Sequence record: OR529409.1
DNA length: 64,000 bases
Direction: 5' to 3' (one strand)
Part shown: positions 1 to 64,000 of the stretch, one piece after another
Layout: every line of letters begins with the position of its first letter
Numbering within the stretch: the stretch's first letter is position 1
Program-made: the position numbers and the translations under genes
Notes under the pieces: generated by a model
What the model saw: the letters and a program-made list of their open reading frames with translations, nothing else
Databases searched by the model: none
What the model was told of the DNA's origin: nothing

Positions 1-1304
1 CGTAACACTTCTCTCAGGTCGTTTGCCCGAATACCGTTTTCCGTTAAGTATTCGAACAAGTGGGTGGTAACTTCGTCGACGAACTCTCTGTACTTAGCTC
101 CCTTGGGCGAGTTATACTGATCGGGAAATACCCGGATAATTCGCTCCAGTTTATCTCTGGGAGAGTTGTCAATGGCTTCCGCAGCGTAACCTACCAGCTC
201 GTCCTTGTAAAAGCCTGCAGAAGAACTGAGGACGTTTTGGATGTAGTTTTTATACTGAGTAACGTTCTTCGTCACCTCTCGTACACTTACTCCATCTTCC
301 AGCGTGACCATCCCACCGTCCAATCTGACGATATTGGTTTTCGATTTCACTTCATGGAAAACTTTGTTAATGTCGTTGATCACGCCTCTGAGTCGATCCT
401 GGATATCACCGACCATGTAAATGATTTTCTTGTCATCATCCATGGTGGTAAACGTTTTATAATGGATCCCCGTTTTGGGATCTAAAATAAACTCAGCCCT
501 GGCTCGGATTAACGCCATCCAACTACCGTAACGTTTGATGTCATAACGCATGCTTAAACGGTTATAAGTTTCCATAGCGATCTCTTTCTTCGCCAGGTAT
601 TTATAATCGTTCGCCATAATACTCGTCAAACATTTGTAATGGTACATCGCTAAGATGTTAACCATCGCATTGTGTTTAACGCGGTCATGGAGATCGCTAT
701 GAAACGTCCGGTATAACAAATAAACAATACTCAGGTTGAACACGTCACCGGTAACTTTCCAGGTCGCATTGATCAGTTTACAGGCGTGGAGGTTTTCTCG
801 TAACTCTTCTTCGTCGACATCGAAGATTTCAGCGAACCAGCGGTTTCTGTCTTCTGATGTGAAAACGATTCGGTGGATGCCCAAATAGGGATTACCAAAG
901 AATTCCACGTACTGTTCGTTCTTGGTGGTAAACCCAATGACGTACCGGGTCAGTCTATCGGCCCAACGGTTATCGATTTCTAAATCGTGTCCGAATGCGT
1001 TAAACACACCGAGTATCGCGTGATCGGTATTGAAATTGTAATTGGGTAGCAGAGCTTCAAAACCAGATATCCCAAATGTTTTTTGAAGGAGTTTCTCGAT
1101 TCCCTTGTCGGGGGTAATCTCCTCGAACATTTTGACTTCGGGTTCGGCGTCGTACATCCCATCTTCGACCAACATCGGATCTCCGCTTAAAATCCCACTG
1201 GGATCAAATACCGGTAATCCAGAAAGCTTATCGAACCATTGACGGTCGTCATTCTGAAAATAGCTCTCAGAACCATTGAGACGATCTGCGTATTGATTAA
1301 ACAT
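1..1304 (-). CDS. Conserved phiKZ-like protein (gp32-like by position), partial; runs off the window edge and is absent from the ORF track
   Basis: Manual translation from ATG at 1304 (AGGAG 5 nt upstream) gives MFNQYADRLNGSESYFQNDDRQWFDKLSGLPVFDPSG..., with no stop seen down to position 1. It has GxE motifs (GSE, GFE) like the head proteins elsewhere in the window. Confidence 0.8.
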   Translation of the reverse strand, partial: MFNQYADRLNGSESYFQNDDRQWFDKLSGLPVFDPSGILSGDPMLVEDGMYDAEPEVKMFEEITPDKGIEKLLQKTFGISGFEALLPNYNFNTDHAILGVFNAFGHDLEIDNRWADRLTRYVIGFTTKNEQYVEFFGNPYLGIHRIVFTSEDRNRWFAEIFDVDEEELRENLHACKLINATWKVTGDVFNLSIVYLLYRTFHSDLHDRVKHNAMVNILAMYHYKCLTSIMANDYKYLAKKEIAMETYNRLSMRYDIKRYGSWMALIRARAEFILDPKTGIHYKTFTTMDDDKKIIYMVGDIQDRLRGVINDINKVFHEVKSKTNIVRLDGGMVTLEDGVSVREVTKNVTQYKNYIQNVLSSSAGFYKDELVGYAAEAIDNSPRDKLERIIRVFPDQYNSPKGAKYREFVDEVTTHLFEYLTENGIRANDLREVL

Positions 1305-1312
1305 ATCGTCTC

Positions 1313-2158
1313 CTAGATCCGACTTGGGACAGCGTTTCTGATGGCGTTGTATCTCCGATCCGGGTCAGAATACGTCATGAGTTTTATCCAGCGAGTTTTA
1401 AACAATTCCTCGTACTGGTTAAGACTGTCACGGTACTCACTGATATCGTCACGGATAATATCAACCTGGACCCCAGAGCGGGCTACTCCTTCGTCGACTT
1501 TGTACCGAACTGTTTTCCAGATGTAGTTCTTGGTCATCAGGATAACTAAGTCGCCAAATACGTCGTAGGCTCTCGGATGGATCGTGGATAAACCATCGTC
1601 GTAACTCAGGATAAGTTTACCTGTCAGGGAGAACACCCCACTCGGCGCGCCATGGATCACAAACGAGTTATTCCCGACGAGAGTTATATTCGTGAACGTC
1701 TGGGGGATTTCTCGGTTGGGTAACATCCCGTTGATCATGGAGTTCAGTGCGTCGTTGACAGTACCTACCCCGCATGAGTCAGCATTGCCAAGTACGCTCA
1801 TGATCCCACTGGAGGAATTCATCGCCCCCTGGTAAACTTCCACAACCGAAATAATTTTCCGACCGCCCGTCAAGAAATCAGGGACGTTAACCAGCTGCAT
1901 CCCTTGGCCGAGATGTTCAATCCGAGATCCGGTTAAATCAATCAGCTCCGTCACCCCACCCTGGACGTTACACCGGGGTAGGATGATCGCATGTATAATT
2001 TTTTCTCGAATACCTTGCTGAACGGTGGTCTGCGCGTACTGGTTATACCAGTTCCCGGTCAGATTCCCGTTAGGGTTCGAGAACGCAAGCTCCAACAGGT
2101 ACTCGGGGATGTCACTCCCGTTGAGAACTTTGTTGATCGCGTAGTCCACGCAGTTCAT
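1313..2158 (-). CDS. Conserved hypothetical phage protein
   Basis: 286-codon ORF. Likely start is ATG 2158 with GGGAG 6 nt upstream. Its stop overlaps the SD of the downstream gene. Confidence 0.75.
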   Translation of the reverse strand: MNCVDYAINKVLNGSDIPEYLLELAFSNPNGNLTGNWYNQYAQTTVQQGIREKIIHAIILPRCNVQGGVTELIDLTGSRIEHLGQGMQLVNVPDFLTGGRKIISVVEVYQGAMNSSSGIMSVLGNADSCGVGTVNDALNSMINGMLPNREIPQTFTNITLVGNNSFVIHGAPSGVFSLTGKLILSYDDGLSTIHPRAYDVFGDLVILMTKNYIWKTVRYKVDEGVARSGVQVDIIRDDISEYRDSLNQYEELFKTRWIKLMTYSDPDRRYNAIRNAVPSRI

Positions 2159-2662
2159 AATCAACTCCCACACTGAGTTTCGGGACTGGAGGAATTTCCG
2201 TCTCGATAAAAATTCAACTGAGAATTTTTACTCTGGGGTTTCGGCGGTTATAATATTTCACTGCGGGAATTTAAAAACTCAACGGGTTTACGATCCCGTA
2301 TGTTTTTGAGTTTTATTTCCCGTATAAAATACTCCGTGCCGTAAGACAACACCCCACAGAAAAAACCTCGCCTCCGGAAAAAATTCCTCGAAGGCGAGTT
2401 GCCATGATCTCACTCGAGCAAGAATCAATCCGACATACAATCCCAAGCGCTCCGAAATTTTTTTCTTCGGAATTTTGGTCATTGGTAAATTTTTACATAC
2501 AAATCTATTTTATATTTGTATTTTTCGCTTGCGCGGATATTCTAATTTTTCAAAGATAATCTAAAACCGATTCCGGTTCTGGGTTTTTTATTTTTCTGTG
2601 TTTTGATTTTCCAAATCCAATTTTCAAAAATCTAAATCTAAAAATCTAAAAAATTTAATACT

Positions 2663-2920
2663 CAAAAATCGATTTTTGCTAGGGGTCCTTATTACGCGTG
2701 CGTACGCCCGCACGCATATAAAAAATAAATATAATACGTAGTATTATATTTTCCTTTGGTTTTATATTTTTAATTTATTAAAAATATATTAATATAAATT
2801 ATTATAAATATTTTTTATTAGTTTGTTTTTATAAAAAATATATAAATATATATTTATATATATTTATATTCATTAGGCGCGCGCCAGCGTGCGTGTGTGT
2901 ACGTGCGCGCACGCGTAATA
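2663..2920. other. AT-rich element bounded by inverted repeats and alternating purine-pyrimidine tracts; candidate replication origin or other cis-acting site
   Basis: 2716-2875 has 10 G/C in 160 nt. 13-bp inverted repeat at 2690-2702/2908-2920. Palindrome CAAAAATCGATTTTTG at 2663-2678. Hairpin at 2727-2751. 31-nt RY tract at 2887-2917. Confidence 0.45.
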
Positions 2921-3262
2921 GAGAAGGGGTTATAAAAATACAAGATTGGCCCTGAGAGATTATCCAGAAAAAATCACACAGAGTAAAAATATTAACCGGA
3001 ATGATTTTGAGAAGATTTAATACTCAACCTAGGAATTCGTATCAGTCGGATGAAAAAACGTTTTAGAAATCGATACAGGAATTTTTAGAGGGTGTTCTGA
3101 TCGAGTTCTCAGGAAGGATTATTCACTGAATAAAAATATTTTAATCAAGATAATTAATTTTTACCGCAAGTTAGATTTATCGAGACAAGAAGATTTAACC
3201 GCAAAGTAATATCTTACGGAGAGCATAATCTTCTGAGCAGGACAGAGATCTCGAATTGTCAG

Positions 3263-4057
3263 ATGGCAAATACCCCATCCGTTCGAAAGTTAACCCGAAA
3301 CATCCCTAAGAGGCGATATCCTATGCAACCAGCTAACCCATGGAAAAACAACAAGCACGTTAAATCACAAGACTCAGCAAGTGTTGATCGTTACGAATCC
3401 CTGTTACAAGAATTACCTGATGCGTTGAATGCAACCCCTCGAGATCCCGGATATCTTATAGCGACTAAAAAGATTTTATTAGTCCTGGAAATGTCTGAAG
3501 GAACCCGACTGACCGTTCGCAACGTGATGGAAAACCCAGACATGATTCGTAAGGTCCACGAGTTGTTGGTGGAGTTAGGCTGGAAGCAAGCGATTAGCCG
3601 AGGGACTCAGGTTTTCGTCACTCACCAGGATTTAATTAAACCGAGTATCTACCGCTTAATCGACCTCGACGCTAATGGGATCGGTTACGCTAACGAACTG
3701 CTGAATAATATTTTATTAGACCGTCGGTTCAGTGCTCGGGTAGACAATAACGATATTCGAATCCTCCCAGGAGACCGTAGCGCAAGTAACCCCTTTAGCC
3801 TGCTGTCGTCTAACGTCGTCAGTGGTTGGCGTAAAGCCATACGGGATTACGACAAAAGCGTGACGGGTAATCTTATTGGACACATGACGGTTGTCGGCGA
3901 AGACAATACGAATATCCCGCTTGATTTAAAACTGGTTTTCGCTCTGCTGGATTACATTGGGTGGCCAGAAATGTATTTTACTGGCGAACAGATTTTATTG
4001 AGTAACCCCATTGGGGATTATCAAACCCTTGAAGTGAATTTCATCGACCCTGAGTAA
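3263..4057 (+). CDS. Hypothetical protein with a basic N-terminal tail
   Basis: 264-aa ORF, first gene of the rightward arm. No family recognised. Confidence 0.7.
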   Translation: MANTPSVRKLTRNIPKRRYPMQPANPWKNNKHVKSQDSASVDRYESLLQELPDALNATPRDPGYLIATKKILLVLEMSEGTRLTVRNVMENPDMIRKVHELLVELGWKQAISRGTQVFVTHQDLIKPSIYRLIDLDANGIGYANELLNNILLDRRFSARVDNNDIRILPGDRSASNPFSLLSSNVVSGWRKAIRDYDKSVTGNLIGHMTVVGEDNTNIPLDLKLVFALLDYIGWPEMYFTGEQILLSNPIGDYQTLEVNFIDPE

Positions 4058-4315
4058 TTCCTAACGACAGAGTGATGTTATTAGTAAAGATCTTTGGACT
4101 CCCTGTTGATTAACTAGCGACCCAACCTCATCTCTTTGAACCTCCTTACCACGAGCGAGATAGCCAAAGTAGCTAGAGATTTTCAGGGGGTTCAATCCCC
4201 ATTATTCGTTAATCTTATTAGACCCATTGTCCTTAGCCATGTAGCGACGGCCATTCTCCTGTGACAGACAAGTTTTTTGTTCAATGGGATAGATTAACGT
4301 TTTTCTTCACGTCGT

Positions 4316-4382
4316 GTTATCTGATGAGTCTTCGACGCTAAACAAGACGAAACCTAATGAATCTATTTTATTAGGTCATAAT
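4316..4382 (+). ncRNA. Type I hammerhead ribozyme
   Basis: Core CUGAUGA (4321-4327); stem II GUCUU/AAGAC; GAAA (4349-4352); stem III CCUAAU/AUUAGG; GUC cleavage triplet ending at C4377; stem I GUUAU/AUAAU. Confidence 0.85.
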
Positions 4383-5047
4383 TCAACCTAAGCGTTGAAC
4401 GGGCAGTTAGGGGCAATGGTCCCCGAGGTCTTCAGCTTCTTCGCCTGCCCGCACTAAAAAGTTCTTTCATGATTAGGAGTGCCGCACTCTACGAGCGGAC
4501 AATAAGCAACCGAAAGTGGGAGAGAAAGAAGCGTGTCTGGTCGCTTGCCGGAAAGTTGGTTCAGGCCGGTTTCTTCCCAACCCAAACGACGCTGCCCAAG
4601 ATAGGGCTGCAAGTCGTATTAGCGAATTATACCGGTATGCGGGGTTTCCGCGATAAACCGGGTTAGCTACGGGTAAGAAACCGGCCGGAGTAATCAGCCT
4701 TTCGTATTCGGGTAACGTGAGTTATTGTAGAGATATCTCTGAGGGTTAGGCCAACCCCCGACGTTCTCCGAGTCCGAAGGGAAGCTTGCTCAGCTTCGTA
4801 GGAACTCCAAAATCTCAGACGGTCACACCTCGCAATCTTACGGCAGTATGATTGCCTATTCGTCCTTTGTCGCTCACCAAGGGGCGAGTAGGAAACCTCT
4901 GCCACGGCGTTTCGTTTGCCTTTTACCATTGCTTTTGTTATAACCTCTCTGTTTGAGTTGAGTGTTAACTTCCCCAAGAGTATAACCTGTTATCTCTCTC
5001 TTCGTGAGAAGTCGGAGATAATGGGGTAAATTCTTAGGAGGTTCGTT
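4378..5047 (+). ncRNA. Putative large structured RNA (unclassified) starting at the hammerhead cleavage site
   Basis: No credible ORF. Dense helices, including 12-bp 4564-4575/4675-4686 enclosing a multi-way junction, 4400-4406/4445-4451 and long-range 4409-4420/4925-4936. Strand is inferred from the ribozyme and flanking genes. Confidence 0.55.
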
Positions 5048-5236
5048 ATGTACACATACCAGTATACCGTGCGATACCGAATACCTAATTCTGTGTTTAC
5101 GACTTACAGCGGAGAAATTACTTCCGACTGTTTGCTCACTAACGCTAATCGCATCTTTGACGTTTTGCGCACTGAGGTTCATAAAGCTACTAACGTTAAC
5201 TCGTTTAGCATTACGAACTTTAAGCTGAAAGAATAA
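5048..5236 (+). CDS. Small hypothetical protein (62 aa)
   Basis: Strong SD AGGAGG at 5036-5041 ahead of ATG 5048. Followed by a terminator at 5405-5436. Confidence 0.7.
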   Translation: MYTYQYTVRYRIPNSVFTTYSGEITSDCLLTNANRIFDVLRTEVHKATNVNSFSITNFKLKE

Positions 5237-5404
5237 GTCGAGCTACGCGCTCAACCTACCTTAGGGCCGGAAGTAGTTACGACTTAGGGGGAAAGAAGAG
5301 TCGTGCCTTTAAGTACCCCAACCCAATTCGTGTGGTGATCTCTCACATCATCTCATGAATATCGCCACATCATCATTAAAGTTCTACCATGAATTTTTAT
5401 TCCT

Positions 5405-5436
5405 TCCAGTAGGGTTCGGCCCTACTGGACTTTTTT
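5405..5436 (+). terminator. Rho-independent terminator
   Basis: 10-bp stem TCCAGTAGGG/CCCTACTGGA followed by T6. Confidence 0.85.
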
Positions 5437-5567
5437 CGCGTTTTTTAAATCGGCAGTTGTTTAATTATGTCAGAACTAGATTTTTTCAGTTCTAAATTAT
5501 GGTAATGTAAAGCAAAAGATAATGCTTTCCATTCCAACTATCATAATTTCTTTTAGGAGCTAGATCA

Positions 5568-6530
5568 ATGAGTACATTACGTGTTTACGCGTGCGGCGGT
5601 ACTGGTATTAATATCGCGTCTAAATGGATTGCCACCGGTGCGAATACGCTTATTCGTAAAGCCCAGTTCATCGGACTGGATAGCAGTGAAAACAACAAAC
5701 CGTATAATGACGCCTTTAAGGTCGAACGTCCTGAAGGAACTCGTGGCGGCGGTAAGGAACGTAAGCTGATCGGTAAAATTGCCGCCGGGTTTATTGACAG
5801 TATTTTGACCAAACATAAACCGGGCGATTTCAACCTGATCATCATGAACGCGGCAGGCGCTACCGGGAGTACGTTCGGCCCGACTCTGATCAATCGTCTC
5901 CTCTCCCAGGGGGTCCCTGTCATCGCCCTGGTCGTAGGCGACCTGACCTCGGAACTGGAAAACTACAACACAGTTAAAACGTTTGAAAGCCTGGACAACC
6001 AGCGCATCAATCTGAACGTACCGGTTATCATCGACTACGTGGACAACGCCAAATATCCCAGCCGCGGATTGGCCGACAAATACGCCATCGGCCGTCTTGA
6101 TATCCTGAGCCTGTTCTTAACCGACGAACATGAAGAAAGTGATTTCCAAGACATCCGGAACCTGTTCTATTACAACCAGGTTACCAAGGCGGCACCTACT
6201 CTTGCTCGTATCGACTTCTTGACCGATACTCAGTTAGACAACGTTACTCCAGGCCTGGTTGCTGAATTTGGTTTGTATCGTAAAGCGGACGACATCGGCA
6301 GCCATATTAAAAATCTGGCATACCGTTCGACCGGCGTTATTCAGGAAGGTAGCACTAACTTCCCGGCTGGAATAGAACATCTCCACATGGTCTTTGATCA
6401 TGATGCGACGATCAAAGATATCCTGGTTCTGGTTCAGGATCTTAAAGATATCGAGATCCAAAATAACGAACGTTTTAAATCTGCCCAGCAGGTTGGAAAC
6501 GGCGGTGATGATTCCGGAATGTCCTACTAA
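5568..6530 (+). CDS. phuZ: Phage tubulin PhuZ
   Basis: Tubulin/FtsZ motifs ACGGTGINI, GGGK and AAGATGSTFG. 320 aa with an acidic C-terminal tail. Position typical of phiKZ-like phages. Confidence 0.92.
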   Translation: MSTLRVYACGGTGINIASKWIATGANTLIRKAQFIGLDSSENNKPYNDAFKVERPEGTRGGGKERKLIGKIAAGFIDSILTKHKPGDFNLIIMNAAGATGSTFGPTLINRLLSQGVPVIALVVGDLTSELENYNTVKTFESLDNQRINLNVPVIIDYVDNAKYPSRGLADKYAIGRLDILSLFLTDEHEESDFQDIRNLFYYNQVTKAAPTLARIDFLTDTQLDNVTPGLVAEFGLYRKADDIGSHIKNLAYRSTGVIQEGSTNFPAGIEHLHMVFDHDATIKDILVLVQDLKDIEIQNNERFKSAQQVGNGGDDSGMSY

Positions 6531-6539
6531 GTAAAACAA

Positions 6540-6584
6540 TACTGCTACAGCCCTTCTATGGGGCTGTAGCAGTAGTTCTTTATT
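6540..6584 (+). terminator. Rho-independent terminator
   Basis: 14-bp stem TACTGCTACAGCCC/GGGCTGTAGCAGTA just after phuZ, with a T-rich tail. Confidence 0.8.
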
Positions 6585-6644
6585 TTTTGCATCTATCTAT
6601 AGGTCTAATTAAAAAGTCGCTTATAAACCTTTACAGGAAGCTTT

Positions 6645-6950
6645 ATGATAAAAACAACCAGAGTGGTTAAAACGTTGAGTTTTCGCGAATATCATTCTGT
6701 GATACTTAATGTCGATAGTAACGTTGCTACAGCAGAAAGGTTGCTCCTCAAGGAGGCTTTAATCGAACACGGTTATCAGATCGACGACGGGTTACCCGAG
6801 AGCTATCCTTATTATCCAGAATCACTAAGGGAATTCAGAGATATGTTGAAGACCAGTATCGGACACATGACTTTGGGAATTCCCACGAACGCCAAGGTCG
6901 AATACATCAGTCCTACACTTGGACTCTTCAATATCATTTTTACTTACTAA
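6645..6950 (+). CDS. Hypothetical protein
   Basis: 101-aa ORF with AGGA upstream. Confidence 0.65.
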   Translation: MIKTTRVVKTLSFREYHSVILNVDSNVATAERLLLKEALIEHGYQIDDGLPESYPYYPESLREFRDMLKTSIGHMTLGIPTNAKVEYISPTLGLFNIIFTY

Positions 6951-6966
6951 CAGCAGGTGAGCTAAT

Positions 6967-7539
6967 ATGTACTCAGTGGGATCGGAATGGCTTAAGGACC
7001 AAATTTTAACATTTGGTTATTCAGTAGAAGAAACTTCCGACGGGGACCCGAAGCAGTTAACGAGTTTTATTCGACCTATTATCGATGGTGTGGTCGAAGC
7101 GTTGAATGCGGACGACCCCGATGACATCTGGGATATTATCAGACGTTTTGAGCGGGCAATGGCAGGCAACCATGCCGTCGAGCACATCTTTAACTACCTT
7201 ACTACTAACGTAAGAAAGATGGCTAAACAATCTGGTTACGACCCTAGGGTTAAGTTTAGAGTCAGAGAAGTCAAAGCGGGACGCCGGATAAATTTCATTT
7301 TTGAAATGGATCTCGACGCAACAATAGCAGCGGTTAATTCTCTTAATCAAGAAATACTCGAAGAAGAAGATCTCGATGAAATTGTTTCCGATCACCCAGG
7401 AGTTGACGTACTTCAAAAACTTGAAAACGTTAGGAAAAGGGAACTACAAGAAAAACTTAATTCCTTTACACGAAATGTACTCGGAGTTCGTGTCGTCCCA
7501 GCGGGAGCTAGCCGACGTTACCTTAATAAAGGAGTCTGA
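6967..7539 (+). CDS. Hypothetical protein
   Basis: 190-aa ORF with AGGTG upstream. Confidence 0.7.
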   Translation: MYSVGSEWLKDQILTFGYSVEETSDGDPKQLTSFIRPIIDGVVEALNADDPDDIWDIIRRFERAMAGNHAVEHIFNYLTTNVRKMAKQSGYDPRVKFRVREVKAGRRINFIFEMDLDATIAAVNSLNQEILEEEDLDEIVSDHPGVDVLQKLENVRKRELQEKLNSFTRNVLGVRVVPAGASRRYLNKGV

Positions 7540-7891
7540 CCTAGAAATCGTTTTTGGTGGATTGATACAGTACGTTATGGATGAGTTCCCCTTGTCTACT
7601 CAGTGTATAACTTTTGATCAAACCTCTTTCGATAAAAGGATAGCGAGAAAACATTATTCTTCGGAAGTACTCGAGGAAATATTGGACGCAATGAAATGTG
7701 TAATAGCTAAACATATTTATGCGCTCACTCCTAACACTTTAATTAGAAAGCCAGTGTTCTATCATCTGATTAATACTCGCGTATTGGCAATCCTTATAAG
7801 TGATTACGATCTAAGAGAGCCCGACCATGCATCGTATCCTCGTTCCAGTAAAACCCATCGCAGACGCAATGACGACTTTCCAACTCCCTGA
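7376..7891 (+). CDS. Hypothetical protein (true start probably later)
   Basis: ORF in the operon. The 164-nt overlap with the previous gene suggests a downstream start. Confidence 0.55.
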   Translation: MKLFPITQELTYFKNLKTLGKGNYKKNLIPLHEMYSEFVSSQRELADVTLIKESDLEIVFGGLIQYVMDEFPLSTQCITFDQTSFDKRIARKHYSSEVLEEILDAMKCVIAKHIYALTPNTLIRKPVFYHLINTRVLAILISDYDLREPDHASYPRSSKTHRRRNDDFPTP

Positions 7892-8195
7892 GATTGGTGC
7901 GATGTCACATAACCAGTTATTAGAAATGATTGTGAAATTGAGCTTAGAAGCTCGTTTTAAATCTTACGGACTTTCTGGTGCGATTGATATCATCAAGGAT
8001 TTAATCTACGCGTTTAAACCAAAGGATTCAGTCCCGGACATCCTATTGGGTTTTTACCTTCTCCCGGGAATGGTCGCATTAACGGAAGAAATGACTGCGA
8101 TTGAGAAAGCCAGGGATGTTTTCGGATGGGACCTTTATTGTCCTAACATGAAGTCACAACATATTGTCGTCTATGCGGGAGAACCACGTGCCTAA
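7827..8195 (+). CDS. Hypothetical protein
   Basis: Overlapping ORF in a co-oriented cluster. Confidence 0.55.
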   Translation: MHRILVPVKPIADAMTTFQLPEIGAMSHNQLLEMIVKLSLEARFKSYGLSGAIDIIKDLIYAFKPKDSVPDILLGFYLLPGMVALTEEMTAIEKARDVFGWDLYCPNMKSQHIVVYAGEPRA

Positions 8196-8520
8196 GATAA
8201 CTATTCAACTTTCAATACCGCCGGGAACCGATGTGGAAGGATTTGTTTCTGCATATGGCAGTCTCTTAAGAGCACATCGGGTTAAATGTAATATCCCTAG
8301 TCAGGATGTTCAGCTTAACCATCCGTTGGAAGAAGCCCGGGAACAAATTCTGGGAGACTTCCAACGTACCAACTCCCAGCTTCAGTCGATCAGTGCTAAA
8401 TACGCAGACGTCTCGGTGTCCAATGTTCTTTCAGACGGGCGCAAGATGACTATCATTTTAGCGTGCGACAAACCCAATAGTGAGTTCATCAATGCGGATT
8501 TCTCACACCAGTCTCAATGA
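8164..8520 (+). CDS. Hypothetical protein
   Basis: Overlapping ORF in a co-oriented cluster; start uncertain. Confidence 0.55.
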   Translation: MSSMRENHVPKITIQLSIPPGTDVEGFVSAYGSLLRAHRVKCNIPSQDVQLNHPLEEAREQILGDFQRTNSQLQSISAKYADVSVSNVLSDGRKMTIILACDKPNSEFINADFSHQSQ

Positions 8521-8809
8521 AGAAGCTTTCCTGGAGGCTATCAAACAAATTTATTTGAGAGATGACCCCCTTCCTTCTGATCAGACAATTTACGAAGTCG
8601 TTTCCGAATGGGTTGATGATCTCTTTCAAAATGGTCATGTGGAAGAAGATGTCATTGACCTTTTTCTAGATGGGCTCCCACCCACAGAGCTTTTGAAATC
8701 CGTAACGGTACATCCTCTTTTTAGGAAGCGGGTAGTTTATTCCGTTAATCCTTTAAATGGTATGACTGAAACTGTGGGGTTCCCCTTAATCATTCTGGAG
8801 TACGTATGA
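8480..8809 (+). CDS. Hypothetical protein
   Basis: 109-aa acidic ORF; 4-nt ATGA coupling to the next gene. Confidence 0.6.
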   Translation: MSSSMRISHTSLNEEAFLEAIKQIYLRDDPLPSDQTIYEVVSEWVDDLFQNGHVEEDVIDLFLDGLPPTELLKSVTVHPLFRKRVVYSVNPLNGMTETVGFPLIILEYV

Positions 8810-9219
8810 CCATTAGTGTGAAGAACGGGGATATTGTTAGTTTTTCCCTGGTACAAGCAAACATCATCAACAACGATTACACCAACGTAACCGTATTAGG
8901 CCAAGGAATGTTCGACGTTGCTCGGGGAATTGATCCGGAGCTTCGCAATAAACATTACAACCTTTATCCGTATTTCAAGGATAAAGTTAACAACGTGGAC
9001 GATCCTAACTATGCGGATGGTTATCTGATCTTAAAGCTATCCAACGGTGAGCTCAGCGCAATTGGGGTGCCTTGGATCAACGAAGATACCTTTGAGGTCA
9101 TCAGCGGAGAAACCCGTGTTTACACATTCCCTACCTGGAAAAGTAAATATGAGTCAAGTCTGCATGAGCTCTTGGCTAACCTCGGCGTCGAATATTCCTA
9201 TACCAGTACCAAAAAATAA
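8806..9219 (+). CDS. Conserved phiKZ-like hypothetical protein preceding DNA polymerase
   Basis: 137-aa ORF, GGAG SD, ATGA overlap, followed by a terminator. Confidence 0.75.
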   Translation: MTISVKNGDIVSFSLVQANIINNDYTNVTVLGQGMFDVARGIDPELRNKHYNLYPYFKDKVNNVDDPNYADGYLILKLSNGELSAIGVPWINEDTFEVISGETRVYTFPTWKSKYESSLHELLANLGVEYSYTSTKK

Positions 9220-9222
9220 ACC

Positions 9223-9254
9223 GTTACTCTCATCCCATTAGGGATGAGAGTAAC
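9223..9254 (+). terminator. Rho-independent terminator
   Basis: 14-bp stem GTTACTCTCATCCC/GGGATGAGAGTAAC followed by a T-rich run. Confidence 0.8.
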
Positions 9255-9338
9255 CTCTTTTATTATTATTTTTTTATTGTCATTCCTTTTTATTAGACGA
9301 AAACAATTTTAAATTTTAAAGTGAAACGGAGCTTAAAG

Positions 9339-11423
9339 ATGACTGAGACTTTTTTAAGTCCGTTTGTTGATGACGATTACAGTGCCGATAGGAATATCGT
9401 TAAACACTATCATGAACAAATGGCTTTGTATCTTGGTAAAAAGCGCAATGAAGATCCTAAAGCTATTTACGAAGTACTTTCTAAACACATCCAGCCCAAT
9501 CAAAACGGTTATAAAGATCGTCGTATGCAGGTTTTAGTAAAAAACAAGTACGGCGATAGAGAAGTTAAAGTCATGACGGCGTCTAATTTCTTTAATGAAG
9601 TTAGACGTCAGAACTGCCATCTTAGCCCAAGTATGGTTGCTTACAAGAACACTGAAGAAGAGCAATCCGTTAACGCGATAGGAACAGAAAAATTTCTTAG
9701 CCTTCGGTCTCACTACAAGGGGTTAAAACAAAAGGCCAGTGACGAAGGTGATGAATGGGGTAAGAAGGCTTTCCACGAAATTCAAAACGCCTTGAAAATA
9801 TTCAACAACGCTCAATCAGGCGCAATGTCATCCCGTGGGACTCCTCTTGTTAATAAGTCAGGTCATACTGCTCTGACTAGTGCTTGCCGTGCTTTGACCA
9901 GTACCGCTAACATGTGTAATGAAAAGTTATTGGTCGGTAACCGATTCTTTAACTCGTACGAGCGAACGATGGAGAACTTACTGTCGTTACTCTCGGTTAC
10001 TGATATGAAGCGAATGGACGAAGTCATCAAGAAACTGAAGATGAACTACGCGACCATAGACCAGGTTATGGAAATGGTCAAACGTTGTTCTCGTCGGTAT
10101 TGGAGAGACGTTAAACAGCTCGGTTACATTAAAGAGTTTTTGGAACAACTTCGTCCGGTTGAATTAACGGCTTTGCTTTGCAATATGGATATCGAGGGAT
10201 TGAGGGTTACGAATAAAGAAATCCTTTATAAATTCTTTGATGACTTCTCTCATATACCGGAAGTTCCAGAAGGCGCTAAAGCTGAAGATTATACTCCGCC
10301 TGATAACGGGGACCGATACACACTTTGTGTTTCTAAACTCTTAGCGAAACCAAGCAAAGTTCAGTTAAACTTTTTAAACCAGTATCATCTGGAAATGGAA
10401 CATAAATGGAAAGACTTTATTGAAGTCTTCTTTAAATGCTCCATTCCTCCATCGGGCATTTATGAAATCAGGGATATGATCCGAGAGGTAGTTCAAACCT
10501 CAGATACCGATTCCTCGATTTACACCGTAGATAAAGTCGTAGAGGATTACACCGACGAAAAAGGACAATCGTTGAGATTGAATGGGGTCCTTACTTACTT
10601 CATTCGAATGATAGCGGTTCATCAGCACGCTCAGTTAAGTGAAAACATGAACGTTGCTAAACGCTACCGTAATCGTCTGACGATGAAGAACGAGTACCTG
10701 TTTGGAGGATACGTTACAACATTAATGTCAAAACACTATTTTGCCACACAGCTGATGGTAGAAGGGGTATTGAATAAAAATGTTGAAATGGAAATTAAGG
10801 GTGTTCACTTAAGGAGTTCTAAAGTAGCTCATGAGATAAAGGATTTTGCACACAAACTCATGAGGGAGATATTGGATTGTATTTATGACAAACGTCAAAT
10901 GGATGCAGCCGATATTCTCTTTAGAGCAGCAGAGTTAGAAAGGGCCATCATTAAGGATATCAACGAAGGCCAATGGGGTTGGTTAACACGCAACACCATA
11001 AAAAGTGATGACGTGTACACATTGCCGGATCAATCTGTGTATCAATACCACTTACTCTGGGAAGAAGTGTTCTCTCCTAAATACGGGCATGCGCCACCAC
11101 CGCCCTATTCTGCTATGAAAGTTAACCTTTATTTAGGTAATAAAGGTAAGGTCGAAGAGTTTTGTAAGGATCTGGAAGACAGAGAACTTGCAAATCGTTT
11201 ATTAGATTTCTTCGTTAAGAAAGAGAAAAAAGAAATCAGTACTTTCTTTGTTCCTGCTGACGTATTACCAAGATTAGGTAAATTACCCGATGAAGTTATT
11301 AAAGCCGCGGATATCCGACAGATCATTAAACAGAACTTGAAATCTGTTTATGCTGTTTTGGAAGCCTGTGGTTTGTATATCGTAAACGATAAAATAACGC
11401 GTTTAATTAGTGACGAGCATTAA
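9339..11423 (+). CDS. Split family-B DNA polymerase, subunit carrying motifs B and C (phiKZ gp50-like)
   Basis: LKIFNNAQSG (motif B, KxxxNxxxG) and SDTDS (motif C). ATG 9339 has a GGAG SD. Confidence 0.88.
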   Translation: MTETFLSPFVDDDYSADRNIVKHYHEQMALYLGKKRNEDPKAIYEVLSKHIQPNQNGYKDRRMQVLVKNKYGDREVKVMTASNFFNEVRRQNCHLSPSMVAYKNTEEEQSVNAIGTEKFLSLRSHYKGLKQKASDEGDEWGKKAFHEIQNALKIFNNAQSGAMSSRGTPLVNKSGHTALTSACRALTSTANMCNEKLLVGNRFFNSYERTMENLLSLLSVTDMKRMDEVIKKLKMNYATIDQVMEMVKRCSRRYWRDVKQLGYIKEFLEQLRPVELTALLCNMDIEGLRVTNKEILYKFFDDFSHIPEVPEGAKAEDYTPPDNGDRYTLCVSKLLAKPSKVQLNFLNQYHLEMEHKWKDFIEVFFKCSIPPSGIYEIRDMIREVVQTSDTDSSIYTVDKVVEDYTDEKGQSLRLNGVLTYFIRMIAVHQHAQLSENMNVAKRYRNRLTMKNEYLFGGYVTTLMSKHYFATQLMVEGVLNKNVEMEIKGVHLRSSKVAHEIKDFAHKLMREILDCIYDKRQMDAADILFRAAELERAIIKDINEGQWGWLTRNTIKSDDVYTLPDQSVYQYHLLWEEVFSPKYGHAPPPPYSAMKVNLYLGNKGKVEEFCKDLEDRELANRLLDFFVKKEKKEISTFFVPADVLPRLGKLPDEVIKAADIRQIIKQNLKSVYAVLEACGLYIVNDKITRLISDEH

Positions 11424-11426
11424 ACT

Positions 11427-11459
11427 CTACTCCTACTCCCGATAAGGGAGTAGGAGTAG
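11427..11459. terminator. Bidirectional terminator-like hairpin (CTCCTAC family)
   Basis: 14-bp stem CTACTCCTACTCCC/GGGAGTAGGAGTAG between convergent genes. Confidence 0.8.
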
Positions 11460-11469
11460 TTATTATGAA

Positions 11470-12465
11470 TTAAAGTGGGGAACAGCCCTTAATAGTTTTA
11501 GCAATAGAAGAGATCGTATCCATAAACTCGTTCGTGTTACTTATAATGCTTGAACAAAGTTTAAGAATATTCTTAAGTCCATCGATAAAGGGTTTGTCCA
11601 ATTGTTTATCCAGATCATTCCCTTTGTTCATTTCTTCTTCTAATTTATGAATTTTCTTTTCAAGATCAGATTTAGACGATTTGATATTTTCTAAGTTATT
11701 GGAAATTGCGTTAATGAACGATGAGGAATGTGACAAGAATGTGGAAGCCGAGTTGAGGTCTTTAATCCCAGCCACTTCCTTTTTAGCCTGAACCATTCCG
11801 TTTAAAACAGGTTGGGAGCCCTGAACCAACGCAGATATTTTTCTACTGATGGTCTCCCCGTATCCTTCGGGAGTAATGGCCGGAGATTCCACTTTCTTAA
11901 TTTTTTCAAGCTGATCTAAAAAGCCGGCATGAAGAGATTCAAGTTTTTTGCTTTGCTTGTCAAAAGAGCTAGACTGTTCCGCATTAAATTCAAAAACTTT
12001 CTTAGCGACTTCTTTTACGCTGGCGGCCGGGACGACGTTAATCCCATTACGTTTAAGGATGTTCCTTAATTCTTCCTTTCGCTGGGCTGCCTGCTGACCT
12101 GTTTTAGATGAGATCTTTTCGACCATTGCGTTGGCTTGAGCCAGAGTCATCTCCGGAGGAGACTGGACTTCTTTAATGGTCTCTTGGGCTTCTTTAACCT
12201 CTGTTTTGACCGCTTCAACTTTCTTCTTAGAAGATCCCCCGAATACCCAATCGAAGATCTTTTTAAACATCCCTTTAATGTACTCCCACGCTTTCTTTAT
12301 TCCGTCTGAGACGGTATCTGCAAACCCTTCGTTACCAGAAACAAACGTATTGCTGGGTTCGTTAGCCCAAAGTACACCGCCTAAGTAACGTGAAGCGTAC
12401 GTTTCATTCCCGCTGATGCGGTCATACAACCCGTTGAAAACGAGTTCAATGTGATCGTTGTTCAT
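11470..12465 (-). CDS. Putative virion head/ejection protein, paralogue of the gp93-like family
   Basis: SGNE|GFADTVSDGIKKAWEYIKGMFKKIFDW has the same GxE + amphipathic-helix pattern as ORFs 45130, 56155, 57502 and 58981. Confidence 0.65.
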   Translation of the reverse strand: MNNDHIELVFNGLYDRISGNETYASRYLGGVLWANEPSNTFVSGNEGFADTVSDGIKKAWEYIKGMFKKIFDWVFGGSSKKKVEAVKTEVKEAQETIKEVQSPPEMTLAQANAMVEKISSKTGQQAAQRKEELRNILKRNGINVVPAASVKEVAKKVFEFNAEQSSSFDKQSKKLESLHAGFLDQLEKIKKVESPAITPEGYGETISRKISALVQGSQPVLNGMVQAKKEVAGIKDLNSASTFLSHSSSFINAISNNLENIKSSKSDLEKKIHKLEEEMNKGNDLDKQLDKPFIDGLKNILKLCSSIISNTNEFMDTISSIAKTIKGCSPL

Positions 12466-12474
12466 TTAATTTTC

Positions 12475-13587
12475 CTATTTAGAAAGTTTATTTTGTTTTA
12501 ACATGGCGGTGACTTGTTCTAGATATTGCACTTGCAACGGACCTGGAACGAAATGCTTAATCATTCCTTTGATATCCTGCCTAGCCCAAACATCGATATG
12601 ACCATTGACCGTCCCCATTGCGTTGAAGCTTTTATTATTGAGCGCCAAACTAAGTGTCAATAGCTTCATTATTGGGAATTGCCAAATGGCGTTTGTTTGA
12701 CTATATCGATTGTATCTCTTCGCATCTACAATGAGAGGGTTGACATCCATCGTCATAAAGTCGCCTATTCTCTGTATGACGTGTTCAGGAGAATAGCTCG
12801 GTGTTAGCGTTAAAGTCTCGACCAAGAAGGTTAAGAATCCTTTGAGTAATTCACCCACTGGATTGATATTGAACTCCCCCTTGACTACCGTTAATTGGTC
12901 GTCGATATTCTCACCGTTGACTACGACGTTATAGAGCGAATTGAATACACTCAATTGATGCTGCAAACACCTTGCGTTGATTAGAGGAGTGCCGGCTAAA
13001 TAACGATGAGGACCTAATCCAGTTTCTGATCCTTCAGCTAACCGTTCGTTAAGGTAACGCCAATACCCTATACCCAAAGCCGTGATATCCACCCCTATTA
13101 CTGCGAACCCGCCATAATTCATCGGATCGTTTTTGAGCGAAGTGGTATTAGTGTAACGGATGTCCGTCTCGGTGCTAATCAGCGGGATGATGCTGCAAAT
13201 GTCTCTTTCGTCTAAATCGAAATAATCGTCGAGGTTATCTTTAGCCGGATAAGAGACCAACATTTCAGTTAACCCATTTCCGTACATCACGTTTTGTTTT
13301 ACGACGCCTTTATTGTATATAGACGTGATTCCGATAGTGGACGCCCAACTATCTACCTGCATCTCGATCATTGCTTTAAGGTAGGTGGGATCCCATTCAG
13401 GTTGAATGTTCATTAATGAAAGTAGCTGAACCAAAGGATGTTGGTTCTGTAAAACGTAGGTGGTATTGTCGTTCCGTGCGATCCACTGATTACGATTAAA
13501 ATCCAAGATACGTATTACATTACTGAGCCTACCATATTTATAGACGGCAGGACGATGATCGGTTGTTATTAATTTTAAAGGTTTCAT
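12475..13587 (-). CDS. Conserved virion-associated protein (phiKZ gp52-like by synteny)
   Basis: 370-aa ORF divergent from chimallin, in the conserved position. Confidence 0.6.
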   Translation of the reverse strand: MKPLKLITTDHRPAVYKYGRLSNVIRILDFNRNQWIARNDNTTYVLQNQHPLVQLLSLMNIQPEWDPTYLKAMIEMQVDSWASTIGITSIYNKGVVKQNVMYGNGLTEMLVSYPAKDNLDDYFDLDERDICSIIPLISTETDIRYTNTTSLKNDPMNYGGFAVIGVDITALGIGYWRYLNERLAEGSETGLGPHRYLAGTPLINARCLQHQLSVFNSLYNVVVNGENIDDQLTVVKGEFNINPVGELLKGFLTFLVETLTLTPSYSPEHVIQRIGDFMTMDVNPLIVDAKRYNRYSQTNAIWQFPIMKLLTLSLALNNKSFNAMGTVNGHIDVWARQDIKGMIKHFVPGPLQVQYLEQVTAMLKQNKLSK

Positions 13588-13732
13588 TGTAGTCCTGTTA
13601 GTAACTCAGTATTATGTTATTACATATATCTATTATATGTAAACAAACACACCTCTCCGAAAGGAGGGGAGACCAATGCCGCGGAGTAAAAATCCGTTAA
13701 GCATAAAATCGATCAGTTTTTACCACCCCTAA

Positions 13733-13767
13733 ATAATTTCAGACCGATATTATTTAGGTAGATAAAC
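13733..13767 (+). promoter_or_regulatory. Putative early (virion RNAP) promoter of chimallin
   Basis: ATAATT-N6-CGATATTAT-N3-GGT-N2-ATAAAC, repeated at 18958-18992. Resembles the phiKZ early TATATTAC element. Confidence 0.65.
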
Positions 13768-13846
13768 AACACAAATGTTTATCTGTTTTGATCAAACTTA
13801 ATAACATCCCCCTTTATAAAAAGCTAATAGCTATTAGGAGTTAAGA

Positions 13847-15859
13847 ATGTCCGACAATCAAAATGGCAACAACTGGGAACAAACCGTCCTGAACACCGCT
13901 GCTGGTAAAGGAGAGCCGATCGTCTCTGCTTCTGCCGAGAATTTCGGTTCTCAGCTGCTCGGTCTGCTCGGCCAGGCTTCTCTTCTGGGTTCTTCCAAGA
14001 ACGTGCCGGAAGTAGAAGAAACCGCGGCTCTGATCAAGAAACGCGTAACCGATCTGAAAAACGGTACGCCGGGCGAAACCCAGAAGAAGATCCTGCCGGA
14101 AGTGAACATCATCACCAAACCGATCATCTCTGCACTGCCGGGCATCGTGCTCTCCCTGCACATGAACAACAACCCTGCGGTATACGTCATGCCGGTGCTG
14201 TTCTCTAACCGTCATCTGACCAATACCCTGGAAGAGATCCAGATCGACAACGGCGTTAACCAACAGCGCAAAATGTCCATGCCGTTTACCCCGGATTCCT
14301 ACGCTCGTGCTGATCTGTTCGAACAGATCAAAATGCACTACAAAGCGATGCTCCAGGATAAAGGTGTGAGCGAATGCGTGATCATCAACGTGATGGTTAT
14401 CGACCTGGAACAGATCGTTGGTGACGATGTTCTGAATCAGGGCAAATCGCCGCTGCTGCGTGATGAAATCATGCGTAGCTGGGAACAGGGTCTGATGGTA
14501 CAGATCGCGAAAATCGCAGCCAACCAGCCGAAAGCTTCTCTGCCTTCTCCGTTCTCTGCGACCGGTGGCAAAGCCTATGGCCAGCACGGTAATGCGATTG
14601 CTCGCGTTGAACCGATCCGCGGTCAGTATGTTAACGAAGGCCTGCTGTCTCCGGCGAACCTGACCATCCGCATGCAAACTGCTAACCATAACGGTTATCA
14701 GGGTAACGCGGAACAGTCCCGTGAAATCGTCAACACCTACGCGACCGTTAGCCTGATGGGTTCTCCGATCCAGCAGTTCAACCCGCAGCTGACCGGTAAC
14801 ATTCCGCAGCCGTACCTGCAGACCCCTAACGGTCGTCCTCAGGGCTACACCCCGCTGCAGCCGGTGGTTATTATGAACCACGCTAAAGCTGGCGAAGTGC
14901 TGGGCGATGCGACTGGCCTGTCGACCTACTTCATGGGTCTGTTCTCTCTGATGGCGACCAACAGCAACTACCTGTTTGCTGAAGCTCTGCGTTCTAAGAA
15001 CGTAGGTTCTCGTGGCTCCCTGACTGATATGGAACACCGCATCCGTCAGATGGAAAATGGATTACCTCCGCGCACTAAGGGTACTGAGATGACCGACGCT
15101 AAACTGTCGGATATCGATTTCACCACTAACTGGATTCGCGCCAATATTGGACCTAAAGCAGTCTTTGCTGCTGACCTGATCCAGTTCGGCCCGGATGCGG
15201 CAATCTCCAACTTCCTGTTCAACCTCACCTCCGGTGCGAAAGACTACAGCAAATGCGTGAAAACCGTTATTGCTATCGTCGATTCCATCTCCGGTGATGC
15301 GAAAGCCATGTCTGCGGTTATCGCAGAAAACCAGGCCAACAACAATGGTAACGGCGGATGGATTCCAGGTAAACCGGTACTGCACGTTTCTAACGCGCTG
15401 ATCCCGGTCGGTACTGCTGTACTGGATAACAAACGCATTGCGCTCGGCGAAGTGGACGAGATGTTCCTGTCCAAGCACTACAAAGATCAGATCACCCCGA
15501 TGAACCAGTACCTGGAAAACATGTACGGGTCTAACCCGAACGTGCCGGAAAAACTGCGTCGCTACAATCTGTTGATCCAGCTGTCCACCATCTTCTCTGA
15601 AGGTGTAAACCTGTTCGGCTTCGCTCGTCGTTGCTACTGGGATCCGCTGTTCATGGATGCGTTCACTAAAGCGATGAACACCATCGGTTCTCTGCAGGTT
15701 ACTGGCTCTATGGGTCAGTTCGCTGCTAACGTTCAGGTCTTCGCTCCTGGCCAGCAGTATATCTCTCAGGCAACTGCTGGTAACTCCGGTGGCGTCGTTC
15801 TGGGTAACGGTATGATGCTGGGTGCAGGCGGCGGTCTGGTGTTTGGCCCGTCCTACTAA
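13847..15859 (+). CDS. chmA: Chimallin, major phage nuclear shell protein (phiKZ gp54-like)
   Basis: 670 aa, strong high-expression codon bias, strong SD, own promoter and terminator. Lies immediately upstream of the nvRNAP beta' gene. The call is mainly from synteny and size. Confidence 0.85.
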   Translation: MSDNQNGNNWEQTVLNTAAGKGEPIVSASAENFGSQLLGLLGQASLLGSSKNVPEVEETAALIKKRVTDLKNGTPGETQKKILPEVNIITKPIISALPGIVLSLHMNNNPAVYVMPVLFSNRHLTNTLEEIQIDNGVNQQRKMSMPFTPDSYARADLFEQIKMHYKAMLQDKGVSECVIINVMVIDLEQIVGDDVLNQGKSPLLRDEIMRSWEQGLMVQIAKIAANQPKASLPSPFSATGGKAYGQHGNAIARVEPIRGQYVNEGLLSPANLTIRMQTANHNGYQGNAEQSREIVNTYATVSLMGSPIQQFNPQLTGNIPQPYLQTPNGRPQGYTPLQPVVIMNHAKAGEVLGDATGLSTYFMGLFSLMATNSNYLFAEALRSKNVGSRGSLTDMEHRIRQMENGLPPRTKGTEMTDAKLSDIDFTTNWIRANIGPKAVFAADLIQFGPDAAISNFLFNLTSGAKDYSKCVKTVIAIVDSISGDAKAMSAVIAENQANNNGNGGWIPGKPVLHVSNALIPVGTAVLDNKRIALGEVDEMFLSKHYKDQITPMNQYLENMYGSNPNVPEKLRRYNLLIQLSTIFSEGVNLFGFARRCYWDPLFMDAFTKAMNTIGSLQVTGSMGQFAANVQVFAPGQQYISQATAGNSGGVVLGNGMMLGAGGGLVFGPSY

Positions 15860-15883
15860 GAGTTCGGCTGTAAGCTCACTAAA

Positions 15884-15912
15884 GGAGGAGGCGGAAGCCT
15901 CCTCCCTTTTTT
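15884..15912 (+). terminator. Rho-independent terminator
   Basis: Stem GGAGGAGGC/GCCTCCTCC followed by a T-run. Confidence 0.85.
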
Positions 15913-15945
15913 ATGCATTTCATTTTTTGAGTGAACGGAGACGTT

Positions 15946-17550
15946 ATGGATCAGTACGGTGATCGTATTATTGATGCATTAACAGCGCCTGAATTTTCAT
16001 CATTGCAACCAGAGGCTCAGTTTAAAACTTATGCCGAACAATACGGTGGTGACCTTTCTGACGACAAACGTTTTTATGAACCCCTTTATCCCGACTTCAC
16101 TGACTATAACCGTTTGCATGATACTGCTAAGGTCGATCCGGTTTACCTGAACGATTTCGATTTTTGTTTGGAAGAAGACCGAGAACGAATCGCATCTTTG
16201 ATTCGTATGGACTTCAACACCGACACATTCGAAACCGTCGCGAGATGTAGCTGTGGGCATCTGAAGGGCAACTATTTGTTGGGTCAGAAAAGATCGTGTC
16301 CCATCTGTCAATCCCTCGTAGAGAAAGTCGTAGAGACTTCCTTAGATACTAAGGTATGGGTCAGGGTTCCAGAAGGTGTAGTTGGATTTATCAGTCCGGC
16401 TTATTACAAAACCTTCTTATCGAAGATCGCGACCAATTCTCCAAAGATTGAGATCGTGACTTGGCTCATCGATCCGTCTTATCGCCGGGGAAGCCGAGCT
16501 CAGCATACTGAGTCTGGTCGTCGGATGTTGGCTGAACTCGATAAACTCGGAATAGTGCCCGGGCTTAACAGCTTTATATTGAACGCGGACAGATTCATGG
16601 AACACTTCCTTGTTGGTGAAGGAAGAGGTGCTGTGAGCATGAAGCCGGCTGATGGTAAAAAGCATTTGGATAAGTATTACGAATATCGTCATCTTATCTT
16701 CCCGCGCTATTTGTCCGTACCCAATAAACTCGCCACCATCATCGAGCAAGATGGTAAAGATAAGTACGTTTCTTCAACCCAATTGAAAACCTCGGCAATC
16801 TACCAATCTATTGCAGATACGAGAGATTCTACTGAGTTTTATAAATGTACGATTAAGGATCTTAAGGAGAACGCTGATATCGTCGGGAAGGCGATAGTTC
16901 GATTAGGTAAGCAGAACTCTGATAACTATAAGAGTCAGCTGTTTGCTAAATCGAGCCTGATACGTAAACACGTCATCGCGGGATCGTTATCTTTATCAGG
17001 CCGTGGTGTTATCACATCAACGACTGGGTTGCATGATGCCGGTGTTGCTAAGATACCTTGGATCATGGCAGTAGCTATGCTGAAGAAACACATCTTGGGC
17101 TATCTTTACCGTTTAGGGTACAGTCCACTGAAAGCTGAAAGTGTAATCAGCACAGCAGCGCACCAAGTCGTCCCGGTAATCGATCAATTCTTTACCAAGC
17201 ACGAAAAGCAAAAAGACATTGTCTGCATTTTAGGAAGAAACCCATCAATTCAGTACCTGTCAGCAAAAGCCTTCTTTATGTCGATCAACCGAGATTTAGA
17301 AGACGAGTCGATAAACTTACCAATACTCTCAGTTAAAACCTTTAATGCTGACTTCGACGGCGATACGATGTATTGCTACGTCCTCAGCGATTTGAAAGGC
17401 AAAGCCAAAGCGTATGGGTCGTTCGGTCATCAGTCCATGCTTGATGAAAACGAACCATTTACAATAAGTCGATTTGCTGATCAAACTTCAACGAATTTGA
17501 TGAACCTCAACAACATGATGAGAGGAACACCAATCAATGAATGCGGCTGA
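15946..17550 (+). CDS. Non-virion RNA polymerase beta' N-terminal/catalytic subunit (phiKZ gp55-56.1-like)
   Basis: FNADFDGD catalytic motif, Zn-finger CSCG...CPIC, GRNP motif. Uninterrupted. Confidence 0.93.
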   Translation: MDQYGDRIIDALTAPEFSSLQPEAQFKTYAEQYGGDLSDDKRFYEPLYPDFTDYNRLHDTAKVDPVYLNDFDFCLEEDRERIASLIRMDFNTDTFETVARCSCGHLKGNYLLGQKRSCPICQSLVEKVVETSLDTKVWVRVPEGVVGFISPAYYKTFLSKIATNSPKIEIVTWLIDPSYRRGSRAQHTESGRRMLAELDKLGIVPGLNSFILNADRFMEHFLVGEGRGAVSMKPADGKKHLDKYYEYRHLIFPRYLSVPNKLATIIEQDGKDKYVSSTQLKTSAIYQSIADTRDSTEFYKCTIKDLKENADIVGKAIVRLGKQNSDNYKSQLFAKSSLIRKHVIAGSLSLSGRGVITSTTGLHDAGVAKIPWIMAVAMLKKHILGYLYRLGYSPLKAESVISTAAHQVVPVIDQFFTKHEKQKDIVCILGRNPSIQYLSAKAFFMSINRDLEDESINLPILSVKTFNADFDGDTMYCYVLSDLKGKAKAYGSFGHQSMLDENEPFTISRFADQTSTNLMNLNNMMRGTPINECG

Positions 17551-18172
17551 CGCGTTTAGCTTTAGTTGTGCCGGCGCTATTGACGAAGGTCGAATGCGTC
17601 AGTATGCCGGCTATGTCCAAATGAATTTTGATAACGTGAAAGGCATGGGAGGTTGGCTGGCGAAAGAAGCAGAAAAAACGTTAGACCGATTTTCTAACTT
17701 CATGAATTCCAGGGCGTGGGAGTTATCCAAAATCCTAACGGGGAATGGCGATGGTGAATACGTAGGTCGATTCGACATCGGTTATTTAGGTTCCCTCAAC
17801 GCTCAACAGCAAGCCCAGGGGTTCATGCGGGATTACATCATGGCTAACCCATTGGTTATGCAGATGTATCTGGATGGAGGATTGGAAGGCTACGGTGGTG
17901 AGTTCTCCCCGTTCTGTAATGCCGTTGGTAAGAACAACGTTTTCTATCGTAACGCCACCCATGGTATAGTACAAACTGAAACTAAAGACGACGTTCAGAA
18001 AACTTGGTTCAGTCACTTTGGTGATGTGCCGGGCACAGGAATGTCCTTTAGGGAACAAGCAGACATCATGAGAACTTGGAAAGCGACCAATCACCTGATA
18101 GGTTCTCAGCTCTTTGATATGACCTCACCATCGAATAAAAAGATGAATGAGGATAACGAAGAGGAAACATAA
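17537..18172 (+). CDS. Conserved phiKZ-like hypothetical protein
   Basis: 211-aa ORF with GAGG SD, overlapping the RNAP stop. Confidence 0.7.
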   Translation: MNAADAFSFSCAGAIDEGRMRQYAGYVQMNFDNVKGMGGWLAKEAEKTLDRFSNFMNSRAWELSKILTGNGDGEYVGRFDIGYLGSLNAQQQAQGFMRDYIMANPLVMQMYLDGGLEGYGGEFSPFCNAVGKNNVFYRNATHGIVQTETKDDVQKTWFSHFGDVPGTGMSFREQADIMRTWKATNHLIGSQLFDMTSPSNKKMNEDNEEET

Positions 18173-18180
18173 ACATTTTT

Positions 18181-18204
18181 TGGGGGAGGAAACTCCCCCA
18201 TTTA
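18181..18204 (+). terminator. Terminator-like hairpin
   Basis: TGGGGGAG-GAAA-CTCCCCCA right after the stop at 18172. Confidence 0.6.
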
Positions 18205-18221
18205 ACATCGAGAGTAAACTT

Positions 18222-18584
18222 ATGAATAGCGAACAAACCAAACCCATGCATAGTGTTTTTATGCAAATCATCAGTTCCGAAGAAATCGGTAATTTGAAGA
18301 ATGCTGTTCGGAATACCGAATTCCTTTTAGCCGAGTTAGGCGAATCGGAAGACGGCAAACCACTGGATCCATCCAATCTGATCTTTATCGTAACTGATAT
18401 GTCTTTTGACGAGCACGGAAACCTGATGGGACGAGTAACCCCCACCGGTCCGTATAAGGATAAGGGCCGGGAATGGATCTCCACTAAAAAATATAAAACA
18501 CCTATTTTTAAGTTTATTCCGAGAGTGGCCACGAATAACCGCAACTGGACCTTCATCAATAAACTTGACGTGGTGGTCAAATAA
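18222..18584 (+). CDS. Hypothetical protein
   Basis: ORF 18147-18584. Start moved to ATG 18222, downstream of the hairpin. Confidence 0.6.
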   Translation: MNSEQTKPMHSVFMQIISSEEIGNLKNAVRNTEFLLAELGESEDGKPLDPSNLIFIVTDMSFDEHGNLMGRVTPTGPYKDKGREWISTKKYKTPIFKFIPRVATNNRNWTFINKLDVVVK

Positions 18585-18946
18585 TGGAAAGCGCACGGGA
18601 TTATACAGCGAAGATCAAATGGCCTTTTGTTGTTGTGTTTAATCTCAATGATGGTCCGGAGGAAACTTCCTCCGTGATCATTAAAACCAGGATCCCTTCT
18701 GGTGGATATAAGGAATTCCACATCTACTTAAAAGATTTAGTCGACCGTGCTCGTTTAAACGTTCGAGGGTCAATCTCGGATAAAGAAATCCTTGCCGATA
18801 TCAGCGAGTATTTTATTTCGTCTGTCGCTTCTAAATCAGCGGATAAGAAAACCTTGGCTGAAGCTTGTCGGTCGGTTTTAGAAGGTAGTGTGTTTAATCG
18901 TAAGATATTCGTTCCCTTTTATGGGCTCAGGCCTAGGGAAGAATAA
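18584..18946 (+). CDS. Hypothetical protein
   Basis: 120 aa; TAATG coupling with the previous gene. Confidence 0.65.
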   Translation: MESARDYTAKIKWPFVVVFNLNDGPEETSSVIIKTRIPSGGYKEFHIYLKDLVDRARLNVRGSISDKEILADISEYFISSVASKSADKKTLAEACRSVLEGSVFNRKIFVPFYGLRPREE

Positions 18947-18957
18947 TTGACATGCAG

Positions 18958-18992
18958 ATAATTATACATCGATATTATCATGGTGTATAAAC
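18958..18992 (+). promoter_or_regulatory. Putative early promoter
   Basis: Second copy of ATAATT-N6-CGATATTAT-N3-GGT-N2-ATAAAC. Confidence 0.65.
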
Positions 18993-19023
18993 AAATGAAT
19001 ATTTTATTTATAAGGAATCTATT

Positions 19024-19149
19024 ATGTCAATCATCGCCTCTATCGCCATCGTTGTTATTATCACCGCAGTAGTTTACGTGCTCACCAAAGATGCCGTGGA
19101 AGAAATCTTCCCGGTGCGTAAAGAAATGGCTGTTCGTAACAAACGTTAA
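19024..19149 (+). CDS. Small single-pass membrane protein (41 aa), below the ORF-track cutoff
   Basis: MSIIASIAIVVIITAVVYVLTKDAVEEIFPVRKEMAVRNKR. TAAGGA SD, own promoter motif and downstream hairpin. Confidence 0.75.
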   Translation: MSIIASIAIVVIITAVVYVLTKDAVEEIFPVRKEMAVRNKR

Positions 19150-19159
19150 TTTATTGTTA

Positions 19160-19181
19160 CTCCCCTCCGAAAGGAGGGGAG
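19160..19181 (+). terminator. Terminator-like hairpin
   Basis: CTCCCCTCC-GAAA-GGAGGGGAG after the 41-aa ORF. Confidence 0.65.
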
Positions 19182-19207
19182 CCTAACCGCGATTATTTTT
19201 TTTTTTC

Positions 19208-19615
19208 ATGAGGTTCATGATGACCGGATTTTGCGTTGCAACAATGTCGACGTTGGGCTTTATAGCCGATGACGTTAAACTCGCTATGGACAGACATCTC
19301 ACTTATTGGTTTGCATCCAGACGCGATCAAAATAAGTTAATAGGTGAAGTCGATTCCTTTGAATATCTTCTGATGACCTACCAAGGTAATCGGAGCGCTT
19401 TGGTCAGTAATGTCGAAAGCTCACTCAGGACTTACTTCCAGCAGATTTTCAGTACCGTAGAAGTTCAAGTGTCCGATTCCGATATGCCGGGTGAAACAGA
19501 AAACTTTACACTGGTCATGGCGCTTAGGGTGACACACGAAGGCGTCCCTTATGACCTTCAAAATGCCGTTATCGTATCCGGCGCTTCTTATACTCTTCTT
19601 CCGAGAGGTAACTAA
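19208..19615 (+). CDS. Conserved phiKZ-like hypothetical protein
   Basis: 135-aa ORF; the start may be one of the next ATGs. Confidence 0.65.
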   Translation: MRFMMTGFCVATMSTLGFIADDVKLAMDRHLTYWFASRRDQNKLIGEVDSFEYLLMTYQGNRSALVSNVESSLRTYFQQIFSTVEVQVSDSDMPGETENFTLVMALRVTHEGVPYDLQNAVIVSGASYTLLPRGN

Positions 19616-19617
19616 CA

Positions 19618-20379
19618 ATGTCCGACAAAATGCCATCCGAACACTACGCGCTTAAATTCTTAGAGGGCGGTGTCCCTAAAGTTATCAATGGTAAACGCTA
19701 CCTGGAAATGAACGGCGAACTGGTGAACGTCGCTACTTCACTTTCAGAGGCGACCTTCGTCAGAGATTGGCTTCTCGGATTCTCGTTAGGTTATGTCGGC
19801 GAGAAGTCTTATTTTGATTTTGCACGGTGGATGGAAATTAGTAACGAAGGACGCTCGGCTGTTATCGTCCATGATAACGAAGACGAAAATAAACCTATCT
19901 TTGTTGTTCCTCCTCTGACCGATACGAAAATGACGGCTCAGGAAATGGAAGTTCTTCAGGTAGCCGCTGGCGTGATGAGCAATGCTTATGGCGCGCAATT
20001 CGGCGGATCGACCAGCAGAAGTACCGAAATACTTTTACAGGGCCTGTCCATTATCCAAAAGGGTCTGCAGTCTGGCGAATACACCATAACCGATCTCGTC
20101 CCACCCTTCATCTATGAAAAATACTCGATCAATCCTCGAGTATTTAAAAAGATGATGCATTGTAAAAATACCTTTGGGTTGGATACCAATGATGAGAGCT
20201 GGAAAGTATTAGAAGCTTGCTTCAGGGTCATCGACGAAGGTAAAGTGTTAAAACAACAACAGTACGACTTCTTAATGGCGATCACGCAAAATACAGCAAT
20301 CGTCCCCGATCAATGTAAACCTGACAGTAAAAATAAACAGGAAGATCAATTTACAGAGATCAACCCATTTGAGTGTTAA
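19618..20379 (+). CDS. Conserved phiKZ-like hypothetical protein
   Basis: 253-aa ORF with GAGG SD. Confidence 0.7.
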   Translation: MSDKMPSEHYALKFLEGGVPKVINGKRYLEMNGELVNVATSLSEATFVRDWLLGFSLGYVGEKSYFDFARWMEISNEGRSAVIVHDNEDENKPIFVVPPLTDTKMTAQEMEVLQVAAGVMSNAYGAQFGGSTSRSTEILLQGLSIIQKGLQSGEYTITDLVPPFIYEKYSINPRVFKKMMHCKNTFGLDTNDESWKVLEACFRVIDEGKVLKQQQYDFLMAITQNTAIVPDQCKPDSKNKQEDQFTEINPFEC

Positions 20380-21512
20380 GCATGATTAATTCCCCCAAGA
20401 AAATTAGGATGTTGTGGTCAAGTGATCATCACACACTTCATGAAGGCACCCCCACAGTTCACATCTTAAGTAACCTGGGGGAATTCTTTTATAAGTACAA
20501 CTCCCTGGCAGAAACCGACATCGTTGTTTTTGGCGGTGATTTTTTTCATAAGCTAGTCGATGCTTCTAACAGCTCGATGCGTTTATGTGAATATTGGATT
20601 AATAAATTTTTAATCCGGTGTGCTGAAAATAACGTTGTGGTGAGAGTGCTGGAAGGGACGAGTTCTCACGACTGGGAACAACCGGAAATATTCCAAATAT
20701 TGAGCCCGGATAACCTTGATTTAAAATGGGTTAAAGAGCTGAGTATTGAACGCATTGAAAAACTGGATATGACCGTGCTTTACGTTCCGGATAACATGGG
20801 GGGTAAGAAGCCCGAGGTTATTTGGGATGAGGTCATCGATCTTCTAACTAAGCATAACCTGGAGAAGGTAGATTTTATCTTTTTCCACGGATCGTTTAAA
20901 TACCAATTAGACGAACGTTTCAGTAAACACAGTCACGATGAAAAATTGTGGTCGACGATTGTTAACTATTATATCTTTGCCGGGCACATCCACAAACCTT
21001 CAGAATGTGGGCCGATTAGATGTTCGGGATCCTTCGATAGAACGGGTCATTCGGAGGAGCATCCTAAGGGCGGATATATCGTTGATTACTTCCCAGAAGA
21101 TAAGAAGTGCACCGCCACCTTTTATGAGAATAAAAAGGCGCTGCCTTATATCACCCTGAGAATTACACCGGAAACAACAACAGAAGAACTAAATGATAAG
21201 CTTGGGTTCCTAATGGATAAGCGATACCCCAAAGCCAGTCATTTTTGGATTAGAGGAGGGAATCCTCTCGTCGTTAATCCGATCATTCAGTTCTTCAAAC
21301 AACAATATCCTCAGTATGACTTTAAGAAAGAAAACGTTGTTACTCATGAAGCAGTAATTGACGATGAGCTTTATACTGAAGATCTTTATTCTGGTATAAC
21401 GTTAACGAAAGATAACATCATCCCTTCTCTAATGGGCTATTTGAATAAGAAGATTTTGTTAGTGGATGAAGAGTTAGATTCCCTAACAAAAACAATGGAG
21501 GAGTTTATCTAA
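20373..21512 (+). CDS. sbcD: SbcD/Mre11-like metallophosphoesterase nuclease (phiKZ gp65-like)
   Basis: Calcineurin-like motifs SDHH, GGDFFH, GTSSHD, FHG and AGHIH. Confidence 0.88.
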   Translation: MLSMINSPKKIRMLWSSDHHTLHEGTPTVHILSNLGEFFYKYNSLAETDIVVFGGDFFHKLVDASNSSMRLCEYWINKFLIRCAENNVVVRVLEGTSSHDWEQPEIFQILSPDNLDLKWVKELSIERIEKLDMTVLYVPDNMGGKKPEVIWDEVIDLLTKHNLEKVDFIFFHGSFKYQLDERFSKHSHDEKLWSTIVNYYIFAGHIHKPSECGPIRCSGSFDRTGHSEEHPKGGYIVDYFPEDKKCTATFYENKKALPYITLRITPETTTEELNDKLGFLMDKRYPKASHFWIRGGNPLVVNPIIQFFKQQYPQYDFKKENVVTHEAVIDDELYTEDLYSGITLTKDNIIPSLMGYLNKKILLVDEELDSLTKTMEEFI

Positions 21513-22312
21513 TGAGGGCGTTAGGGGCGTTAAATATCTCGGTAGGGACGTCTTTAGCATTCGAAGGGGCGGCTAAAATACAGTTGCTCCAATCGGACTC
21601 CTTACTTATCAATCTACGGACGATAGCACGTAATGCCAGGGAGGCTTACGATAAAGATGATTCCGACGGAAAGGATGTCGATCTTCTTACAGCAGCGGCA
21701 AGCGATGATTTGATAGGTCTCATTAAAACCGTTCAGGGATGGATGGGACAAAAAACGATCAATCTTATCGTTTATCTTCCTTCTTACAGATCGCTCCCTA
21801 AGATTTTTAAAAGGGCGAATCTCTGGGAACCGACGACGGATATCCAGAAAGAAAAAGATAGACTTGATACCGCCGTACTGAATAATTTAAAAAAACGGTT
21901 CGGGGCTAATATTAAGGAAACGGACGTCAACCTTCCTGAATTTATAGGGAATGGTTTGATTTTAACGCATCACCCCATTGATCTTGTAATGACAGGAAGT
22001 GGAACAAGGTTGCGTTTAATCGAATCCTATACTGGGACTTTGAAAGGACATTCTCAGTGGTACACAAAATTTTCCGGTGGGGAAAAACTGTTTAACATTC
22101 CCCTAAACAAATTAACCATTCAGATATTCGGGGATGGACCGGTTAATTTTAAATCGGAAAAAAGTCATAAACTTAAAGACCTAATAAAAGATATCGCTAT
22201 TAAAGGTAAATGGACCTCGGTAACGACTCTGGACGCAGTGAGATCTAGTATCAATGTCCACGCTAAAGGATTTGACCGAGATGGGTTATTAATACTTTTA
22301 AACGGCGGGTAG
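21512..22312 (+). CDS. Conserved phiKZ-like protein (gp66-like by synteny)
   Basis: 266 aa; TAATG coupling to the nuclease gene. Confidence 0.7.
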   Translation: MRALGALNISVGTSLAFEGAAKIQLLQSDSLLINLRTIARNAREAYDKDDSDGKDVDLLTAAASDDLIGLIKTVQGWMGQKTINLIVYLPSYRSLPKIFKRANLWEPTTDIQKEKDRLDTAVLNNLKKRFGANIKETDVNLPEFIGNGLILTHHPIDLVMTGSGTRLRLIESYTGTLKGHSQWYTKFSGGEKLFNIPLNKLTIQIFGDGPVNFKSEKSHKLKDLIKDIAIKGKWTSVTTLDAVRSSINVHAKGFDRDGLLILLNGG

Positions 22313-22352
22313 CTTTATATTAGCACAAACCCAATTTCAAAGGATTTACGTC

Positions 22353-23096
22353 ATGAGTGATTTCAACAACGGTAACAATGGTAACTCCCGTCCCAAAACT
22401 CCACTGAACGATTATCGTTACCCGCACCCTAAAACCAAAGAACCTCTTCCGGGCGGCAAATACCCTGCGCAAGCGTACTGGGAACTGACCGCCGCTGGTA
22501 AGGTCGTTTTCAAAGTACAAGACGGTGTGTTCGGCGGCGGCGATAACGCGTACAAGAAAAAAGAAATTGAAATGATCGCGTTCGAGCGCAATGCCATCTT
22601 CCAGCTTCTGAGAGAAGCAGCGACCGATCCCAATTTCACCAAATCCCAATACACTGTTCGTGATCGCCAATTCATTCGTGAAGGTGGTCAGGCTAAGATG
22701 TCCGACAACCCGATGACCATCGGTGTGTTTACCGTCATCCGCGATTCGAACGGTGTTGTTCAGCTCGGATTCAGCAAGTCTGATTTCAAAGCTTTGTTCG
22801 TTTTCGACAATGCCCGCGAATCCACCCTGGTCGATTTTGTCGACGGCGAATTCAAACCGGCTCACGCTCGCATGAGTCGTCTGTATGTCCTCGGTTATCT
22901 TTCGGCCGTGGAAGGCTGGCTGAACGCTGCTGAGTTCTCTCGCTACCAACCGCCTAAACCGAAAAATGGTGGTAACGGTGGCGGCGGTGGCTGGAACAAC
23001 AATAACGGTGGCAACCGCGGTAATGGCGGCGGTAACAGCTGGGGCGGTGGTGGCAACGCACCGGCCGATGACTTCGCGGAAGACATTCCGTTCTAA
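22353..23096 (+). CDS. chmC: Nucleus-associated nucleic-acid-binding protein, ChmC-like (phiKZ gp67 position)
   Basis: Directly upstream of the gp68-like gene. G/N-rich low-complexity C-terminus ending in DDFAEDIPF. Name is from synteny. Confidence 0.65.
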   Translation: MSDFNNGNNGNSRPKTPLNDYRYPHPKTKEPLPGGKYPAQAYWELTAAGKVVFKVQDGVFGGGDNAYKKKEIEMIAFERNAIFQLLREAATDPNFTKSQYTVRDRQFIREGGQAKMSDNPMTIGVFTVIRDSNGVVQLGFSKSDFKALFVFDNARESTLVDFVDGEFKPAHARMSRLYVLGYLSAVEGWLNAAEFSRYQPPKPKNGGNGGGGGWNNNNGGNRGNGGGNSWGGGGNAPADDFAEDIPF

Positions 23097-23110
23097 ACAC
23101 AAAGATACTC

Positions 23111-23136
23111 TCTCCTACTCCCTAGGGAGTAGGAGA
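23111..23136. terminator. Perfect 26-nt palindrome (CTCCTAC family), terminator-like
   Basis: TCTCCTACTCCCTAGGGAGTAGGAGA. Confidence 0.75.
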
Positions 23137-23163
23137 TTACTTTTCGTTATAATTTTTTAGCAC

Positions 23164-23183
23164 TATATTATTTACTGGTAAAC
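23164..23183 (+). promoter_or_regulatory. Putative early promoter
   Basis: TATATTATTTACTGGTAAAC, a partial match to the 13733/18958 motif. Confidence 0.45.
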
Positions 23184-23214
23184 CCCGGCTATAAAAATTA
23201 TTGGGAGTAATAAC

Positions 23215-24801
23215 GTGGAATTTAAACTCAGTTTAAAACAGAGTGGGAAAAGTCCATTTGCTGGAGTTATTGCGCAATATGGCGAAAGCATTATCGAGTT
23301 CAAAGGCAGTGGCAGATTAAATTGTGGTACGATTTACGATGATCTTTTCTTTTCTTTTAACGAATACGTCGGGCATTTAGAAGAAAAGAATAAGGCCCGT
23401 TTATGGGAACTAATGGTTGCGGGTAAGACCATTTTGGATCCTTCTTATTTCGACATTGATAACGTCGACGAAGAACTGATGTTGAACAACCGGGATTATA
23501 ATTTCCTCGTTAAGAAACTCAAGCCCATCGTCGCTGAAATCTTCGATGTGTTGAAAATGAAGAACTACGAGTACTTCATGGAACAGTCCGGGTATATCGA
23601 TCCACCTAAAGATCTTACCTCGATGTCTGGTCTTGGAGAGTATCCGGCCGAGACAACTATCACCGCCGAAGATTATCGTAATCTGGCGGCGTTGGTTTTA
23701 GGTTTACGCGGTCCACTCCCCATCATCACCGAGATGATTTATAAAGTCGAGAGCATCGCTGGTAAAGCATATAAGGAAGTCGTAGCTGGAGATCTGATAA
23801 ACGATATCGAGTGGGTCAAGCAACACGTCGGCTGGAATCGTTTAAACGAGTATATCTCTTTTACTTATAGTGCGAAGGGAAGGGGACCTAATGGGCTGAG
23901 AATAGATATCGTCAGTGACGATCGGTTCACTACTCATGTCGTCTATAAGGCGTTGTTCGGGCGTTTATGTTTAAGTCACGTGCCCAGCAAAGATCCACGA
24001 AAGAATTTGGTTAAATCGCTTTATTCCATCGTCAACCAATCCGACAAAGTTCCTAGTAGTGTAAGGGAAAAGAAAGGAGGGGGTAAAGACGAGAGTAATG
24101 ATAGAAGGAGTTCTTACGAGATCTATCAGTTGCGAGAAGAAGTGAACGCAACCGATGAAGCGGCTGTGGCCGAGTTCTTTACTTTCGGTATGTTTGATGA
24201 AGATGACAATCCGATTTATAAAGATCGATTCGTACATCAGTGTAACGGTTTGAACATAGCTGATCCTAACAAAGCAGAAATTCTACATGATCTTCTGCCG
24301 GATAACTGGGATTATGAACCGAGACAGCATATCGTTAAATTGTGTCAGATGGCTTTCTCTGACGACATTCCTTTTAACATTTATTATGCGTTGGATTATC
24401 ATCAATTGATGTCGGCCATTGTTTTGGCTCAGTTAAAGCTACATCAAATGGGATATCCTCACCTCGCGGTATTGTTAACGTCAGTTGAGGATCCTGAAGG
24501 TGAGCGAATCAACGCAGACGTAATCTTCTCTTTAAACCAAACAGAACGTCAACGTATCGAATCGTTATGTGATGTAGTTAAAGGAGACGGGGCCACATCA
24601 ACTAATAACGAAGCAGTATCAGCGGCACTTGAGTTCTTTAAGGAACTCGGTAACAGTGCTTGGCAGTCAACCATAGAGCTTGGTCTTATCGATGACGATA
24701 AAGCTTTAGAAAGTGCACCACGCGGTTTTTTATACGAAGTCAATTTGGATATTCAGATTAAAGAAGAGTTCATTCGTCTTTATGAAGAAATCAACAGTTA
24801 A
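23215..24801 (+). CDS. Non-virion RNAP promoter-specificity (sigma-like) subunit, phiKZ gp68-like
   Basis: 528 aa, GTG start with GGAG SD. Conserved position between the ChmC-like and PicA-like genes. Confidence 0.7.
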   Translation: MEFKLSLKQSGKSPFAGVIAQYGESIIEFKGSGRLNCGTIYDDLFFSFNEYVGHLEEKNKARLWELMVAGKTILDPSYFDIDNVDEELMLNNRDYNFLVKKLKPIVAEIFDVLKMKNYEYFMEQSGYIDPPKDLTSMSGLGEYPAETTITAEDYRNLAALVLGLRGPLPIITEMIYKVESIAGKAYKEVVAGDLINDIEWVKQHVGWNRLNEYISFTYSAKGRGPNGLRIDIVSDDRFTTHVVYKALFGRLCLSHVPSKDPRKNLVKSLYSIVNQSDKVPSSVREKKGGGKDESNDRRSSYEIYQLREEVNATDEAAVAEFFTFGMFDEDDNPIYKDRFVHQCNGLNIADPNKAEILHDLLPDNWDYEPRQHIVKLCQMAFSDDIPFNIYYALDYHQLMSAIVLAQLKLHQMGYPHLAVLLTSVEDPEGERINADVIFSLNQTERQRIESLCDVVKGDGATSTNNEAVSAALEFFKELGNSAWQSTIELGLIDDDKALESAPRGFLYEVNLDIQIKEEFIRLYEEINS

Positions 24802-24834
24802 CATCCCCCATTAATCTTTTTAGGAATAATCATC

Positions 24835-26307
24835 ATGTCTACTGAAGGCAAAATCTATCTGGTCCGTGCGCGTTTTGGTTTGGCAAACATCTATCAAAAT
24901 CAGGTAAACAGAACACAGAGCATGAGCATCAACTCCCAAGATGTCGATCTGCTCAACGTTTCAAAAATTAATGGTCGGGTCAGTCAGAACACATTGCACG
25001 AAATCGGCGTGCGGACAGGTGGAGTGTCCACTCAGGCCGACGGTTACGCATTTATCGAAGATGGTTGGGATGCACCCCGTCGTGGTCTGGCGATGCTTGA
25101 ATTCGAAATTGAATCAGCGATGAACGTCGAAGAAAAACTTCATATCCTCGGTTATTTAGCTGGCGGTAGTGCGTCTGTTGATGAAGGTGTTCCGGAAGAC
25201 GTTATGTTTGTCCCGGTGCGTAATTGGGTGGTTAACAAAACCATGCAAATGTTACACACCGGCATGATGAAGTCCACAAGTAATTTGACAAGTGCGTCTC
25301 AGGTCCTTTTAAACAACCCGATGGCTTCAGGTGGTTCGTTCGCTATTCGTCCTCTGGATATTGTTGACGGTGCCTCAGGCATGGTCGCTGATGACGTTCA
25401 GGATCAATCGATGAACGGCGGGATGGAATCCCAGTATGTCGGAACCAGTAACTCCATTCTTCAGCATACTGGCGCTGCTTACTCTAAAGCCAAAAACCAA
25501 TCTCCGGGGGAATACGCGAAACAATTGCTCAAGTCGAGTTTACGAGCCGGGTCCTCTATGGAGACTTCTCGTGATCCGTATGGATCCATGGGTGATGCAT
25601 GCATGGACCCTGGTCTGAGCGAGACGGCCCTGCATCGAGACCCGTTCTTTAAAACCATGCGTCATGCGTTAGGCATGGGTCAGATGCAAGGATTCCAAGG
25701 TTTCTCCGTGGGTCAGATCGCATACGTCTTTGAGAATCTTCCTGACGTTATGGACCTCAGTACGTGTGACGACAATCGTTTCCAGATAGAGGACCATCGA
25801 CTGACGACGAATGAACTGGGGTCGTCTAACTATAACGAAATCATCGGCAATGAGTTGAGTAGCCTGGCGCAGTATATCCTCGTTGAATCAGAGTTGGGTT
25901 ATCTGGACATCGTAGCAACTAACAATGTCCAGAATTCCGTCGATAGCATCAATGGAATGCCGGTAGGTTTCATTGTGGGGGAATCTGGGTTATTGGTTGA
26001 TGGACTGGAAGGTTCTTTGGAGGAACGTGTCGAGAAAGCAAAAGAGCTCTTCTTGAGCCATTTCTTCTTGAAGTATGCTACTCCGTATCTGCATGACCGC
26101 ACTTTGATCAGCTTCCGTATGACCATGCGTCTCTTCGGTGAAACCGTTATCGAGATCTTCACCAATGGTGATGAAAGCAACAAACGCCGTATTGCTTTCC
26201 CGACCTTCTCGACTAACCGTACTGACCTGACTCTGGCGTCTATGGAATCCGCGGTTAATACCGGGACGACTTTCTTCCGTAACCTGAAAGACTATTTTAA
26301 CTTTTAA
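24835..26307 (+). CDS. picA: Phage-nucleus protein import factor PicA/Imp1 (phiKZ gp69-like)
   Basis: 490 aa, immediately after the gp68-like gene. Assignment is by synteny and size. Confidence 0.7.
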   Translation: MSTEGKIYLVRARFGLANIYQNQVNRTQSMSINSQDVDLLNVSKINGRVSQNTLHEIGVRTGGVSTQADGYAFIEDGWDAPRRGLAMLEFEIESAMNVEEKLHILGYLAGGSASVDEGVPEDVMFVPVRNWVVNKTMQMLHTGMMKSTSNLTSASQVLLNNPMASGGSFAIRPLDIVDGASGMVADDVQDQSMNGGMESQYVGTSNSILQHTGAAYSKAKNQSPGEYAKQLLKSSLRAGSSMETSRDPYGSMGDACMDPGLSETALHRDPFFKTMRHALGMGQMQGFQGFSVGQIAYVFENLPDVMDLSTCDDNRFQIEDHRLTTNELGSSNYNEIIGNELSSLAQYILVESELGYLDIVATNNVQNSVDSINGMPVGFIVGESGLLVDGLEGSLEERVEKAKELFLSHFFLKYATPYLHDRTLISFRMTMRLFGETVIEIFTNGDESNKRRIAFPTFSTNRTDLTLASMESAVNTGTTFFRNLKDYFNF

Positions 26308-26322
26308 TAGGAACATTTAATA

Positions 26323-27711
26323 ATGAATAACCTGAACAAACTTTATCTGTCCATGCTGGAAGCTTGGGGTGCTAAAATGGAACCCGATTACAGCCTGGTT
26401 ATGGTTCTGGATGGAGAGAAGTACCCTATTAAGGTTGATGGAATGAATGTCTATCTTCCGGTAGACGCCGTTCTGGACGGTAACACCATGGATAAAGTTT
26501 TCTTCCATCCGGCTTGCGAAAGTATTATCAGCCGTGAAACCGAGATCTTTAAAGTCATTCGTAAACTGACCGGGATGAAACTTCTTGATACCTTTAAGAA
26601 GCTTCCCCTGGTCCTGTTCAATATTGCATCAAAACGTTCCAACAAAAACCTGCGCAGTGATCTGGTCGATATCATCGATCCGTTACGCGATGTCAAAGAA
26701 GCAACGCGTAAAGAAGTGATCAATCTGTTTGAACAAATGCGCGTCGATCTCGAAGAGAACGCAACTGTCGATAATCGTTTCATTCATTTCCAAACGACCC
26801 GTGGCGGCCGTAGTAAAGTAGGTGGGGAAAAGATTTGTTATAAAGCTAAACCCATTTTCCCTTTCTATTCGGAAATGTCTAAAAAGCTGAATCGCAGCGA
26901 AGGTCTTCCGGACAATCAATCCGTTGATGTTAACGGATGTCAGATTAGTGTGGGTGGGCTCCGAATCGCCGTGGGTATCTTTAAAGCGGTGTTCCCGGAA
27001 ATCGATACACCGGACTTCTACGAGTTCGAATATCATCATCCGGATGCCGCTCGTCTCTGCGCGTTCTCTGGGGCGTATGTCAACGTGGCGGAATCCATCA
27101 ACTCTCTGCAGAACTCGTTCCGTACTGAGTTCGATAAGGTTGGAGTGTATGGGTTGGAAGTGGGCTTCTTTGAGAAGATGGATAATATCTCCGAATTCTA
27201 CAAACAAGTTCCTGCCATGAACTATAACTCCCAGAATACAGTGCCGGATAGTTCATCAGGTAAATCACATTTGATCGACCAGGTGATCAACACTCAGTCG
27301 GTGATTAGCCAGAATCAGCCGCAGCAGAATCCCCAACAACATATCGGTGGTGACAGCAACAACGGTTTCCGTTCCGTTGTAGAAGCCAGCATGCAGCCTG
27401 GTGAAGTTTATCAGGGTTGGTATTACGACCAGAACACGTCGTTCTATATCCACACAACGATGTCTACTGCCGGTCAGGTAAGCTATCGGATAACTCGCGC
27501 CGGTAACTTACTCAGCCGAGAATATAACGGGGTACCTCAGCAGCAAGGGATGTATCCGGGATACGGTCAGTATTATCAGCAGCAGTATATGCAACCTATC
27601 GCTTACGCTAACGTAGGTGCGCCTCAGCAACAATATGTGGTGGCGACTCCTCAGATGCAGCCGTCGGTTGTGAACACTGGTTATCAGCAGCCGTCCATTG
27701 TGACTTTCTAA
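26323..27711 (+). CDS. Nucleus-localised protein, Nlp/gp70-like
   Basis: 462 aa following PicA, with a Q/Y/P-rich low-complexity C-terminus. Assignment is by synteny. Confidence 0.6.
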   Translation: MNNLNKLYLSMLEAWGAKMEPDYSLVMVLDGEKYPIKVDGMNVYLPVDAVLDGNTMDKVFFHPACESIISRETEIFKVIRKLTGMKLLDTFKKLPLVLFNIASKRSNKNLRSDLVDIIDPLRDVKEATRKEVINLFEQMRVDLEENATVDNRFIHFQTTRGGRSKVGGEKICYKAKPIFPFYSEMSKKLNRSEGLPDNQSVDVNGCQISVGGLRIAVGIFKAVFPEIDTPDFYEFEYHHPDAARLCAFSGAYVNVAESINSLQNSFRTEFDKVGVYGLEVGFFEKMDNISEFYKQVPAMNYNSQNTVPDSSSGKSHLIDQVINTQSVISQNQPQQNPQQHIGGDSNNGFRSVVEASMQPGEVYQGWYYDQNTSFYIHTTMSTAGQVSYRITRAGNLLSREYNGVPQQQGMYPGYGQYYQQQYMQPIAYANVGAPQQQYVVATPQMQPSVVNTGYQQPSIVTF

Positions 27712-27722
27712 CTTAACCTGTG

Positions 27723-27757
27723 TAGTGAATGGGGAAATCCCCATTCACTATTTTTTT
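27723..27757 (+). terminator. Rho-independent terminator
   Basis: 12-bp stem TAGTGAATGGGG/CCCCATTCACTA followed by T7. Confidence 0.88.
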
Positions 27758-27767
27758 GGGATAAAAT

Positions 27768-28118
27768 ATGCGATCTGTCGTTTTAACTAAAGATTATTTG
27801 CTTTACTGGGAAAAACAAAACCGCATTACGGTCAGAAATATTGTAAACCTCCTCAACGTTAAACCGATTTACGGAGAGCTTTTATCTGATCTTCACGCCA
27901 GAGTGGATTCAGAAAGACTAACCGTTGAATTTCGTAACGTCGTGGCGAAGTTTGAAAGATTTAAACTAACCCCCCAATTGAATATTGAAGCGGACGTTTC
28001 TTTCATGGGAAGCCTAAAAGAAAACACGCCTCCCTCCTCCGACGTGGTTTACCACGCCAGAGGATTTTTAATGGGAGACCGTTTAAATGTTGTTGCTATT
28101 GACGTTTCGTTGAAATAA
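27768..28118 (+). CDS. Hypothetical protein
   Basis: 116-aa ORF. Confidence 0.55.
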   Translation: MRSVVLTKDYLLYWEKQNRITVRNIVNLLNVKPIYGELLSDLHARVDSERLTVEFRNVVAKFERFKLTPQLNIEADVSFMGSLKENTPPSSDVVYHARGFLMGDRLNVVAIDVSLK

Positions 28119-28152
28119 ATTAAAACTACACATTGTATCTTAAGCGACTATG

Positions 28153-28476
28153 CTAACTTAACCTCTGAGTGTTGGCTTTGGAAATTAAGTTATCGACGAT
28201 TTGCTGGTCGACATAAAGAAACGTGGTCATTCCACTAACATCTTGACTTGGATCCGTGATTTTATTTAAAAAACAAGTCATCCATCTCATTTCAATGGGT
28301 ATGTTGTGCGCTCTCAAAACACGACTAAAATCGTACTTGTGTGCATTAAGAAAACTTCTATCGGAGATAACCTGGGTCTTAGCCATGGAAGTTAAATAAT
28401 CAATGTTGCTGCGTAATAAGACCTTGGTATCCTCGGAGAAGTAAACGTCATCAACGGTGACAAAATTACTGAACAT
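28153..28476 (-). CDS. Hypothetical protein
   Basis: 107-aa ORF with AGGAG upstream on the minus strand. Confidence 0.65.
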   Translation of the reverse strand: MFSNFVTVDDVYFSEDTKVLLRSNIDYLTSMAKTQVISDRSFLNAHKYDFSRVLRAHNIPIEMRWMTCFLNKITDPSQDVSGMTTFLYVDQQIVDNLISKANTQRLS

Positions 28477-28551
28477 AAGCTAACTCCTTTAAGACCTATA
28501 TCATCGCGATGTACCACAACTTTAGGAATAACAACGATAGAGGCACGTTTC

Positions 28552-30663
28552 ATGGTAGAAAAATTTGTCTATAAGAAACCCACAAACCAGCTTAAACCAG
28601 AGTTGATGTCCATCAATATTAACTTGAACTCATTTCCCTGGTCGGTTTCATCGTCACGTCAATATATGTTGGGTGGTAACGTAGCTAAAGCAGTTTCCAT
28701 ACAAGGCGCGTCGACAAGGCGTAACCCCGTTGGATTCGAACCAGAATATGCTAAGTACGCTCGTAAAGTCATAGCGCCGTCAAACATGACTGTAGAGAGA
28801 ACATTTTATCAGCGATCTCTACAACCCGGTAGCAATCTTGCAGATGATTGGGCGGAGATCCACGTTATCTTCTTTAATGAAGAACACCAGCTTTATGATC
28901 TCTTGACCATTCCACGATTTAATACGCAGAATACTTACGTTGGGTTTGAGTACAAACTTAACAAGGATAACCTTCGTAAACTCAGTACAGAATCACCGAC
29001 CTTTAAGAAAGGTGATGTGTTTGCGTATTCTCCAAATATCAGCGATACTGGAGAGTGGATGTTTGGTACTGAGGCGATGGTTTGTGGGATGACCGCACCT
29101 TATACCGAAGAAGACGGCATTGCTATTACTGAGAGCTTTGCTCGTAAGCTGACCAGCATCTTCCAACATTCTCGTAAGTTCTCCTGGAACGAAGCAGAGT
29201 ACGTGCCGCTGAATCTTTATGGAACATTAGATTCTCCACGGCCTTTCCCTGAGAACGGAGAAAGTATTCGTAGTGACGGTATTGTCATGGGGTTCCGTAG
29301 ACGTGACACTTCGAGCGCTCTGGTGGGCTTAACCAAAAAAGCACTCATGCGTCCTGATCAAACTTACGATATTCTTTTCTACGCGCCTAAAGATTGCGTT
29401 GTTAAAAATATCTCCGTCAAGTCAGATCGTTATAAGAACGTTTCCAATAACAAACGTCAGGAGAAGATTACTCAGCCTCACACTCAGTTGCTGGAACGTT
29501 ATGAGCAGCGTTCTAACCAAATGGCGTTTGAGGTCCAGGAGTGGTATTACCGGATGGATGCGAAGTTTAAAGATTCCGATCTTCCTTTCACCCATGCACT
29601 CCAAGAGTTCATCTCTAAACAGTTAGGCGACGTCACTAAAAACTTCGCTACCGGCAAGTATAACCAGGTCAAGCGAACCCACCGCAATAAGGCGCTTTTG
29701 GATTGGAACGTCGAGATTACTTTAAAGGAAAGAGTCACTGCGCGTAAACGTTTTAAAATTACCGACACTCAAGGTGCAAAAGGCGTAATCGTTCACATTA
29801 TACCCGATGCTAACGCACCGCGATACGCCGATGGACGTCGATCAGAAGTCATCATTAATAACACTCCTGCTTTTAGACGCCAGATCTTTTCGGCGTTAAT
29901 AGAAGCTGGGGTTAACTTAATAGGCTTGGAGATCGAAAACAGGATCAGAGTTCTAGTTGCTCAAAACGGAGGGTATAAGAAAGCTTATCAGGAGCTCATT
30001 AAGTTTTATCGTTCTACCGCTCCGGAGTTCGCCGATATCGTTGATGCCGCTCTCCCCACGGAAGAAGAACAATTCGATCACGTTGACTTTGTGTTGAGTG
30101 ATAAGATCTGCGTTCAACGTCGAAGCGACACCCAGCTGTATGGCGCCGATATTCTGAGATTGATGCGGGAAACCTATCCGGATATCAAACCTCAAAAGGC
30201 AATTTACGTTAACGAGCTCGGTCAGGAAATCACCACCATGTTCCCTGTCAGTATCAGCAGCATGTATTACATCCTGCTTGATAAGTTTGGTAACGATATG
30301 AGTTGCCAGTCATTCCCTAAGCGTAACGTGTACGGCCTGCCGTCTAAGTTGAACCATGGCGATCGTTATAGGGATTGGCACCGTGCTCAACCAGGCCGTA
30401 ATATGGGTGAGGCAGAATCACGTCAGAAGAATACTCAGATGGGGGGAGAGGAAGTTGTAAGGCAGTTGGCGGCAGCTAACTCCCCTTACGTTTGTATCAT
30501 GATGACGAAGCGTATTATTCGGGCTAATAACCCGTTTCGAATTAAAACCATTATTAAACCTGAAGAGTATGCGATGAGCCGATCTTTGGGAATGACGATG
30601 AATTTACTTAACGACGCGGGTTATACTTTACGTAAGGAAAAAGACAGTGATCTTACTTCGTGA
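28552..30663 (+). CDS. Non-virion RNA polymerase beta C-terminal subunit (phiKZ gp71-73-like)
   Basis: Beta-subunit segments SSSRQYM, EDGIAI, KITDTQGAKG, LLDK and GRNMGEAE. Uninterrupted. Confidence 0.88.
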   Translation: MVEKFVYKKPTNQLKPELMSININLNSFPWSVSSSRQYMLGGNVAKAVSIQGASTRRNPVGFEPEYAKYARKVIAPSNMTVERTFYQRSLQPGSNLADDWAEIHVIFFNEEHQLYDLLTIPRFNTQNTYVGFEYKLNKDNLRKLSTESPTFKKGDVFAYSPNISDTGEWMFGTEAMVCGMTAPYTEEDGIAITESFARKLTSIFQHSRKFSWNEAEYVPLNLYGTLDSPRPFPENGESIRSDGIVMGFRRRDTSSALVGLTKKALMRPDQTYDILFYAPKDCVVKNISVKSDRYKNVSNNKRQEKITQPHTQLLERYEQRSNQMAFEVQEWYYRMDAKFKDSDLPFTHALQEFISKQLGDVTKNFATGKYNQVKRTHRNKALLDWNVEITLKERVTARKRFKITDTQGAKGVIVHIIPDANAPRYADGRRSEVIINNTPAFRRQIFSALIEAGVNLIGLEIENRIRVLVAQNGGYKKAYQELIKFYRSTAPEFADIVDAALPTEEEQFDHVDFVLSDKICVQRRSDTQLYGADILRLMRETYPDIKPQKAIYVNELGQEITTMFPVSISSMYYILLDKFGNDMSCQSFPKRNVYGLPSKLNHGDRYRDWHRAQPGRNMGEAESRQKNTQMGGEEVVRQLAAANSPYVCIMMTKRIIRANNPFRIKTIIKPEEYAMSRSLGMTMNLLNDAGYTLRKEKDSDLTS

Positions 30664-32626
30664 TTATGCGAATCTGACCGAACGAGAGCTCCTGACCAAA
30701 TGGTGGAAGAATCGTGTTAAAGTTGTGGTTAAGGATGACCACGGTGAAACACTAGAAACTGATTCTTACGTGCTGATGGTGAACTGGTATGGATTATCAA
30801 TTCACCGAGCCTATAACAACATCCCTTATTCCATACAAGAGGTATTCCAAGCAAAAGTTTGGAATGATAAAACAATACAGCGACCTATTAACTGGTTCCT
30901 CCAAAATCAGTTGATGCCGTTAATTGACGATCCGGTTGAAACTGATCGGATCAAGCAAATGATCTACGAGTGGCAGATCAAACTTAATAACTTCCTGCAT
31001 TTCTTTGGACAGGGCGCTGAGATATCGGCATTGGGGTACGATATACTCGACGTTATGGACCATCCTTTGATGAAGAGTATCAAGGAACGGATCCATTCTC
31101 TCGAAATAACCATCGATGAAGGGGAGGCGGAATTTAAATCGCTTATCCTTGAGCATGAAGATTTCGATAGCAACACCTTTGCTTTACTCGCTAGGACCGG
31201 ATCGGTTTCGGTCAATCAGGGCTTCCAAACCGTTATTATCAGGGGATCAGTATTTGACCTAAACAACCAGATACTCCCCAATCCTGTAGAAGCATCATTT
31301 GCAGATGGTTTGGTTAATTTGGCAGATGCTTTGGGTGAGAGTAAAGCGGCGGGTAAGAGCCTCATCAGTAACGGCCGCGCATTGGAAGATTCAGAGTGGT
31401 TCCATAGGAAATTGCATATTGTGACTTCCGTGGTGACCGATCTGCATCATCAGACTGATTGCGGAACAACCTTCACAGTACCGATTAAAGTTCTTTCCAG
31501 GGATATGCTTTCTGCTATGAAGGGCAAGTATATCGTGGAAGAAGGTAAGTTGGTACTATTAACCGATCAAACCATTAAACGTTACCATAAGGGCGACGTT
31601 CTTAATATGAGGTCGGTTAAAGGCTGTCTTACTCATAAGCCTGGTGAGCCTTGTGGGGTGTGTTACGGTAAGATGAAGGCGTCGATACCGTATAACGTCA
31701 TCATGATGAAATCTGCGAATCCCGGAATGTATTCCGCCACGGCAATTGCAGAACGTATTGGTCAGGCTCTTCTTTCGACCAAACACTTCATGAGACACAC
31801 TCAAACTATTCCGTTCTTTGTTAAGCCAACAGATGCGGATGTGATCTCCTCTGATACGAATTACATTTTCTTGAATAAAGAAATGTGTCGTAAAGGAACT
31901 AAGGTCATATTGGATGGGTTGATCGGAAGCGAGCTTTCTGACTTCCGAAATCTGGAATCTCTGGATGAGATCAATTTCGATCAATTGCGGACATTCCCTT
32001 CTGTTGCGTTTGAATATGAAACGGAAGACCCGATGACCGAAGGTATTGCGATCACACAACGTAACATCACCACGTCTGTATCCTCTCGTAGTGCAAGGAT
32101 GTCAAGAGAGTTTATCGAGTACGCCATCTCTAAAGGGTGGGAGAAAGATAAAAAGTTGATTACGGTCGATCTATCCGATTATCGTAGTGAGGATCCGTTG
32201 TTCTTCCTCCCTTATGTGCATGAGGACCTGGATCAGTATCGTCGTCAAATCGAAGGATTCGTCTCTTTCTCCAATCGTAACAACGCTTGGAAGCAAAGGG
32301 AGATAACTCCTGAGATCTTCGGGGAAGTATTAGGCGAAATGTGGAGCTTAGTAAACCGTAAGTTTGCCGGGATCAACATTATTCACTCCGAAATTATCCT
32401 TTACTCCCTGTTAACGAGGGATCCGTTTAACGGATTGTATAGGATACCTAGAGGTGACGAGCCCCAGTATTTCTCCGCTTTCACGCATTGCATTAACAAT
32501 CGAGGAATAGGGACCCTGGCGATTTACCAGAAGCAAAATCAGATACTCGAATCCCCTGAGACGTATGATATTAAAGAACGTCAAGGAGGCGCCTTTGAGT
32601 GTTATCTGGCTCCAGCCGTCCTATAG
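30647..32626 (+). CDS. Non-virion RNA polymerase beta' C-terminal-part subunit (phiKZ gp74-like)
   Basis: DCGT, CxxxxxxxxCxxCYG Zn site and QALLSTKH trigger-loop-like segment. Confidence 0.88.
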   Translation: MILLRDYANLTERELLTKWWKNRVKVVVKDDHGETLETDSYVLMVNWYGLSIHRAYNNIPYSIQEVFQAKVWNDKTIQRPINWFLQNQLMPLIDDPVETDRIKQMIYEWQIKLNNFLHFFGQGAEISALGYDILDVMDHPLMKSIKERIHSLEITIDEGEAEFKSLILEHEDFDSNTFALLARTGSVSVNQGFQTVIIRGSVFDLNNQILPNPVEASFADGLVNLADALGESKAAGKSLISNGRALEDSEWFHRKLHIVTSVVTDLHHQTDCGTTFTVPIKVLSRDMLSAMKGKYIVEEGKLVLLTDQTIKRYHKGDVLNMRSVKGCLTHKPGEPCGVCYGKMKASIPYNVIMMKSANPGMYSATAIAERIGQALLSTKHFMRHTQTIPFFVKPTDADVISSDTNYIFLNKEMCRKGTKVILDGLIGSELSDFRNLESLDEINFDQLRTFPSVAFEYETEDPMTEGIAITQRNITTSVSSRSARMSREFIEYAISKGWEKDKKLITVDLSDYRSEDPLFFLPYVHEDLDQYRRQIEGFVSFSNRNNAWKQREITPEIFGEVLGEMWSLVNRKFAGINIIHSEIILYSLLTRDPFNGLYRIPRGDEPQYFSAFTHCINNRGIGTLAIYQKQNQILESPETYDIKERQGGAFECYLAPAVL

Positions 32627-32642
32627 ACAATAGGAGTTAACC

Positions 32643-34193
32643 GTGCGTAAGACGGTGGTCATTAACAAAGCGCACAATTACCTCAGAATAACGGATTATT
32701 CTGAGGAGTTTGTGAACAGAGTGATAATGCCGTTCTGTCGACGGTATCTTTATAAGTACGCCAAAAAACCTATCCCCGGAACAAGAAAAACTCAGAGTTA
32801 CGTGAGTCATGTGTTCGCTCGTATGAATAATGACAAAACGGAATTCCGTATATCCGCGGGTCTTCTAAAAGAATTCCTGAGTTTTATGGAATATTGCGGG
32901 TATGCTCCCAACAGGGCGCTTGTACTCGATGAACCAGAAATCGTTCCGACGAGAGTACAGTTCGAATGGAATAAAGGATGGGGTGGGTATAAACCAGGGA
33001 GTGAGCAAGAACAGAAGGAATGGTGTGATTACCAGATTGCTGACGGACCCATAAAAGTCAACAACGCCGGAACAGGTGTGGGTAAGAGCTTTTGTGCGAC
33101 AAAGCTCATGGTTGACATGGGGGTTCGTGGGCTGATAACAGCATTACCTCGTTACATACCGATATGGTCCAAATGCCTGTTTCAATATTTGAAACTCTCG
33201 GTTGAAGACGTAGTCTATGTTGAATCTGGTGGGCTTGAGGAGTTAGCCGAAAACATTCAGAAGGGAATTATTAATCCTAAAATCATCATTCTCCCATTAA
33301 CCAGGATTGACTCGCACTATAAACGGATGAGAGAGGATGATACCGTTCCCGACTTAGACGAACTCTATGCTAAGATGGGGATTGGGTTGAGGATCATGGA
33401 TGAAGGACACGAATCTGTTTATCAGGTTTATATGTCCATGCTTTACGGTAATTTCTCGAAGACCCTGGCGTTGTCAGCAACTCTGAAAGCCGACGATGCT
33501 TTACAGAACCGTATCTATTCGTACATCTATCCTCAAAGCATCCGCTTGAAGGACGGAGAATCGAAGAAATACATCGATGTTTATGCTTACCATCACTGGA
33601 TTGACATTAGGAAGTTCAGGATTAACCCCAGAGGATTTGGGGGGTATAACCACGTGAAGTTCGAACAAGGGATTATGAAATCGCCTTACCTGCTCGGCAG
33701 GTATTACGAACTCTGTAAACAGGCGTTTGAAGAGTTTTATGTCAAAGACTTGTTACCCGAGCAAAAAGCCCTCTGGTTCTTTGCGACAGTGGAAATGTGT
33801 GTCAACATGTTGGAGTTCTTTAAAAGGGACTACCCGGAAATGGATTTCGGGAAATACACCAACGAGGAATCGTCTAAGGCGGATACCAAAGATAATTACC
33901 TCAAGCACCAAGTCTTGATTACCACTCCTCAGAGTTGCAGCACCGGTAAAGATATTGAGAAACTCTACGTGGCGTTTAGTCCCTATGCGGTTTCTTCTAA
34001 ACAGCGTAACGCTCAGTCATTAGGGCGTTTAAGGGAAATAACGAAATGGTGGCCCGATCTTTCTCCTAAGTACGTTTACTTCGTTTGTCAGAATGTGGAC
34101 AAGCAAGTTGACTACCATCGCAAGCGAATGGAGGAGTTCGCCAACAAAGCGAAGAGCATTACCAATATCAATAGCGGGCATTCCATTCCTTAG
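32643..34193 (+). CDS. SF2 (UvsW-like) DNA helicase (phiKZ gp75-like)
   Basis: Walker A AGTGVGKS, DEGH box, LSAT, TGKD and QSLGRLR. Confidence 0.9.
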   Translation: MRKTVVINKAHNYLRITDYSEEFVNRVIMPFCRRYLYKYAKKPIPGTRKTQSYVSHVFARMNNDKTEFRISAGLLKEFLSFMEYCGYAPNRALVLDEPEIVPTRVQFEWNKGWGGYKPGSEQEQKEWCDYQIADGPIKVNNAGTGVGKSFCATKLMVDMGVRGLITALPRYIPIWSKCLFQYLKLSVEDVVYVESGGLEELAENIQKGIINPKIIILPLTRIDSHYKRMREDDTVPDLDELYAKMGIGLRIMDEGHESVYQVYMSMLYGNFSKTLALSATLKADDALQNRIYSYIYPQSIRLKDGESKKYIDVYAYHHWIDIRKFRINPRGFGGYNHVKFEQGIMKSPYLLGRYYELCKQAFEEFYVKDLLPEQKALWFFATVEMCVNMLEFFKRDYPEMDFGKYTNEESSKADTKDNYLKHQVLITTPQSCSTGKDIEKLYVAFSPYAVSSKQRNAQSLGRLREITKWWPDLSPKYVYFVCQNVDKQVDYHRKRMEEFANKAKSITNINSGHSIP

Positions 34194-34285
34194 AATTTTT
34201 CAGTACTAAATTATGACTAGGTCAAGAGCTGGGGGTTTCCTCAGCTCCCACCTATTATGCATTTACAAATTTAGGAGGAACGATT

Positions 34286-34735
34286 ATGCGTTCCGTCATG
34301 ATCATAAGAGCAGGAAAGGAGATCGAACCCTTTGCACTGGAAGCCTTAATCGCGGGCATTTTGGACTACACGGCGCATCAGAAACTCGAAGATGCGTATG
34401 AGATCATGGACTCCTTACTATCAAATATTGTCACGGATAGTTTGGACGAGCTTAATGACAAAATGCTCGAACCCACCACTCGACCTCTTTCCATATACGA
34501 GAAGGAAAAATATCAGCATTATTTGAACGAAAAGAAGAACGAACGTTATATTCGTTTCTTCCAATTACGCCAGCGTACTCTGAGCGCTTTCTCGACGTTT
34601 CTTGAAAACTTTAACGACCCCATCCTATCTATGTCTAAAGGTAATAATCTTTTACCCAAGTTGGAAGCCGAACGAAATAATATTTTGTTCGTCTCATTAG
34701 AGCAGAAGAAGAATGGAACCAAAACAAAACAATAG
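34286..34735 (+). CDS. Conserved hypothetical protein
   Basis: 149 aa with AGGAGG SD. Confidence 0.75.
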   Translation: MRSVMIIRAGKEIEPFALEALIAGILDYTAHQKLEDAYEIMDSLLSNIVTDSLDELNDKMLEPTTRPLSIYEKEKYQHYLNEKKNERYIRFFQLRQRTLSAFSTFLENFNDPILSMSKGNNLLPKLEAERNNILFVSLEQKKNGTKTKQ

Positions 34736-35111
34736 CCTGATTTCGGTATTGCGATCTCGCTCCAATTATTCTGAGGAAGGAGGCTTGGTAGCTGGAGAAT
34801 ATCTGGCTGATTATTTTGAAAACGCCGTTATTCAAGAGCATATGGATTTGGGTTATTTAAGAAGCATGTGTTATGATCAGGCGTTGATGGGTAACCGGTC
34901 ATTGACAAAACCAGGATGGATGCATCCGGCCCTCTCTTACGACGCGAGTGACGTCTGTGACGATTTATTTACAGAGGCAATGGAAATACTCGCTGAAGTT
35001 AATAATGATGTCACAGAGGCTCTGAATTGCATTAATTCTATTTCCTTTAAACGTACTTCCCGGCTTCTCTTCAGCACCGGAAGTGTAATCATGATAAAAA
35101 CCCAATGGTAG
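34713..35111 (+). CDS. Hypothetical protein
   Basis: 132-aa ORF overlapping its neighbours. Confidence 0.65.
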   Translation: MEPKQNNSLISVLRSRSNYSEEGGLVAGEYLADYFENAVIQEHMDLGYLRSMCYDQALMGNRSLTKPGWMHPALSYDASDVCDDLFTEAMEILAEVNNDVTEALNCINSISFKRTSRLLFSTGSVIMIKTQW

Positions 35112-35476
35112 ACAGAATAAGAAGTTTGGTTAGGGTCAGTGTCCCAGCAGACATCCCCTGGGCTTCTGATTCGAGGTTGTACCACGCCAGCGCGCTTTTC
35201 TTTGAACGCTGGATTTACTATGGTGATTTCTCTCCTGAAGCTTACGACGAACTCTTCATCGACGTCGAATCTTTATTTGAGAAATCGCCGAAATCGGATG
35301 TTAATGAGATGTTTGATGAATGTTTACTCTTAGTGGAAAACATTCGTAATGACGAACTTAACAGTGAAGTGAAACATCTTATTGAGAGCAGTCGTTTTAA
35401 GGTATCGGTTGAGGGCACGAAGCTCATCAATTGGGATCATCAACGCTTTTTAATCTTAGTGGAAACTTTAACATGA
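35105..35476 (+). CDS. Hypothetical protein
   Basis: 123-aa ORF, coupled to its neighbours. Confidence 0.65.
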   Translation: MVDRIRSLVRVSVPADIPWASDSRLYHASALFFERWIYYGDFSPEAYDELFIDVESLFEKSPKSDVNEMFDECLLLVENIRNDELNSEVKHLIESSRFKVSVEGTKLINWDHQRFLILVETLT

Positions 35477-35925
35477 GTAGAAAATCTATTGTATTGCGTC
35501 TTCCGGCTTCAACTGTTGCCGACCTCAAGGAATTCGACGAAGAAGCGCAACTGCTTCTCCTTACTACCGGCCTGACTCTGGCCAAACGACCTGCTCAGGA
35601 GCTCGTTAAAGAAGACGAGGATACCGACCCTCGCTCCATCATTTCCAAAGAGGTCGACGATATCCTCGAAACCATCGACGACAATTACGACGATGACGAT
35701 TCTGACGGTGATGATGATGAATCGGCAGAAGCCCGTAAGGATGAACAACGTACGGTGATTCATCAGCAAATGGCTGACTTCATCGAAGAGTTTGTTGGGT
35801 TGCTGACCGACCCTCAAAGTGAAAACTGCGGCGTATTGGCGGCCATCGCGCTGGAAGAACTCGACACCCCTATCAGCTGGGCTGCTGATGACAAAACTGG
35901 CCTGACCACGATTGTATACGGCTGA
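35473..35925 (+). CDS. Acidic hypothetical protein (phiKZ gp79-like position)
   Basis: ATGA overlap at 35473, D/E-rich tract, optimised codons. Confidence 0.7.
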   Translation: MSRKSIVLRLPASTVADLKEFDEEAQLLLLTTGLTLAKRPAQELVKEDEDTDPRSIISKEVDDILETIDDNYDDDDSDGDDDESAEARKDEQRTVIHQQMADFIEEFVGLLTDPQSENCGVLAAIALEELDTPISWAADDKTGLTTIVYG

Positions 35926-35930
35926 CAGTA

Positions 35931-35959
35931 ATCCTCCTACCCCAATGGGGTAGGAGGAT
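35931..35959. terminator. Bidirectional terminator-like hairpin (CTCCTAC family)
   Basis: 13-bp stem between convergent genes. Confidence 0.8.
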
Positions 35960-35980
35960 CAGCTTATTTATTTTTTTTTT

Positions 35981-37273
35981 CTAGAAAAGTGAATCGTAAA
36001 GATTAAGTACAGTTGTTTCTACTTTAGAAACGTGGGCGTTTTTCATCTTAGTTAACATAAACCGAGTTGGTATGTTAACGACCTCACTACTTAAACGGTT
36101 GGCCGATTTACCCAAAGAAACCCCACAACAAACTTTGCAATGGTTATCTTCTTTTGTCTGGCACAGATAAGGAACGCGCATCTTAACCGTACTACCTATC
36201 ATTTCGGTCTCAGTGCCCTCCAGAACGGTCGGTTTCCCATTCTTAAGGTAATAACCACCCTTCCAGTTCTTGAGACTGTAAGGGTCGATATAGACGTCTT
36301 CCGTATAGGTCGTCCCACAATCATCTTCAGCCACGATAATTCGTGAGGTTAAGCGCATCAGTTCTTTAACCCCTGCACCACCTTCACCCGTTGCCTTACC
36401 ACGGTCATAGGACGCGGAAACTGCGGTATTGATGTAGTGGGTAATTTGGTCGTAATTCCAAATCTCATTAAGGGGTTGTTTTATCAGAATAAACTCACCC
36501 GTGTTAAAGTCCCTTTCCAGACCAAAGACCAGGAACATTTTCTTACGGGCGTTATCGATAAATTTCTTATCAATGAAGAAATCAGAAGAAGCGCCGTTCA
36601 ATTGCTCTTCCATGTCGAGGTCTACGATCTGTTTGATGATGTTCGCTGCGACAATGGGGTCGTTCAACTCATGGGCGTGCTCTTTAAACAATCTCTCCCT
36701 TAGTGCAATGACCGCCTTACTTACGGTAACCGCTTGAATGCTTCCGGCTTTAGTAAAGATGTCATTTAAACCCATCAGATAGTTGGCTTGTTTAGTAAGC
36801 TTAAGACACTCGGTCACGCTTGCTTTACCAGCCGGTACCTCTTCGCCTGGCTGAGGGTCGTCTACCATTAATTCGGCGATGACGTCTTCAACTAATCTGC
36901 CAGTTATGAGCTTATTGTGGTACGGAGTTCTATTTTGGAACACTTCCCAGAAAAGACATCTGTTAAGCAGTAGAATCCCCATTGTGGTGGTAATACTCCC
37001 CTCAATACTCGGGTGCCATTTATTGTCTATCACCAACTTCTCGTGTTTGTAGAATAGCGGGTAAGCGAGATCCCCTTCTATTTCTATCGTGTCCCCGTCA
37101 TCGTTATAACACCAAAATCCGTTAGGGCTGCGATGAAGGAACCAGGGAGTTTTACCTAACAGAGTCTCGTTCTTTTCATTATCAGTAAGAATGGAAAAGG
37201 TACTCAGTATCCAGAGTTTCTTTTGATACATACGTCTCTCAAAACACTGGAAGAGGTAATCGATCTTATTCAT
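35981..37273 (-). CDS. Virion RNA polymerase beta' C-terminal subunit (phiKZ gp80-like)
   Basis: RGKATGEGG bridge-helix-like segment, EDDCGT, C-x7-C-x2-CCG Zn site and MLTKMKNAH. Confidence 0.85.
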   Translation of the reverse strand: MNKIDYLFQCFERRMYQKKLWILSTFSILTDNEKNETLLGKTPWFLHRSPNGFWCYNDDGDTIEIEGDLAYPLFYKHEKLVIDNKWHPSIEGSITTTMGILLLNRCLFWEVFQNRTPYHNKLITGRLVEDVIAELMVDDPQPGEEVPAGKASVTECLKLTKQANYLMGLNDIFTKAGSIQAVTVSKAVIALRERLFKEHAHELNDPIVAANIIKQIVDLDMEEQLNGASSDFFIDKKFIDNARKKMFLVFGLERDFNTGEFILIKQPLNEIWNYDQITHYINTAVSASYDRGKATGEGGAGVKELMRLTSRIIVAEDDCGTTYTEDVYIDPYSLKNWKGGYYLKNGKPTVLEGTETEMIGSTVKMRVPYLCQTKEDNHCKVCCGVSLGKSANRLSSEVVNIPTRFMLTKMKNAHVSKVETTVLNLYDSLF

Positions 37274-38150
37274 TGGTTAACCCCAGTTTTTTCACTAATC
37301 CGTCAGCGTAGTACAGACTTTCCACATCAGAGAAATCTTCTCCTAAGCGAGCAGAGAGTTTATCGAGGAAACTCTCATTGGTAATCCCGCTGCACAGCAT
37401 CAAACAAATGATTTCTTTAATGTATTTTTTAGGTTCAGTCTCTTTCATCTCGTTGAGTCGATCAAGGTAGTACTTGTAAATAACCAACCACCCGATACCT
37501 AATTTGCCCGCGCTAACAACGTGTTCCCACGCCAACGTTCCGCGTAAGAATTCTTTATTACCCCTGACTCGGTCGCTGACGTATTGAGGGACTTCAACGT
37601 CAGCATCAGGGTTAATCAACGACGTCCTTAAAACTTCTAACAGATGTTCAGAGACGTCAGAGATAATCATTTCGTACAGGCTGGTGTCCTCCAGATCAAG
37701 GAGCTTTTCGATCACCATTATGAAACGATCTTTTGTTTCTAAGTCAGCCGCTTCCAAAATAACACTCAATGACAGAAGATCCTCGTAACCATCCAAAATA
37801 TAAGCGACGTCGATGATATTAGTGAGTAGGGGAAGATGGTCTATGGTGATCTGATCTTTATCAATCTCAATGCCAAGTTCTGTAATGATTTGAATACTAT
37901 TAGCAATGAGGATATCCCTTACTGCGTTAGTCTGTTCCGTAACCGTCATTCCTTCGTCAATGAGTATTTCCAGGATTTGGTTTTGTACGGTTGTTTCTTC
38001 CTGACTAATCGCAATTAAATTATACGCTTTATCGAATGTATTGAAATTAAATTCGGTAATGGACTTAGCAAAGGCCAACCAGGTTTCTCCTAACTCAGAT
38101 GTCAGGATGCTGGCTTCAGTGAGGTCTATTGCTCGTTTTTCAAAAATCAT
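37266..38150 (-). CDS. Conserved hypothetical protein
   Basis: 294 aa, coupled to the vRNAP gene by an 8-nt overlap. Confidence 0.7.
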   Translation of the reverse strand: MIFEKRAIDLTEASILTSELGETWLAFAKSITEFNFNTFDKAYNLIAISQEETTVQNQILEILIDEGMTVTEQTNAVRDILIANSIQIITELGIEIDKDQITIDHLPLLTNIIDVAYILDGYEDLLSLSVILEAADLETKDRFIMVIEKLLDLEDTSLYEMIISDVSEHLLEVLRTSLINPDADVEVPQYVSDRVRGNKEFLRGTLAWEHVVSAGKLGIGWLVIYKYYLDRLNEMKETEPKKYIKEIICLMLCSGITNESFLDKLSARLGEDFSDVESLYYADGLVKKLGLTNE

Positions 38151-38193
38151 GGTTTAACCCCTGCTAAAGGTCGTGGGTAATAGGAGACATAAA

Positions 38194-38901
38194 ATGCGTA
38201 GTAGCCAGCAGAAAGCCAAGGCTAGTCACAAGAAAGCGATCAAAAATACTCACCGCAAGAAAAACTGCAGCGGAAAGAAGATCGTTTTAACTAAGAAACA
38301 GAAAGAAAGAAAAATGATTGAAACGATCACCGCGATGGCGAAAGCCGGGGATGTCTCCAGCGTTCAATTACTGGCTGCCGCCAGCGCCAAAGATAAGAGC
38401 GTTAAATCGGGAGAGCTTAAGACCAAGCAGCTTATCGAGTTGGTGGATGAAAATATTCAACAACTCATTATTTCCCACGCCCTTGTGGAAGGTGTTGCTG
38501 AATGTTTACACGAAGGGCTTATCGAAGATCCTGATAACGCCATCTCTGATAAAGTCAAAGAATGCGACGAATTGACTGTGCGTTGGATGGAAGACGCTAA
38601 TGCTGTTATTGCGCTCAGCCACACCGAACTCATTCCGGAAGATTACGTCGATATGGCCATTAGCTTTATGGCCAGCACTATCGGTATCATGTCCGATAGC
38701 TACCCTCGACTCATCGAATTAACCGAAGACATGAAATCGGTCATTAATAAGAAAATGGCTGAGATCATCGATGCGGTGAAAGCTGACTATCCGGACGCTA
38801 CCGAATTCGAACAGGTCTCCAAAATTCACCAGAAGCGAATGATGGAAATCATGCCGCTTTACGGCACCCCAGCGCCTGTAGAAGAAACTGAAACCGTTTA
38901 A
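38194..38901 (+). CDS. Hypothetical protein with a Lys-rich N-terminus
   Basis: ATG 38194 with AGGAG SD. Confidence 0.7.
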   Translation: MRSSQQKAKASHKKAIKNTHRKKNCSGKKIVLTKKQKERKMIETITAMAKAGDVSSVQLLAAASAKDKSVKSGELKTKQLIELVDENIQQLIISHALVEGVAECLHEGLIEDPDNAISDKVKECDELTVRWMEDANAVIALSHTELIPEDYVDMAISFMASTIGIMSDSYPRLIELTEDMKSVINKKMAEIIDAVKADYPDATEFEQVSKIHQKRMMEIMPLYGTPAPVEETETV

Positions 38902-38918
38902 TCATAGGACCGACATTT

Positions 38919-40535
38919 ATGTCTGAAGAAAACAACATTCCGGCCCAAGGGACGGCGCACGACAAGAACAACCACACGATGAGTCAGTTCCAGGAACCCA
39001 AAGATCTCAAGTTGGGGGTGTTCGATCCAAAAGAAGATAATAATTTCATTAAGGTCTTCTTAGGTGTTGACTCAGAAGAGTACAAGAAACTCTCTGGACT
39101 TATCTCAAGATGGCTGGAGTACAACTTCGTCCTCAACGAACCCAATGCCAAACCGGCTCAGATTAACGCGGTTAAAGATAAATACTTCGGGTATCTTAAA
39201 GAACAGTACCCGAACAAAACAGAAGAAGAAGTTAACGAGCTGGCTCAGTCATACTACAGCTTCGCAACCAACTTCACTGAAAATCTGTACCGCCGGAACG
39301 AAACCGTTAATGGGGCTAAAACGACTAACGTCTCTTTAAAAGCCCAGGGTATCGTCGAGGGAGACATCGTTGGCCGCGCGCCAGGGTTGGGTAAAAAGCT
39401 CCCTATGCGCGATATGATGCGTCGCCATTTCCGTCGCACCACTAACGAAGCGGAAAACTTCGACGTTCTCCTGCGTAACTCATTTATTCAGTTACGTATT
39501 TCTCGCCCAACCATTCTGGAACTGGGGCGTCTGCTGGAAGACATTCAGCTCGAAGTGAAAAACTACGTTCGTCAGGTTAATGGTAACTCATTAACTCTCG
39601 CTCGTATTTCTATCGCTCGGGTTATTTGGAAATTCGTTTCTGATCGCATCGTATCCTGCTCCGTCAAAGATACCGACGATTATTACGATCTCGCTAACAA
39701 CATCCTTTGGAGTGACTTTGGTGCGCTTTGCATCTCGTTACTTTCCGCATCGTCGTCCAAGGGTGTGAATTTTCAACTCGAGTGTCTTGCGAACAACTGC
39801 GACTGGGAAGAGTATCAGGTTATTGATCCTTCTCTCTTGCTTCGTCCTATTCCTGAGAATCTTTCAGAAGAGCAGTCTATCGCTCTGGGTAATATCGTTA
39901 ACGGGGTTCAGCGTTATTCCCGTGAAGAGATTACTAAACTTCAGAATAAGACCAAGTACGATTTCGATACCAAATTGATGTTCGACGAAGGCCGGCAGTA
40001 TTTCGAAATCGCTCCTCCAACGCTGTCTGTTGCGTTTGAAACCTTCGACATGTTCGTCGATAAAGTCATCCCTTCGATTCAGCAATTGCGCGCTAACACC
40101 ATCAACGATCAGGAGTATGCCGTTGCTCTGGCTAACCTCATCCAGAGTATCGCCGGTAGCGAATACGCCCATTGGGTTAAATCCTACGTGATTAACCCGG
40201 AGAGCGGCACAGACGGTGCACCTACTAAGTATGATCGTTTAGGCGAAGGTGGGTCTCGTGAGTTTAATGAAGGTCTCTTCGATATCCTCGATAGCGATGT
40301 TGAACTTTCCCAAGAACTCATCAAAAAGATCAACCGTATCGGTCCATCGATGACACTCACCATCATCGGGGTGCCGAACTATCATTGCCCTCGTTGCGCG
40401 AAATCAAGTTCTGAAAGCGGCATCACTTATAAAGGCATCACCCCTATTGATCCGCTTATGGCTTTTTTTACCCTAACCCAGTTGATGTTTATGGATCGGG
40501 TGGTGAATCTAAGCGGTCTCGACGCAACCCCTTAG
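38919..40535 (+). CDS. Putative tail/baseplate-hub assembly chaperone (G-type; T4 gp26-like Cys pairs)
   Basis: 538 aa with CxxxxC and CPRC. The C-terminal ...AFF is encoded by a T TTT TTT slippery heptamer. Function is inferred. Confidence 0.55.
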   Translation: MSEENNIPAQGTAHDKNNHTMSQFQEPKDLKLGVFDPKEDNNFIKVFLGVDSEEYKKLSGLISRWLEYNFVLNEPNAKPAQINAVKDKYFGYLKEQYPNKTEEEVNELAQSYYSFATNFTENLYRRNETVNGAKTTNVSLKAQGIVEGDIVGRAPGLGKKLPMRDMMRRHFRRTTNEAENFDVLLRNSFIQLRISRPTILELGRLLEDIQLEVKNYVRQVNGNSLTLARISIARVIWKFVSDRIVSCSVKDTDDYYDLANNILWSDFGALCISLLSASSSKGVNFQLECLANNCDWEEYQVIDPSLLLRPIPENLSEEQSIALGNIVNGVQRYSREEITKLQNKTKYDFDTKLMFDEGRQYFEIAPPTLSVAFETFDMFVDKVIPSIQQLRANTINDQEYAVALANLIQSIAGSEYAHWVKSYVINPESGTDGAPTKYDRLGEGGSREFNEGLFDILDSDVELSQELIKKINRIGPSMTLTIIGVPNYHCPRCAKSSSESGITYKGITPIDPLMAFFTLTQLMFMDRVVNLSGLDATP

Positions 40536-40582
40536 AGTTAACTACCTTTACTAACTCGCCTGATTATCTGCAGGCGAGTAAA

Positions 40583-40972
40583 ATGTTCTTAGGGAAGTCC
40601 ATTAAAACGATCACCCGCACAGAACTCAACGTCATCGATAGCAAATTAAATCGTATCGGCATGGGGTATGTGGGGCTGAGTAAAATGACTCCCTTCGATC
40701 CTATCAGTTGGGTAGAGGAAGAGCATGAGTATACTCACCCGTTCAGTCTTCAACGTCGCTTTTACGACTACGGTTATTTCCGCCTAAAAGAAATCTTTAC
40801 GTTAAACGAATACTTAAACATGGAAGCTTACCTTTTGGATAAGGCGATGAAGTACATTCGTTTAGGGGCCGATTCCAGATTAAAAGATGAAATCAGGCTC
40901 AATAAAGATAAAGCTGAGCCGGAAGCCAGTGAGGTCGAAAAAGTCATGAAAAACCTATTAGGTAAAGGATAG
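40583..40972 (+). CDS. Putative tail assembly chaperone T-portion, probably also expressed as a -1 frameshift fusion
   Basis: Its frame is open from the slippery site at 40463. No clear SD, and a 9-bp hairpin lies just upstream of the ATG. Confidence 0.55.
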   Translation: MFLGKSIKTITRTELNVIDSKLNRIGMGYVGLSKMTPFDPISWVEEEHEYTHPFSLQRRFYDYGYFRLKEIFTLNEYLNMEAYLLDKAMKYIRLGADSRLKDEIRLNKDKAEPEASEVEKVMKNLLGKG

Positions 40973-40977
40973 CGATT

Positions 40978-41559
40978 ATGTCTTATTCCAAACCTTCAAG
41001 TACTTCTATCACGCCAACCAATAAGGTGATCGAAGAAACCGAAGAAGCAGTTCAGCAACAAATCACCTTAGAAAAAGAAAATGTTCCTACCGTCGTCCTT
41101 GCCAGTGAGATGGTGGGTTCTAAAAGTAACGCAGTGACTGACGTTTTCGTAGAGGCCCTGACGCGCTATAAAAACGTATTAGCCGGTAACCTTGTTCTTA
41201 ACAAATCCCAGCTCAAAGAAGAGCAGGCTGCGTTTATGAACACAGTGAGTAACACGATGAATCTTGAGTTTAAAGATTACGTGTTAACCACCGATGCGTT
41301 GGTTCTTTTAATGCGTGATAACAAAGAAGCCTTCAACGAAAAGCGTCTGTACGAACTGTTTTATTATGTTCAAGGCGACTATTCTAAGAAGGCGGCTGAA
41401 CGTTACATGCGTTACATGTCGGCTTTGTATACCCTGTCCCAAAACCTTCGTAACCGTTCTCGAATCGGTAAGATGGTGGACATTGTCAGTCTTTCCTCTG
41501 GCTATACAACTAAAGCCGCTACGAATATCCAGAATTACTTCAACCGTAATTACGGTTAA
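40978..41559 (+). CDS. Conserved hypothetical protein
   Basis: 193 aa with AAGGA SD. Confidence 0.7.
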   Translation: MSYSKPSSTSITPTNKVIEETEEAVQQQITLEKENVPTVVLASEMVGSKSNAVTDVFVEALTRYKNVLAGNLVLNKSQLKEEQAAFMNTVSNTMNLEFKDYVLTTDALVLLMRDNKEAFNEKRLYELFYYVQGDYSKKAAERYMRYMSALYTLSQNLRNRSRIGKMVDIVSLSSGYTTKAATNIQNYFNRNYG

Positions 41560-41568
41560 TACTACTCC

Positions 41569-41602
41569 TACTACTCCTACCGCCTTGGCGGTAGGAGTAG
41601 TA
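41569..41602. terminator. Bidirectional terminator-like hairpin (CTCCTAC family)
   Basis: 16-bp stem between convergent genes, preceded by a direct copy of TACTACTCC. Confidence 0.8.
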
Positions 41603-41603
41603 T

Positions 41604-43325
41604 TTATGCTGCAAGTTTATTGTAAACTTTTTCGATCTCAGTAATGGTCGGGAATCTGTGAAGTGTAGTGCAGAGACTCAACGCATTTGCTTTAGGACTG
41701 CTGGCGTAGTTGACTCCGACTTCCCTGAATTGGAATCGATTCAACCCTTCAATTTTACACGCTTCCATACGTGTTGTTTTATTTGATACGTTCAGCGCCA
41801 CTGTTGCGGTTGGATAAGCACCAGTAACGTCGATATCATCAGTCAAACCACGACCACGACTTCTGATACCCGGCATGCCGATAAAGAGCGCTTTACCCAT
41901 GTCCTCATTCTTTTCAGTCTCCAACAACGCAATCCAATCTTTAAGATCTGGTTTAAGATCATCAAGCTCGTCTTTGCTTGTCGTTCCGCGAGTACCCCAA
42001 ACGTAACCGTTATCTTTAGCAACAAAAGACAGTTCATCGGAAATACATTTCGGCTGACTAGGGTAGTTAAAGAATTCAGACGATTTCAAAAGCATAGGTA
42101 ACGAGAGACTTAAGTCGTCCGTCTTTTCGTTAAGTTCTTCTATCGTGATGTTATCTTTGATGTTGTATATGCAATATTCAAAGATATGATTCTTTTGCAT
42201 GTAACGGTGCCAGTCGGGAGAACCTGCTGGTAAGTGACTACCCGATTCGGTATAGAGTTTACCTTCTATCCCATTATCTTGAGCGGTGAATTCCAATCCA
42301 TAAGAATCCTTCTTGCCCTGAGGAGCGCGTTTAATCGCATAGAAGGATGCAGCGTCCAACCATTGCCATGACGACATAGCTTGAACGGTAGGGAAACTTT
42401 CTTGCCACTCCAGAGGTTGTTTATCACCGTTCTCCTTGACCTTATGGGTTCTTCCTTTATTGAACCAATAATTCTGGAATTCTTCTGGGACATTCGGGTC
42501 GCTATAAACCGCAGCCGGATCAATGTTGTAAGCAAGTAATGCTTCCTCGTTCTTCTCCATATCGAACTTGGCGTTCCAAGATGCTATCCAATCAGGATGC
42601 CATTCATGCCAGCGCGCTACGTTACTTTCCACTACTTGAGCTTGGTTGTCGAAGAGCTCCCAAATCACAGTCGCGTTACGTCGTTTTAAAACATCCCCTA
42701 ACAGTCGTTCAGCTTCAGATTCTAAAGTCTCGATAATCTTCTTATCAGACATTCCATTAAAAATCCAACGAACTGCTGAGAAGTAAATCTTTTCTTTAAA
42801 CGTAGTCGACGCCATAATGATAGAGTCATCATTATTGTTGATCATGTTTGTTTCTACGTCATAAGCTGCCGTGGTATAAGACTCTGTCTCTTGGTATTTT
42901 GCCTGTGTCCTGAAATAGTAGTTCTTTATGAGTACCGGAGTGGTTTGCTCGCAACCGTAGACATATGGAGAGTTCTTCATAGTCAGCAGGTCGGCTTTTT
43001 TATCAGGTACCCCGTAGAGGATTCGGCTGATATTCATCGCCATACGAGCACGTGTGCTTTTAAAACTATCACATAATCGTTTGTCGATGTAGTCTTTCTT
43101 ATCTTTAAACTTACGGAATTTTTCTTTCGTGATATAAAAGTCGACAACGAGATCGGGAATACCTATCAGCGAATCAGACCGAGACCCGTCTTCATGGACA
43201 TTGGTTATTTTAACCAGGTTATAGTCTTTTAATTTGTCGTACCGTGATGTGCTGTAAGCAACTTTTTTACAAACTTTTCCAATGATAGGAGAGTCGTTTT
43301 TTTCTCCTGATCCTAGTGTAATCAT
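41604..43325 (-). CDS. Split family-B DNA polymerase, 3'-5' exonuclease + motif A subunit (phiKZ gp82-like)
   Basis: ExoI YDVET, ExoII SWNAKFD, ExoIII YCIYNIKD and polymerase motif A DIDVTGAYPT. Confidence 0.88.
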   Translation of the reverse strand: MITLGSGEKNDSPIIGKVCKKVAYSTSRYDKLKDYNLVKITNVHEDGSRSDSLIGIPDLVVDFYITKEKFRKFKDKKDYIDKRLCDSFKSTRARMAMNISRILYGVPDKKADLLTMKNSPYVYGCEQTTPVLIKNYYFRTQAKYQETESYTTAAYDVETNMINNNDDSIIMASTTFKEKIYFSAVRWIFNGMSDKKIIETLESEAERLLGDVLKRRNATVIWELFDNQAQVVESNVARWHEWHPDWIASWNAKFDMEKNEEALLAYNIDPAAVYSDPNVPEEFQNYWFNKGRTHKVKENGDKQPLEWQESFPTVQAMSSWQWLDAASFYAIKRAPQGKKDSYGLEFTAQDNGIEGKLYTESGSHLPAGSPDWHRYMQKNHIFEYCIYNIKDNITIEELNEKTDDLSLSLPMLLKSSEFFNYPSQPKCISDELSFVAKDNGYVWGTRGTTSKDELDDLKPDLKDWIALLETEKNEDMGKALFIGMPGIRSRGRGLTDDIDVTGAYPTATVALNVSNKTTRMEACKIEGLNRFQFREVGVNYASSPKANALSLCTTLHRFPTITEIEKVYNKLAA

Positions 43326-43403
43326 GGGCTCACCACATTTTATGAATGTTGAAGTTCTCTAAACAATTACGCTTATAGTTATTTTTAACAGAGGCCTTAT
43401 TAA

Positions 43404-44729
43404 ATGATTGACATCAGTTTTCTCCGTCCTGCTAAGGTGGGTGGGATGGAGTTTATGGATTTCCAATACACCAATTTCTTCGACGAACTCAGCAGGGCCT
43501 TTGATGACGTAATTGTCGAGGGTGAATTAAAGGAAATTCCTGATGAGGTTCTTGGGCTTGTGCGCAAGTATACCGGATTTAGCAATATCGAAATTAATTT
43601 GGTAGAGGTGGGCAATCTTGCTATTGAAGCCGGGTATTTAAATCCCAATAATGTGTTCAATATTGAGGATATTGAAAAATATCTTCCTCGGTCTGAGTCT
43701 ACTTTGTACCGTTGGTTTACCGGAAATAAACAAACGTTCTTTAAAGGTACAATAGATTATCAAACGGGATCTGTCGGCGGTGCTTACGCCGAACTACCCT
43801 TCCGCCTATTTGTCAATTCCCGCCTTAATACGTTTTTATCCAAATCGTTCCTGGACAAGTACAAGGCTAGTCACGGTCAGGCGTTAGCCGCTGCATTTAT
43901 TCATGAGTTGGGTCACGCGTTTGGTGCGATCATGATGATCCATCAATCCGTTTACGATGCCATCACCGTAAGAACAGCGGTTGATTTCTTTACTCGAGCT
44001 AAAACGCCTAAAGATCGCGTTACCGTAATAAAGGATGGTTACCGGTTACTCGACCCAGATGCTAAATCCGATCAGAAAATCGAAAGCGAAATCGCGAACG
44101 CCGAAGACGGTAATGAATTCGTTATTTTTCTGTCCAAGATAGCCTCGCAACGTAACCTCAAACGCAGTTTAAGCTTGGGCGTCACTAAGATGAACTCTGA
44201 GGTTGTTGCGGACGCTTATTCGGTCAGAATGGGGTGCGGACGATCTCTTGCCGTGGCAATAGGGTCAATAACTAAGAACAGTCATTTAGGTCAGCTTGTA
44301 CTTACTTTGCTGTTGTCCCTCATGACTGCGTTTTACAGCGCTTCTCTTTCTCTTACCGTCGGCGGTATCATGGGCGTCGGCGCTCTGGTAGTCTTCTCCT
44401 TGCTTTTTTACATGGGTAACAATACGCCGGATGTCTATAATTCAGAACACCGTAGAATGACCGACATTCTTACTCAGATGATCGGCAAGCTGAAAGATAA
44501 TAAATTTATTTCAGCTCAAGATAAACAAAAGTACTTGGGTCAGATTATCGAAACTCAGAAACTCATTGATGAGAACAAACCCTTCATTGAGGGTTCCGTT
44601 TTCCAATCGATGTGGATGTGGTTAAAGAGCGGATCCGATGCTAAGTTAACCAATATCGAACATTATACTTCGCTTATTGCTAACAGCAAAACGAATGTAT
44701 TGTCAGAACAATTTAATTCCCTTTCCTAG
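43404..44729 (+). CDS. Virion head protein (phiKZ gp84-like) with a zincin HExxH motif and a hydrophobic segment
   Basis: FIHELGH, downstream SEVVADAY and a long hydrophobic stretch. Starts the structural operon. Confidence 0.65.
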   Translation: MIDISFLRPAKVGGMEFMDFQYTNFFDELSRAFDDVIVEGELKEIPDEVLGLVRKYTGFSNIEINLVEVGNLAIEAGYLNPNNVFNIEDIEKYLPRSESTLYRWFTGNKQTFFKGTIDYQTGSVGGAYAELPFRLFVNSRLNTFLSKSFLDKYKASHGQALAAAFIHELGHAFGAIMMIHQSVYDAITVRTAVDFFTRAKTPKDRVTVIKDGYRLLDPDAKSDQKIESEIANAEDGNEFVIFLSKIASQRNLKRSLSLGVTKMNSEVVADAYSVRMGCGRSLAVAIGSITKNSHLGQLVLTLLLSLMTAFYSASLSLTVGGIMGVGALVVFSLLFYMGNNTPDVYNSEHRRMTDILTQMIGKLKDNKFISAQDKQKYLGQIIETQKLIDENKPFIEGSVFQSMWMWLKSGSDAKLTNIEHYTSLIANSKTNVLSEQFNSLS

Positions 44730-44738
44730 AGGTATGAC

Positions 44739-45137
44739 ATGTCACATTTAGCCCACACCATCACCCTGAAGAGCAAACTCTTAGAGTTGGGGGTTACTGA
44801 CCCTGCGGATCAAAAACGTATTGTTGAGAACGCTTATGTTCGTGCGCTGGTAAAATACCTGTTTACCTACAAATATGTTTTCTCCGGATACACCGAAGAA
44901 GTCGAATCCAATATTTACCGCCGTCTGGCCAAGTGGAATGAGATCTCGCCTATTAACGGCCCTTTCATTGTTGAGAAACTCAAAGCGATCGTTCGCAATC
45001 TGAAAAACGAAGCGCTGGCTGGCGGTCAGTTCACCCCAATTAAAAATGCGAACGAAACTTTCGATGAACTGAGTTCGGAAGAGTTTATCAAATTGATGGA
45101 CTGGTTGTTCGGAGAGATGGTGACCGGTAATGACTGA
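44739..45137 (+). CDS. Virion structural protein (gp85-like position)
   Basis: 132 aa with GAGG SD. Confidence 0.65.
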   Translation: MSHLAHTITLKSKLLELGVTDPADQKRIVENAYVRALVKYLFTYKYVFSGYTEEVESNIYRRLAKWNEISPINGPFIVEKLKAIVRNLKNEALAGGQFTPIKNANETFDELSSEEFIKLMDWLFGEMVTGND

Positions 45138-46635
45138 TAAAAAAGATCCTGTTGTTACCACCTATCCTTTAATTGGAGAAGGTGGTAAAGTGGTCCCGGG
45201 AGACCAAGAAGAACAATTGATCGATCTCGACGCCGCCTACAAGAAGACAGGTGAAACGAAAACCAATGAGCTTGTAGAAGGCCTGGAGCGTTACATCAAC
45301 CAAAAAATTCTCGGTAAACGGGAAATGGAATTAGCTGGAGTTAAAGGAGGGGAGAATTTCGATCCCCTCCCATCCAGACGTAATGCCGTGTTGGGAGGAG
45401 AATCTTTCCTCACCGCTGTAAAAGACGGTTTTTTGAAGATCATTGATTTCATTATCAAGTTTATCAAAGGCGCCGTTAACTGGGTTATCGAACGCATTAA
45501 AGTATTACTGGGCTTTAGTAAGACAAAGGCCGAGATTAAAGCCTGCGAAGACGCCAGATCTGATATGGAGAAAGAGGTCAAATCCACCCTGTCTGGATTC
45601 GGAATCAACCCTTCTTTCTACAGCCTGGATCAGCTGGTTGAATCCGCGCCTCGTGGTATCGATCGGGTCGAAATGATTAAATACCTTTCAGCCAAATCTA
45701 AAAACGAAACCGAGATGGCGAAAGCACTCACTGGTGTTATTCCTGACCTGACAACACTGACCCGTAAGTTAAGAGATTCTTCCGATAGCTTGACTAAACG
45801 GTACAAGCGATTCAAAGTTGTTCTGGAAGACACCCGTAAGAAATTGGCCGCTAATAGAGTTGGAGATGCTGACGCTTACGAGCTGTCTAAAGCCATCAAA
45901 GACGTTATGGTCATTTCCGAAGACTATGGAGATGTGGTCGCTTCTTTGTCTGCGGTGGTATCTAAACTGTATGGGGTTAATCTCGATGACTCTAAAATCC
46001 TTAAAGAGGGATTTGGTGTTTTACGAGAAAATATTGCCCGAAATCGTGCGGTTGCAACCAGTAAGCTCAATCCGGAAAAACTGACCGGTCTTTACGCTGA
46101 AATCGGAACGTTAAATAACCGGATTATTTCTGAATCGGGTAATACGTTCGATTTATCTCACGTCGACACTAAAGTTCTAAAAGAAGTGGTCTCTTTGGAT
46201 GACGCCAACTTCATCAATAATTTATCTGATGTGGTCGGTAACCGTCAACTCATCGCAGACTATCAGGCCATGGCTGTTTCCGTCAGGGACTTTACTGCGA
46301 TTCTGGAATCGTCTTCTGCCATTTGCGCCGACATCTCCCGTGAAATTGCCAACTTCACTAAGTGGAAAAATAACGTGGATATGTACCTCGCGGTAGCGGT
46401 CACAGAAGATCTTAAACTGATCGCTTCTACGCTGATCGCTTCTGCGGGAGCCGGGGAATATGATCTCGACAAGTTAGGTAAGAGCAAACCTGTTGTTCTA
46501 CCTGAACCCGGCCTGGTCAAGAAGACCGGTTTGATCACCCAGGAAATTCTCGACGCCGATCTCCATGGTGTTACTTCCGCTGTTAACAATTTTGCGAAAA
46601 CTGCGGGACTCAACGTGAGGGTTAAACCACGATGA
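45130..46635 (+). CDS. Virion head/ejection protein (gp86-like)
   Basis: GGE|SF motif followed by the amphipathic helix FLKIIDFIIKFIKGAVNW. Confidence 0.7.
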   Translation: MTDKKDPVVTTYPLIGEGGKVVPGDQEEQLIDLDAAYKKTGETKTNELVEGLERYINQKILGKREMELAGVKGGENFDPLPSRRNAVLGGESFLTAVKDGFLKIIDFIIKFIKGAVNWVIERIKVLLGFSKTKAEIKACEDARSDMEKEVKSTLSGFGINPSFYSLDQLVESAPRGIDRVEMIKYLSAKSKNETEMAKALTGVIPDLTTLTRKLRDSSDSLTKRYKRFKVVLEDTRKKLAANRVGDADAYELSKAIKDVMVISEDYGDVVASLSAVVSKLYGVNLDDSKILKEGFGVLRENIARNRAVATSKLNPEKLTGLYAEIGTLNNRIISESGNTFDLSHVDTKVLKEVVSLDDANFINNLSDVVGNRQLIADYQAMAVSVRDFTAILESSSAICADISREIANFTKWKNNVDMYLAVAVTEDLKLIASTLIASAGAGEYDLDKLGKSKPVVLPEPGLVKKTGLITQEILDADLHGVTSAVNNFAKTAGLNVRVKPR

Positions 46636-47312
46636 ACGAAACCCTAGAAAAATTGCTGAGTAACGCGCTGACCCATGACAGCGATTGGGAAGCTGACGCT
46701 CAACAATTTAAAGAAGGCATAAAGGAGATTCATCAGCTCCTGGAACGTCGACTGGATGCCAAGCTTCTGATGGAAGCTCTCGCTTTCTTCGACGCGTGTG
46801 AAGAAACGATTATCGACGTAAGAGCCAGGATGGTAACAGGTCCTTCTAAAGTCAATAACGATCTTTTCTATAATTTCTGTAAATTTAAATACACGCAGAA
46901 AATTATGGGGATCTCAGTATTGGCGGACGGCGTTTTAGTCGCTAAGGATTTCGATACCGCTATTGGTGCGATGGTTGATGATTTGTTTAAATCGCTTAAT
47001 CAATCCACTGATAACGATCGTTTCCATAAAGCGATCTGTCTTCGTCGTGATGTGAAACGACTTAAGATCGCGCTGGAAGATCCGTATACGTTTAATCTCG
47101 GTGTGGATTGGACAGCCATTGAACCAAAAGAAGATTACATTGAAGACTCGACAGATCTTGACTTCCTGAAAGAATCGAGGGAACGTCTTGCCGTCAATGA
47201 AACATCTTACGAGTTCTGGGCGATCGAAAATCGTATCCGTCAAATTACGTCGGAGAACTACATTCGTCGTTCGTTCTTAGAGCGTCTTGGTCTTTACTAC
47301 AAAAAAGATTAA
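46632..47312 (+). CDS. Hypothetical protein
   Basis: 226 aa with an ATGA overlap. Confidence 0.65.
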   Translation: MNETLEKLLSNALTHDSDWEADAQQFKEGIKEIHQLLERRLDAKLLMEALAFFDACEETIIDVRARMVTGPSKVNNDLFYNFCKFKYTQKIMGISVLADGVLVAKDFDTAIGAMVDDLFKSLNQSTDNDRFHKAICLRRDVKRLKIALEDPYTFNLGVDWTAIEPKEDYIEDSTDLDFLKESRERLAVNETSYEFWAIENRIRQITSENYIRRSFLERLGLYYKKD

Positions 47313-47318
47313 TGTTAA

Positions 47319-47350
47319 ATACTCCTCCTACCCTAGGGTAGGAGGAGTAT
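47319..47350. terminator. Perfect 32-nt palindrome (CTCCTAC family) between convergent genes
   Basis: ATACTCCTCCTACCCTAGGGTAGGAGGAGTAT. Confidence 0.8.
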
Positions 47351-47353
47351 AGT

Positions 47354-50269
47354 TTAGGATTTATGCAATTTAAAGTTTAAAGTAATATCTTCAGCAATTG
47401 TCAACAACGTGTTATTGTTGTTGTTCAACACTTTACGAATACTGAACCCAGTTGTAGCGTCTTTGTTACTAATGACATCGATGCTAGTAGACCCTGCAAA
47501 CGATTCCAGTTTTATATCAACCACATCGTCACCAGAAATATCTTTAAGTGCGGAGATAAGACTGGAGTTAGAAATGGTTGAGTTGGCCAGCATGTTGTTG
47601 ATAGTCTCAGGATATGTGTTAGCGAGACTGGTCTGCAACGCGTCCGACTCATACCCATTTTTGGTTAAGTAAACCGTAATGGAGAAACTGAGATCGCTCC
47701 TGATCGTCGTTTCGATATCAGCGTTGATGATGACATCGATATTCCCGATCTTAGCTTTAGGAAGAAACTTGACTTTGGTTTCGTCCAGGCTTCGATTGTT
47801 AATCGCTGTCATATCTTGCTTGATATTATCGGTCAGATAGGTTTTGGTCGACTCATCGAAATCTTTATCGTACGTATCGGTCGTGAAGAAGTAAGAGCCA
47901 TCAAACCCTAAGAAGTCGAAGCTGTACTGCAGCTTCCTAGGTTCAACTTCCACGTTGTTACCGTCGGCGTCTTTAACAAAATCGCCGATGAGATATTTGT
48001 ACGTCGGATTACCTTGAGCATCCAGAATAGGGTCACCTTTCTTATGCAAGAAGATCGGAAGACCATCATTGCCTAAAACCAGTTTCCCTTCGGCATCACG
48101 TTGAGGATAATCTTTATCATAAGTATCCGGAACGTTGTAAGTGTACTTCTGATAACGCGCGTCGCCAGTGATCGGTCGGATACGAGTGTACATGTAATCG
48201 AGGCTCTGCCCCAGAGTAATGTTCCACTGCGTTTCGATAATCGCTTGCATATCAGCAGAGAAAAGACTAGAGGCGATTTTGTTGTCGCTATCTGATCTGT
48301 TCGTTGCATCATCAGTAGTTTTTAACAGAAGGAAACTGAATGCGTTAGTCAGACTACTTGGGATATTATTTGCGTCCGCGTCGTACTGAGTTAGGTTGTT
48401 AAGATAAAGCAGATCGTTGTTATCGATGTCAAAGTTGCTCGATAACACAAACTGCCAAATCCTTTCACCGGAACTGTTGACCCCTACCAATTCACCCTTA
48501 ACAGATGCGAGCGCTGCTGCGTTAGCTGGGGTGAAACAGAGTTGTGCTCCGACCTCATTATCCTCCAAAGCCTTGTACTCTTTACCAGACTTACAAACAA
48601 GAGTAAAGACGTAGCCCGTTTTCGTTACGGAGACGTTAATACTTGATACGCCGAGCTCTATCCCCAGGTTGGTGTTCTCGTATAAGAATCTCTGGTAGTT
48701 GCCGGTAGGAGAATCCATCCGGTACATTCTTAACGACGCTTGATTGTCGGTAAGATCCATGACGTAATGGAACGGAGTGTAAACCAACGCATTCCCATTG
48801 ACATAGTTGGAAATAGCCTCAAACCCAGAATTCTGGATGGCGGTTAATTCCGTTAAGGGGACTATCCTGGTTGTCGTTTTCGAAATATCGAATACCGTCC
48901 TGCTCGGTATAGTGATCCGTTCGCCATTGTCAAACACCATTCCTGTCGCTACCAAATCTTCGGCACTTTGCAGAATCGATCCGATGTAGGTGTTCATGCT
49001 AGAAACCATCCCGTCTTTATTAGACTGAGCGGGAAGATCTCTGGACGCCTTGTACAGACGATTGGTGATGTAATCGATAGACAGCACTTCGTCGTAACCA
49101 CGATCCTCAATATTGTAAGAATATTGATTAGGGGTGATCGGCAAACTGTCTCGGCGATTACCGTAGATGGCCGCCCGACGAACACTTTCAAAACTACGAG
49201 GATTCGCCCCACCCGTTACGGCGTTCACGGTAATCCAGGCTTGGTTATTCGCTTCCAACAACGGCGAGGAGTATACGCCCAATTGGTTGTTGTCGTAATT
49301 ATAGTCGAGATATTCCGGTGTGTGATCCGCAACACTAATCGTTTTAAGATCCTGTTCGTAATAACCGACTGTCGTATAAACGTACAACGCGATCTTACCT
49401 ACGCCCAACCCACTCGTTATGTAAGCAACCGGAACTTCATAGGTAAACGAACCGTTATCATTATCCAGGGAGATGACCAAAGTCGGTACAGTCGTATCGA
49501 AGTTGGCTTTGTTGTAGCTAATAGCCATCTCGGCAGTACTGCCGTCTGAATAAGTGATAAAGGCACGGATGGCGTAAAGATAGTTACTGAAATAAAAGGT
49601 GTCTTTAGCCAAGCCGGAGGCTGCCGTTGTCGCGATATTGAACTTAGGTGTGTTGTTCAATTGACGAACAGGAACGAGGATGCGGAGGAACTTAACGTTG
49701 CTGATAACAACGTAGTCGGTATCCAGTACGTTCTCTGAAATTGGATTGAGCGGATTGTTGACAGTTGAATCATAAACAACGCTATGGCCGCCATGTTCCA
49801 TTAAACGAATTTCGAAACCGTTTTCAATACTGAAGTAAGTGGAGTTAACCAGAATTCGAGTATCTTTAGGAACCAGTAGTTTCCGATATTTGTTTACTAC
49901 CGCGCCATCTTCTTCCTGGTATTCGACAGCCAGACGTTTTATCTCACTCACCGGAATAAGATAAGCCATCGTTGTACTGCTAGGGACCCCGAGCAAACCG
50001 TACCATTCTTCATCAGATAGGTTACGGCTGAGATCAGACATGTTCCTCGCCTGGTTTTTATACATCTGAGCAGCTGCGTCACTATGACGACTCAGCAAAG
50101 TATATGCCTCGCCCACGATCATATCCATAGCTGTGATAAATGGATGCGTGGGGCTGTTAAAGGCGATGTTTTTACCTGACCATGCTTCTTCGATCATGGA
50201 GAGTACATTAGGAATAACTCGAGTGGGGTTATTCGATATTTTTTCTAAGTCGGAGTAGGAATAACTCAT
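47354..50269 (-). CDS. Baseplate wedge protein (T4 gp6/baseplate-J-like; phiKZ gp87-like)
   Basis: 971 aa with the baseplate-J-like GGANPRSFESVRRAAI motif. Confidence 0.75.
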   Translation of the reverse strand: MSYSYSDLEKISNNPTRVIPNVLSMIEEAWSGKNIAFNSPTHPFITAMDMIVGEAYTLLSRHSDAAAQMYKNQARNMSDLSRNLSDEEWYGLLGVPSSTTMAYLIPVSEIKRLAVEYQEEDGAVVNKYRKLLVPKDTRILVNSTYFSIENGFEIRLMEHGGHSVVYDSTVNNPLNPISENVLDTDYVVISNVKFLRILVPVRQLNNTPKFNIATTAASGLAKDTFYFSNYLYAIRAFITYSDGSTAEMAISYNKANFDTTVPTLVISLDNDNGSFTYEVPVAYITSGLGVGKIALYVYTTVGYYEQDLKTISVADHTPEYLDYNYDNNQLGVYSSPLLEANNQAWITVNAVTGGANPRSFESVRRAAIYGNRRDSLPITPNQYSYNIEDRGYDEVLSIDYITNRLYKASRDLPAQSNKDGMVSSMNTYIGSILQSAEDLVATGMVFDNGERITIPSRTVFDISKTTTRIVPLTELTAIQNSGFEAISNYVNGNALVYTPFHYVMDLTDNQASLRMYRMDSPTGNYQRFLYENTNLGIELGVSSINVSVTKTGYVFTLVCKSGKEYKALEDNEVGAQLCFTPANAAALASVKGELVGVNSSGERIWQFVLSSNFDIDNNDLLYLNNLTQYDADANNIPSSLTNAFSFLLLKTTDDATNRSDSDNKIASSLFSADMQAIIETQWNITLGQSLDYMYTRIRPITGDARYQKYTYNVPDTYDKDYPQRDAEGKLVLGNDGLPIFLHKKGDPILDAQGNPTYKYLIGDFVKDADGNNVEVEPRKLQYSFDFLGFDGSYFFTTDTYDKDFDESTKTYLTDNIKQDMTAINNRSLDETKVKFLPKAKIGNIDVIINADIETTIRSDLSFSITVYLTKNGYESDALQTSLANTYPETINNMLANSTISNSSLISALKDISGDDVVDIKLESFAGSTSIDVISNKDATTGFSIRKVLNNNNNTLLTIAEDITLNFKLHKS

Positions 50270-51300
50270 TTAGCAGTCCACCATTCTAATTCCATGGTAC
50301 TTAGGTTTATCCAAGGATAAACGTTGTATTGTTTTTCTAAGAATTCACTGGGTTGTATTTGACGATAGTAAGAGGAACGCTGATCATCACCCATGTTAGG
50401 ATTAAAGAATACGGTAGCGCCATTAAATCCGTCCACTACCTCAAACGTGTCAAACCTCGCCCCAACACTACTGAACTGAATTGTCAGTTCATCTTGCCCT
50501 TGACCGCGTCTGACAGTACTCTCGTTATCAATCGCTGACATAGCACCCATGGGGTAGGTTACGGGGATGGATTGAACTGTCATGTACATGCTTTCTATAT
50601 TTCGTAAGTTTTTGTTCATAATGAAATGATAGATGCGACAGTCGAAATCCCAGTAGTTACCGGCCAGCGCCTCAAGAGAAGGCTCCATCTCATTATCACC
50701 TAATCTCACTTCGGGAATATAGCTTTCCCAAGTTTGGAAGATATAGGGAATAATACCTGGTTTTGGATTATAGAACGTCGTATTGATCGTCAGCGGTCCG
50801 TTCTCATCCAAAATCCCAACCGGGGCCTGATGGACCTCGTTACGAATTCCCGGATTACTTTTCCTGACTTCTAAATCTAAATCAGGGAACCCGTTACTGG
50901 CTTTACATAAGTTAGTTAGCGGCGCAATCCAGGCTAATTTATTGTCGAGATCCGGATGCGGATAAAGGTTAGCTGAGCGATAATCCAATAACCCCCTGAC
51001 ATAAGCAGGAAGGCTATCAGTTTGTGCTTTATAGAAAGGGGCGAATCGAGGAGATTTTACAACGTTATCGTCTTCGAGATTTAAAACAGGCCGCGTGACG
51101 AAAAATAATCCTATGACGTTGTCTGCAATAGGCGTCATCTGTACGCCTGGTCCCAGAATACGGATTCCCTTTAAAGTATTTGCGAGGGGTGATGTATAGG
51201 AGGAACCTCCATTTGCTGTAAACACATCATCAAAGATGCTCAACCTGTCCGTTAGGGCTTCTCCAGTGAAGTTCTCGGAACTATTGAATTTAATATCCAT
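50266..51300 (-). CDS. Baseplate/tail-tube initiator-like structural protein (phiKZ gp88-like)
   Basis: 344 aa, coupled to the wedge gene. Assignment is by synteny. Confidence 0.6.
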   Translation of the reverse strand: MDIKFNSSENFTGEALTDRLSIFDDVFTANGGSSYTSPLANTLKGIRILGPGVQMTPIADNVIGLFFVTRPVLNLEDDNVVKSPRFAPFYKAQTDSLPAYVRGLLDYRSANLYPHPDLDNKLAWIAPLTNLCKASNGFPDLDLEVRKSNPGIRNEVHQAPVGILDENGPLTINTTFYNPKPGIIPYIFQTWESYIPEVRLGDNEMEPSLEALAGNYWDFDCRIYHFIMNKNLRNIESMYMTVQSIPVTYPMGAMSAIDNESTVRRGQGQDELTIQFSSVGARFDTFEVVDGFNGATVFFNPNMGDDQRSSYYRQIQPSEFLEKQYNVYPWINLSTMELEWWTAK

Positions 51301-51328
51301 TATTTATTTCCAAAAAAGAGGAACGACT

Positions 51329-52444
51329 ATGATCACCGCTGTGCTGTCCTGGGGATCCGCTATTCTTAGCCTGGCTAAGATGCTTAATCCTGACAACAAA
51401 AACTACGATGAGAGCAAAAAGGTCATTGATAAATTGGGTAGTGTGGCCGGAATCGTCAGCACGAGTTCCGCAGCTAAGTCAGCACAACGCGCCATTATCA
51501 ACCCGATGGTTGTGGTGGAGCGACCGCTCCTCCACCAAGAATATATGAATGAGCTTTTAACGATCATACAATTACGCGACATCATGAACGTCCTGACCCA
51601 CCTGAGTTTGCAGGGTGAAATTGGTGGCGTTAAGATCGCTAAACTGGTCGAAGGCATCAACCCATCTCGCTCCGGTTTCCTTTCGCTGATGGGCGCTGAG
51701 TCTTTTGGCGGGACCCATATTCTTCCTCCAGTGGCTGGTAATGAAGCCGATCTCGTTACCGTTAAAGATAAAGACGGTGTAACGATCGATACTAAACTTC
51801 AAAATACCCTCAACGAATACTCCCCGCTTGCTCTGGGTAAAGTCGTTGCCGCTGAAGTTAGCATCGACGGTAAACGCAGTACGTTCCCTCTGGTATTCCG
51901 TCAGATCCCGGTTCCTGCTGATACCAAACAGCTGGAGAACGTATTCCAGGTAGCTAAACCTGAAGACGGTTTCCGTATGCGTCTCATGATGCTCAAAACA
52001 GGCGAGATCACACCTGCTGAGTTCCTCACCGGCAGCGATCTGGTTAAGAAAGAATTCACCGTTCGTAAGAACGATTTGACCGGCTATTATGAAGAAGCCC
52101 AAAAACGAGCCACTCGTAACCGTGCCGAAGCTATCCGTACTGGCGAAGCTTCCATGAACACCATGGCTAACGTTTTCGTTATGTCTTCTGATACCGCTCG
52201 TCAGATCGAGCTCGAAATCGGTTTACGTTTCTCCAACGCCTCTTCCCGCGACCGTATTTTCAGCAAAACCGTTGCCAACACGATTGTGGTGGTTAACGAA
52301 GGCCGCGGCATATTTACGTTCTACACTCATGGGCAGGATATGCCGGAAGTGTACACGCGTTCAGAAATCAAAGTGAAGGCTGCTAAAGATACCTCTTCTA
52401 ACAGCCTGCAAGATTTGCTTAAACTCTTTAACGGTGGTGTATAA
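51329..52444 (+). CDS. Internal head/inner-body protein (phiKZ gp89-like)
   Basis: ATG 51329 with GAGG SD; GAE and GNE putative protease sites; synteny. Confidence 0.7.
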   Translation: MITAVLSWGSAILSLAKMLNPDNKNYDESKKVIDKLGSVAGIVSTSSAAKSAQRAIINPMVVVERPLLHQEYMNELLTIIQLRDIMNVLTHLSLQGEIGGVKIAKLVEGINPSRSGFLSLMGAESFGGTHILPPVAGNEADLVTVKDKDGVTIDTKLQNTLNEYSPLALGKVVAAEVSIDGKRSTFPLVFRQIPVPADTKQLENVFQVAKPEDGFRMRLMMLKTGEITPAEFLTGSDLVKKEFTVRKNDLTGYYEEAQKRATRNRAEAIRTGEASMNTMANVFVMSSDTARQIELEIGLRFSNASSRDRIFSKTVANTIVVVNEGRGIFTFYTHGQDMPEVYTRSEIKVKAAKDTSSNSLQDLLKLFNGGV

Positions 52445-53319
52445 TGGATCTGGTGAAATACGCTAAAGGCGTAAAGTCGCTTAAAAAGAAAGACGTCTAC
52501 GATACAATCGCGTTACAGAAAGGCATGGTGAACACGATCAAAAACATGCTCGCCCTCAACGCCAGTAACGACGTCGGATACGACCAGTACGCTCAGCGCT
52601 GGGCACTGACCAAAGGGATCCTCAAAGATGTTGGTCGTCGGGTAACGAATCCGACCATGACTGACATTTTTGTCGATTCGATTAAAGGGATCGAGTTCAT
52701 CCTGTCTCGTCTGGAACAACAGGCTAAAGGCATCGACGATACCATTGACGGAACAACCCTGACCATCAAAGAAACCAATATCCTGATCATCCTGGATAAC
52801 ATTGGTTTTTGGACAGGTTACACTCTGGACCTGGTAGAAGTCCTGTCTTCTTTTGCGCTGGAAGGCAAAGAAGATGAGCGCGGTATTAATAAAGCCGACC
52901 TGACTTTCCTTAATAAGACTTGGTCTTATTATTCCGATCTCTCGGTTCAGTTCATGGCTGAGCCCGACCAGATCGTTCGTCGTTTAGAGAAACTCTCTGA
53001 CGTGCCGGCGGATCAGGATAGCGTGGATATTGTTCAGAACGCCAAAGGTCGTGACGCTGTTAACGCGATGAGAGGGTTCGGGATTCATACCGTTCTGCCG
53101 GCCTACTGGATTCTCGATATTAAGAAAAATATCGATCTCGGTCGTATCAAAGCTAATCAGAAGCGCATCGAAATTCACTCGATGAAACTTGAGCAGCTGA
53201 TGAACAAACGTAATGGTAGCAACGATCCTCACTTGGATCGCCAGATTGAAATCTACCAAAACGACATCATCAAGGCTAAGGCTAAAATCGAAGATATCGT
53301 TGAAAGTTATCAGGTGTAA
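52444..53319 (+). CDS. Internal head/inner-body protein (phiKZ gp90-like)
   Basis: 291 aa, TAATG coupling, C-terminal coiled coil; synteny. Confidence 0.7.
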   Translation: MDLVKYAKGVKSLKKKDVYDTIALQKGMVNTIKNMLALNASNDVGYDQYAQRWALTKGILKDVGRRVTNPTMTDIFVDSIKGIEFILSRLEQQAKGIDDTIDGTTLTIKETNILIILDNIGFWTGYTLDLVEVLSSFALEGKEDERGINKADLTFLNKTWSYYSDLSVQFMAEPDQIVRRLEKLSDVPADQDSVDIVQNAKGRDAVNAMRGFGIHTVLPAYWILDIKKNIDLGRIKANQKRIEIHSMKLEQLMNKRNGSNDPHLDRQIEIYQNDIIKAKAKIEDIVESYQV

Positions 53320-53330
53320 GGGAGTCCATT

Positions 53331-53846
53331 ATGCCGAATTACCGTTCGAGCAAATACGGTATGGTGAGCGCGGATCTTTTGGATCCCTCCCTTACCGCTG
53401 TTAACGATCTATTAAAACTCTATCTCAGAAATGCGGGCCAAGATTTCGAATTCGGCATTGCGCCTAAGAACATTCAGGAAGTGTTTCGGAATGTCAACAC
53501 GCTGATGGCTAATGACTTCCGTGCTTGGCTGGCGGCTAACTACAACGATGGCGTCGGGCTGCGATCAGATATGGTTCGTCGAATCCTGGGTTTTCTTTCT
53601 GGTGAACTGACTGGTCAGTTGGTCGTAGAGGGCATCCGGATGGACCAGATCAAGGTCAGACATCTGAAACGCATCGGTGGAGAGGCTAAACCTTATCTCC
53701 CTGCCCCTGCCAAAAGAAATGAAAAATGGCATGATGCCCTGAACAATGTCTTACCTAACGATTTCTACAGTTTGGTAGAAGGTATCGGCTTGCAGGCATT
53801 AGTTTGTTTAATGCTGACGTTAAGTGGGGAAACAGGCGATGTCTGA
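53331..53846 (+). CDS. Conserved virion protein (gp91-like position)
   Basis: 171 aa with GGAG SD. Confidence 0.65.
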   Translation: MPNYRSSKYGMVSADLLDPSLTAVNDLLKLYLRNAGQDFEFGIAPKNIQEVFRNVNTLMANDFRAWLAANYNDGVGLRSDMVRRILGFLSGELTGQLVVEGIRMDQIKVRHLKRIGGEAKPYLPAPAKRNEKWHDALNNVLPNDFYSLVEGIGLQALVCLMLTLSGETGDV

Positions 53847-55134
53847 TGTCGATAAGATTTCAAAAGAACTTTCGGAGATTTCCATTACTCACTCTTCCGA
53901 GTTAATCGAAGCCGCCGAGGAATCCAACCAGATGGCCGAATTTGCTGATCGACTCTCCGAGTCGGCTGACAGGGCTTTGGTTATAAAAGAAATGCTTCAG
54001 AACGTTAACCCCACCGCGGTAACCGTTTCTTTTGGTTCGGCCATTGATAAACAGTTAAACCGTATTGGGGTTATGGACGTCATTAATAAGACGTCAGCCG
54101 ACGTTTTAGGTGCGGAAGCATTGGGAAGAACCCTGATGCCTTCGGCCTATCTCCAAAGCCGTATAGCCGGCTGTGAGTCTTTTATTGGCGATGCCTTATC
54201 GAAGGCTAAGAAAATGCTGATAGCGGCGTCTGAGGGCATTAGGGACCGCTATATCCTCATTAAGGAATCTAATCGTTCTTTGGCGAGAAGAATTCTCTTA
54301 GTAGAAGAGAAGTTGAGTAAAGCCCCGGGTCCTTTAGTTCACGGTCAGTTTAAAATTAAACTTGATCGTAATCCTCGGCTTTTCCTGGTTGATGGTGTGG
54401 TTAAAGAGCAGTGGGGAGCACAACTTGAGCGAGTGGATAAATCCATTTCTGCGCTCATGTCAAACTACTACAAAAATAACCGCAGTTCTATCAACGAACT
54501 TCTTTCTTATTTCGGTGGGTTCTCCCATCTCGAAGAAGACCGTGCTATCGAACGTCTTTTGTCTATGCCGAGTATGATCAGCCATTACACCTTTAAGGAA
54601 TGCTTATATCCCAACCGGGAGCTTTCTAAGGACGGTGTGAAGGTAATGCAGTCGGTGGAACTTATGGGCGGCCGTCGTTTCCTTAACGCGGTGTATGAGA
54701 AGAAACCAAAGCAGCTTGAGTCTCTGGAAGAACTCTCCCGGTACTTCACCCAGATCCTTGAAAACGAATACGTTAAGTTCGTCGCCACCGAAAAAGTTGA
54801 ATTGAATAAAGATATTGAGATCTCCAGTCTCTCTACTTTAGAAATCAAGGTTATTCTTAAACTCTGTTCAGGTATCCTTGATAAAACAGAAAGCCTGTTC
54901 AGCGAAGGCGATCAGTATTCGGTGGAAGGAAAGGATTATTTGGAGATGATTAATGTCATTTCTGATAACAACTGGGATGACAAACTCAAGTCTACCGTCG
55001 TCAGGTATTTCGAACAGCTCGCTTTGAAATATAATAAAGAGATGCTGAACAACCGTGTGGCGGTGGTGGAATATCTGACCCTGCTTATCAATGGACTGTT
55101 AAACATCGCTGAACGCAGCATAGACGGCGAATAG
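53839..55134 (+). CDS. Internal head protein (gp92-like; ejection-protein paralogue family)
   Basis: Acidic propeptide, GAE and GCE|SF motifs, family motif LMGGRRF. Confidence 0.7.
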   Translation: MSDVDKISKELSEISITHSSELIEAAEESNQMAEFADRLSESADRALVIKEMLQNVNPTAVTVSFGSAIDKQLNRIGVMDVINKTSADVLGAEALGRTLMPSAYLQSRIAGCESFIGDALSKAKKMLIAASEGIRDRYILIKESNRSLARRILLVEEKLSKAPGPLVHGQFKIKLDRNPRLFLVDGVVKEQWGAQLERVDKSISALMSNYYKNNRSSINELLSYFGGFSHLEEDRAIERLLSMPSMISHYTFKECLYPNRELSKDGVKVMQSVELMGGRRFLNAVYEKKPKQLESLEELSRYFTQILENEYVKFVATEKVELNKDIEISSLSTLEIKVILKLCSGILDKTESLFSEGDQYSVEGKDYLEMINVISDNNWDDKLKSTVVRYFEQLALKYNKEMLNNRVAVVEYLTLLINGLLNIAERSIDGE

Positions 55135-55142
55135 GAGGTATC

Positions 55143-56117
55143 ATGTCGCTAGAGCGCATTATGCTTTCTAAAAAGGCACAGGATGAACATCAGGATTTGA
55201 TGGATGTGTTGAATCAGTTTAACGTCGTTATGGGAAACGAAACCTTATTTGACGACGTTAAGCTTATCGGTACAAACGTTTTATCCAGGACCGCTGTGTT
55301 GGCTGGAAAAGGTATAACTGAGTTGAACAATCTCTTTACTGTTGGTACTCGTAAGGCCATGGTGAAGTTTGGGACTAATCGTCAGGCTATCTCTGTTTTA
55401 TCCAGGGATGTCCCTAAACGAGAGCTCAAAGAAGAGGTTGTTCTTCCAGCGTCCTTTGTCAACAACGTGACCTCAGAGGGTGACCTGGGGACGGTTATCG
55501 ATGATACTCGAACCCTCAGTCAAACACTGGATTTGTTGGTTCGTCATCTCAATGATGTCGACGCATACCTGAAACAGCAACTGGGTTACGTAAAGGACAT
55601 TGGGAACGTTCGTACTAATGATCAAGGCGTGGCTTTGATTCAGAAATACGACAAACTATCCTATCCGGCATTACAACTACCTATTCACGCTAATTTTATA
55701 GCCTCTTCACACCCCTTGCCCGGAGGGAAGATTTTAACTTACGATGATAAACGTCATGTTTATTCTATGTCTGGTAAAAAGCCCCACGGCGAAGCCCAAC
55801 CTTATCCTGCTCAATTAGATACGGTTGGATGGTTACGAGCGGTTAATGGCGTCAACGATCATTTACAGCGCTTAATCAAGTATATGTACGAGTACAATAC
55901 TTTTGTTAAGAACTGGGCTAGTGCGGTGAAATCAGCGTACCCTCATCTCGAAAGAGAAGATAACCTGAGTGAGTCCGTTTCTAAGCAGCTCGAAAGAATG
56001 CTTGATGGTAACGTCAACATTATGCAATTGTATAGCGGATTACTCCCTCGTCTTATTGGATACACGGATAAGTATATCCAGGATGTGTTAGGGTCCGTCA
56101 ACAAACTTCTTAATTAA
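55143..56117 (+). CDS. Internal head protein (paralogue family)
   Basis: GNE|TL motif and LPGGK family motif. Confidence 0.7.
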   Translation: MSLERIMLSKKAQDEHQDLMDVLNQFNVVMGNETLFDDVKLIGTNVLSRTAVLAGKGITELNNLFTVGTRKAMVKFGTNRQAISVLSRDVPKRELKEEVVLPASFVNNVTSEGDLGTVIDDTRTLSQTLDLLVRHLNDVDAYLKQQLGYVKDIGNVRTNDQGVALIQKYDKLSYPALQLPIHANFIASSHPLPGGKILTYDDKRHVYSMSGKKPHGEAQPYPAQLDTVGWLRAVNGVNDHLQRLIKYMYEYNTFVKNWASAVKSAYPHLEREDNLSESVSKQLERMLDGNVNIMQLYSGLLPRLIGYTDKYIQDVLGSVNKLLN

Positions 56118-56154
56118 TAAGTTTTACATCAAATCTCTCTAGAGGATTTAAATA

Positions 56155-57423
56155 ATGAGTAAATTGTTTCTGGATCTGCTGGCTCGTCAGGGTAACGAAA
56201 ACCTGGAAATCGAACTGGATAATGGCGAAACCGCTGTAATCGTTCCTGAGACCGCTGAAGAAATCGCTGAAATGGCCGCTGAAAACGTTGTTGCCGAAAC
56301 TTCCGAAGCGCTGGAAGAACATGCCGACGACGTTGAAGACCTGTGCGACAAAGTTGAAGAACTGGAAGAGCAGGTTGAAGAACTGCAAGAAGTCGTTGAA
56401 GGCGCCGAAGCCCTCCTGCAACCGGGTACCCAGTGGAACCCTGCTGCATTCGCCCTGCTGTACGCCCGCGGTGAAAAACTGAACGCCAAAATGAGCGATG
56501 CTGTCGTTCCGGTTATGGGCGCGGAATCTCTGGCTGACGCGACTACTGCCGAACTGTCTGCTCGCGAAGGCCTGGAAGCTATGGGCGCCACCGTGAAAAA
56601 ATGGGGTTCTCAGGCGATCGCGTTCATCAAGAAAATCTGGGATAGCCTGATCTCCTTCATCAAAGGCCTGTTCTCCAAAGCCACCGCGGTTAAGAACAAA
56701 GCGAAAGCGGTTGCCGCTCGCCTGGAAAAAACCGAAAAACTGAAAGAAACCATCAAGCTGGGCAAATGGAACGCATTCGTTGGCGCCGGCGAAGGTAAAT
56801 CTATCGTCGGTTCTGGCCTGTACGCTCTCGTCGCCGCAGCGGGTAAAGTCGCTTCTGGTTCAGAAGGTCTGCTGTCTTCTCCGGGTAGCGCCGCCCCTCT
56901 GGCAGCTCCGGTTAAAGAGCTTTCTAACCTTGCAGCCGGCCTCGACTCCGATTTCGGCCCGAGCAAGAAAGCTGGTGGCGAGAAAGCTGTAGCTGCTCAC
57001 CAGTGGCGTGGTCTGACCATCGCGGTCGGTTATTACGCGGGTAAAGTGGAGAGCTTCGAAGACGTCTCCAAAGCCTGTAAAGCGATCCGCCTCTCCTGGA
57101 AAATTTCTGGCGCCGCTAAAACCTCTGGTGATCACAAAGTCACCGAAGGCAAAGATGGCCTGAAGAAATACATCGCTAACGCAAACAAACTGGTTGAAGG
57201 CCTGGCTTCCAGCAAAGTCGAACAGCAGTTTGGCGCGGCTAAACGCGATCGCATCATCGGCCTGCTGAAAGCAGCTGATACCAAAGAAGGCGAAGATGTA
57301 GGTAAAGCGGTTAACGCAGTGAAATCTGCTCAAGCTGCTCTGTCCTCCGTAACGACTTCCGCAACCCGTCTGGGTCTGGCTATCGCCAACGCTGAACTCG
57401 ACTACGTACGTGCTTGCCTGTAA
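56155..57423 (+). CDS. Abundant internal head/ejection protein (gp93-like)
   Basis: Acidic propeptide with GNE, GAE, GAE and GLE; amphipathic helix; strongest codon bias in the block; GAGGA SD. Confidence 0.75.
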   Translation: MSKLFLDLLARQGNENLEIELDNGETAVIVPETAEEIAEMAAENVVAETSEALEEHADDVEDLCDKVEELEEQVEELQEVVEGAEALLQPGTQWNPAAFALLYARGEKLNAKMSDAVVPVMGAESLADATTAELSAREGLEAMGATVKKWGSQAIAFIKKIWDSLISFIKGLFSKATAVKNKAKAVAARLEKTEKLKETIKLGKWNAFVGAGEGKSIVGSGLYALVAAAGKVASGSEGLLSSPGSAAPLAAPVKELSNLAAGLDSDFGPSKKAGGEKAVAAHQWRGLTIAVGYYAGKVESFEDVSKACKAIRLSWKISGAAKTSGDHKVTEGKDGLKKYIANANKLVEGLASSKVEQQFGAAKRDRIIGLLKAADTKEGEDVGKAVNAVKSAQAALSSVTTSATRLGLAIANAELDYVRACL

Positions 57424-57451
57424 TCCCTCGGGATGGTTGTTTAAATCAAGA

Positions 57452-57485
57452 GAGGGGAGTCCTTAGGGGCTCCCCTCCCTATTTT
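57452..57485 (+). terminator. Terminator-like hairpin
   Basis: 11-bp stem GAGGGGAGTCC/GGGCTCCCCTC followed by ATTTT. Confidence 0.65.
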
Positions 57486-57501
57486 GCATTTGAGAGGATT
57501 T

Positions 57502-58575
57502 ATGTCTACCCCTTACACTCAAAAAGGCATGTCCATGTCTCTCGCAGAAGAATACGAGGGAGATAAAAATAAATTAGATCGTTACATTGAAGGTACTCCT
57601 GATAACGTAGGGCGGTATAAAAAAGTAGCGTCAGTTATCGGTAAAGAACCCGGCCATCTTACTGTCGATAAAGATACGGGAGACAATACCGCCGGCACAG
57701 AAGAGTTTGACATAGACGAAGCTGTTCTTAACTTCCCAGAAGATGAAAATGTTGCTGGGATGGAAGACTTCGTGGAATTTGCTAAGAAGGCGGTAGTTCG
57801 GTTAATGCGGATGATTAAGAATGCCGCTATCTTTATTTATGAACTCGTCTTTAACAAGATTAGCCGCATTAAACACATTGCTCGTAAAGCAGAATATCAA
57901 TTAAGAACACAGAGCCTAATACCCACTACCGTGCCTTACCCCAAAGGGACGCGTAAGATATTCATAGGGCCGGCTTTACAGCTCAACGCTAACTGGACCC
58001 TTAAAAGCATTCAGCAGGTCCAACTGTTTTACACCAGACTGATGAAAGCACACGGTAATTTATTGGATGCGGCTAAATCGGGTAATTGGAGAAACAACCC
58101 TAATTTCATTTTTGAAACTGCCGCTACCTTCGCTAATGAAATTTGTCAGAATCATCACAGTGATTATTCTGAAACCCAAGTTCTCCCAGGCGGGAAAATC
58201 TACAGAGTGAATTATTCCAAAGGCAGTGGAAAAAATCGTCCTGGTGTTTCCCTTAGCCAGAAACTCTCTATTCAACTCAAGGATAAGTCCTTTAAACCGG
58301 ATAGAGCTATTGCCGACGATCTCATGACGGCCCTGCAAGGATTCGCAGATAAGATCGGTAACGATCATCGCAGTCAAACCAGCACTTCCAGAAAAATGGA
58401 AGCGGCGATAAGAGACCTGGAACGTTATTATGTCGATCCTGAGGCAAAACGCCATGCGGCGGCTTACTTCACTTGGTTGATTGATTTCCAACGTACGGTT
58501 CTGAGCACTGGTCTTCAGTATGTTTTCGGAACCCTGTTCGGTTATGCTGAATTCATTTCGGCTAATGTTAAGTAG
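57502..58575 (+). CDS. Internal head protein (paralogue family)
   Basis: GME|DF followed by an amphipathic helix and the LPGGK motif. ATG 57502 has a GAGGA SD. Confidence 0.7.
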   Translation: MSTPYTQKGMSMSLAEEYEGDKNKLDRYIEGTPDNVGRYKKVASVIGKEPGHLTVDKDTGDNTAGTEEFDIDEAVLNFPEDENVAGMEDFVEFAKKAVVRLMRMIKNAAIFIYELVFNKISRIKHIARKAEYQLRTQSLIPTTVPYPKGTRKIFIGPALQLNANWTLKSIQQVQLFYTRLMKAHGNLLDAAKSGNWRNNPNFIFETAATFANEICQNHHSDYSETQVLPGGKIYRVNYSKGSGKNRPGVSLSQKLSIQLKDKSFKPDRAIADDLMTALQGFADKIGNDHRSQTSTSRKMEAAIRDLERYYVDPEAKRHAAAYFTWLIDFQRTVLSTGLQYVFGTLFGYAEFISANVK

Positions 58576-58583
58576 AGGTAGTT

Positions 58584-58994
58584 ATGTCAGCTGGTGTTAT
58601 TAGCAAGAACATGTGGGTGAGTCTACTCTCTAAAGCCCTCAACGCCGATGCAAGTGTATTAGAATCTCAGACGTTTGTTTTTTCGCCGAGTAGCTCTGAC
58701 GACCTAGTTAGAATTAGCGACGTTAGAGGTCCCGATTCCCCCGTTGTAATGAATAAGTTTGATTTCGGCGAACTCACCTACGGGAGAAAGTTCGACGTTC
58801 GGCACATTCTTCAGGATTCTGAAAACAAAACAGCCGATGAGATTTTTGATTATTGGAAGAAATTGGTGCGACTAGATGACCTTGATCGCGGCGAGGTTGA
58901 TTTGGTTAAAGACGAGTCGATCCTTTATATCTATTTCAAATCTTCATCTATCTGTTTCAAAGGAAGCGTTGAGGTGACGTATGCGGATCGGTAA
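58584..58994 (+). CDS. Putative virion structural protein
   Basis: 136 aa; shares SSSxxxKG...TxY with ORF 60328. Confidence 0.6.
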   Translation: MSAGVISKNMWVSLLSKALNADASVLESQTFVFSPSSSDDLVRISDVRGPDSPVVMNKFDFGELTYGRKFDVRHILQDSENKTADEIFDYWKKLVRLDDLDRGEVDLVKDESILYIYFKSSSICFKGSVEVTYADR

Positions 58995-60321
58995 TTATTT
59001 ATTTCAAAACATACGTACCGCTTTGACCCTATTGGGTATTGTGTTTCAGATTCAAACGAGGAAACCTACTCAAGAAGAGTCAGATATTCTCGTTAACGGA
59101 TTCAGGGAACTTGACGTTTCGCCTGCAGTTTATCAAGAAAACGCATTACTGGCCTTACAGCTAGTGATTAAACGTTATATAGAGGATCTGGAAGCGTCCT
59201 TCTATGAACTTAGTCAATTACACGGATTAGTCCCAAAATCTCTTCATAACGTGTTAGGGGAGCTTATAGAGGGAATTAGGAAAACAAACAGCGACGACCT
59301 TGTGGAATATTTCGATGAGGGGTTGTTAAAAGAACAATCCATTCGTAGTTTGTTTACACCTATCCCTGAAGATGAACTGGTCGAATCGGAACATTACGAG
59401 ACGCTCAAAAGCATTTATAACGAAACCGTTACCAATCTCCTCAACGAATTGGAAGAGGACATTGATCCTTCGATTCTTCCGGTAATAGAAGATGGAGTAC
59501 GCGATCTTAATTTGATCGAATTTATTTTACAGTATTTCGAATTGTCTAATTACGACAATGTCTCGGAGGAAGAGATGAAATATAGTCAGGTTAAAGCCAA
59601 GCTTGATGAAATCGAAACTGCGGTCATTAGCGGGGCGGAAGAATTCAAAACCCTCATTAACGATTCTCCAGTATCTGGAATGGAAGCCGGGTTTGTCGAT
59701 ACCGTTAAAGCCGGGATTGCCAAAGTCGTTGACACCATCAAAACCGCACTGAAAACCCTTCTCGATTTCTTTGCTGGACGTAAGAAGGATGCCGCGACTC
59801 AGATCGCAGATATCAAAGAGAAGTTCAATAAGCAAATCGAAGATCTAAAGGCTGCCGGTAACGATAAGCTTGAGATCGATCAAGAAAATATCAAGAAAAC
59901 CATTGATATGTTGGAGAAGGCTGATCTTAGCGAAGTCGCCAATCATTTCAAAGGGGTGAACGATGCAACAGGTGCTATCTCAGCATACACCGCAGCGTTG
60001 TCCGATCTGGAAAAACTCTGCAAGCCAGATGATGCCGATAAACAATTGGGGGATACGCAAAGTAAACTCAATGAGCTTTCCGGCACCCAGGTCAACGTGA
60101 ACAACGACGCGCCAGCAGAAGAGAAGTCAACCCTGAAAGAGGTCGTTAGCGAGCGCACCAAGGCTTTACAAGAGAAGTTCGCAGAAGCCAAGGAGAGCGT
60201 GAAGAATTTTATCAAACCTCTATCCGCCATGGAGCGTCTCAATAGCACTCTGGGTAAAGTCATCAAAAAGAAATCAGAGAAGGAAGAAAAAGTCTCTGGT
60301 AACGAAGCCTGGATGGAGTAA
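58981..60321 (+). CDS. Internal head protein (gp97-like; long propeptide)
   Basis: GAE and GME sites at about residues 220-240, followed by an amphipathic helix; C-terminal SGNEAWME. Confidence 0.65.
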   Translation: MRIGNYLFQNIRTALTLLGIVFQIQTRKPTQEESDILVNGFRELDVSPAVYQENALLALQLVIKRYIEDLEASFYELSQLHGLVPKSLHNVLGELIEGIRKTNSDDLVEYFDEGLLKEQSIRSLFTPIPEDELVESEHYETLKSIYNETVTNLLNELEEDIDPSILPVIEDGVRDLNLIEFILQYFELSNYDNVSEEEMKYSQVKAKLDEIETAVISGAEEFKTLINDSPVSGMEAGFVDTVKAGIAKVVDTIKTALKTLLDFFAGRKKDAATQIADIKEKFNKQIEDLKAAGNDKLEIDQENIKKTIDMLEKADLSEVANHFKGVNDATGAISAYTAALSDLEKLCKPDDADKQLGDTQSKLNELSGTQVNVNNDAPAEEKSTLKEVVSERTKALQEKFAEAKESVKNFIKPLSAMERLNSTLGKVIKKKSEKEEKVSGNEAWME

Positions 60322-60327
60322 AGAGAA

Positions 60328-61116
60328 ATGATTAATTCTGCTTTCACTCCCGGATTTTTAGCAGTGTTGGGTTCGCAATACACTCTTACTGATATCCAAT
60401 CTGTTGACGACACTACGAGTGAACTCAAAGCCACTTTAGGGGAGACCCCAAAGACCTTCAGATTTCCAAAAATGGATATTGGGGATATGTTTGTCGGCGC
60501 TCCCCTTATCAGCTTTGGTACTCCCGGTGAGCTCATTAACGACGTAATCGCCAGAGCCATGAACTATCATGAAGCTGGATTAGTTAGCGGCGTGGATTTC
60601 GATTTAGGCGAAGAGCAATTAGATTTCCAAGAAGGTACAAGCGTTTACCTTAATGTTAAGATACTCTCTTCATCTTTGATGTACAAAGGGACCTTCGGAC
60701 TAACCATTTATCGCGCTGACCTGTCACCACTCACCCAACCCATTGAACGTGATCTGACATCAACGATTCCTGATTACTCTTCACTGGACTGGATGGTGTA
60801 TCTCAGTACTCGGATTTTTAATGTCGAGTACGATATTGAAATCGGAGATGTCATTCCTGAGTCTTGGAAAACCCCGCTGTGGCCATTGCTTTATGCCATG
60901 GATCAGGCTTTCAATATCGACGATGTGTTGGACGCGATTACGGGTTCCGAAGTGCTGGAAAAATACACGGATGAAATTTCCAACCTGTTGGTGATCAAGT
61001 TAGAGGGCGGAGAACTCACTCTTCGCTACACCTTTGATAAGACCCAGACCGTAACCTACATTACCGATTTCGAACTCCCCGGCGACCCAGCTATCACTGA
61101 CGCGTTACTCCCTTAA
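60328..61116 (+). CDS. Putative virion structural protein
   Basis: 262 aa in the structural operon. Confidence 0.6.
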   Translation: MINSAFTPGFLAVLGSQYTLTDIQSVDDTTSELKATLGETPKTFRFPKMDIGDMFVGAPLISFGTPGELINDVIARAMNYHEAGLVSGVDFDLGEEQLDFQEGTSVYLNVKILSSSLMYKGTFGLTIYRADLSPLTQPIERDLTSTIPDYSSLDWMVYLSTRIFNVEYDIEIGDVIPESWKTPLWPLLYAMDQAFNIDDVLDAITGSEVLEKYTDEISNLLVIKLEGGELTLRYTFDKTQTVTYITDFELPGDPAITDALLP

Positions 61117-61121
61117 CAACG

Positions 61122-61150
61122 AGAATCTGGCCCCAGAAAGGCCAGATTCT
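61122..61150 (+). terminator. Terminator-like hairpin
   Basis: 11-bp stem AGAATCTGGCC/GGCCAGATTCT. Confidence 0.65.
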
Positions 61151-61185
61151 ATGACCTTATATTTTTAATAGAAGAGGACGTTATT

Positions 61186-62700
61186 GTGCTCAGAACGTTT
61201 GTAAAGGCAGGGGAAACGTACCGTAACGCTCTTTATCCTGCAATCATCGAATCCCTTCGTCGGGTTTTAGAATTCTACTCGCTGACCGGGATTGACAAAG
61301 TGTATTTCAACGGCGATGCAGAAGTCTCTAAGCAACTTTTTTCTGACATCGATAGTGGAGTAAGGGCGGACAGACAAACCGATTTCAAATTAATCAATAA
61401 ACTTTATATCGTCACCGAAGAGCAACCTTCCGTCTTTAACAATGGTTACGGTAATGCCCAGAGAACGATTACCAACAGACCGGTGTGGAAGACGGACGAC
61501 GATAAAGTTATGATCATCCCTACCTACGATGGAAGAGAGATCACGGTTGATGTTAACGCCCACTTCAGGACAAGGCAAGAAGCCCGTAATTTCCGTAACA
61601 GTTTAGAACAGGCTAGAAATCGTCAGGCTAACGACCTTAATTTCAACGCGCATGTTCATTACCCCCTGAACTTGGAAATTGTTTACTTCCTTACTACCAT
61701 TCACAAACGGTTAGTAGACGCGGGCCAGGTTACCGATGAGTTCGCCCCATGGTTCTTTAAAAACGCGTGCATGCCCTTCACCACGATAACGAACCCGGCG
61801 GGTAATAACACCCAGGTCGTTTTACAGCAAAGACGTGATGAGATTGGGATATTCTTTGAGGAACCCACTATTGCGTTGACCCGTAAATCCAACGAATATC
61901 TGGGCCGGTACGAAGTTTCTTTCCGTTATAAGTTCTACTGGAACGAACAGACCGATTGGGACTTGCGTTACCCTCTAATGATCTACCAACAGCCGTTAGA
62001 TCAAATGTACATGCCTAAGCCCCAGTTGGGTTATCGCAATGGGTTTAACCCTCACGCGTTCGTAGAGTTAGGTATGATTAACTTGTTGCTGAAAAGCAGG
62101 ACAAAACACTCGCCTTACTATCAGCGAATTCCGGAATATGACATGTGGGTCCCTCCAGGACAACGTTGGTTGGATACTCAGTTGACGATCGCGATTACGG
62201 TTAAAGACGAAGCGAACGTTCCTCTTATGAATATTGTTAACGATATTCCTAATTGGACCTGGGATGACGACTTCTTGGAACACATGTTAAAGTACCGTGA
62301 AAACCTCTTCACCCGCCATGAAGACATTTTCCATATTCAGGTTTATTCTGACGATATCTTAGTCCTCCCAGAACAGCTCAGTATGGATGAAGAAGGTAAT
62401 ATACTTCTTAATCGTAAACCAACGATGAGTAACGTATATCGGGTCGTTATTTTTGTTGACTGTAATTTAAAAGAATTCAGCGATCAAAATAACCAAAACA
62501 TATTGGACGATGAAAATTATCTCTACGTCGTCATTCCTAAATTATTCCCTTGGTATAAGTGGGATAAGTTCCCGGTGAATACGCCTAACGATCTCGCTAG
62601 ATTGATAGACGAATCGGGCTTAGGGGACATGGGTGCGTTAAGAGAGCCAGTGCCAATGTATATGATGAATAACAGCCTAGCGGCCTATAGGGAGAATTAA
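61186..62700 (+). CDS. Virion structural protein, putative neck/tail-completion (gp99-like position)
   Basis: 504 aa, GTG start with GAGGA SD. Assignment is by synteny only. Confidence 0.55.
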   Translation: MLRTFVKAGETYRNALYPAIIESLRRVLEFYSLTGIDKVYFNGDAEVSKQLFSDIDSGVRADRQTDFKLINKLYIVTEEQPSVFNNGYGNAQRTITNRPVWKTDDDKVMIIPTYDGREITVDVNAHFRTRQEARNFRNSLEQARNRQANDLNFNAHVHYPLNLEIVYFLTTIHKRLVDAGQVTDEFAPWFFKNACMPFTTITNPAGNNTQVVLQQRRDEIGIFFEEPTIALTRKSNEYLGRYEVSFRYKFYWNEQTDWDLRYPLMIYQQPLDQMYMPKPQLGYRNGFNPHAFVELGMINLLLKSRTKHSPYYQRIPEYDMWVPPGQRWLDTQLTIAITVKDEANVPLMNIVNDIPNWTWDDDFLEHMLKYRENLFTRHEDIFHIQVYSDDILVLPEQLSMDEEGNILLNRKPTMSNVYRVVIFVDCNLKEFSDQNNQNILDDENYLYVVIPKLFPWYKWDKFPVNTPNDLARLIDESGLGDMGALREPVPMYMMNNSLAAYREN

Positions 62701-62703
62701 GAA

Positions 62704-63999
62704 ATGGGTGTGTTCACTCCAGGTACCGGTGATAATCCCACCGTAACGACCGCTGAAGGACCTAAGATTTATGCTGATGACTATAAGTCCAGTATCGTCG
62801 ATTCCGTCTATGTACACGGGACGAGCTTACTGACTTTTGTTACAGGCACTCCAGTAAGGACACAATACTACCGCCAATATCTTGGCGCTGATGAAGTTCC
62901 TGTCGGACCACAGTTAGACGATATAAACACCTACCAGTCCTACACTCGAATCAACGACCTCATCATGAAATTCGAGGGTAAACCGGCGTATTCATTTGAC
63001 TCCGATACCGCCGAATCAACAGAGACGGGTGGAGCTTACGTCATTTTTGATCTGAACCCAATACAGGGTGATGTTTTTATCCGGGATATTGGTGACGGTC
63101 GTGCGGGTATTTACGTCGTAGAAGGCCAACCTGAACTTCGTAGCTACGCAGCGGATAAAGTCTATTTTATCCAGTTCAAACTCATCGGTTTGATGACCCA
63201 AGCTATCGAAGACAATTTTAATAGTAAGGTCGTCAGGGAATATTACTATTCCAAAGATTCCGCTCTAAACGGCGGGAACGCGTTGTTATCTAAAGATCGT
63301 TTAGATGGCATTAAGGAACTGATGCGGCTGTCCTTCGCCATTACGCAGCAGCTGCTACGTAAGAACTATTTTAACCCTGAAGAAACTATCACGTTTAAGA
63401 ACGAAGAAGACGGTTTTGTTTATTACGATCCTTACTTGACGAGATTCCTTACGTATGTTTTACCTTACCGAGAATTCCTCGGGGTCAAACCTATTAATCT
63501 CATCAATACTCAGGTGGGCGTTAAACACAACTATAACGACCAGCTTACGGTTTACGATGCGCTCCTCCAAATGAATAAGGATCTGCTCGCCGTTGTACCG
63601 CGTAAGATGTACGTTTATTCTCGTCGTCAGTTCTTCGGAACCCGGACATACGGTTCTCCGTTGATGACGAAAATAGACCGTTTCTATCAGGTGGAGAAAC
63701 TTGAGTTCGATGGTATTCAGCGACTCAATTTACCTGTTAACGGTTACATCCTTTATCCTGACCCGGAACCGGGTAGTGAAGAGGATTTCTATTTCAGCGC
63801 TGGTTTCTTCGACGGGGTTCCGGCTAATGAATTTGAACGTTTAACGCTGGACTTTTTCTTTAACAAAGTCAGAGATCGGGATGCGTTGTTGGCGTACGCT
63901 AAAACGGTATTAACGTTACCCGATAAAGATCTGGCTTATCAGGGCGGGGTTGTGGTGGCTATGATAGAACTATCCCGCAGAGTTTTAACTGGAGAATAA
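62704..63999 (+). CDS. Virion structural protein, putative neck/adaptor (gp101-like)
   Basis: 431 aa, complete (TAA at 63997-63999). Assignment is by synteny. Confidence 0.6.
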   Translation: MGVFTPGTGDNPTVTTAEGPKIYADDYKSSIVDSVYVHGTSLLTFVTGTPVRTQYYRQYLGADEVPVGPQLDDINTYQSYTRINDLIMKFEGKPAYSFDSDTAESTETGGAYVIFDLNPIQGDVFIRDIGDGRAGIYVVEGQPELRSYAADKVYFIQFKLIGLMTQAIEDNFNSKVVREYYYSKDSALNGGNALLSKDRLDGIKELMRLSFAITQQLLRKNYFNPEETITFKNEEDGFVYYDPYLTRFLTYVLPYREFLGVKPINLINTQVGVKHNYNDQLTVYDALLQMNKDLLAVVPRKMYVYSRRQFFGTRTYGSPLMTKIDRFYQVEKLEFDGIQRLNLPVNGYILYPDPEPGSEEDFYFSAGFFDGVPANEFERLTLDFFFNKVRDRDALLAYAKTVLTLPDKDLAYQGGVVVAMIELSRRVLTGE

Positions 64000-64000
64000 T

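Follow-up and report, generated by a model that had tools for sequence, protein, structure and literature searches.

How nucleus-forming phages begin copying genomes of at least 200 kb inside a protein shell is an open question, and it is raised directly by a short non-coding segment in the genome of Stenotrophomonas phage BUCTxx100 (OR529409.1, 252,190 bp). A preliminary description of this segment had picked out a very A/T-rich core set between G/C-rich runs of alternating purines and pyrimidines (RY runs), and had suggested that it might be a replication origin, a packaging site or a site by which the genome is anchored to PhuZ or to the shell. The same description knew of no defined origin for this family of phages, and our literature searches agree. 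We have analysed a window of 64,000 nucleotides, i.e., positions 188,191-252,190 or the final 64 kb of the genome (positions below are those of the window, unless given in kb), and genome-wide counts for BUCTxx100 were taken over the full 252,190 bp. We believe that the segment is very probably a cis element that depends on structure, is under selection and is limited to one subclade of the nucleus-forming phages. As to its role, the best single reading, to which we would give a probability of roughly 0.35, is that of a DNA-unwinding cis element driven by supercoiling, most likely a replication origin, and we know of no better candidate for the start of replication in a family without a known origin.

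The Locus and Its Neighbours

In the region of the window BUCTxx100 is 91-97% identical to its relatives, namely the Klebsiella phages YC1, Miami (genus Miamivirus), KPN8 and phiKp_32 and the Raoultella phage VB_ZK_P1. Because it encodes a PhuZ tubulin together with a DUF7484 protein common to more than 200 phiKZ-like phages, BUCTxx100 can be considered a nucleus-forming jumbo phage, and what had been assumed on this point at the outset is thus borne out by two genes. The genes around the element that concern us here are the following.

1313..2158, minus strand: DUF7484 (phrog_3179) gene, left flank; a virion structural protein by annotation in relatives
3323..4057, plus strand: 244-aa orphan gene, right flank; found only in two (A and B) of the four lineages compared below
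5568..6530, plus strand: PhuZ tubulin gene, 2.65 kb right of the element

The DUF7484 gene is part of a block common to nucleus-forming phages. It diverges from the 244-aa gene, as had been described, and the element is located within the 1,165-bp non-coding gap between the two. Small ORFs have been annotated within this gap in Miami and KPN8, but their reading frames are not conserved, with a 1-nt indel in 2288-2482. To judge from the orientation of the genes, divergent transcription could supply supercoiling at the element. A phage promoter-like motif is found further to the right, at 5492, just 5' of phuZ.

The 244-aa protein has neither a family nor a solved relative, and its AlphaFold model (pLDDT 69.6) gave no fold match in the PDB (Foldseek, VIA-align) or among the AFDB clusters. 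An exhaustive HMMER search retrieved one distant homologue (41% identity), encoded in a contig of 1.66 kb in which the element is also present, ca. 350 nt upstream. No kinship was detectable to the genes found at the same position in the phages EL and Aphrodite1, and an internal duplication that had been suspected by eye was not found by BLASTP. In one of the lineages compared below (C) the gene is replaced by two small hydrophobic proteins. We also considered this neighbour as an initiator acting on the element, a proposal that finds no support in family, structure or fold, and a cognate initiator gene was not found.

Anatomy of the Element

All the coordinates and sequences described previously for the core, its hairpin, the RY runs, the inverted repeat and a 16-nt palindrome were reproduced. 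The parts of the element and of its surroundings, none of them assigned to a strand, are as follows.

2406..2445: a second non-coding block of extreme conservation, matching lineage B in 38 of 40 nt
2526..2536: small G/C-rich island, ca. 150-230 nt left of the element, with a counterpart in all four lineages
2584..2678: A/T-tract-rich stretch left of the left arm, with repeated AAAAATCTAAA-like units
2679..2717: left arm, 39 nt without a difference between lineages A and B
2716..2875: A/T core, with 10 G/C among its 160 nt and the lowest duplex stability of the genome
2727..2751: hairpin or cruciform P1, 11-bp arms and loop GTA
2763..2788: palindrome P3, 12-bp arms
2838..2869: overlapping (TA)-rich palindromes P2, arms of 12-14 bp, in the right part of the core
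2876..2885: G/C clamp bordering the core on the right, self-complementary and reading GGCGCGCGCC
2887..2917: RY tract of the right arm, Z-DNA-prone, a perfect 31-nt alternation
2908..2927: right copy of the outer inverted repeat (2908-2920) and right boundary AATAGAGAAGG (2917-2927)

The composition of the element is far outside chance expectation. The 160-nt window that comes next to the core in G+C content, in the whole genome of 252,190 bp, has 40 G/C, and the RY runs of 31 nt (2887-2917) and 15 nt (2693-2707) are the two longest in the genome, followed by runs of 14 nt. The alternation is of the Z-DNA type, long, unbroken and rich in CG and CA/TG steps, and it may take up a left-handed form under physiological supercoiling. 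The left arm includes, besides its RY run, the left copy of the outer inverted repeat, and this 13-bp repeat (2690-2702 and 2908-2920) is exact and brackets 231 bp. Each arm consists of an inverted pair of the 7-mer GCGTGCG/CGCACGC, of which 4 of the 12 copies in the genome fall within these 231 bp; the pair of the left arm (2696-2702 and 2709-2715) could form a hairpin of 7 bp. Direct-repeat iterons, on the other hand, were not found anywhere in 2150-3330 beyond pairs at chance level.

Three perfect palindromes, distinct from one another and with arms that measure 11-14 bp, are found inside the core (2727-2751, 2763-2788 and 2838-2869). When the core was shuffled, the best arm reached at least 11 bp in 7.8% of the cases and at least 14 bp in 0.65%, and three palindromes with such arms exceed what shuffles of the same composition give. 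The preliminary description had called the element symmetric. This stands for the G/C arms, which give the whole element a self-complementarity of z = 4.9, and not for the core, whose self-complementarity (z = 0.66) does not exceed that of its shuffles. The 16-nt palindrome at 2663-2678 is exact in BUCTxx100 and broken in all relatives, and is probably irrelevant because it is peculiar to this isolate. Folded as a single strand, the element reaches -48 kcal/mol (z = -6.0), with the arms closing a large loop that bears the A/T hairpins.

Genuine DNA, Genome Ends and Packaging

Sequences of this kind are a problem for assembly. Low-depth assemblies break at the element, short-read assemblies are broken or truncated by it, and one public genome has adapter sequence in its place. 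Still, an artefact of assembly can be rejected, as the element recurs at the same length, and always internally, in six isolate records, in a metagenome contig of 252,837 bp and in two long Logan contigs from unrelated public runs. The long contigs, of 103 and 60 kb, stem from independent samples and span it with its length unchanged.

The public genome just mentioned, that of phiKp_32, was opened within the core. The record ends 16 nt into the core, lacks ca. 145 nt of it, and begins with a complete Illumina P7 adapter fused to the right G/C clamp. The library had been prepared by enzymatic fragmentation (PMC10581060), and this, together with the adapter at the start, indicates that the opening is an assembly gap and not a physical end. 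A physical genome end within the core was rejected for this reason, and also because the ends of the raw Miami contig, closed by PCR, were at a locus other than the element (PMC7844079). A hairpin-telomere junction of the protelomerase or poxvirus type was likewise discarded, as the core is far from a near-perfect palindrome (z = 0.66 against shuffles).

These data bear on the possibility that DNA is broken here, either at the pac site of a headful packaging mechanism or at a recombination hot spot, with a terminase or nuclease cutting in or beside the core. The short motifs repeated around a segment of ca. 160 bp might be compared to those of phage P1 pac. There are also signs of recombination nearby: KPN8 switches from BUCTxx100-like to VB_ZK_P1-like parentage at 2942-2948, within ca. 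30 nt of the right arm, and lineage B has diverged unequally on the two sides of the element (73 vs. 47% identity). However, such a junction may just mark the edge of a conserved gene block, and the contigs of 103 and 60 kb cross the element without interruption. The six GenBank records were opened at places unrelated to the element, the contig ends of Miami lie elsewhere, the opening of phiKp_32 is a gap, and related giant phages have no termini according to PhageTerm (PMC12390700). A packaging site with fixed ends, one of the three functions put forward originally, is therefore not favoured, and breakage at the element in any form seems to us improbable.

Conservation within the Miami Group

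The alignment of five phages of the Miami group shows that the parts of the element change at very different rates. The shares of variable columns were as follows.

Left arm: 4%
Core: 11%
Intergenic DNA elsewhere in the gap: 15-17%
Flanking genes, at third codon positions: 25-42%
Right RY tract: 36%

The right RY tract keeps a perfect alternation of 25-35 nt in every genome of the group, in spite of substitutions and of changes in length of 2-8 nt. The substitutions visible in the alignment were all transitions, as judged by eye and without a scripted count. The alternation alone is no proof of selection for Z-DNA, since transitions and slippage by 2 nt preserve it automatically. Similarly, the conservation of the core may be partly mutational, as a sequence made of A and T only offers no C-to-T targets. 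The loop of P1 reads TAC instead of GTA in KPN8, an inversion at the level of DNA that is typical of palindromes.

Comparison across Diverged Lineages

Intermediate lineages were found by a search with DUF7484, and their contigs were compared with the Miami group. Four lineages carry the element.

Lineage A: Miami group; DUF7484 identity 99-100%
Lineage B: SRR11192622; DUF7484 identity 80%
Lineage C: ERR10977394, a 23-kb contig spanning phuZ to DUF7484; DUF7484 identity 66%
Lineage D: GCA_013565755; DUF7484 identity 63%

In all four, the gap holds the same architecture, at a distance of 470-540 nt upstream from the start of DUF7484. On the left there is an A-tract-rich stretch, followed by a TATTACGCG-type left arm that starts TAT(T)ACGCG. 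Then comes a core of ca. 100-160 nt with 4-12 G/C (about 90% A+T or more) and TATTCAT at its right edge, and a G/C-rich arm that closes with CGCGTA...TAATAGA. The left edge of the core, TAAAAAA, is conserved too. The stretch at 2584-2678 has kept its composition in the four lineages and not its sequence.

The strongest conservation of sequence is that of the left arm, identical between lineages A and B in 39 of 39 nt. The background identity for this pair is 73% in the DUF7484 CDS, 44-65% in the remaining gap and 47% in the right-hand gene. Also kept in lineage B is CGCGCCAG (2880-2887), from the right G/C clamp. The right part of the core, where P2 is located, is 82% identical to lineage B, with one change in P2 uncompensated. 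A deletion of 42 nt in the middle of the core has removed P3 from lineage B, so that this palindrome is not essential and the centre of the core is dispensable. The 13-bp closing repeat, exact in BUCTxx100, is imperfect in lineages B to D.

The hairpin P1 behaves differently, being conserved as a structure. A hairpin of this type is present within the first 55 nt of the core in the four lineages, with arms of 11, 10, 14 and 8 bp in A to D, respectively, and in A, B and D its tip has the form TAC-NNN-GTA. If the pairs are numbered from the tip, the lineages show A-T, T-A or C-G at pair 4 and T-A or A-T at pair 8. Across the 8 pairs shared by all there is not a single mismatch, and three exchanges are compensatory. 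In the shuffle test, which covered lineages A to C, the chance of an equal hairpin was 0.004 (A), 0.007 (B) and <0.001 (C).

The RY tracts seem to have been rebuilt rather than inherited letter by letter. The longest runs are of 31 nt in A, 33 nt in B and 47 nt in C, with unrelated sequences, and the run of lineage C sits on the opposite arm from that of lineage A; lineage D has only runs of 13-15 nt. Over the 17.6 kb examined in lineage C the core is the window of lowest G+C, and the two arms hold the only RY runs of at least 14 nt.

Beyond these lineages the element disappears, being absent from six whose DUF7484 identity is 56% or less. It was not found in the syntenic gap of Aphrodite1, EL and the three metagenomic lineages L037, L038 and L039, a gap that in these phages measures 280-650 nt. 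In the complete genomes of Aphrodite1, EL and RisingSun there is neither a 40-nt stretch with at least 38 A/T nor an RY run of at least 22 nt. As it is present in lineages A to D and missing from those with a DUF7484 identity of 56% or less, the element was gained once, in the common ancestor of the four, and retained since then. Judging from these comparisons of sequence, it is under selection for both its structure and the sequence of its left arm. That it is a cis element and not an accident of composition, as had been proposed, is now well backed by its syntenic position in four lineages, the covarying hairpin, the rebuilt RY tracts and the invariant 39-nt arm; the three functions suggested for it are candidates only.

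The restriction to one subclade and the 13-bp terminal inverted repeats, which start with TA and bracket the 231-bp A/T-rich segment, could also bring to mind what is left of a mobile element (a MITE whose terminal inverted repeats are flanked by TA) or, failing that, a neutral oddity of composition. Against both stand the position fixed across four lineages, the covariation of the hairpin, the invariance of the left arm and the presence of a single copy in the genome, where no conserved block of the element occurs a second time. The MITE proper was rejected, since the element is single-copy and no dispersed copies turned up in the collections searched. Among 185,579 genomes of prokaryote species there was none (one 19-mer match at chance level), and neither plasmids nor IMG/VR gave anything beyond chance, IMG/VR containing no relatives of these phages. 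Two database matches, L026 and L029, proved to be unrelated chance matches. The mobile-remnant or neutral reading is largely refuted, and we consider it very improbable.

Transcription and RNA Structure

Given its location, the element could also be a topological or regulatory device of the divergent promoter region, be it a supercoil sink or insulator or an upstream activating region, by which the leftward late (virion) genes would be coupled to the rightward ones or uncoupled from them, or else a set of middle or late promoters for the non-virion RNA polymerase. Transcription of the DUF7484 operon and of the rightward genes can start from no other gap than the one in which the element lies, and there are further conserved non-coding blocks around the element (2406-2445, 3028-3042, 3074-3093 and 3280-3293), the first of which may instead be part of the leader or promoter of DUF7484. 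Middle and late promoters in such phages are nearly devoid of consensus and escape a motif search (PMC7598289). However, ca. 270 other genes of the phage do without such an element, and Aphrodite1, EL and L037-L039 express DUF7484 from a gap of 280-650 nt in which it is absent. The core also fails to match a promoter-like motif of ca. 45 nt that we derived from ca. 26 intergenic sites, all on the plus strand and one of them just 5' of phuZ (score of 17 vs. at least 23.5). A regulatory or topological function is an alternative that we find unlikely on balance.

A/T-rich motifs of the ca. 45-nt kind mark early promoters in such phages (PMC7598289). An early promoter for the virion RNA polymerase was rejected, as the core scores 17 and 12 and the motif sites at least 23.5. 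A scan for promoters of the sigma-70 type gave no more matches than shuffles did.

The element might act, alternatively, once transcribed, as an RNA in which a G/C-clamped long-range stem surrounds A/U-rich hairpins and serves as a signal for processing, stability or export. The fold is strong and significant (-48 kcal/mol, z = -6.0), and compensatory changes such as those of P1 are what would be expected of a structure in RNA or in single-stranded DNA. But the inversion of the P1 loop in KPN8 and the 2-nt slippage of the RY tracts are events at the DNA level, the closing repeat of 13 bp is imperfect in lineages B to D, and the enclosed loop of 100-200 nt varies in length and content. The element has no Rfam family match; in the window Rfam gave no match at gathering level, only a spurious one below threshold, and a tRNA scan of the element found none. 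We regard an RNA-level role as having a low probability.

Proximity to phuZ

The third function suggested originally was that of a centromere-like anchor holding the genome at the PhuZ spindle or the nuclear shell, in the style of tubC. With respect to DUF7484 the element always lies towards phuZ, from which it is separated by 2.5-2.65 kb in lineages A and C, and its plan of a conserved box, an A/T-rich spacer (about 90% or more) and a second conserved box might be likened to that of a yeast point centromere. A centromere of the PhuZ/TubZ type would however be expected to have direct iterons and a TubR-like gene, and in spite of the short distance (2.65 kb) neither was found. The ORFs between the element and phuZ have no match in Pfam or PHROG, and no TubR-like or other DNA-binding family was recognised among them. 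EL and Aphrodite1 have PhuZ and lack the element, and PhuZ itself has been reported to be non-essential and absent from some nucleus-forming phages (PMC11724907). An anchor of this kind is in our opinion quite improbable.

A Candidate Replication Origin

The reading that we prefer, that of a supercoil-driven unwinding element which most likely serves as a replication origin, would assign the function to the shapes of the DNA and a task to each of three working parts. The core, of ca. 100-160 bp and roughly 90% A+T or more, is by far the place in the genome where the duplex is most easily unwound. G/C-rich RY arms, terminating in the inverted repeat, flank it, and the hairpin is placed ca. 10 nt inside the left core edge. 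Negative superhelical stress, for example from the divergent genes, might open the core and extrude the hairpin, while the G/C arms would halt the spread of the bubble and absorb further stress as Z-DNA. The invariant left arm could be the docking site of a sequence-specific phage protein. Once opened and marked by this protein, the site might become the start of replication, with the machinery loaded directly or by way of a transcript invading the bubble. A transcript-primed start would suit these phages, as they encode their own RNA polymerases and a dedicated primase is reportedly absent. R-loop priming has been proposed for them, the primase being missing (bioRxiv 10.64898/2026.10.01.755736).

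Some of the properties of origins can be compared with what we have found. An A/T-rich, easily melted segment is clearly present (10 G/C in 160 nt vs. 40 in the next-lowest window). Close to this core there are four copies of GCGTGCG/CGCACGC arranged as two inverted pairs, the invariant arm of 39 nt, and not one direct iteron. Many viral and bacterial origins sit between divergent genes, as the element does. A check of the GC skew, which had been recommended, did not single out the element: there is no inflection at its position in the cumulative GC or AT skew, nor in the third-position skew of the plus-strand genes. The cumulative GC and AT skews rise monotonically, tracking the bias in gene orientation (88% on the plus strand). 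The detrended third-position GC skew gave p = 0.58, and the extremes of the corresponding AT skew were at 75 and 210 kb, with the element at 190.9 kb. Skew is often uninformative in phages.

Being confined to one subclade, the element cannot be the origin of the whole family, and replication in such phages could be driven mainly by recombination or R-loops, without a fixed origin. Behind the origin we would rank the other readings, in descending order, as a topological or regulatory element, a function at the RNA level, packaging or recombination, and a PhuZ or shell anchor. More ambitiously, and only tentatively, the element might represent the first dedicated origin in a nucleus-forming jumbo phage, or else another site that organises the genome (e.g., an anchor to the spindle or shell), defined by shape and acquired by one subclade together with a protein that reads the 39-nt arm. 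If this were true, the site would consist of an unwinding core, a covarying cruciform and Z-DNA-prone clamps, with sequence in second place. If the element is not an origin, it would be a rare case among phages of three kinds of non-B DNA that selection seems to preserve next to one another. In either case it offers a compact, unique and constrained target, and its natural variation shows the parts that matter: the left arm, the hairpin, the composition of the core and the RY character.

Comparison with Known Systems

The element resembles known origin designs and matches none of them. It can also be compared with partition and packaging sites. One likeness is with the point centromere of budding yeast, in which the succession CDEI-CDEII-CDEIII also presents a conserved box, a spacer of about 90% A+T or more kept by length and composition and not by sequence, and a second conserved box. 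This belongs to another domain of life and shares no proteins with the phages, so that the resemblance is formal only. The tubC site of the TubZRC systems is, like the element, a cis site 5' of a gene of the tubulin family (here phuZ, 2.65 kb away). It is made of direct repeats of 12 bp to which TubR, a winged-helix protein encoded beside tubZ, binds, whereas the element lacks direct repeats and no TubR-like gene was recognised. The pac site of phage P1, located in the terminase region, consists of direct hexamers regulated by methylation. It has clusters of short motifs at both ends of a segment of ca. 160 bp, comparable to the GCGTGCG that occurs twice in each arm here, but here the pairs are inverted, the centre is about 90% A+T or more, and neither contigs nor record ends bear signs of cutting.

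Among origins, the primary origin of T7 and oriF and oriG of T4 join a promoter to a DNA-unwinding element. As here, the phage supplies an RNA polymerase of its own and an A/T-rich unwinding segment is present, and a transcript could plausibly act as primer if the primase is absent. In the element no promoter directed into the core was found, the promoter-like motif being absent, and those origins contain nothing comparable to the G/C-rich RY clamps or to the conserved hairpin. A further comparison is with the herpes simplex virus. HSV oriS and oriL are true palindromes of 45-144 bp with an A/T centre of 18-20 bp and arms bound by the initiator UL9, whereas the core described here is of 100-160 bp and is not palindromic overall. 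What the two have in common is an A/T-rich centre, inverted repeats containing G/C, a position between divergent genes, a tendency to form cruciforms, and a sequence that is awkward to clone or assemble.

The deposited sequence at the element

The record of Klebsiella phage phiKp_32 (LC768500.1) is short by ca. 145 nt of genome at the element, and adapter sequence has been deposited in its place. The record stops 16 nt inside the A/T core (end of L003). It opens with a poly-T run and a full Illumina P7 adapter with index (L005:1-70), and the adapter abuts the clamp directly.

Conserved blocks and recombination in the gap

In the non-coding gap that houses the element, several blocks are near-identical in lineages A (the Miami group) and B (SRR11192622), while the sequence around them is only 40-65% identical between the two. 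These blocks may represent candidate promoters, leaders or a small RNA.

Conserved non-coding blocks of the gap (window coordinates)
2406-2445, near-identical in lineages A and B
3028-3042, near-identical in lineages A and B
3074-3093, near-identical in lineages A and B
3280-3293, near-identical in lineages A and B

The small ORFs annotated within the gap concern window 2288-2482 (- strand) as well as CPT_Miami_263-266 and KPN8_249-251 (L002 and L007); one of them, CPT_Miami_265, falls within the A/T core and the right arm. Owing to a 1-nt indel in relatives, the frames are not preserved, and these ORFs are probably not genes.

Phage KPN8 is a recombinant beside the element: left of ca. 2942 it resembles BUCTxx100 and on the right side VB_ZK_P1, with a mixed zone reaching to ca. 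3370 (window 2942-3370). Miami contains a foreign patch as well, at 3101-3322.

phuZ and the promoter-like motif

A promoter-like motif of ca. 45 nt, ACATG..A..TTTTT..A...C[T/G]ATATTATC....GTGTAAAC, was found at ca. 26 intergenic sites genome-wide, all of them on the + strand and 25-250 nt 5' of genes, one being immediately 5' of phuZ. In BUCTxx100 this motif probably represents the early class of promoters.

Sites of the promoter-like motif (window coordinates; ca. 20 more lie elsewhere in the genome)
5492, +, promoter-like motif
13745, +, promoter-like motif
18970, +, promoter-like motif
23163, +, promoter-like motif
28496, +, promoter-like motif
34206, +, promoter-like motif

The 1.5 kb between the 244-aa gene and phuZ (window 4058-5567) holds no ORFs other than short, unannotated or inconsistent ones, yet is near-identical in BUCTxx100, Miami and YC1. 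Immediately 5' of phuZ there is a small ORF of 62-72 aa (window 5048-5236 and, in the lineage C contig, L031:3844-4062), for which no family match was found; its conservation from lineage A to lineage C is weak (29% identical residues across 55 aa; E = 2e-6 in a single comparison). The left-arm 11-mer TTACGCGTGCG recurs once elsewhere in the genome, at window 5585-5595, a position 17 nt inside the coding sequence of phuZ; ca. 0.1 would be expected by chance, and this second copy may be a coincidence.

Genome-wide observations

The label of OR529409.1 is that of a Stenotrophomonas maltophilia phage. In the studied region, however, its identity is 97% with Klebsiella phage YC1 and 91-95% with the other Klebsiella and Raoultella phages, and the host given in the record calls for caution. 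A transposase-like "mobile element protein" gene differs in genomic position between BUCTxx100 (12365-13501, L008) and Miami (238508-239644, L028). Across the whole genome, the range of the detrended AT skew at third positions of + strand genes is significant (p = 0.013); its extremes fall near 75 kb and 210 kb. The difference between early and late gene classes, and not replication, may lie behind this pattern.

By chance we also came across an unrelated G/C-rich phage contig, IMGVR_UViG_3300006056_001794, in which an array of GTTACGCG-type repeats, both direct and inverted, lies between two genes (L026:4990-5230); this array looks like an iteron-type origin.

Follow-up and report, generated by a model that had tools for sequence, protein, structure and literature searches.

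INTRODUCTION

Long structured leaders that serve in autoregulation or translational control are exemplified by the T4 gene 32 leader and the ribosomal-protein leaders, and the synthetic RiboJ-type insulators place a hammerhead and then a hairpin ahead of the ribosome-binding site. In phages, hammerheads flank single genes, and a pseudoknot between stems I and II is used by about 40% of hammerheads (PMC3088659). Our searches of the literature on nucleus-forming jumbo phages turned up neither self-cleaving ribozymes nor large structured RNAs.

Here we describe a locus of a Klebsiella jumbo phage (record OR529409.1), analyzed as a window of 64,000 nt with all coordinates given as window positions, in which a hammerhead ribozyme precedes a long structured RNA and a small conserved gene. 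The region from ~4094 to 5437 forms one conserved RNA module, and the element appears to be undescribed. The closest known systems are the type I pseudoknotted hammerheads that flank phage and prophage genes (Perreault et al. 2011, PMC3088659), which have the same three-stem junction, CUGAUGA...GAAA core, and GUC triplet, likewise carry a pseudoknot between the 5′ flank and loop II, and likewise lie between phage transcription units, implying mRNA processing; in contrast, the Klebsiella phage ribozyme is sub-threshold in Rfam and is trailed by an unusually long structured RNA. The locus also follows the logic of RiboJ, where self-cleavage strips the upstream context and leaves a 5′-OH RNA that opens with a hairpin, but it is natural, and its hairpin and ribosome-binding site are separated by ~650 nt of structured RNA. 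With the leaders of T4 gene 32 and ribosomal proteins it shares a structured 5′ leader whose terminal element occludes the Shine-Dalgarno (SD) sequence and which is conserved above the expectation for a spacer; it differs in being 5-10 times longer and in the protein encoded, which is not consistently basic (the homologue of lineage L008 is acidic). GOLLD, ROOL, OLE, raiA, and HEARO are likewise several hundred nucleotides long, built of multi-helix junctions, phage-encoded, and of unknown function, whereas the Klebsiella phage RNA is fused to an ORF, is not conserved in length, and is known so far from three closely related lineages.

RESULTS

A type I hammerhead ribozyme marks the predicted 5′ end of the RNA

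A type I hammerhead ribozyme was located at 4310-4382 on the + strand, which carries all parts of the module, with its core, stems, and pseudoknot assigned by an Rfam-based register and by comparison. The elements include: (i) stem I (4316-4320/4378-4382), the open stem of the type I form; (ii) the core CUGAUGA (4321-4327); (iii) stem II (4328-4332/4344-4348), which is invariant; (iv) the GAAA (4349-4352); (v) stem III (4352-4360/4368-4376); and (vi) a pseudoknot between CGUCG (4310-4314) and CGACG of loop II (4333-4337). The residues C3 U4 G5 A6 N7 G8 A9 ... G12 A13 A14 are all in place along with an NUH triplet, GUC (4375-4377), after which cleavage is predicted at C4377/A4378. The core was found to be invariant in five sequences from three lineages (the window, KPN8, L010, L011, and L008), apart from N7, a free position occupied by C in L010 and L016. 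The stems vary in ways that preserve pairing. In L008, stem I changes from UUA/UAA to UCA/UGA (U-A to C-G) and from G·U to G-C, and the pseudoknot is formed by ACGUCU with AGACGU, a compensatory replacement of G-C by U-A. In L011, an A-U pair of stem III becomes G·U and the distal G·U/A-U pairs become A-U/G-C.

The Rfam search in gathering mode gave no hammerhead hit; the best match was to Hammerhead_3, a type III model, at 23.7 bits (E 0.039), under its gathering score of 48.5, and the type I register was supplied by an alignment resembling RAGATH-1-HH. We conclude that the upstream type I hammerhead is real and that it defines the 5′ end of the RNA through a cleavage predicted from these comparisons. 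A preliminary description of this DNA had placed the 5′ end of a ribozyme-released RNA at 4378, and this position is correct because the predicted cut falls at C4377/A4378. A second ribozyme that could serve circularization was not detected in Rfam at E ≤ 10.

The locus is conserved in three closely related lineages

An index of 5.8 billion proteins was queried with PhuZ, gp267, and the small ORF downstream of the RNA, and only the Miami group and two more lineages were recovered. The PhuZ proteins of L007 and L008 are 74% and 49% identical, respectively, to that of the window, and a stretch of ~365 nt is missing between L011 and L007 (reads SRR11192622). IMG/VR yielded no relative when searched with PhuZ or with a hammerhead pattern, and the JGI metagenomes provided one additional KPN8-like genome and nothing else. 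The small ORF was found together with the ribozyme and the structured RNA in every lineage recovered, and the same order, RNA followed by ORF, was observed in L007, L008, L009, L010, and L016. Neither 4058-4400 nor 4378-5047 displayed similarity to E. coli genomes that would point to capture from a host. A search for trans targets of the RNA gave no significant complementarity elsewhere in the window and none in E. coli genomes, and no repeats were found.

The released region is noncoding, structured, and under purifying selection

The GC content was 0.52-0.55 at 4400-4800, compared with 0.375-0.44 upstream and 0.41-0.42 downstream, so the elevation over the flanks noted earlier was confirmed. 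Folding of the + strand at 4379-5047 gave an MFE of -248.7 and a z-score against shuffles of -5.97, whereas the - strand gave -2.69 and coding controls gave +0.6 and +1.3; the section from 4379 to 4920 gave -3.88. The ORFs inside the region are short and mainly antisense and have no Pfam hit; L007 and L008 either lack them or have unrelated ones, and a hand count of the substitutions revealed no clear preference for any codon position. This agrees with the preliminary description, which had seen no credible ORF. One case to consider is an antisense ORF at 4663-4977 (104 aa) that is annotated in some records; it starts with TTG, is Arg-rich, has no Pfam match, and is absent in L007, and the antisense ORF of L008 is unrelated to it. 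Among the Miami-like phages, variation amounted to 2-5 substitutions per 100 nt at 4300-4900; the adjoining ORF had 13 and spacers had 17-20. The block at 4762-4797 differs from L007 by a single base, though the small ORF and PhuZ of L007 are only 63% and 74% identical to those of the window. The RNA from 4378 to ~4932 is thus noncoding, highly structured, and under purifying selection.

The preliminary description could match this RNA neither to ROOL, GOLLD, or OLE nor to group I/II introns, RNase P, or tmRNA, and the Rfam search bore this out: (i) no GOLLD, ROOL, OLE, raiA, or HEARO match was obtained over the whole window at the gathering threshold; (ii) none of these large-ncRNA families was matched at E ≤ 10 on 3900-5700; and (iii) group I and group II introns, RNase P RNA, tmRNA, and tRNA were matched by no Rfam model at either threshold, nor were any found by ARAGORN. 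The raiA-hairpin model gave a 17-bit partial match that skips the hairpin of that family.

Consensus fold of the structured RNA

The predicted 5′-OH end opens with a hairpin, P1, within 4378-4399. Such a first hairpin had been proposed from the sequence; it is present, with its strands at 4382-4387/4394-4399, one base from the 4383-4388 claimed. P1 is identical in L011 and is predicted in L008 from a wholly different sequence (ACGAC...GUCGU). A hairpin domain at 4400-4451 follows, in which CGGGCAG/CUGCCCG surrounds GGGGC.../...GCUUCU; covariation gives no evidence on it either way because it is invariant within the Miami group. Downstream is a closed multi-helix core (4503-4931), in which the consensus fold places: (i) a closing helix at 4503-4524/4897-4931; (ii) a hairpin at 4536-4541/4547-4552, conserved with pair changes in L008; (iii) a junction domain at 4564-4578/4671-4686; (iv) a long helix at 4699-4718/4761-4780; (v) a hairpin at 4781-4797; and (vi) hairpins at 4832-4855 and 4856-4891, conserved with compensatory changes in L007.

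Among the helices proposed earlier, those at 4400-06/4445-51, 4564-75/4675-86, and 4989-5021, together with the helices of the enclosed junction, were recovered in the consensus fold. The 12-bp helix at 4564-75/4675-86 does exist but is perfect in the window isolate only; elsewhere it contains a G·G mismatch, since every other relative has G at position 4567. A long-range helix proposed at 4409-20/4925-36 must be discarded, as a deletion abolishes it in most relatives and the consensus fold does not use it; 9 nt (4920-4928) are missing in KPN8, VB_ZK_P1, L009, L010, L012, and L016.

Covariation in the Miami group was weak, with one double change, a compensatory pair in the core at 4636/4657 (U-A to C-G). 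Further pair types in the consensus fold numbered 13, compared with 2-7 in slid controls. When substitutions were scored on the MFE structure of the window, 14 of the 24 at paired sites preserved pairing compared with 11.2 expected (P = 0.05), a marginal result; the failures fell mostly in long-range helices that were refuted and in a variable loop. In L008, the segment is only ~350 nt long and the core is mostly missing, with the block of the 4536-4552 hairpin alone shared.

The RNA runs into a conserved 62-aa ORF and a terminator

The segment at 4916-4956, counted as structure in the preliminary description, proved to be a hypervariable U-rich linker that carries the 9-nt indel and has 20 variable positions per 100 nt, compared with 2-5 in the core. 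It may be a single-stranded hinge or a place where the RNA is processed. Beyond the linker, at 4967-5042, an extended hairpin (4976-5003/5008-5035; fold z-score -4.6) is followed by UAAUGGG, and its base (4967-4972) pairs with the SD sequence (5037-5042). L007 and L008 have a counterpart of this hairpin whose stems covary, and in both it is followed by UAAUGG(G/A) and then by the SD sequence, which in L008 is placed in a separate small hairpin. In KPN8 the SD pairing survives a 1-nt deletion.

The conserved ORF (5048-5236, with its ATG at 5048) encodes 62 aa, and its homologues, which are 63% (L007) and 34% identical, adjoin the RNA in all lineages. The protein has no Pfam or PHROG match and is predicted by AF2 (pLDDT 93) to adopt a beta-beta-alpha-beta fold, with weak matches to ribosomal protein LX/eL20 and to many uncharacterized phage proteins. 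A role as an RNA binder was considered and is not claimed, the LX/eL20 resemblance being weak and the L008 homologue being acidic by residue count. Folding of both the window and L007 predicts a 3′UTR hairpin (5234-5286) that begins at the stop codon, its apex bearing the motif GCCUUAGGRCCG (window 5259-5269); L008 has this motif as well, and there an outer stem UUGUCGG...CCGACAA was read by eye. The unit closes with an intrinsic terminator (5405-5437; an 11-bp stem and CTTTTTT) that is conserved in relatives and has equivalents in L007 and L008. No terminator-like site was detected on the + strand at 4378-5047; one scores at 5110-5126, within the ORF. The 3′ end once assigned to 5047 is therefore merely the base before the ATG, and with no terminator there the unit extends ~390 nt further. 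Nor is a discrete ~670-nt molecule supported, the RNA being contiguous with the 62-aa ORF and unconserved in size (~350 nt in L008).

A hairpin upstream of the ribozyme presents a 16S-tail-like loop

Upstream of the ribozyme is a long imperfect hairpin (4094-4195), whose apical loop (4139-4151) carries AACCUCCUUACCA, a 13-nt look-alike of the anti-SD sequence at the 16S rRNA 3′ end. This motif occurs once in the window at 0 mismatches, is retained in L011 and L008 amid otherwise diverged sequence, and is carried in the three lineages by the apical loops of stems that differ from one another. Its 11 nt ACCUCCUUACC are identical to the 3′ end of E. coli rrsB followed by the initial 2 nt of the spacer, and GAACCUCCU (4138-4146) is the exact complement of AGGAGGUUC at the SD sequence of the small ORF (5037-5045). 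Overall, the window at 4058-4377 folds modestly (z-score -2.0), whereas the stretch upstream of the hammerhead in L008 is strongly structured (-5.35). Two further candidates in this area were set aside. The GGGGGUUCAAUCCCC hairpin at 4186-4200 resembles a T-arm, but ARAGORN detected no tRNA there. The sequence TKTTATTAGTR at 4076 is present in 14 copies compared with 5 expected and was rejected as a promoter because most copies fall within ORFs. A TATG late-type motif is absent upstream of the hammerhead in the window.

Structured RNAs precede phuZ in other phages

In Aphroditevirus (Vibrio and Photobacterium phages), a structured RNA occupies the same position upstream of phuZ, with 24 compensatory pairs in 4 sequences; covariation is abundant in the Vibrio group. 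The region upstream of phuZ in Erwinia phage RisingSun is strongly structured too. Like the Klebsiella phage RNA, these RNAs are long (460-660 nt) and fold strongly on the + strand (z-scores of -5 to -7). They differ in that they have neither hammerhead nor 62-aa ORF and possess their own terminator and a TATG-type start motif. No homology between the Klebsiella phage RNA and the Vibrio, Photobacterium, or Erwinia RNAs was detected by blastn or nhmmer with single sequences or profiles, and the proteins encoded upstream in those phages have no detectable homology to those of the window. The Aphroditevirus and RisingSun RNAs appear to be unannotated.

DISCUSSION

The reading we prefer, with a probability of roughly 45%, is that of an mRNA processed by the hammerhead and headed by a very long, structured leader that acts in cis. 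The hammerhead (4310-4377), stabilized by the pseudoknot between its 5′ flank and loop II, would cut the nascent transcript at C4377/A4378. The 5′ product would retain the ribozyme and the hairpin with the 16S-3′-end-like loop and end in a 2′,3′-cyclic phosphate. The 3′ product, ~1.06 kb, would begin with a 5′-OH and the protective P1 hairpin and continue through a compact structured region of ~530 nt, the variable linker, the long SD-occluding hairpin, the 62-aa ORF, and the structured 3′UTR to the terminator. The structured region would make the processed mRNA more stable and act as a gate on translation of the small ORF, probably via a bound factor; no ligand, protein partner, or alternative conserved fold indicative of a switch was identified for the leader.

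A giant regulatory leader is likelier than a free-standing RNA because the RNA runs directly into a small conserved gene, with no + strand terminator before the start codon and a strong one only after the ORF. It is further supported by: (i) the SD-occluding hairpin, which is kept in three lineages; (ii) the ORF, which was present alongside the ribozyme and RNA in all lineages recovered; and (iii) the variation in length from ~350 to ~670 nt between constant ends, namely the hammerhead with P1 and the SD hairpin. A long cis-acting leader is also more economical than a new class comparable to ROOL and GOLLD. However, the RNA blocks are far more conserved than the ORF, which suggests a sequence-specific role beyond the gating of one small gene, and the covarying Aphroditevirus RNAs, with no ORF and a terminator of their own, count against a leader.

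These last observations favor the proposal of the preliminary description, a free-standing large ncRNA, which would act in trans as a scaffold, decoy, or RNP component; we regard this as possible but unlikely. Here, a second cut in the linker would free an RNA of ~540 nt, and the ORF would be a neighbor or a second function. Consistent with this proposal are the conservation in excess of the flanking proteins, with 4762-4797 one base from L007, the closed core domain (4503-4931) that gives way to an unconstrained linker, the lack of an Rfam family match, and the stand-alone positional analogues in the Vibrio and Photobacterium phages along with the structured region of RisingSun. Weighing against it, a 3′-end signal is absent before the ORF, the core is mostly gone in L008, the Vibrio-type RNAs have no detectable homology to this one, and no complementary stretch was found elsewhere in the window or in E. 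coli genomes. More doubtful is a broader version, in which nucleus-forming phages would have at this locus a new RNA system, processed by a ribozyme, that combines a 16S-3′-end mimic with a large trans-acting folded RNA. The large RNA would then target translation or an RNA-targeting host defense and be functionally related to the covarying, ORF-less RNAs that precede phuZ in Aphroditevirus and in RisingSun.

The functional product might instead lie upstream, as a small RNA of ~285 nt for which the hammerhead chiefly makes a defined cyclic-phosphate 3′ end, with the downstream structured RNA as an ordinary leader; we consider this improbable. The loop of such an RNA could pair with strong SD sites, including that of the small ORF, or decoy factors that recognize the 16S tail. 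The 13-nt loop motif is held on covarying stems in three lineages and is unique in the window, its identity to the rrsB 3′ end/spacer junction spans 11 nt, the body of a type I hammerhead remains on the 5′ fragment, and the equivalent region of L008 is strongly structured. The exact complementarity of GAACCUCCU to the SD region also fits, but SD/anti-SD complementarity is generic, the candidate promoter motif for the 5′ end of the fragment failed its test, and 4058-4377 as a whole folds modestly. This explanation also leaves the conservation of the downstream 530 nt unaccounted for. Finally, it is very improbable that the region codes for protein, or that it is a pseudogene or spacer in decay with an incidental folding signal. 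In favor, some records annotate the 104-aa antisense ORF, the 9-nt indel preserves its frame, and by hand count several of the substitutions affect its third codon positions. Against, this ORF starts with TTG, is Arg-rich, lacks a Pfam match, is absent in L007, and is unrelated to the antisense ORF of L008; the folding signal is asymmetric in favor of the + strand; and conservation exceeds that of real genes close by, unlike in decaying spacer.

In nucleus-forming phages, transcription inside the phage nucleus is physically separate from translation in the cytoplasm, which makes RNA processing, stability, and translational gating live questions in these phages. The locus offers a compact, testable case, in which a conserved hammerhead fixes the 5′ end of an RNA whose leader of ~650 nt is under stronger constraint than the neighboring proteins, with a hairpin presenting the 16S rRNA tail sequence alongside. 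Were the RNA to act in cis only, it would be an unusually elaborate phage leader; were it to act in trans, it would be a new large ncRNA class. The Klebsiella phage RNA may also have analogues in other chimalliviruses, where covariation is already strong, and if both the action in trans and a kinship with the Aphroditevirus and RisingSun RNAs were true, these RNAs would constitute a previously unrecognized class of large chimallivirus ncRNAs.

Genomic setting of the locus

The locus lies between a 264-aa ORF (stop at 4057) and phuZ (5568-6530). It is 100% identical to the record of Stenotrophomonas phage BUCTxx100, 99.4-99.6% identical to Klebsiella phages Miami, YC1, and phiKp_32, and ~95% identical to KPN8 and Raoultella phage VB_ZK_P1, all of them jumbo phages that form a nucleus and belong to the genus Miamivirus. 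The "Stenotrophomonas" label of the best match looks questionable, as this phage is near-identical to Klebsiella and Raoultella phages. In the records of the relatives, the stretch is left without annotation or overlaid by short antisense 'hypothetical proteins'. Very large collections were searched, and the RNA family was found in one genus (the Miami group) and two metagenomic lineages, L008 and L007/L011, of which L007 and L011 derive from one and the same sample; the PhuZ proteins of L007 and L008 are 74% and 49% identical, respectively, to that of the window.

Two other features of the window were recorded. A gap at 2440-3260 separates divergently oriented genes. Its core (2719-2867, GC ~20%) is extremely rich in AT and has GC-rich arms of alternating purines and pyrimidines on either side (2696-2718 and 2868-2917); the GenBank record of phiKp_32 seems to begin within the core. 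The gap is a candidate for an origin of replication or an end of the genome. The 9-mer TCTTTAACC occurs in nine copies, mostly on the minus strand (20737, 39178, 44628, 54407, 56918, 58912, and 62207; plus strand, 12191 and 36363), and may be a regulatory motif of the phage.

A predicted hammerhead ribozyme

Permissive Rfam scanning aligned 4306-4358 to Hammerhead_3 (23.7 bits, E-value 0.039; below the Rfam gathering cut-off); the RAGATH-1 hammerhead aligned with 4315-4382, giving the register of type I. The parts were assigned by direct reading of the sequence: (i) stem I, 4316-4320/4378-4382; (ii) the core CUGAUGA, 4321-4327; (iii) stem II, 4328-4332/4344-4348; (iv) GAAA, 4349-4352; (v) stem III, 4352-4360/4368-4376; and (vi) GUC, 4375-4377, with cleavage predicted before A4378. 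The same hammerhead was recovered from both metagenomic lineages (L011 and L008). Its core was invariant but for the free position N7 (C in the Miami-group relatives L010 and L016), stem I displayed a U-A to C-G change in L008, and stem III had pair-preserving changes. The 5′ flank CGUCG (4310-4314) pairs with CGACG of loop II (4333-4337) in a pseudoknot, for which L008 has the strands ACGUCU and AGACGU, a compensatory change. About 40% of hammerheads have such a pseudoknot between stems I and II, which fast cleavage requires, and in phages hammerheads are often found flanking single genes, a placement that implies processing of mRNA (PMC3088659). Because of the invariant core, the pair-preserving stem changes, the compensatory pseudoknot, and this phage precedent, we accept the element as a predicted ribozyme despite its failing the gathering cut-off.

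The preliminary description had matched the RNA neither to ROOL, GOLLD, or OLE nor to group I/II introns, RNase P, or tmRNA, and no Rfam family reached threshold anywhere in the window. The permissive whole-window scan (E ≤ 0.5) returned only a weak tmRNA-like match far from the locus (6545-6596, minus strand, 15 bits, E-value 0.058), which overlaps the annotated phuZ terminator and is probably a chance match, while scanning of 3900-5700 at E ≤ 10 returned only sub-threshold hammerhead matches and chance matches. The hairpin GGGGGUUCAAUCCCC (4186-4200) resembles a tRNA T-arm and has a weak terminator score; its T-run is stronger in L010 and L016, and the hairpin is missing from L011 and L008. 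A tRNA identity was rejected, as ARAGORN, which found nothing, detects no tRNA.

Structure of the RNA downstream of the cleavage site

The segment 4379-5047 was found to fold at -248.7 kcal/mol on the plus strand (z -5.97; minus strand, z -2.69), with 4379-4920 at z -3.88 and coding controls at z +0.6 and +1.3. Most of the helices proposed from the initial inspection are present and take part in the consensus fold, with three corrections: (i) the first hairpin, P1, is present but is positioned at 4382-4387/4394-4399; (ii) the 12-bp helix 4564-4575/4675-4686 is present but not 'perfect', as position 4567 gives a G·G mismatch in all the other relatives; and (iii) the 500-nt-range helix 4409-4420/4925-4936 is refuted, its 3′ strand overlapping a 9-nt deletion (4920-4928) in KPN8, VB_ZK_P1, L009, L010, L012, and L016.

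The Miami-group consensus structure has 201 pairs (99.8% paired), with one pair (4636/4657) changed on both sides and 13 further pair types versus 2-7 when partners were slid. These changes fit the predicted fold but, at a divergence of only ~3%, fall short of proof. A substitution test on the window's own MFE was marginal (pairing kept in 14 of 24, P = 0.05), its failures clustering in the refuted long-range helices and the variable loop 4478-4486. Comparison across lineages says more: P1 is retained in L008 with a wholly different sequence, the hairpin 4536-4552 (the sole core block alignable to L008) keeps its pairing through changes, and L007 has hairpins 4832-4855 and 4856-4891 as well, with changes that compensate each other. 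Only one base of block 4762-4797 is different in L007.

A proposed structured leader and its small ORF

The RNA had been proposed to end at 5047, upstream of phuZ; however, the plus strand showed no terminator-like site from the cleavage site to the start codon. A weak candidate (5110-5126) falls within a 62-aa ORF (5048-5236, ATG at 5048), and the strong plus-strand terminator (5405-5437, an 11-pair stem and T run) follows this ORF and a structured 3′UTR. The last structural element before the ORF is a long plus-strand hairpin (4967-5042), the base of which pairs with the Shine-Dalgarno (SD) sequence; L007 and L008 have an equivalent hairpin with covarying stems, followed by UAAUGG(G/A) and the SD. 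The ORF is a real gene, its protein being 63% and 34% identical across lineages and confidently modeled as beta-beta-alpha-beta (pLDDT 93). Its best PDB fold matches, to archaeal/eukaryotic ribosomal protein LX/eL20, are weak (TM 0.6-0.7, E-value 0.03-1), and no family was assigned; the fold is common to many uncharacterized small phage proteins. The 3′UTR (window, 5234-5400; L007, 430-530; L008, 1130-1215) opens with a stem-loop that was predicted for the window and for L007 and carries GCCUUAGGRCCG in its apical part; this motif occurs in all three lineages. A second hairpin, G-rich/C-rich, comes after the first. The conserved unit is thus hammerhead, P1, structured region, SD hairpin, small ORF, 3′UTR, and terminator, with the structured region of variable size since in L008 only ~350 nt, equally well folded (z -5.9), separate the cleavage site from the ORF.

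The best-supported account, to which we assign a probability of roughly 45%, is that the hammerhead would cut the transcript co-transcriptionally, leaving an upstream fragment (anti-SD hairpin and ribozyme) ending in a cyclic phosphate and a downstream ~1.06-kb RNA with a 5′-OH and a 5′ hairpin. Such ends should both slow decay, by RNase E and 3′ exonucleases. The long structured region would influence the small ORF in cis by way of the hairpin that occludes the SD, probably as a response to some factor.

Alternative readings of the locus

The main rival, the large-ncRNA reading of the preliminary description, has the RNA act in trans, perhaps after its release by a further cut in the variable linker. 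In its favor are the extreme conservation of certain blocks at the sequence level and RNAs at the same position in other phages. Aphroditevirus phages of Vibrio/Photobacterium have an unannotated structured RNA of 460-600 nt directly upstream of phuZ. Four sequences of it show 24 compensatory pairs, and it has a TATG-type start motif (for TATG late promoters, see PMC7598289), its own terminator, and no ORF. In Erwinia phage RisingSun the equivalent region, where two small antisense ORFs are annotated, likewise folds (z -5.3). These regions upstream of phuZ lie at 5503-5965 (sequence L004), 5363-5965 (L005), 861-1465 (L013), and 863-1465 (L014), and at 4675-6000 (L006). No sequence homology was detectable between any of them and the window RNA. 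We regard this rival as possible but tentative.

That an anti-SD RNA upstream of the ribozyme is the main product appears doubtful. The 13-nt motif AACCUCCUUACCA(C), found once in the window, is kept in all three lineages amid otherwise diverged sequence, each time within the apical loop of a long hairpin whose stem differs between lineages (window 4094-4195, loop 4139-4151; L011 ~1461-1563; L008 ~429-520). Eleven nucleotides of it are identical to the 3′-terminal bases of E. coli 16S rRNA and the two spacer bases that follow. The window's GAACCUCCU (4138-4146) has its exact complement, AGGAGGUUC, at the SD of the small ORF (5037-5045); in the other lineages this match is reduced to generic SD/anti-SD pairing. 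The opposite strand would read as a strong RBS, with no consistent ORF after it in the window, L008, or L011.

The suggestion that 4378-5047 lacks a credible ORF was borne out, as 4057-5048 holds no credible gene and its internal ORFs are short, without Pfam matches or counterparts in two more distant relatives; the elevated GC was likewise confirmed (0.52-0.55 at 4400-4800 versus ~0.38-0.44 flanking). Among the window, Miami, KPN8, and VB_ZK_P1, variable positions per 100 nt numbered 2-5 across 4300-4899, 20 in the linker bin 4900-4999, 13 in the small ORF, and 17-19 in adjacent spacers, with the same pattern by eye in L009, L010, L012, and L016. The non-coding 4300-4899 is therefore more constrained than the neighboring gene (2-5 versus 13), and coding or junk explanations are very unlikely.

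In the literature on chimalliviruses, we found no report of a ribozyme or large ncRNA, and Rfam lacks the RNA. We rate the locus as a putative phage transcript processed by a hammerhead and headed by an exceptionally long structured leader, with a real, though minority, chance that the RNA is a large phage ncRNA of a new class.

Follow-up and report, generated by a model that had tools for sequence, protein, structure and literature searches.

A probable -1 ribosomal frameshift, conserved across nucleus-forming jumbo phages, between two adjacent phage genes

Background

Do the two adjacent open reading frames found at positions 38919 to 40972 of a phage sequence encode two separate proteins or two forms of one protein? 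The question is raised by a first-pass annotation of a 64,000-nucleotide stretch of sequence record OR529409.1 (the window throughout this text). Working from the letters alone, it proposed that the upstream frame (ORF A) is fused to the downstream one (ORF B) by a -1 programmed frameshift, and that the pair is the tail assembly chaperone system of phiKZ-like phages, of the lambda G/GT type and normally annotated as two hypothetical genes. Deposition as two hypothetical genes is what the database records contain everywhere. The rest of the proposal divides in two: comparison with related loci strongly supports the frameshift fusion, but the identification as a lambda G/GT-type chaperone is unsupported.

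We found no published report of a frameshift in this gene pair in the literature, and nothing relevant on the function of phiKZ gp77, a member of the ORF A family. Other proteins that go by the name gp77 in the literature are a capsid decorator of Goslar, a polymerase subunit of PhiPA3 and the small terminase of PCH45.

Organization of the locus

ORF A (38919..40535, plus strand) encodes 538 aa and belongs to the family of phiKZ gp77, EL gp47 and 201phi2-1 gp136 (phrog_4585), whose members range in size from 460 to 660 aa. ORF B as annotated (40583..40972, plus strand) encodes 129 aa (phrog_19747/24181) in the frame -1 to ORF A. Two further genes on the plus strand share the strand block of ORF A. 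The upstream gene (38173..38901, 242 aa, phrog_28183) occupies the position of phiKZ gp78 and is syntenic in all relatives, and the downstream gene (40978..41559, 193 aa, phrog_14374) is syntenic in many of them. One record (MJ359) labels the downstream gene 'virion structural protein'.

Codons 515-518 of ORF A read GCT TTT TTT ACC. On re-reading the sequence we find, as originally described, a T_TTT_TTT heptamer at 40463..40469 (plus strand) that is made of the last base of Ala515 followed by the codons for Phe516 and Phe517, and that stands in the X_XXY_YYZ phase of ORF A. Such in-frame T_TTT_TTY heptamers are rare in the window: only two are present among 60 ORFs comprising 19,615 codons and 49 Phe-Phe pairs, and at the second, at 20540, the -1 frame reaches a stop after 3 codons.

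At the ORF A heptamer the -1 frame, after a stop at 40448-40450, is open for 44 codons up to the ATG at 40583 (40 when counted from the heptamer, the figure first given) and onwards to 40972, which amounts to 169 open codons from the heptamer. In the predicted trans-frame product, the portion read in frame -1 (40469..40972, plus strand) consists of 167 codons and a stop, with a linker of about 38 codons preceding the B domain, and it holds no ATG, GTG or TTG in that frame upstream of 40583. Added to the first 517 residues of ORF A, the 167 residues give a predicted product of 684 aa by residue count, the size anticipated for the fusion. Both frames are used in the dual-coding overlap (40470..40535, plus strand), in which frame 0 carries the last 21 codons and the stop of ORF A while frame -1 carries the start of the linker; here two Pro codons of the -1 frame never vary and thereby hold wobble positions of frame 0 constant.

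Conservation of the heptamer and of the -1 frame

Taken by itself, the open -1 frame of this genome could be due to chance. Chance is ruled out because of comparative data from 39 related loci, in which the A proteins are 15-70 % identical outside the Miami group and which cover EL, RisingSun, OBP, SPN3US-like phages, RAY, 201phi2-1, the phiKZ-like Churi, RSL2 and metagenomic phages. ORF B is in the -1 frame relative to ORF A in all 39 loci, representing about two dozen lineages, when an incidental relation would be expected in one of three for each. That frame is open from the heptamer and past the stop of ORF A in every case; among distant loci it is open for 139-234 codons versus 5-98 codons for the +1 frame. 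A perfect T_TTT_TTN is found at the homologous Phe-Phe in 36 loci, and the remaining three retain a shorter T-run (G_TTT_TTC, A_TTT_TTT and G_GTT_TTT). Heptamer, -1 relation and open linker persist in orthologues that share as little as about 15-20 % of their protein sequence. The alignment of orthologous loci, proposed in the first-pass annotation as a check, therefore bears out the signal. Synonymous TTC codons, which had been named there as a possible cause of its loss, do occur as T_TTT_TTC and keep the X_XXY_YYZ pattern, leaving the heptamer intact.

These observations bear on one alternative, namely that the two frames are ordinary genes, with ORF B initiated independently or by termination-reinitiation, with a T-run that just encodes Phe-Phe and with an incidental frame relation. 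The choice of codons at the heptamer runs contrary to the genes' own usage. The first Phe codon is always TTT though TTC is preferred (TTT makes up 12-63 % of the Phe codons of the A genes), and the preceding codon ends in T though its amino acid varies (A, S, N, G or T). The -1-frame linker is moreover conserved as protein: the motif F-F-x-P-x-P and one Leu are invariant in 17 lineages, the invariant C's falling on frame-0 wobble positions, and differences in linker length among relatives are of whole codons only. This conservation runs across the annotated starts of ORF B. The 0-frame tail of ORF A is likewise conserved, from which it follows that both products matter.

The start of ORF B itself is not conserved. 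In the 70 % and 45 % relatives the codon aligned to the window ATG specifies Pro or Ser, the annotated starts in relatives are ATG, GTG, TTG or CTG at differing places, and in Churi most of ORF B lacks annotation. What speaks for an independent start in the window is an AGG at 40572-74, 8 nt 5' of ATG 40583, accompanied by an RBS annotation in the Miami record; the initial statement that this ATG has no clear Shine-Dalgarno sequence needs amending to that extent. However, the AGG sits within the 3' arm of a 9-bp hairpin (40554..40579, plus strand, arms 40554-62/40571-79), which had been noted before and which folding predicts. All database records agree in annotating two genes, and we found no fused orthologue, there being no in-frame A-B fusion among the best 150 of the 474 family representatives. 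The gene pair is present in 255 phage records. A search of IMG/VR for related loci with ORF A alone gave no hit, and a word-indexed protein search recovered 5 relatives of ORF A.

A probable -1 programmed ribosomal frameshift

At the level of sequence, the slip signal and its family-wide conservation are established by the above comparison. On the same comparative grounds we consider it very probable that ORF A and ORF B are joined by a -1 programmed ribosomal frameshift conserved across nucleus-forming jumbo phages. When ribosomes translating ORF A arrive at T_TTT_TTT (40463-40469), tRNA-Phe would occupy the P site and the A site alike. A fraction of these ribosomes would slip back by one base, both tRNAs re-pairing with UUU, and would read on in the -1 frame, starting at 40469. 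This would yield two proteins with their first 517 residues in common: the 538-aa A protein, whose C-terminal helix runs on for another 21 residues, and the 684-aa trans-frame protein, in which the end of the helix would be swapped for a Pro-rich, probably flexible linker followed by a helical B domain. Free-standing B is probably not made as a rule. That it is the ribosome which slips, and that the phage requires the two products at a set ratio, is our inference.

Sites of -1 frameshifting are frequently, though not obligatorily, assisted by a stimulator, either a hairpin or pseudoknot located 5-9 nt downstream or an SD-like element upstream. The first-pass annotation had seen no obvious stimulatory structure, and our folding agrees with it. 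Single-sequence folding gave no RNA structure in the window that begins within about 30 nt of the slip site, two alignment folds gave no consensus structure or covariation in 17 or 7 aligned loci, and neither a conserved stimulatory RNA structure nor a conserved upstream SD-like element was found. We considered the 9-bp hairpin in this role and rejected it: it is specific to the Miami group, lies about 85 nt past the slip site and is not retained even by the 70 %-identical relative. With no stimulator found, the efficiency of the frameshift could be low. The heptamer is of a favourable kind, U_UU.U_UU.Y belonging to the heptamer class H_HH.U_UU.Y, one of the most efficient in E. coli (PMC4066793).

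Identity and function of ORF A

The fold of ORF A is confidently predicted (AF2 model, pLDDT 93.4). The C-terminal helix (residues 512-536) bears Phe516-Phe517, and the conserved Phe-Phe is a feature of the protein too, which explains part of the T-run. Four cysteines are conserved (289, 294, 490 and 493), through which ORF A is predicted to bind zinc. The model of ORF B with the linker is poor (pLDDT 52), and the fold search with it returned only itself and orthologues.

Sequence and profile searches of Pfam, NCBIfam, PHROGs at lenient settings and the PDB place neither ORF A nor ORF B nor the two neighbouring genes in a named family, and Foldseek gives no PDB fold match for ORF A (best E 0.87). 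Among the predicted structures of BFVD, Foldseek matches the ORF A model to models named 'Baseplate hub assembly protein, bacteriophage T4-like' with a probability of 0.97-1.0 and E of 1e-3 to 2e-2; the TM-scores are 0.43-0.56 (TMt) and 0.24-0.31 (TMq), with predicted structures on both sides. The comparison with T4 gp26/gp51, which the first-pass annotation had recommended, thus yields low-level matches to T4-like hub assembly models only. In Pfam, ORF A has no match to PF12322 (T4_baseplate) above the gathering score, and the A family comes closest with one member, at 11 bits (E = 0.33) where the cut-off is 24.5. A bridge to PF12322 through the short member P0158 was discarded, this member being a fragment of a full-length one and having no Pfam annotation in any of its relatives. 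Family members are called baseplate or baseplate hub proteins in two GenBank records and a UniProt entry.

The pair is flanked by genes for virion RNA polymerase (a beta' fragment) and a virion protein on one side and by DNA polymerase or helicase genes on the other, outside any tail or baseplate cluster. An assignment of the pair to gp44/gp45 of SPN3US proved wrong, since in that phage gp44 is a subunit of DNA polymerase and gp45 belongs to the head. In the 201phi2-1 record both neighbours are flagged as virion proteins by mass spectrometry and gp136 is not, from which ORF A is apparently a non-virion protein.

Is the pair nevertheless a true lambda G/GT-type chaperone of phiKZ-like phages, which binds the tape-measure protein and recruits the tube protein through its extension? 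The logic of expression is alike, with a -1 shift late in the upstream gene and an extended minority product throughout the family, ORF A is apparently non-virion as just described, and the weak fold matches are to T4-type hub assembly proteins. But lambda-type upstream chaperone proteins are about 100-150 aa long, and the lambda-type gene pair sits between the tail tube and tape-measure genes. ORF A exceeds the usual length of G by a factor of four to five, no tube or tape-measure genes adjoin it, it matches no Pfam family including those of tail chaperones, and it has no PDB fold match. Its orthologue is also reported among the early-expressed proteins of Churi (PMC11849849). Gene position, size, sequence, fold and timing of expression are all contrary to the original identification, which we regard as very improbable; that ORF A is a lambda-type tail chaperone is not supported.

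With much less confidence than for the frameshift, and led by the structural model, we suggest that ORF A may act in assembly without entering the virion and be a distant relative of the T4-type baseplate hub assembly proteins, in which case the B extension might add a second binding function to a minority of the copies. The two-isoform scheme would then work like lambda G/GT without belonging to that family. T4 gp26 and gp51 are chaperones of hub assembly, gp51 having been reported as non-virion, and in T4 the tape measure gp29 is part of the hub (PMC3004832).

Comparison with known systems

In its proposed expression the A-B pair resembles lambda G/GT and P2 E/E+E', in which the upstream ORF carries a -1 heptamer close to its 3' end; these systems yield a short and a C-terminally extended product with a shared N-terminus, keep the arrangement across a whole phage group and have a downstream ORF without a start of its own. 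It differs from them in the T_TTT_TTY heptamer and in the A protein, which has 538 aa, a putative zinc site and a fold without PDB relative. The Foldseek link, the baseplate labels of some members and the apparent absence from the virion, as with gp51, would bring ORF A near the T4-type hub assembly proteins (PF12322), but ORF A is about twice as long, its PF12322 match is not significant and it is not located in a baseplate cluster. No frameshift is known to us in these genes of T4.

Outside of phages, E. coli dnaX (tau/gamma) also shifts by -1 on a heptamer of the homopolymer type to make products with a common N-terminal body, differing C-termini and a set ratio. Unlike the A-B pair, in which the shifted product would be longer and no stimulator was found, dnaX has a shorter shifted product and strong flanking stimulators, an SD-like element upstream and a hairpin downstream. 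The OrfA/OrfAB arrangement of the IS3 family is likewise a -1 fusion of two overlapping ORFs, and U_UU.U_UU.C is among the heptamers of IS elements (PMC4066793). It concerns the transposase of a mobile element, usually with a downstream pseudoknot or hairpin, and shares no kinship in sequence or function with the pair.

Other explanations for the fusion

The same fusion could arise from transcriptional slippage, in which an RNA polymerase, possibly the non-canonical one of the phage, would add one U within the T-run and a minority mRNA would be translated into the extended protein. The site is indeed a homopolymeric run of 5-7 T's, one additional U would bring ORF B into frame, and UUUUUUU has been noted as prone to transcriptional slippage (PMC4066793). 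Against this, the run is just 6 T's long in most lineages and 5 in some, and no lineage has lengthened the run though expression based on slippage would favour longer ones. The T before the first TTT, the one that completes the ribosomal X_XXY_YYZ pattern, is selected in 36 of the 39 loci. The T-runs in known bacterial cases of transcriptional slippage are longer, at about 8-9. We therefore judge transcriptional slippage very improbable as the source of the fusion. Two ordinary genes, in spite of the AGG and of the present annotations, are scarcely credible given the invariant frame relation, the open and conserved linker, the shifting starts of ORF B and the codon choice at the heptamer. A -1 programmed ribosomal frameshift remains our preferred reading of the locus.

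Conclusions

Few phages are at present studied as closely as the nucleus-forming jumbo phages (phiKZ, 201phi2-1, Goslar, SPN3US and RAY). It is conceivable, although we put it forward with some doubt, that a frameshift without detectable stimulator is ancestral and near-universal in a core gene pair of these phages (phiKZ gp77 and the ORF downstream of it), and that it yields two isoforms of a zinc-binding protein whose fold is unseen in the PDB. This protein would be an enlarged relative of the T4 hub assembly chaperones with a frameshift-set chaperone ratio that evolved independently of lambda G/GT, and more than 250 deposited genomes would have ORF B annotated wrongly or not at all.

Recognition of the frameshift would correct the annotation of the pair in the 255 phage records, where the present starts of ORF B are arbitrary. 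It predicts a concrete protein of 684 aa that can be searched for in existing proteomic data, and it points to a two-isoform protein of novel fold as a structural and functional target. It would further add to the frameshifts of bacterial viruses a deeply conserved case without evident RNA stimulator. Taken together, these results suggest that a ratio of short to extended product fixed by frameshifting is not limited to the classical tail chaperone genes.

A conserved frame relation between two open reading frames

ORF A (38919-40535 (+), 538 aa) is followed in the window by ORF B (40583-40972 (+), 129 aa), which lies in the -1 frame relative to A. Codons 515-518 of A read GCT TTT TTT ACC, so that T_TTT_TTT at 40463-40469 forms an X_XXY_YYZ heptamer in the frame of A. 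After a stop at 40448-40450, the -1 frame stays open across the heptamer up to the stop of B, with no ATG, GTG or TTG ahead of 40583. By residue count, a shift at the heptamer is predicted to yield a product of 517 + 167 = 684 aa. Only two in-frame T_TTT_TTY heptamers occur in the 60 large ORFs of the window (19,615 codons, 49 Phe-Phe pairs); at the other, T_TTT_TTT at 20540 in the ORF at 20373-21512 (+), slippage would merely truncate the protein because the -1 frame closes after 3 codons.

Over 38919-40972 the window matches the Miami group of Klebsiella jumbo phages, with 99.2 % identity to Miami and 94 % to Raoultella phage VB_ZK_P1. The same interval is 100 % identical to OR529409.1, titled Stenotrophomonas phage BUCTxx100; the remaining close relatives, at 94-99 %, are all phages of Klebsiella or Raoultella, and the Stenotrophomonas host label looks odd.

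A and B are adjacent in many phiKZ-like phages (tblastn). We scored by script 39 loci from GenBank records and metagenomic contigs carrying family members, including EL, RisingSun, FishSpeaker, the Vibrio viruses Aphrodite and Tiduna, AH04, SXP01, pEt-SU, N1M2, Survivor, LAh10, OBP, PS2, the SPN3US-like SPFM2, RAY, KpLz-2_45, Yong XC31, 201phi2-1, the phiKZ-like Churi and RSL2. The A proteins of these named phages are only about 15-36 % identical to that of the window. Every one of the loci has its downstream ORF in frame -1 relative to A, and this frame is open from just upstream of the homologous Phe-Phe past the stop of A (39/39). The open stretch at distant loci is 139-234 codons, compared to 5-98 codons in the +1 frame; at one locus (L037) it reaches the contig end after 60 codons. 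The heptamer T_TTT_TTN is perfect in 36 of the 39, with TTT, TTC or, once, TTA as the second codon of the pair. The three imperfect sites, G_TTT_TTC in Noxifer and A_TTT_TTT and G_GTT_TTT in one metagenomic locus each, all retain the U_UUY A-site tetramer. The first-pass annotation had predicted a probable -1 frameshift joining A to B, to be refuted if orthologues had stops in the linker or TTC codons that break the heptamer; the prediction withstands this comparison and is strongly supported by the heptamer, frame relation and open linker kept by orthologues.

Selection on the slip site and the -1 frame

Codon usage and residue conservation indicate that selection works at the nucleotide level at the slip site and that the -1 frame is translated. 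The preferred Phe codon in A genes is TTC (TTT 12-63 %), and nonetheless TTT invariably encodes the first Phe of the pair. The codon before it ends in T in every case, whether it specifies Ala, Ser, Asn, Gly or Thr. The chance of these codon choices is about 1e-18 as a per-locus product over 17 loci, which are not independent and form about 11 clusters at <60 % identity.

Past the shift, the -1 frame encodes an invariant F-F-x-P-x-P pattern and, about 20 residues beyond it, an invariant Leu. The C's that never change in both Pro codons fall on wobble or first positions of frame 0, in codons that specify varying amino acids. Linker lengths differ among lineages by whole codons only. In the three closest metagenomic relatives (A 70, 50 and 45 % identical), the linker and B are conserved to about the same degree, and two of the three have Pro or Ser at the position of ATG 40583. 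The frame-0 tail beyond Phe-Phe, which in most lineages spans about 21-24 aa, is likewise conserved, suggesting that the unshifted product matters too.

Annotation of B is inconsistent across records. Annotated starts are ATG, GTG, TTG or even CTG, 8-125 nt after A. KPN8 has a CTG start (locus L002, 10650-11054), RAY a start ahead of the slip site, 136 nt within A (L027, 3291-3839), and in Churi the annotation covers just the last 45 codons of an open -1 stretch of 171 (L031, 4488-4625). B belongs to phrog_19747/24181; searched and modelled separately from A, it gave no named relative, and its model is all-helical and of poor quality.

Mechanism of the probable shift

U_UU.U_UU.Y belongs to the H_HH.U_UU.Y class, the most efficient heptamer class measured in E. 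coli, and U_UU.Y ranks second-best among A-site tetramers; even with no stimulator, U_UU.U_UU.C and U_UU.U_UU.U shift at >0.1 %, and both are under-represented among E. coli genes (PMC4066793). Window folding revealed no stimulatory RNA pairing within about 30 nt 3' of the site, neither alignment fold, one of 17 loci and one of 7, produced a consensus helix, and there is no SD-like sequence upstream of the heptamer. The hairpin noticed earlier at 40554-62/40571-79 is indeed predicted on folding; it lies 85 nt from the slip site and occurs in the Miami group alone. The AGG marked as the RBS of B by Miami's authors falls within its 3' arm, and if active at all the hairpin would lower independent initiation of B. 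Transcriptional slippage at the T-run is a minor rival to ribosomal frameshifting: the runs span only 5-7 T and have not been lengthened in any lineage.

The protein family of A

A belongs to phrog_4585/8054, both without assigned function, and an exhaustive profile search gave 474 representatives. Among the best 150 of these there is no in-frame A-B fusion, and the full-length proteins terminate 10-40 residues past Phe-Phe. Across 94 sequences, Cys 289, 294, 490 and 493, Pro509 and Phe516-Phe517 show little or no variation. The AlphaFold2 model from this 94-sequence alignment is confident (pLDDT 93.4, pTM 0.92). Its final element is a helix (512-536) containing Phe-Phe, so that a -1 shift would swap the helix end for a Pro-rich linker plus B.

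Neither Pfam, NCBIfam nor PDB holds a sequence match for A, even by profile, and Foldseek found no fold relative in PDB (best E 0.87). Against BFVD the model retrieved its own family, one member being named 'Baseplate protein', and, as weaker matches (E 1e-3 to 2e-2, probability 0.82-1.0, TMt 0.34-0.56), the 'baseplate hub subunit' of a Bacillus phage and entries of about 260-285 aa under the name 'Baseplate hub assembly protein, bacteriophage T4-like'. Pfam PF12322 (T4_baseplate) matches one family member only, at E = 0.33. T4 gp26 and gp51 are hub assembly chaperones, gp51 being missing from the particle (PMC3004832). A possible relationship of A to T4-type hub assembly proteins is a lead from these models, not a demonstration.

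The 201phi2-1 record describes gp136, its A protein, as similar to phiKZ gp77 and EL gp47, and carries no virion mass-spectrometry note for it. Churi gp256, homologue of phiKZ gp077 and phiPA3 gp074, is among 15 early-expressed proteins tabulated (PMC11849849).

Neighboring genes

At 35981-38150 (-) lie two genes, one for an RNA polymerase beta/beta' fragment of 430 aa resembling phiKZ gp80 and one for a protein of 294 aa resembling phiKZ gp79. Their 201phi2-1 counterparts, divergent neighbors of gp136, were found in virions by mass spectrometry according to that phage's record; phiKZ gp80 is a virion RNA polymerase beta' piece. This pair and the A/B block are divergent with a short intergenic region in common, which suggests divergent promoters around 38150-38173. 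The 573-aa ORF at 41604-43325 (-) matches a PHROG 'DNA polymerase' (E = 9e-206), whereas the Miami and KPN8 records call it 'ribonuclease'. The 'baseplate hub protein' label on Churi gp258, a 47-aa ORF adjoining the locus (L031, 4676-4819), looks like a spurious annotation transfer. An ARAGORN scan of the whole window (1-64000) gave no tRNA genes.

Relation to known frameshift systems

The openly searchable literature holds no frameshift report at this locus and no function for phiKZ gp77. The signal type is classical; as far as can be told, what is new is this case, how widely it occurs, and the protein family. Identification of the pair as a lambda G/GT-type tail chaperone, also proposed in the first-pass annotation, does not hold, given the gene position, protein size, sequence and fold, and fits poorly with early expression. 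The likeness to lambda G/GT would be in working only: a conserved slip that sets the ratio of a protein to its C-terminally extended version.
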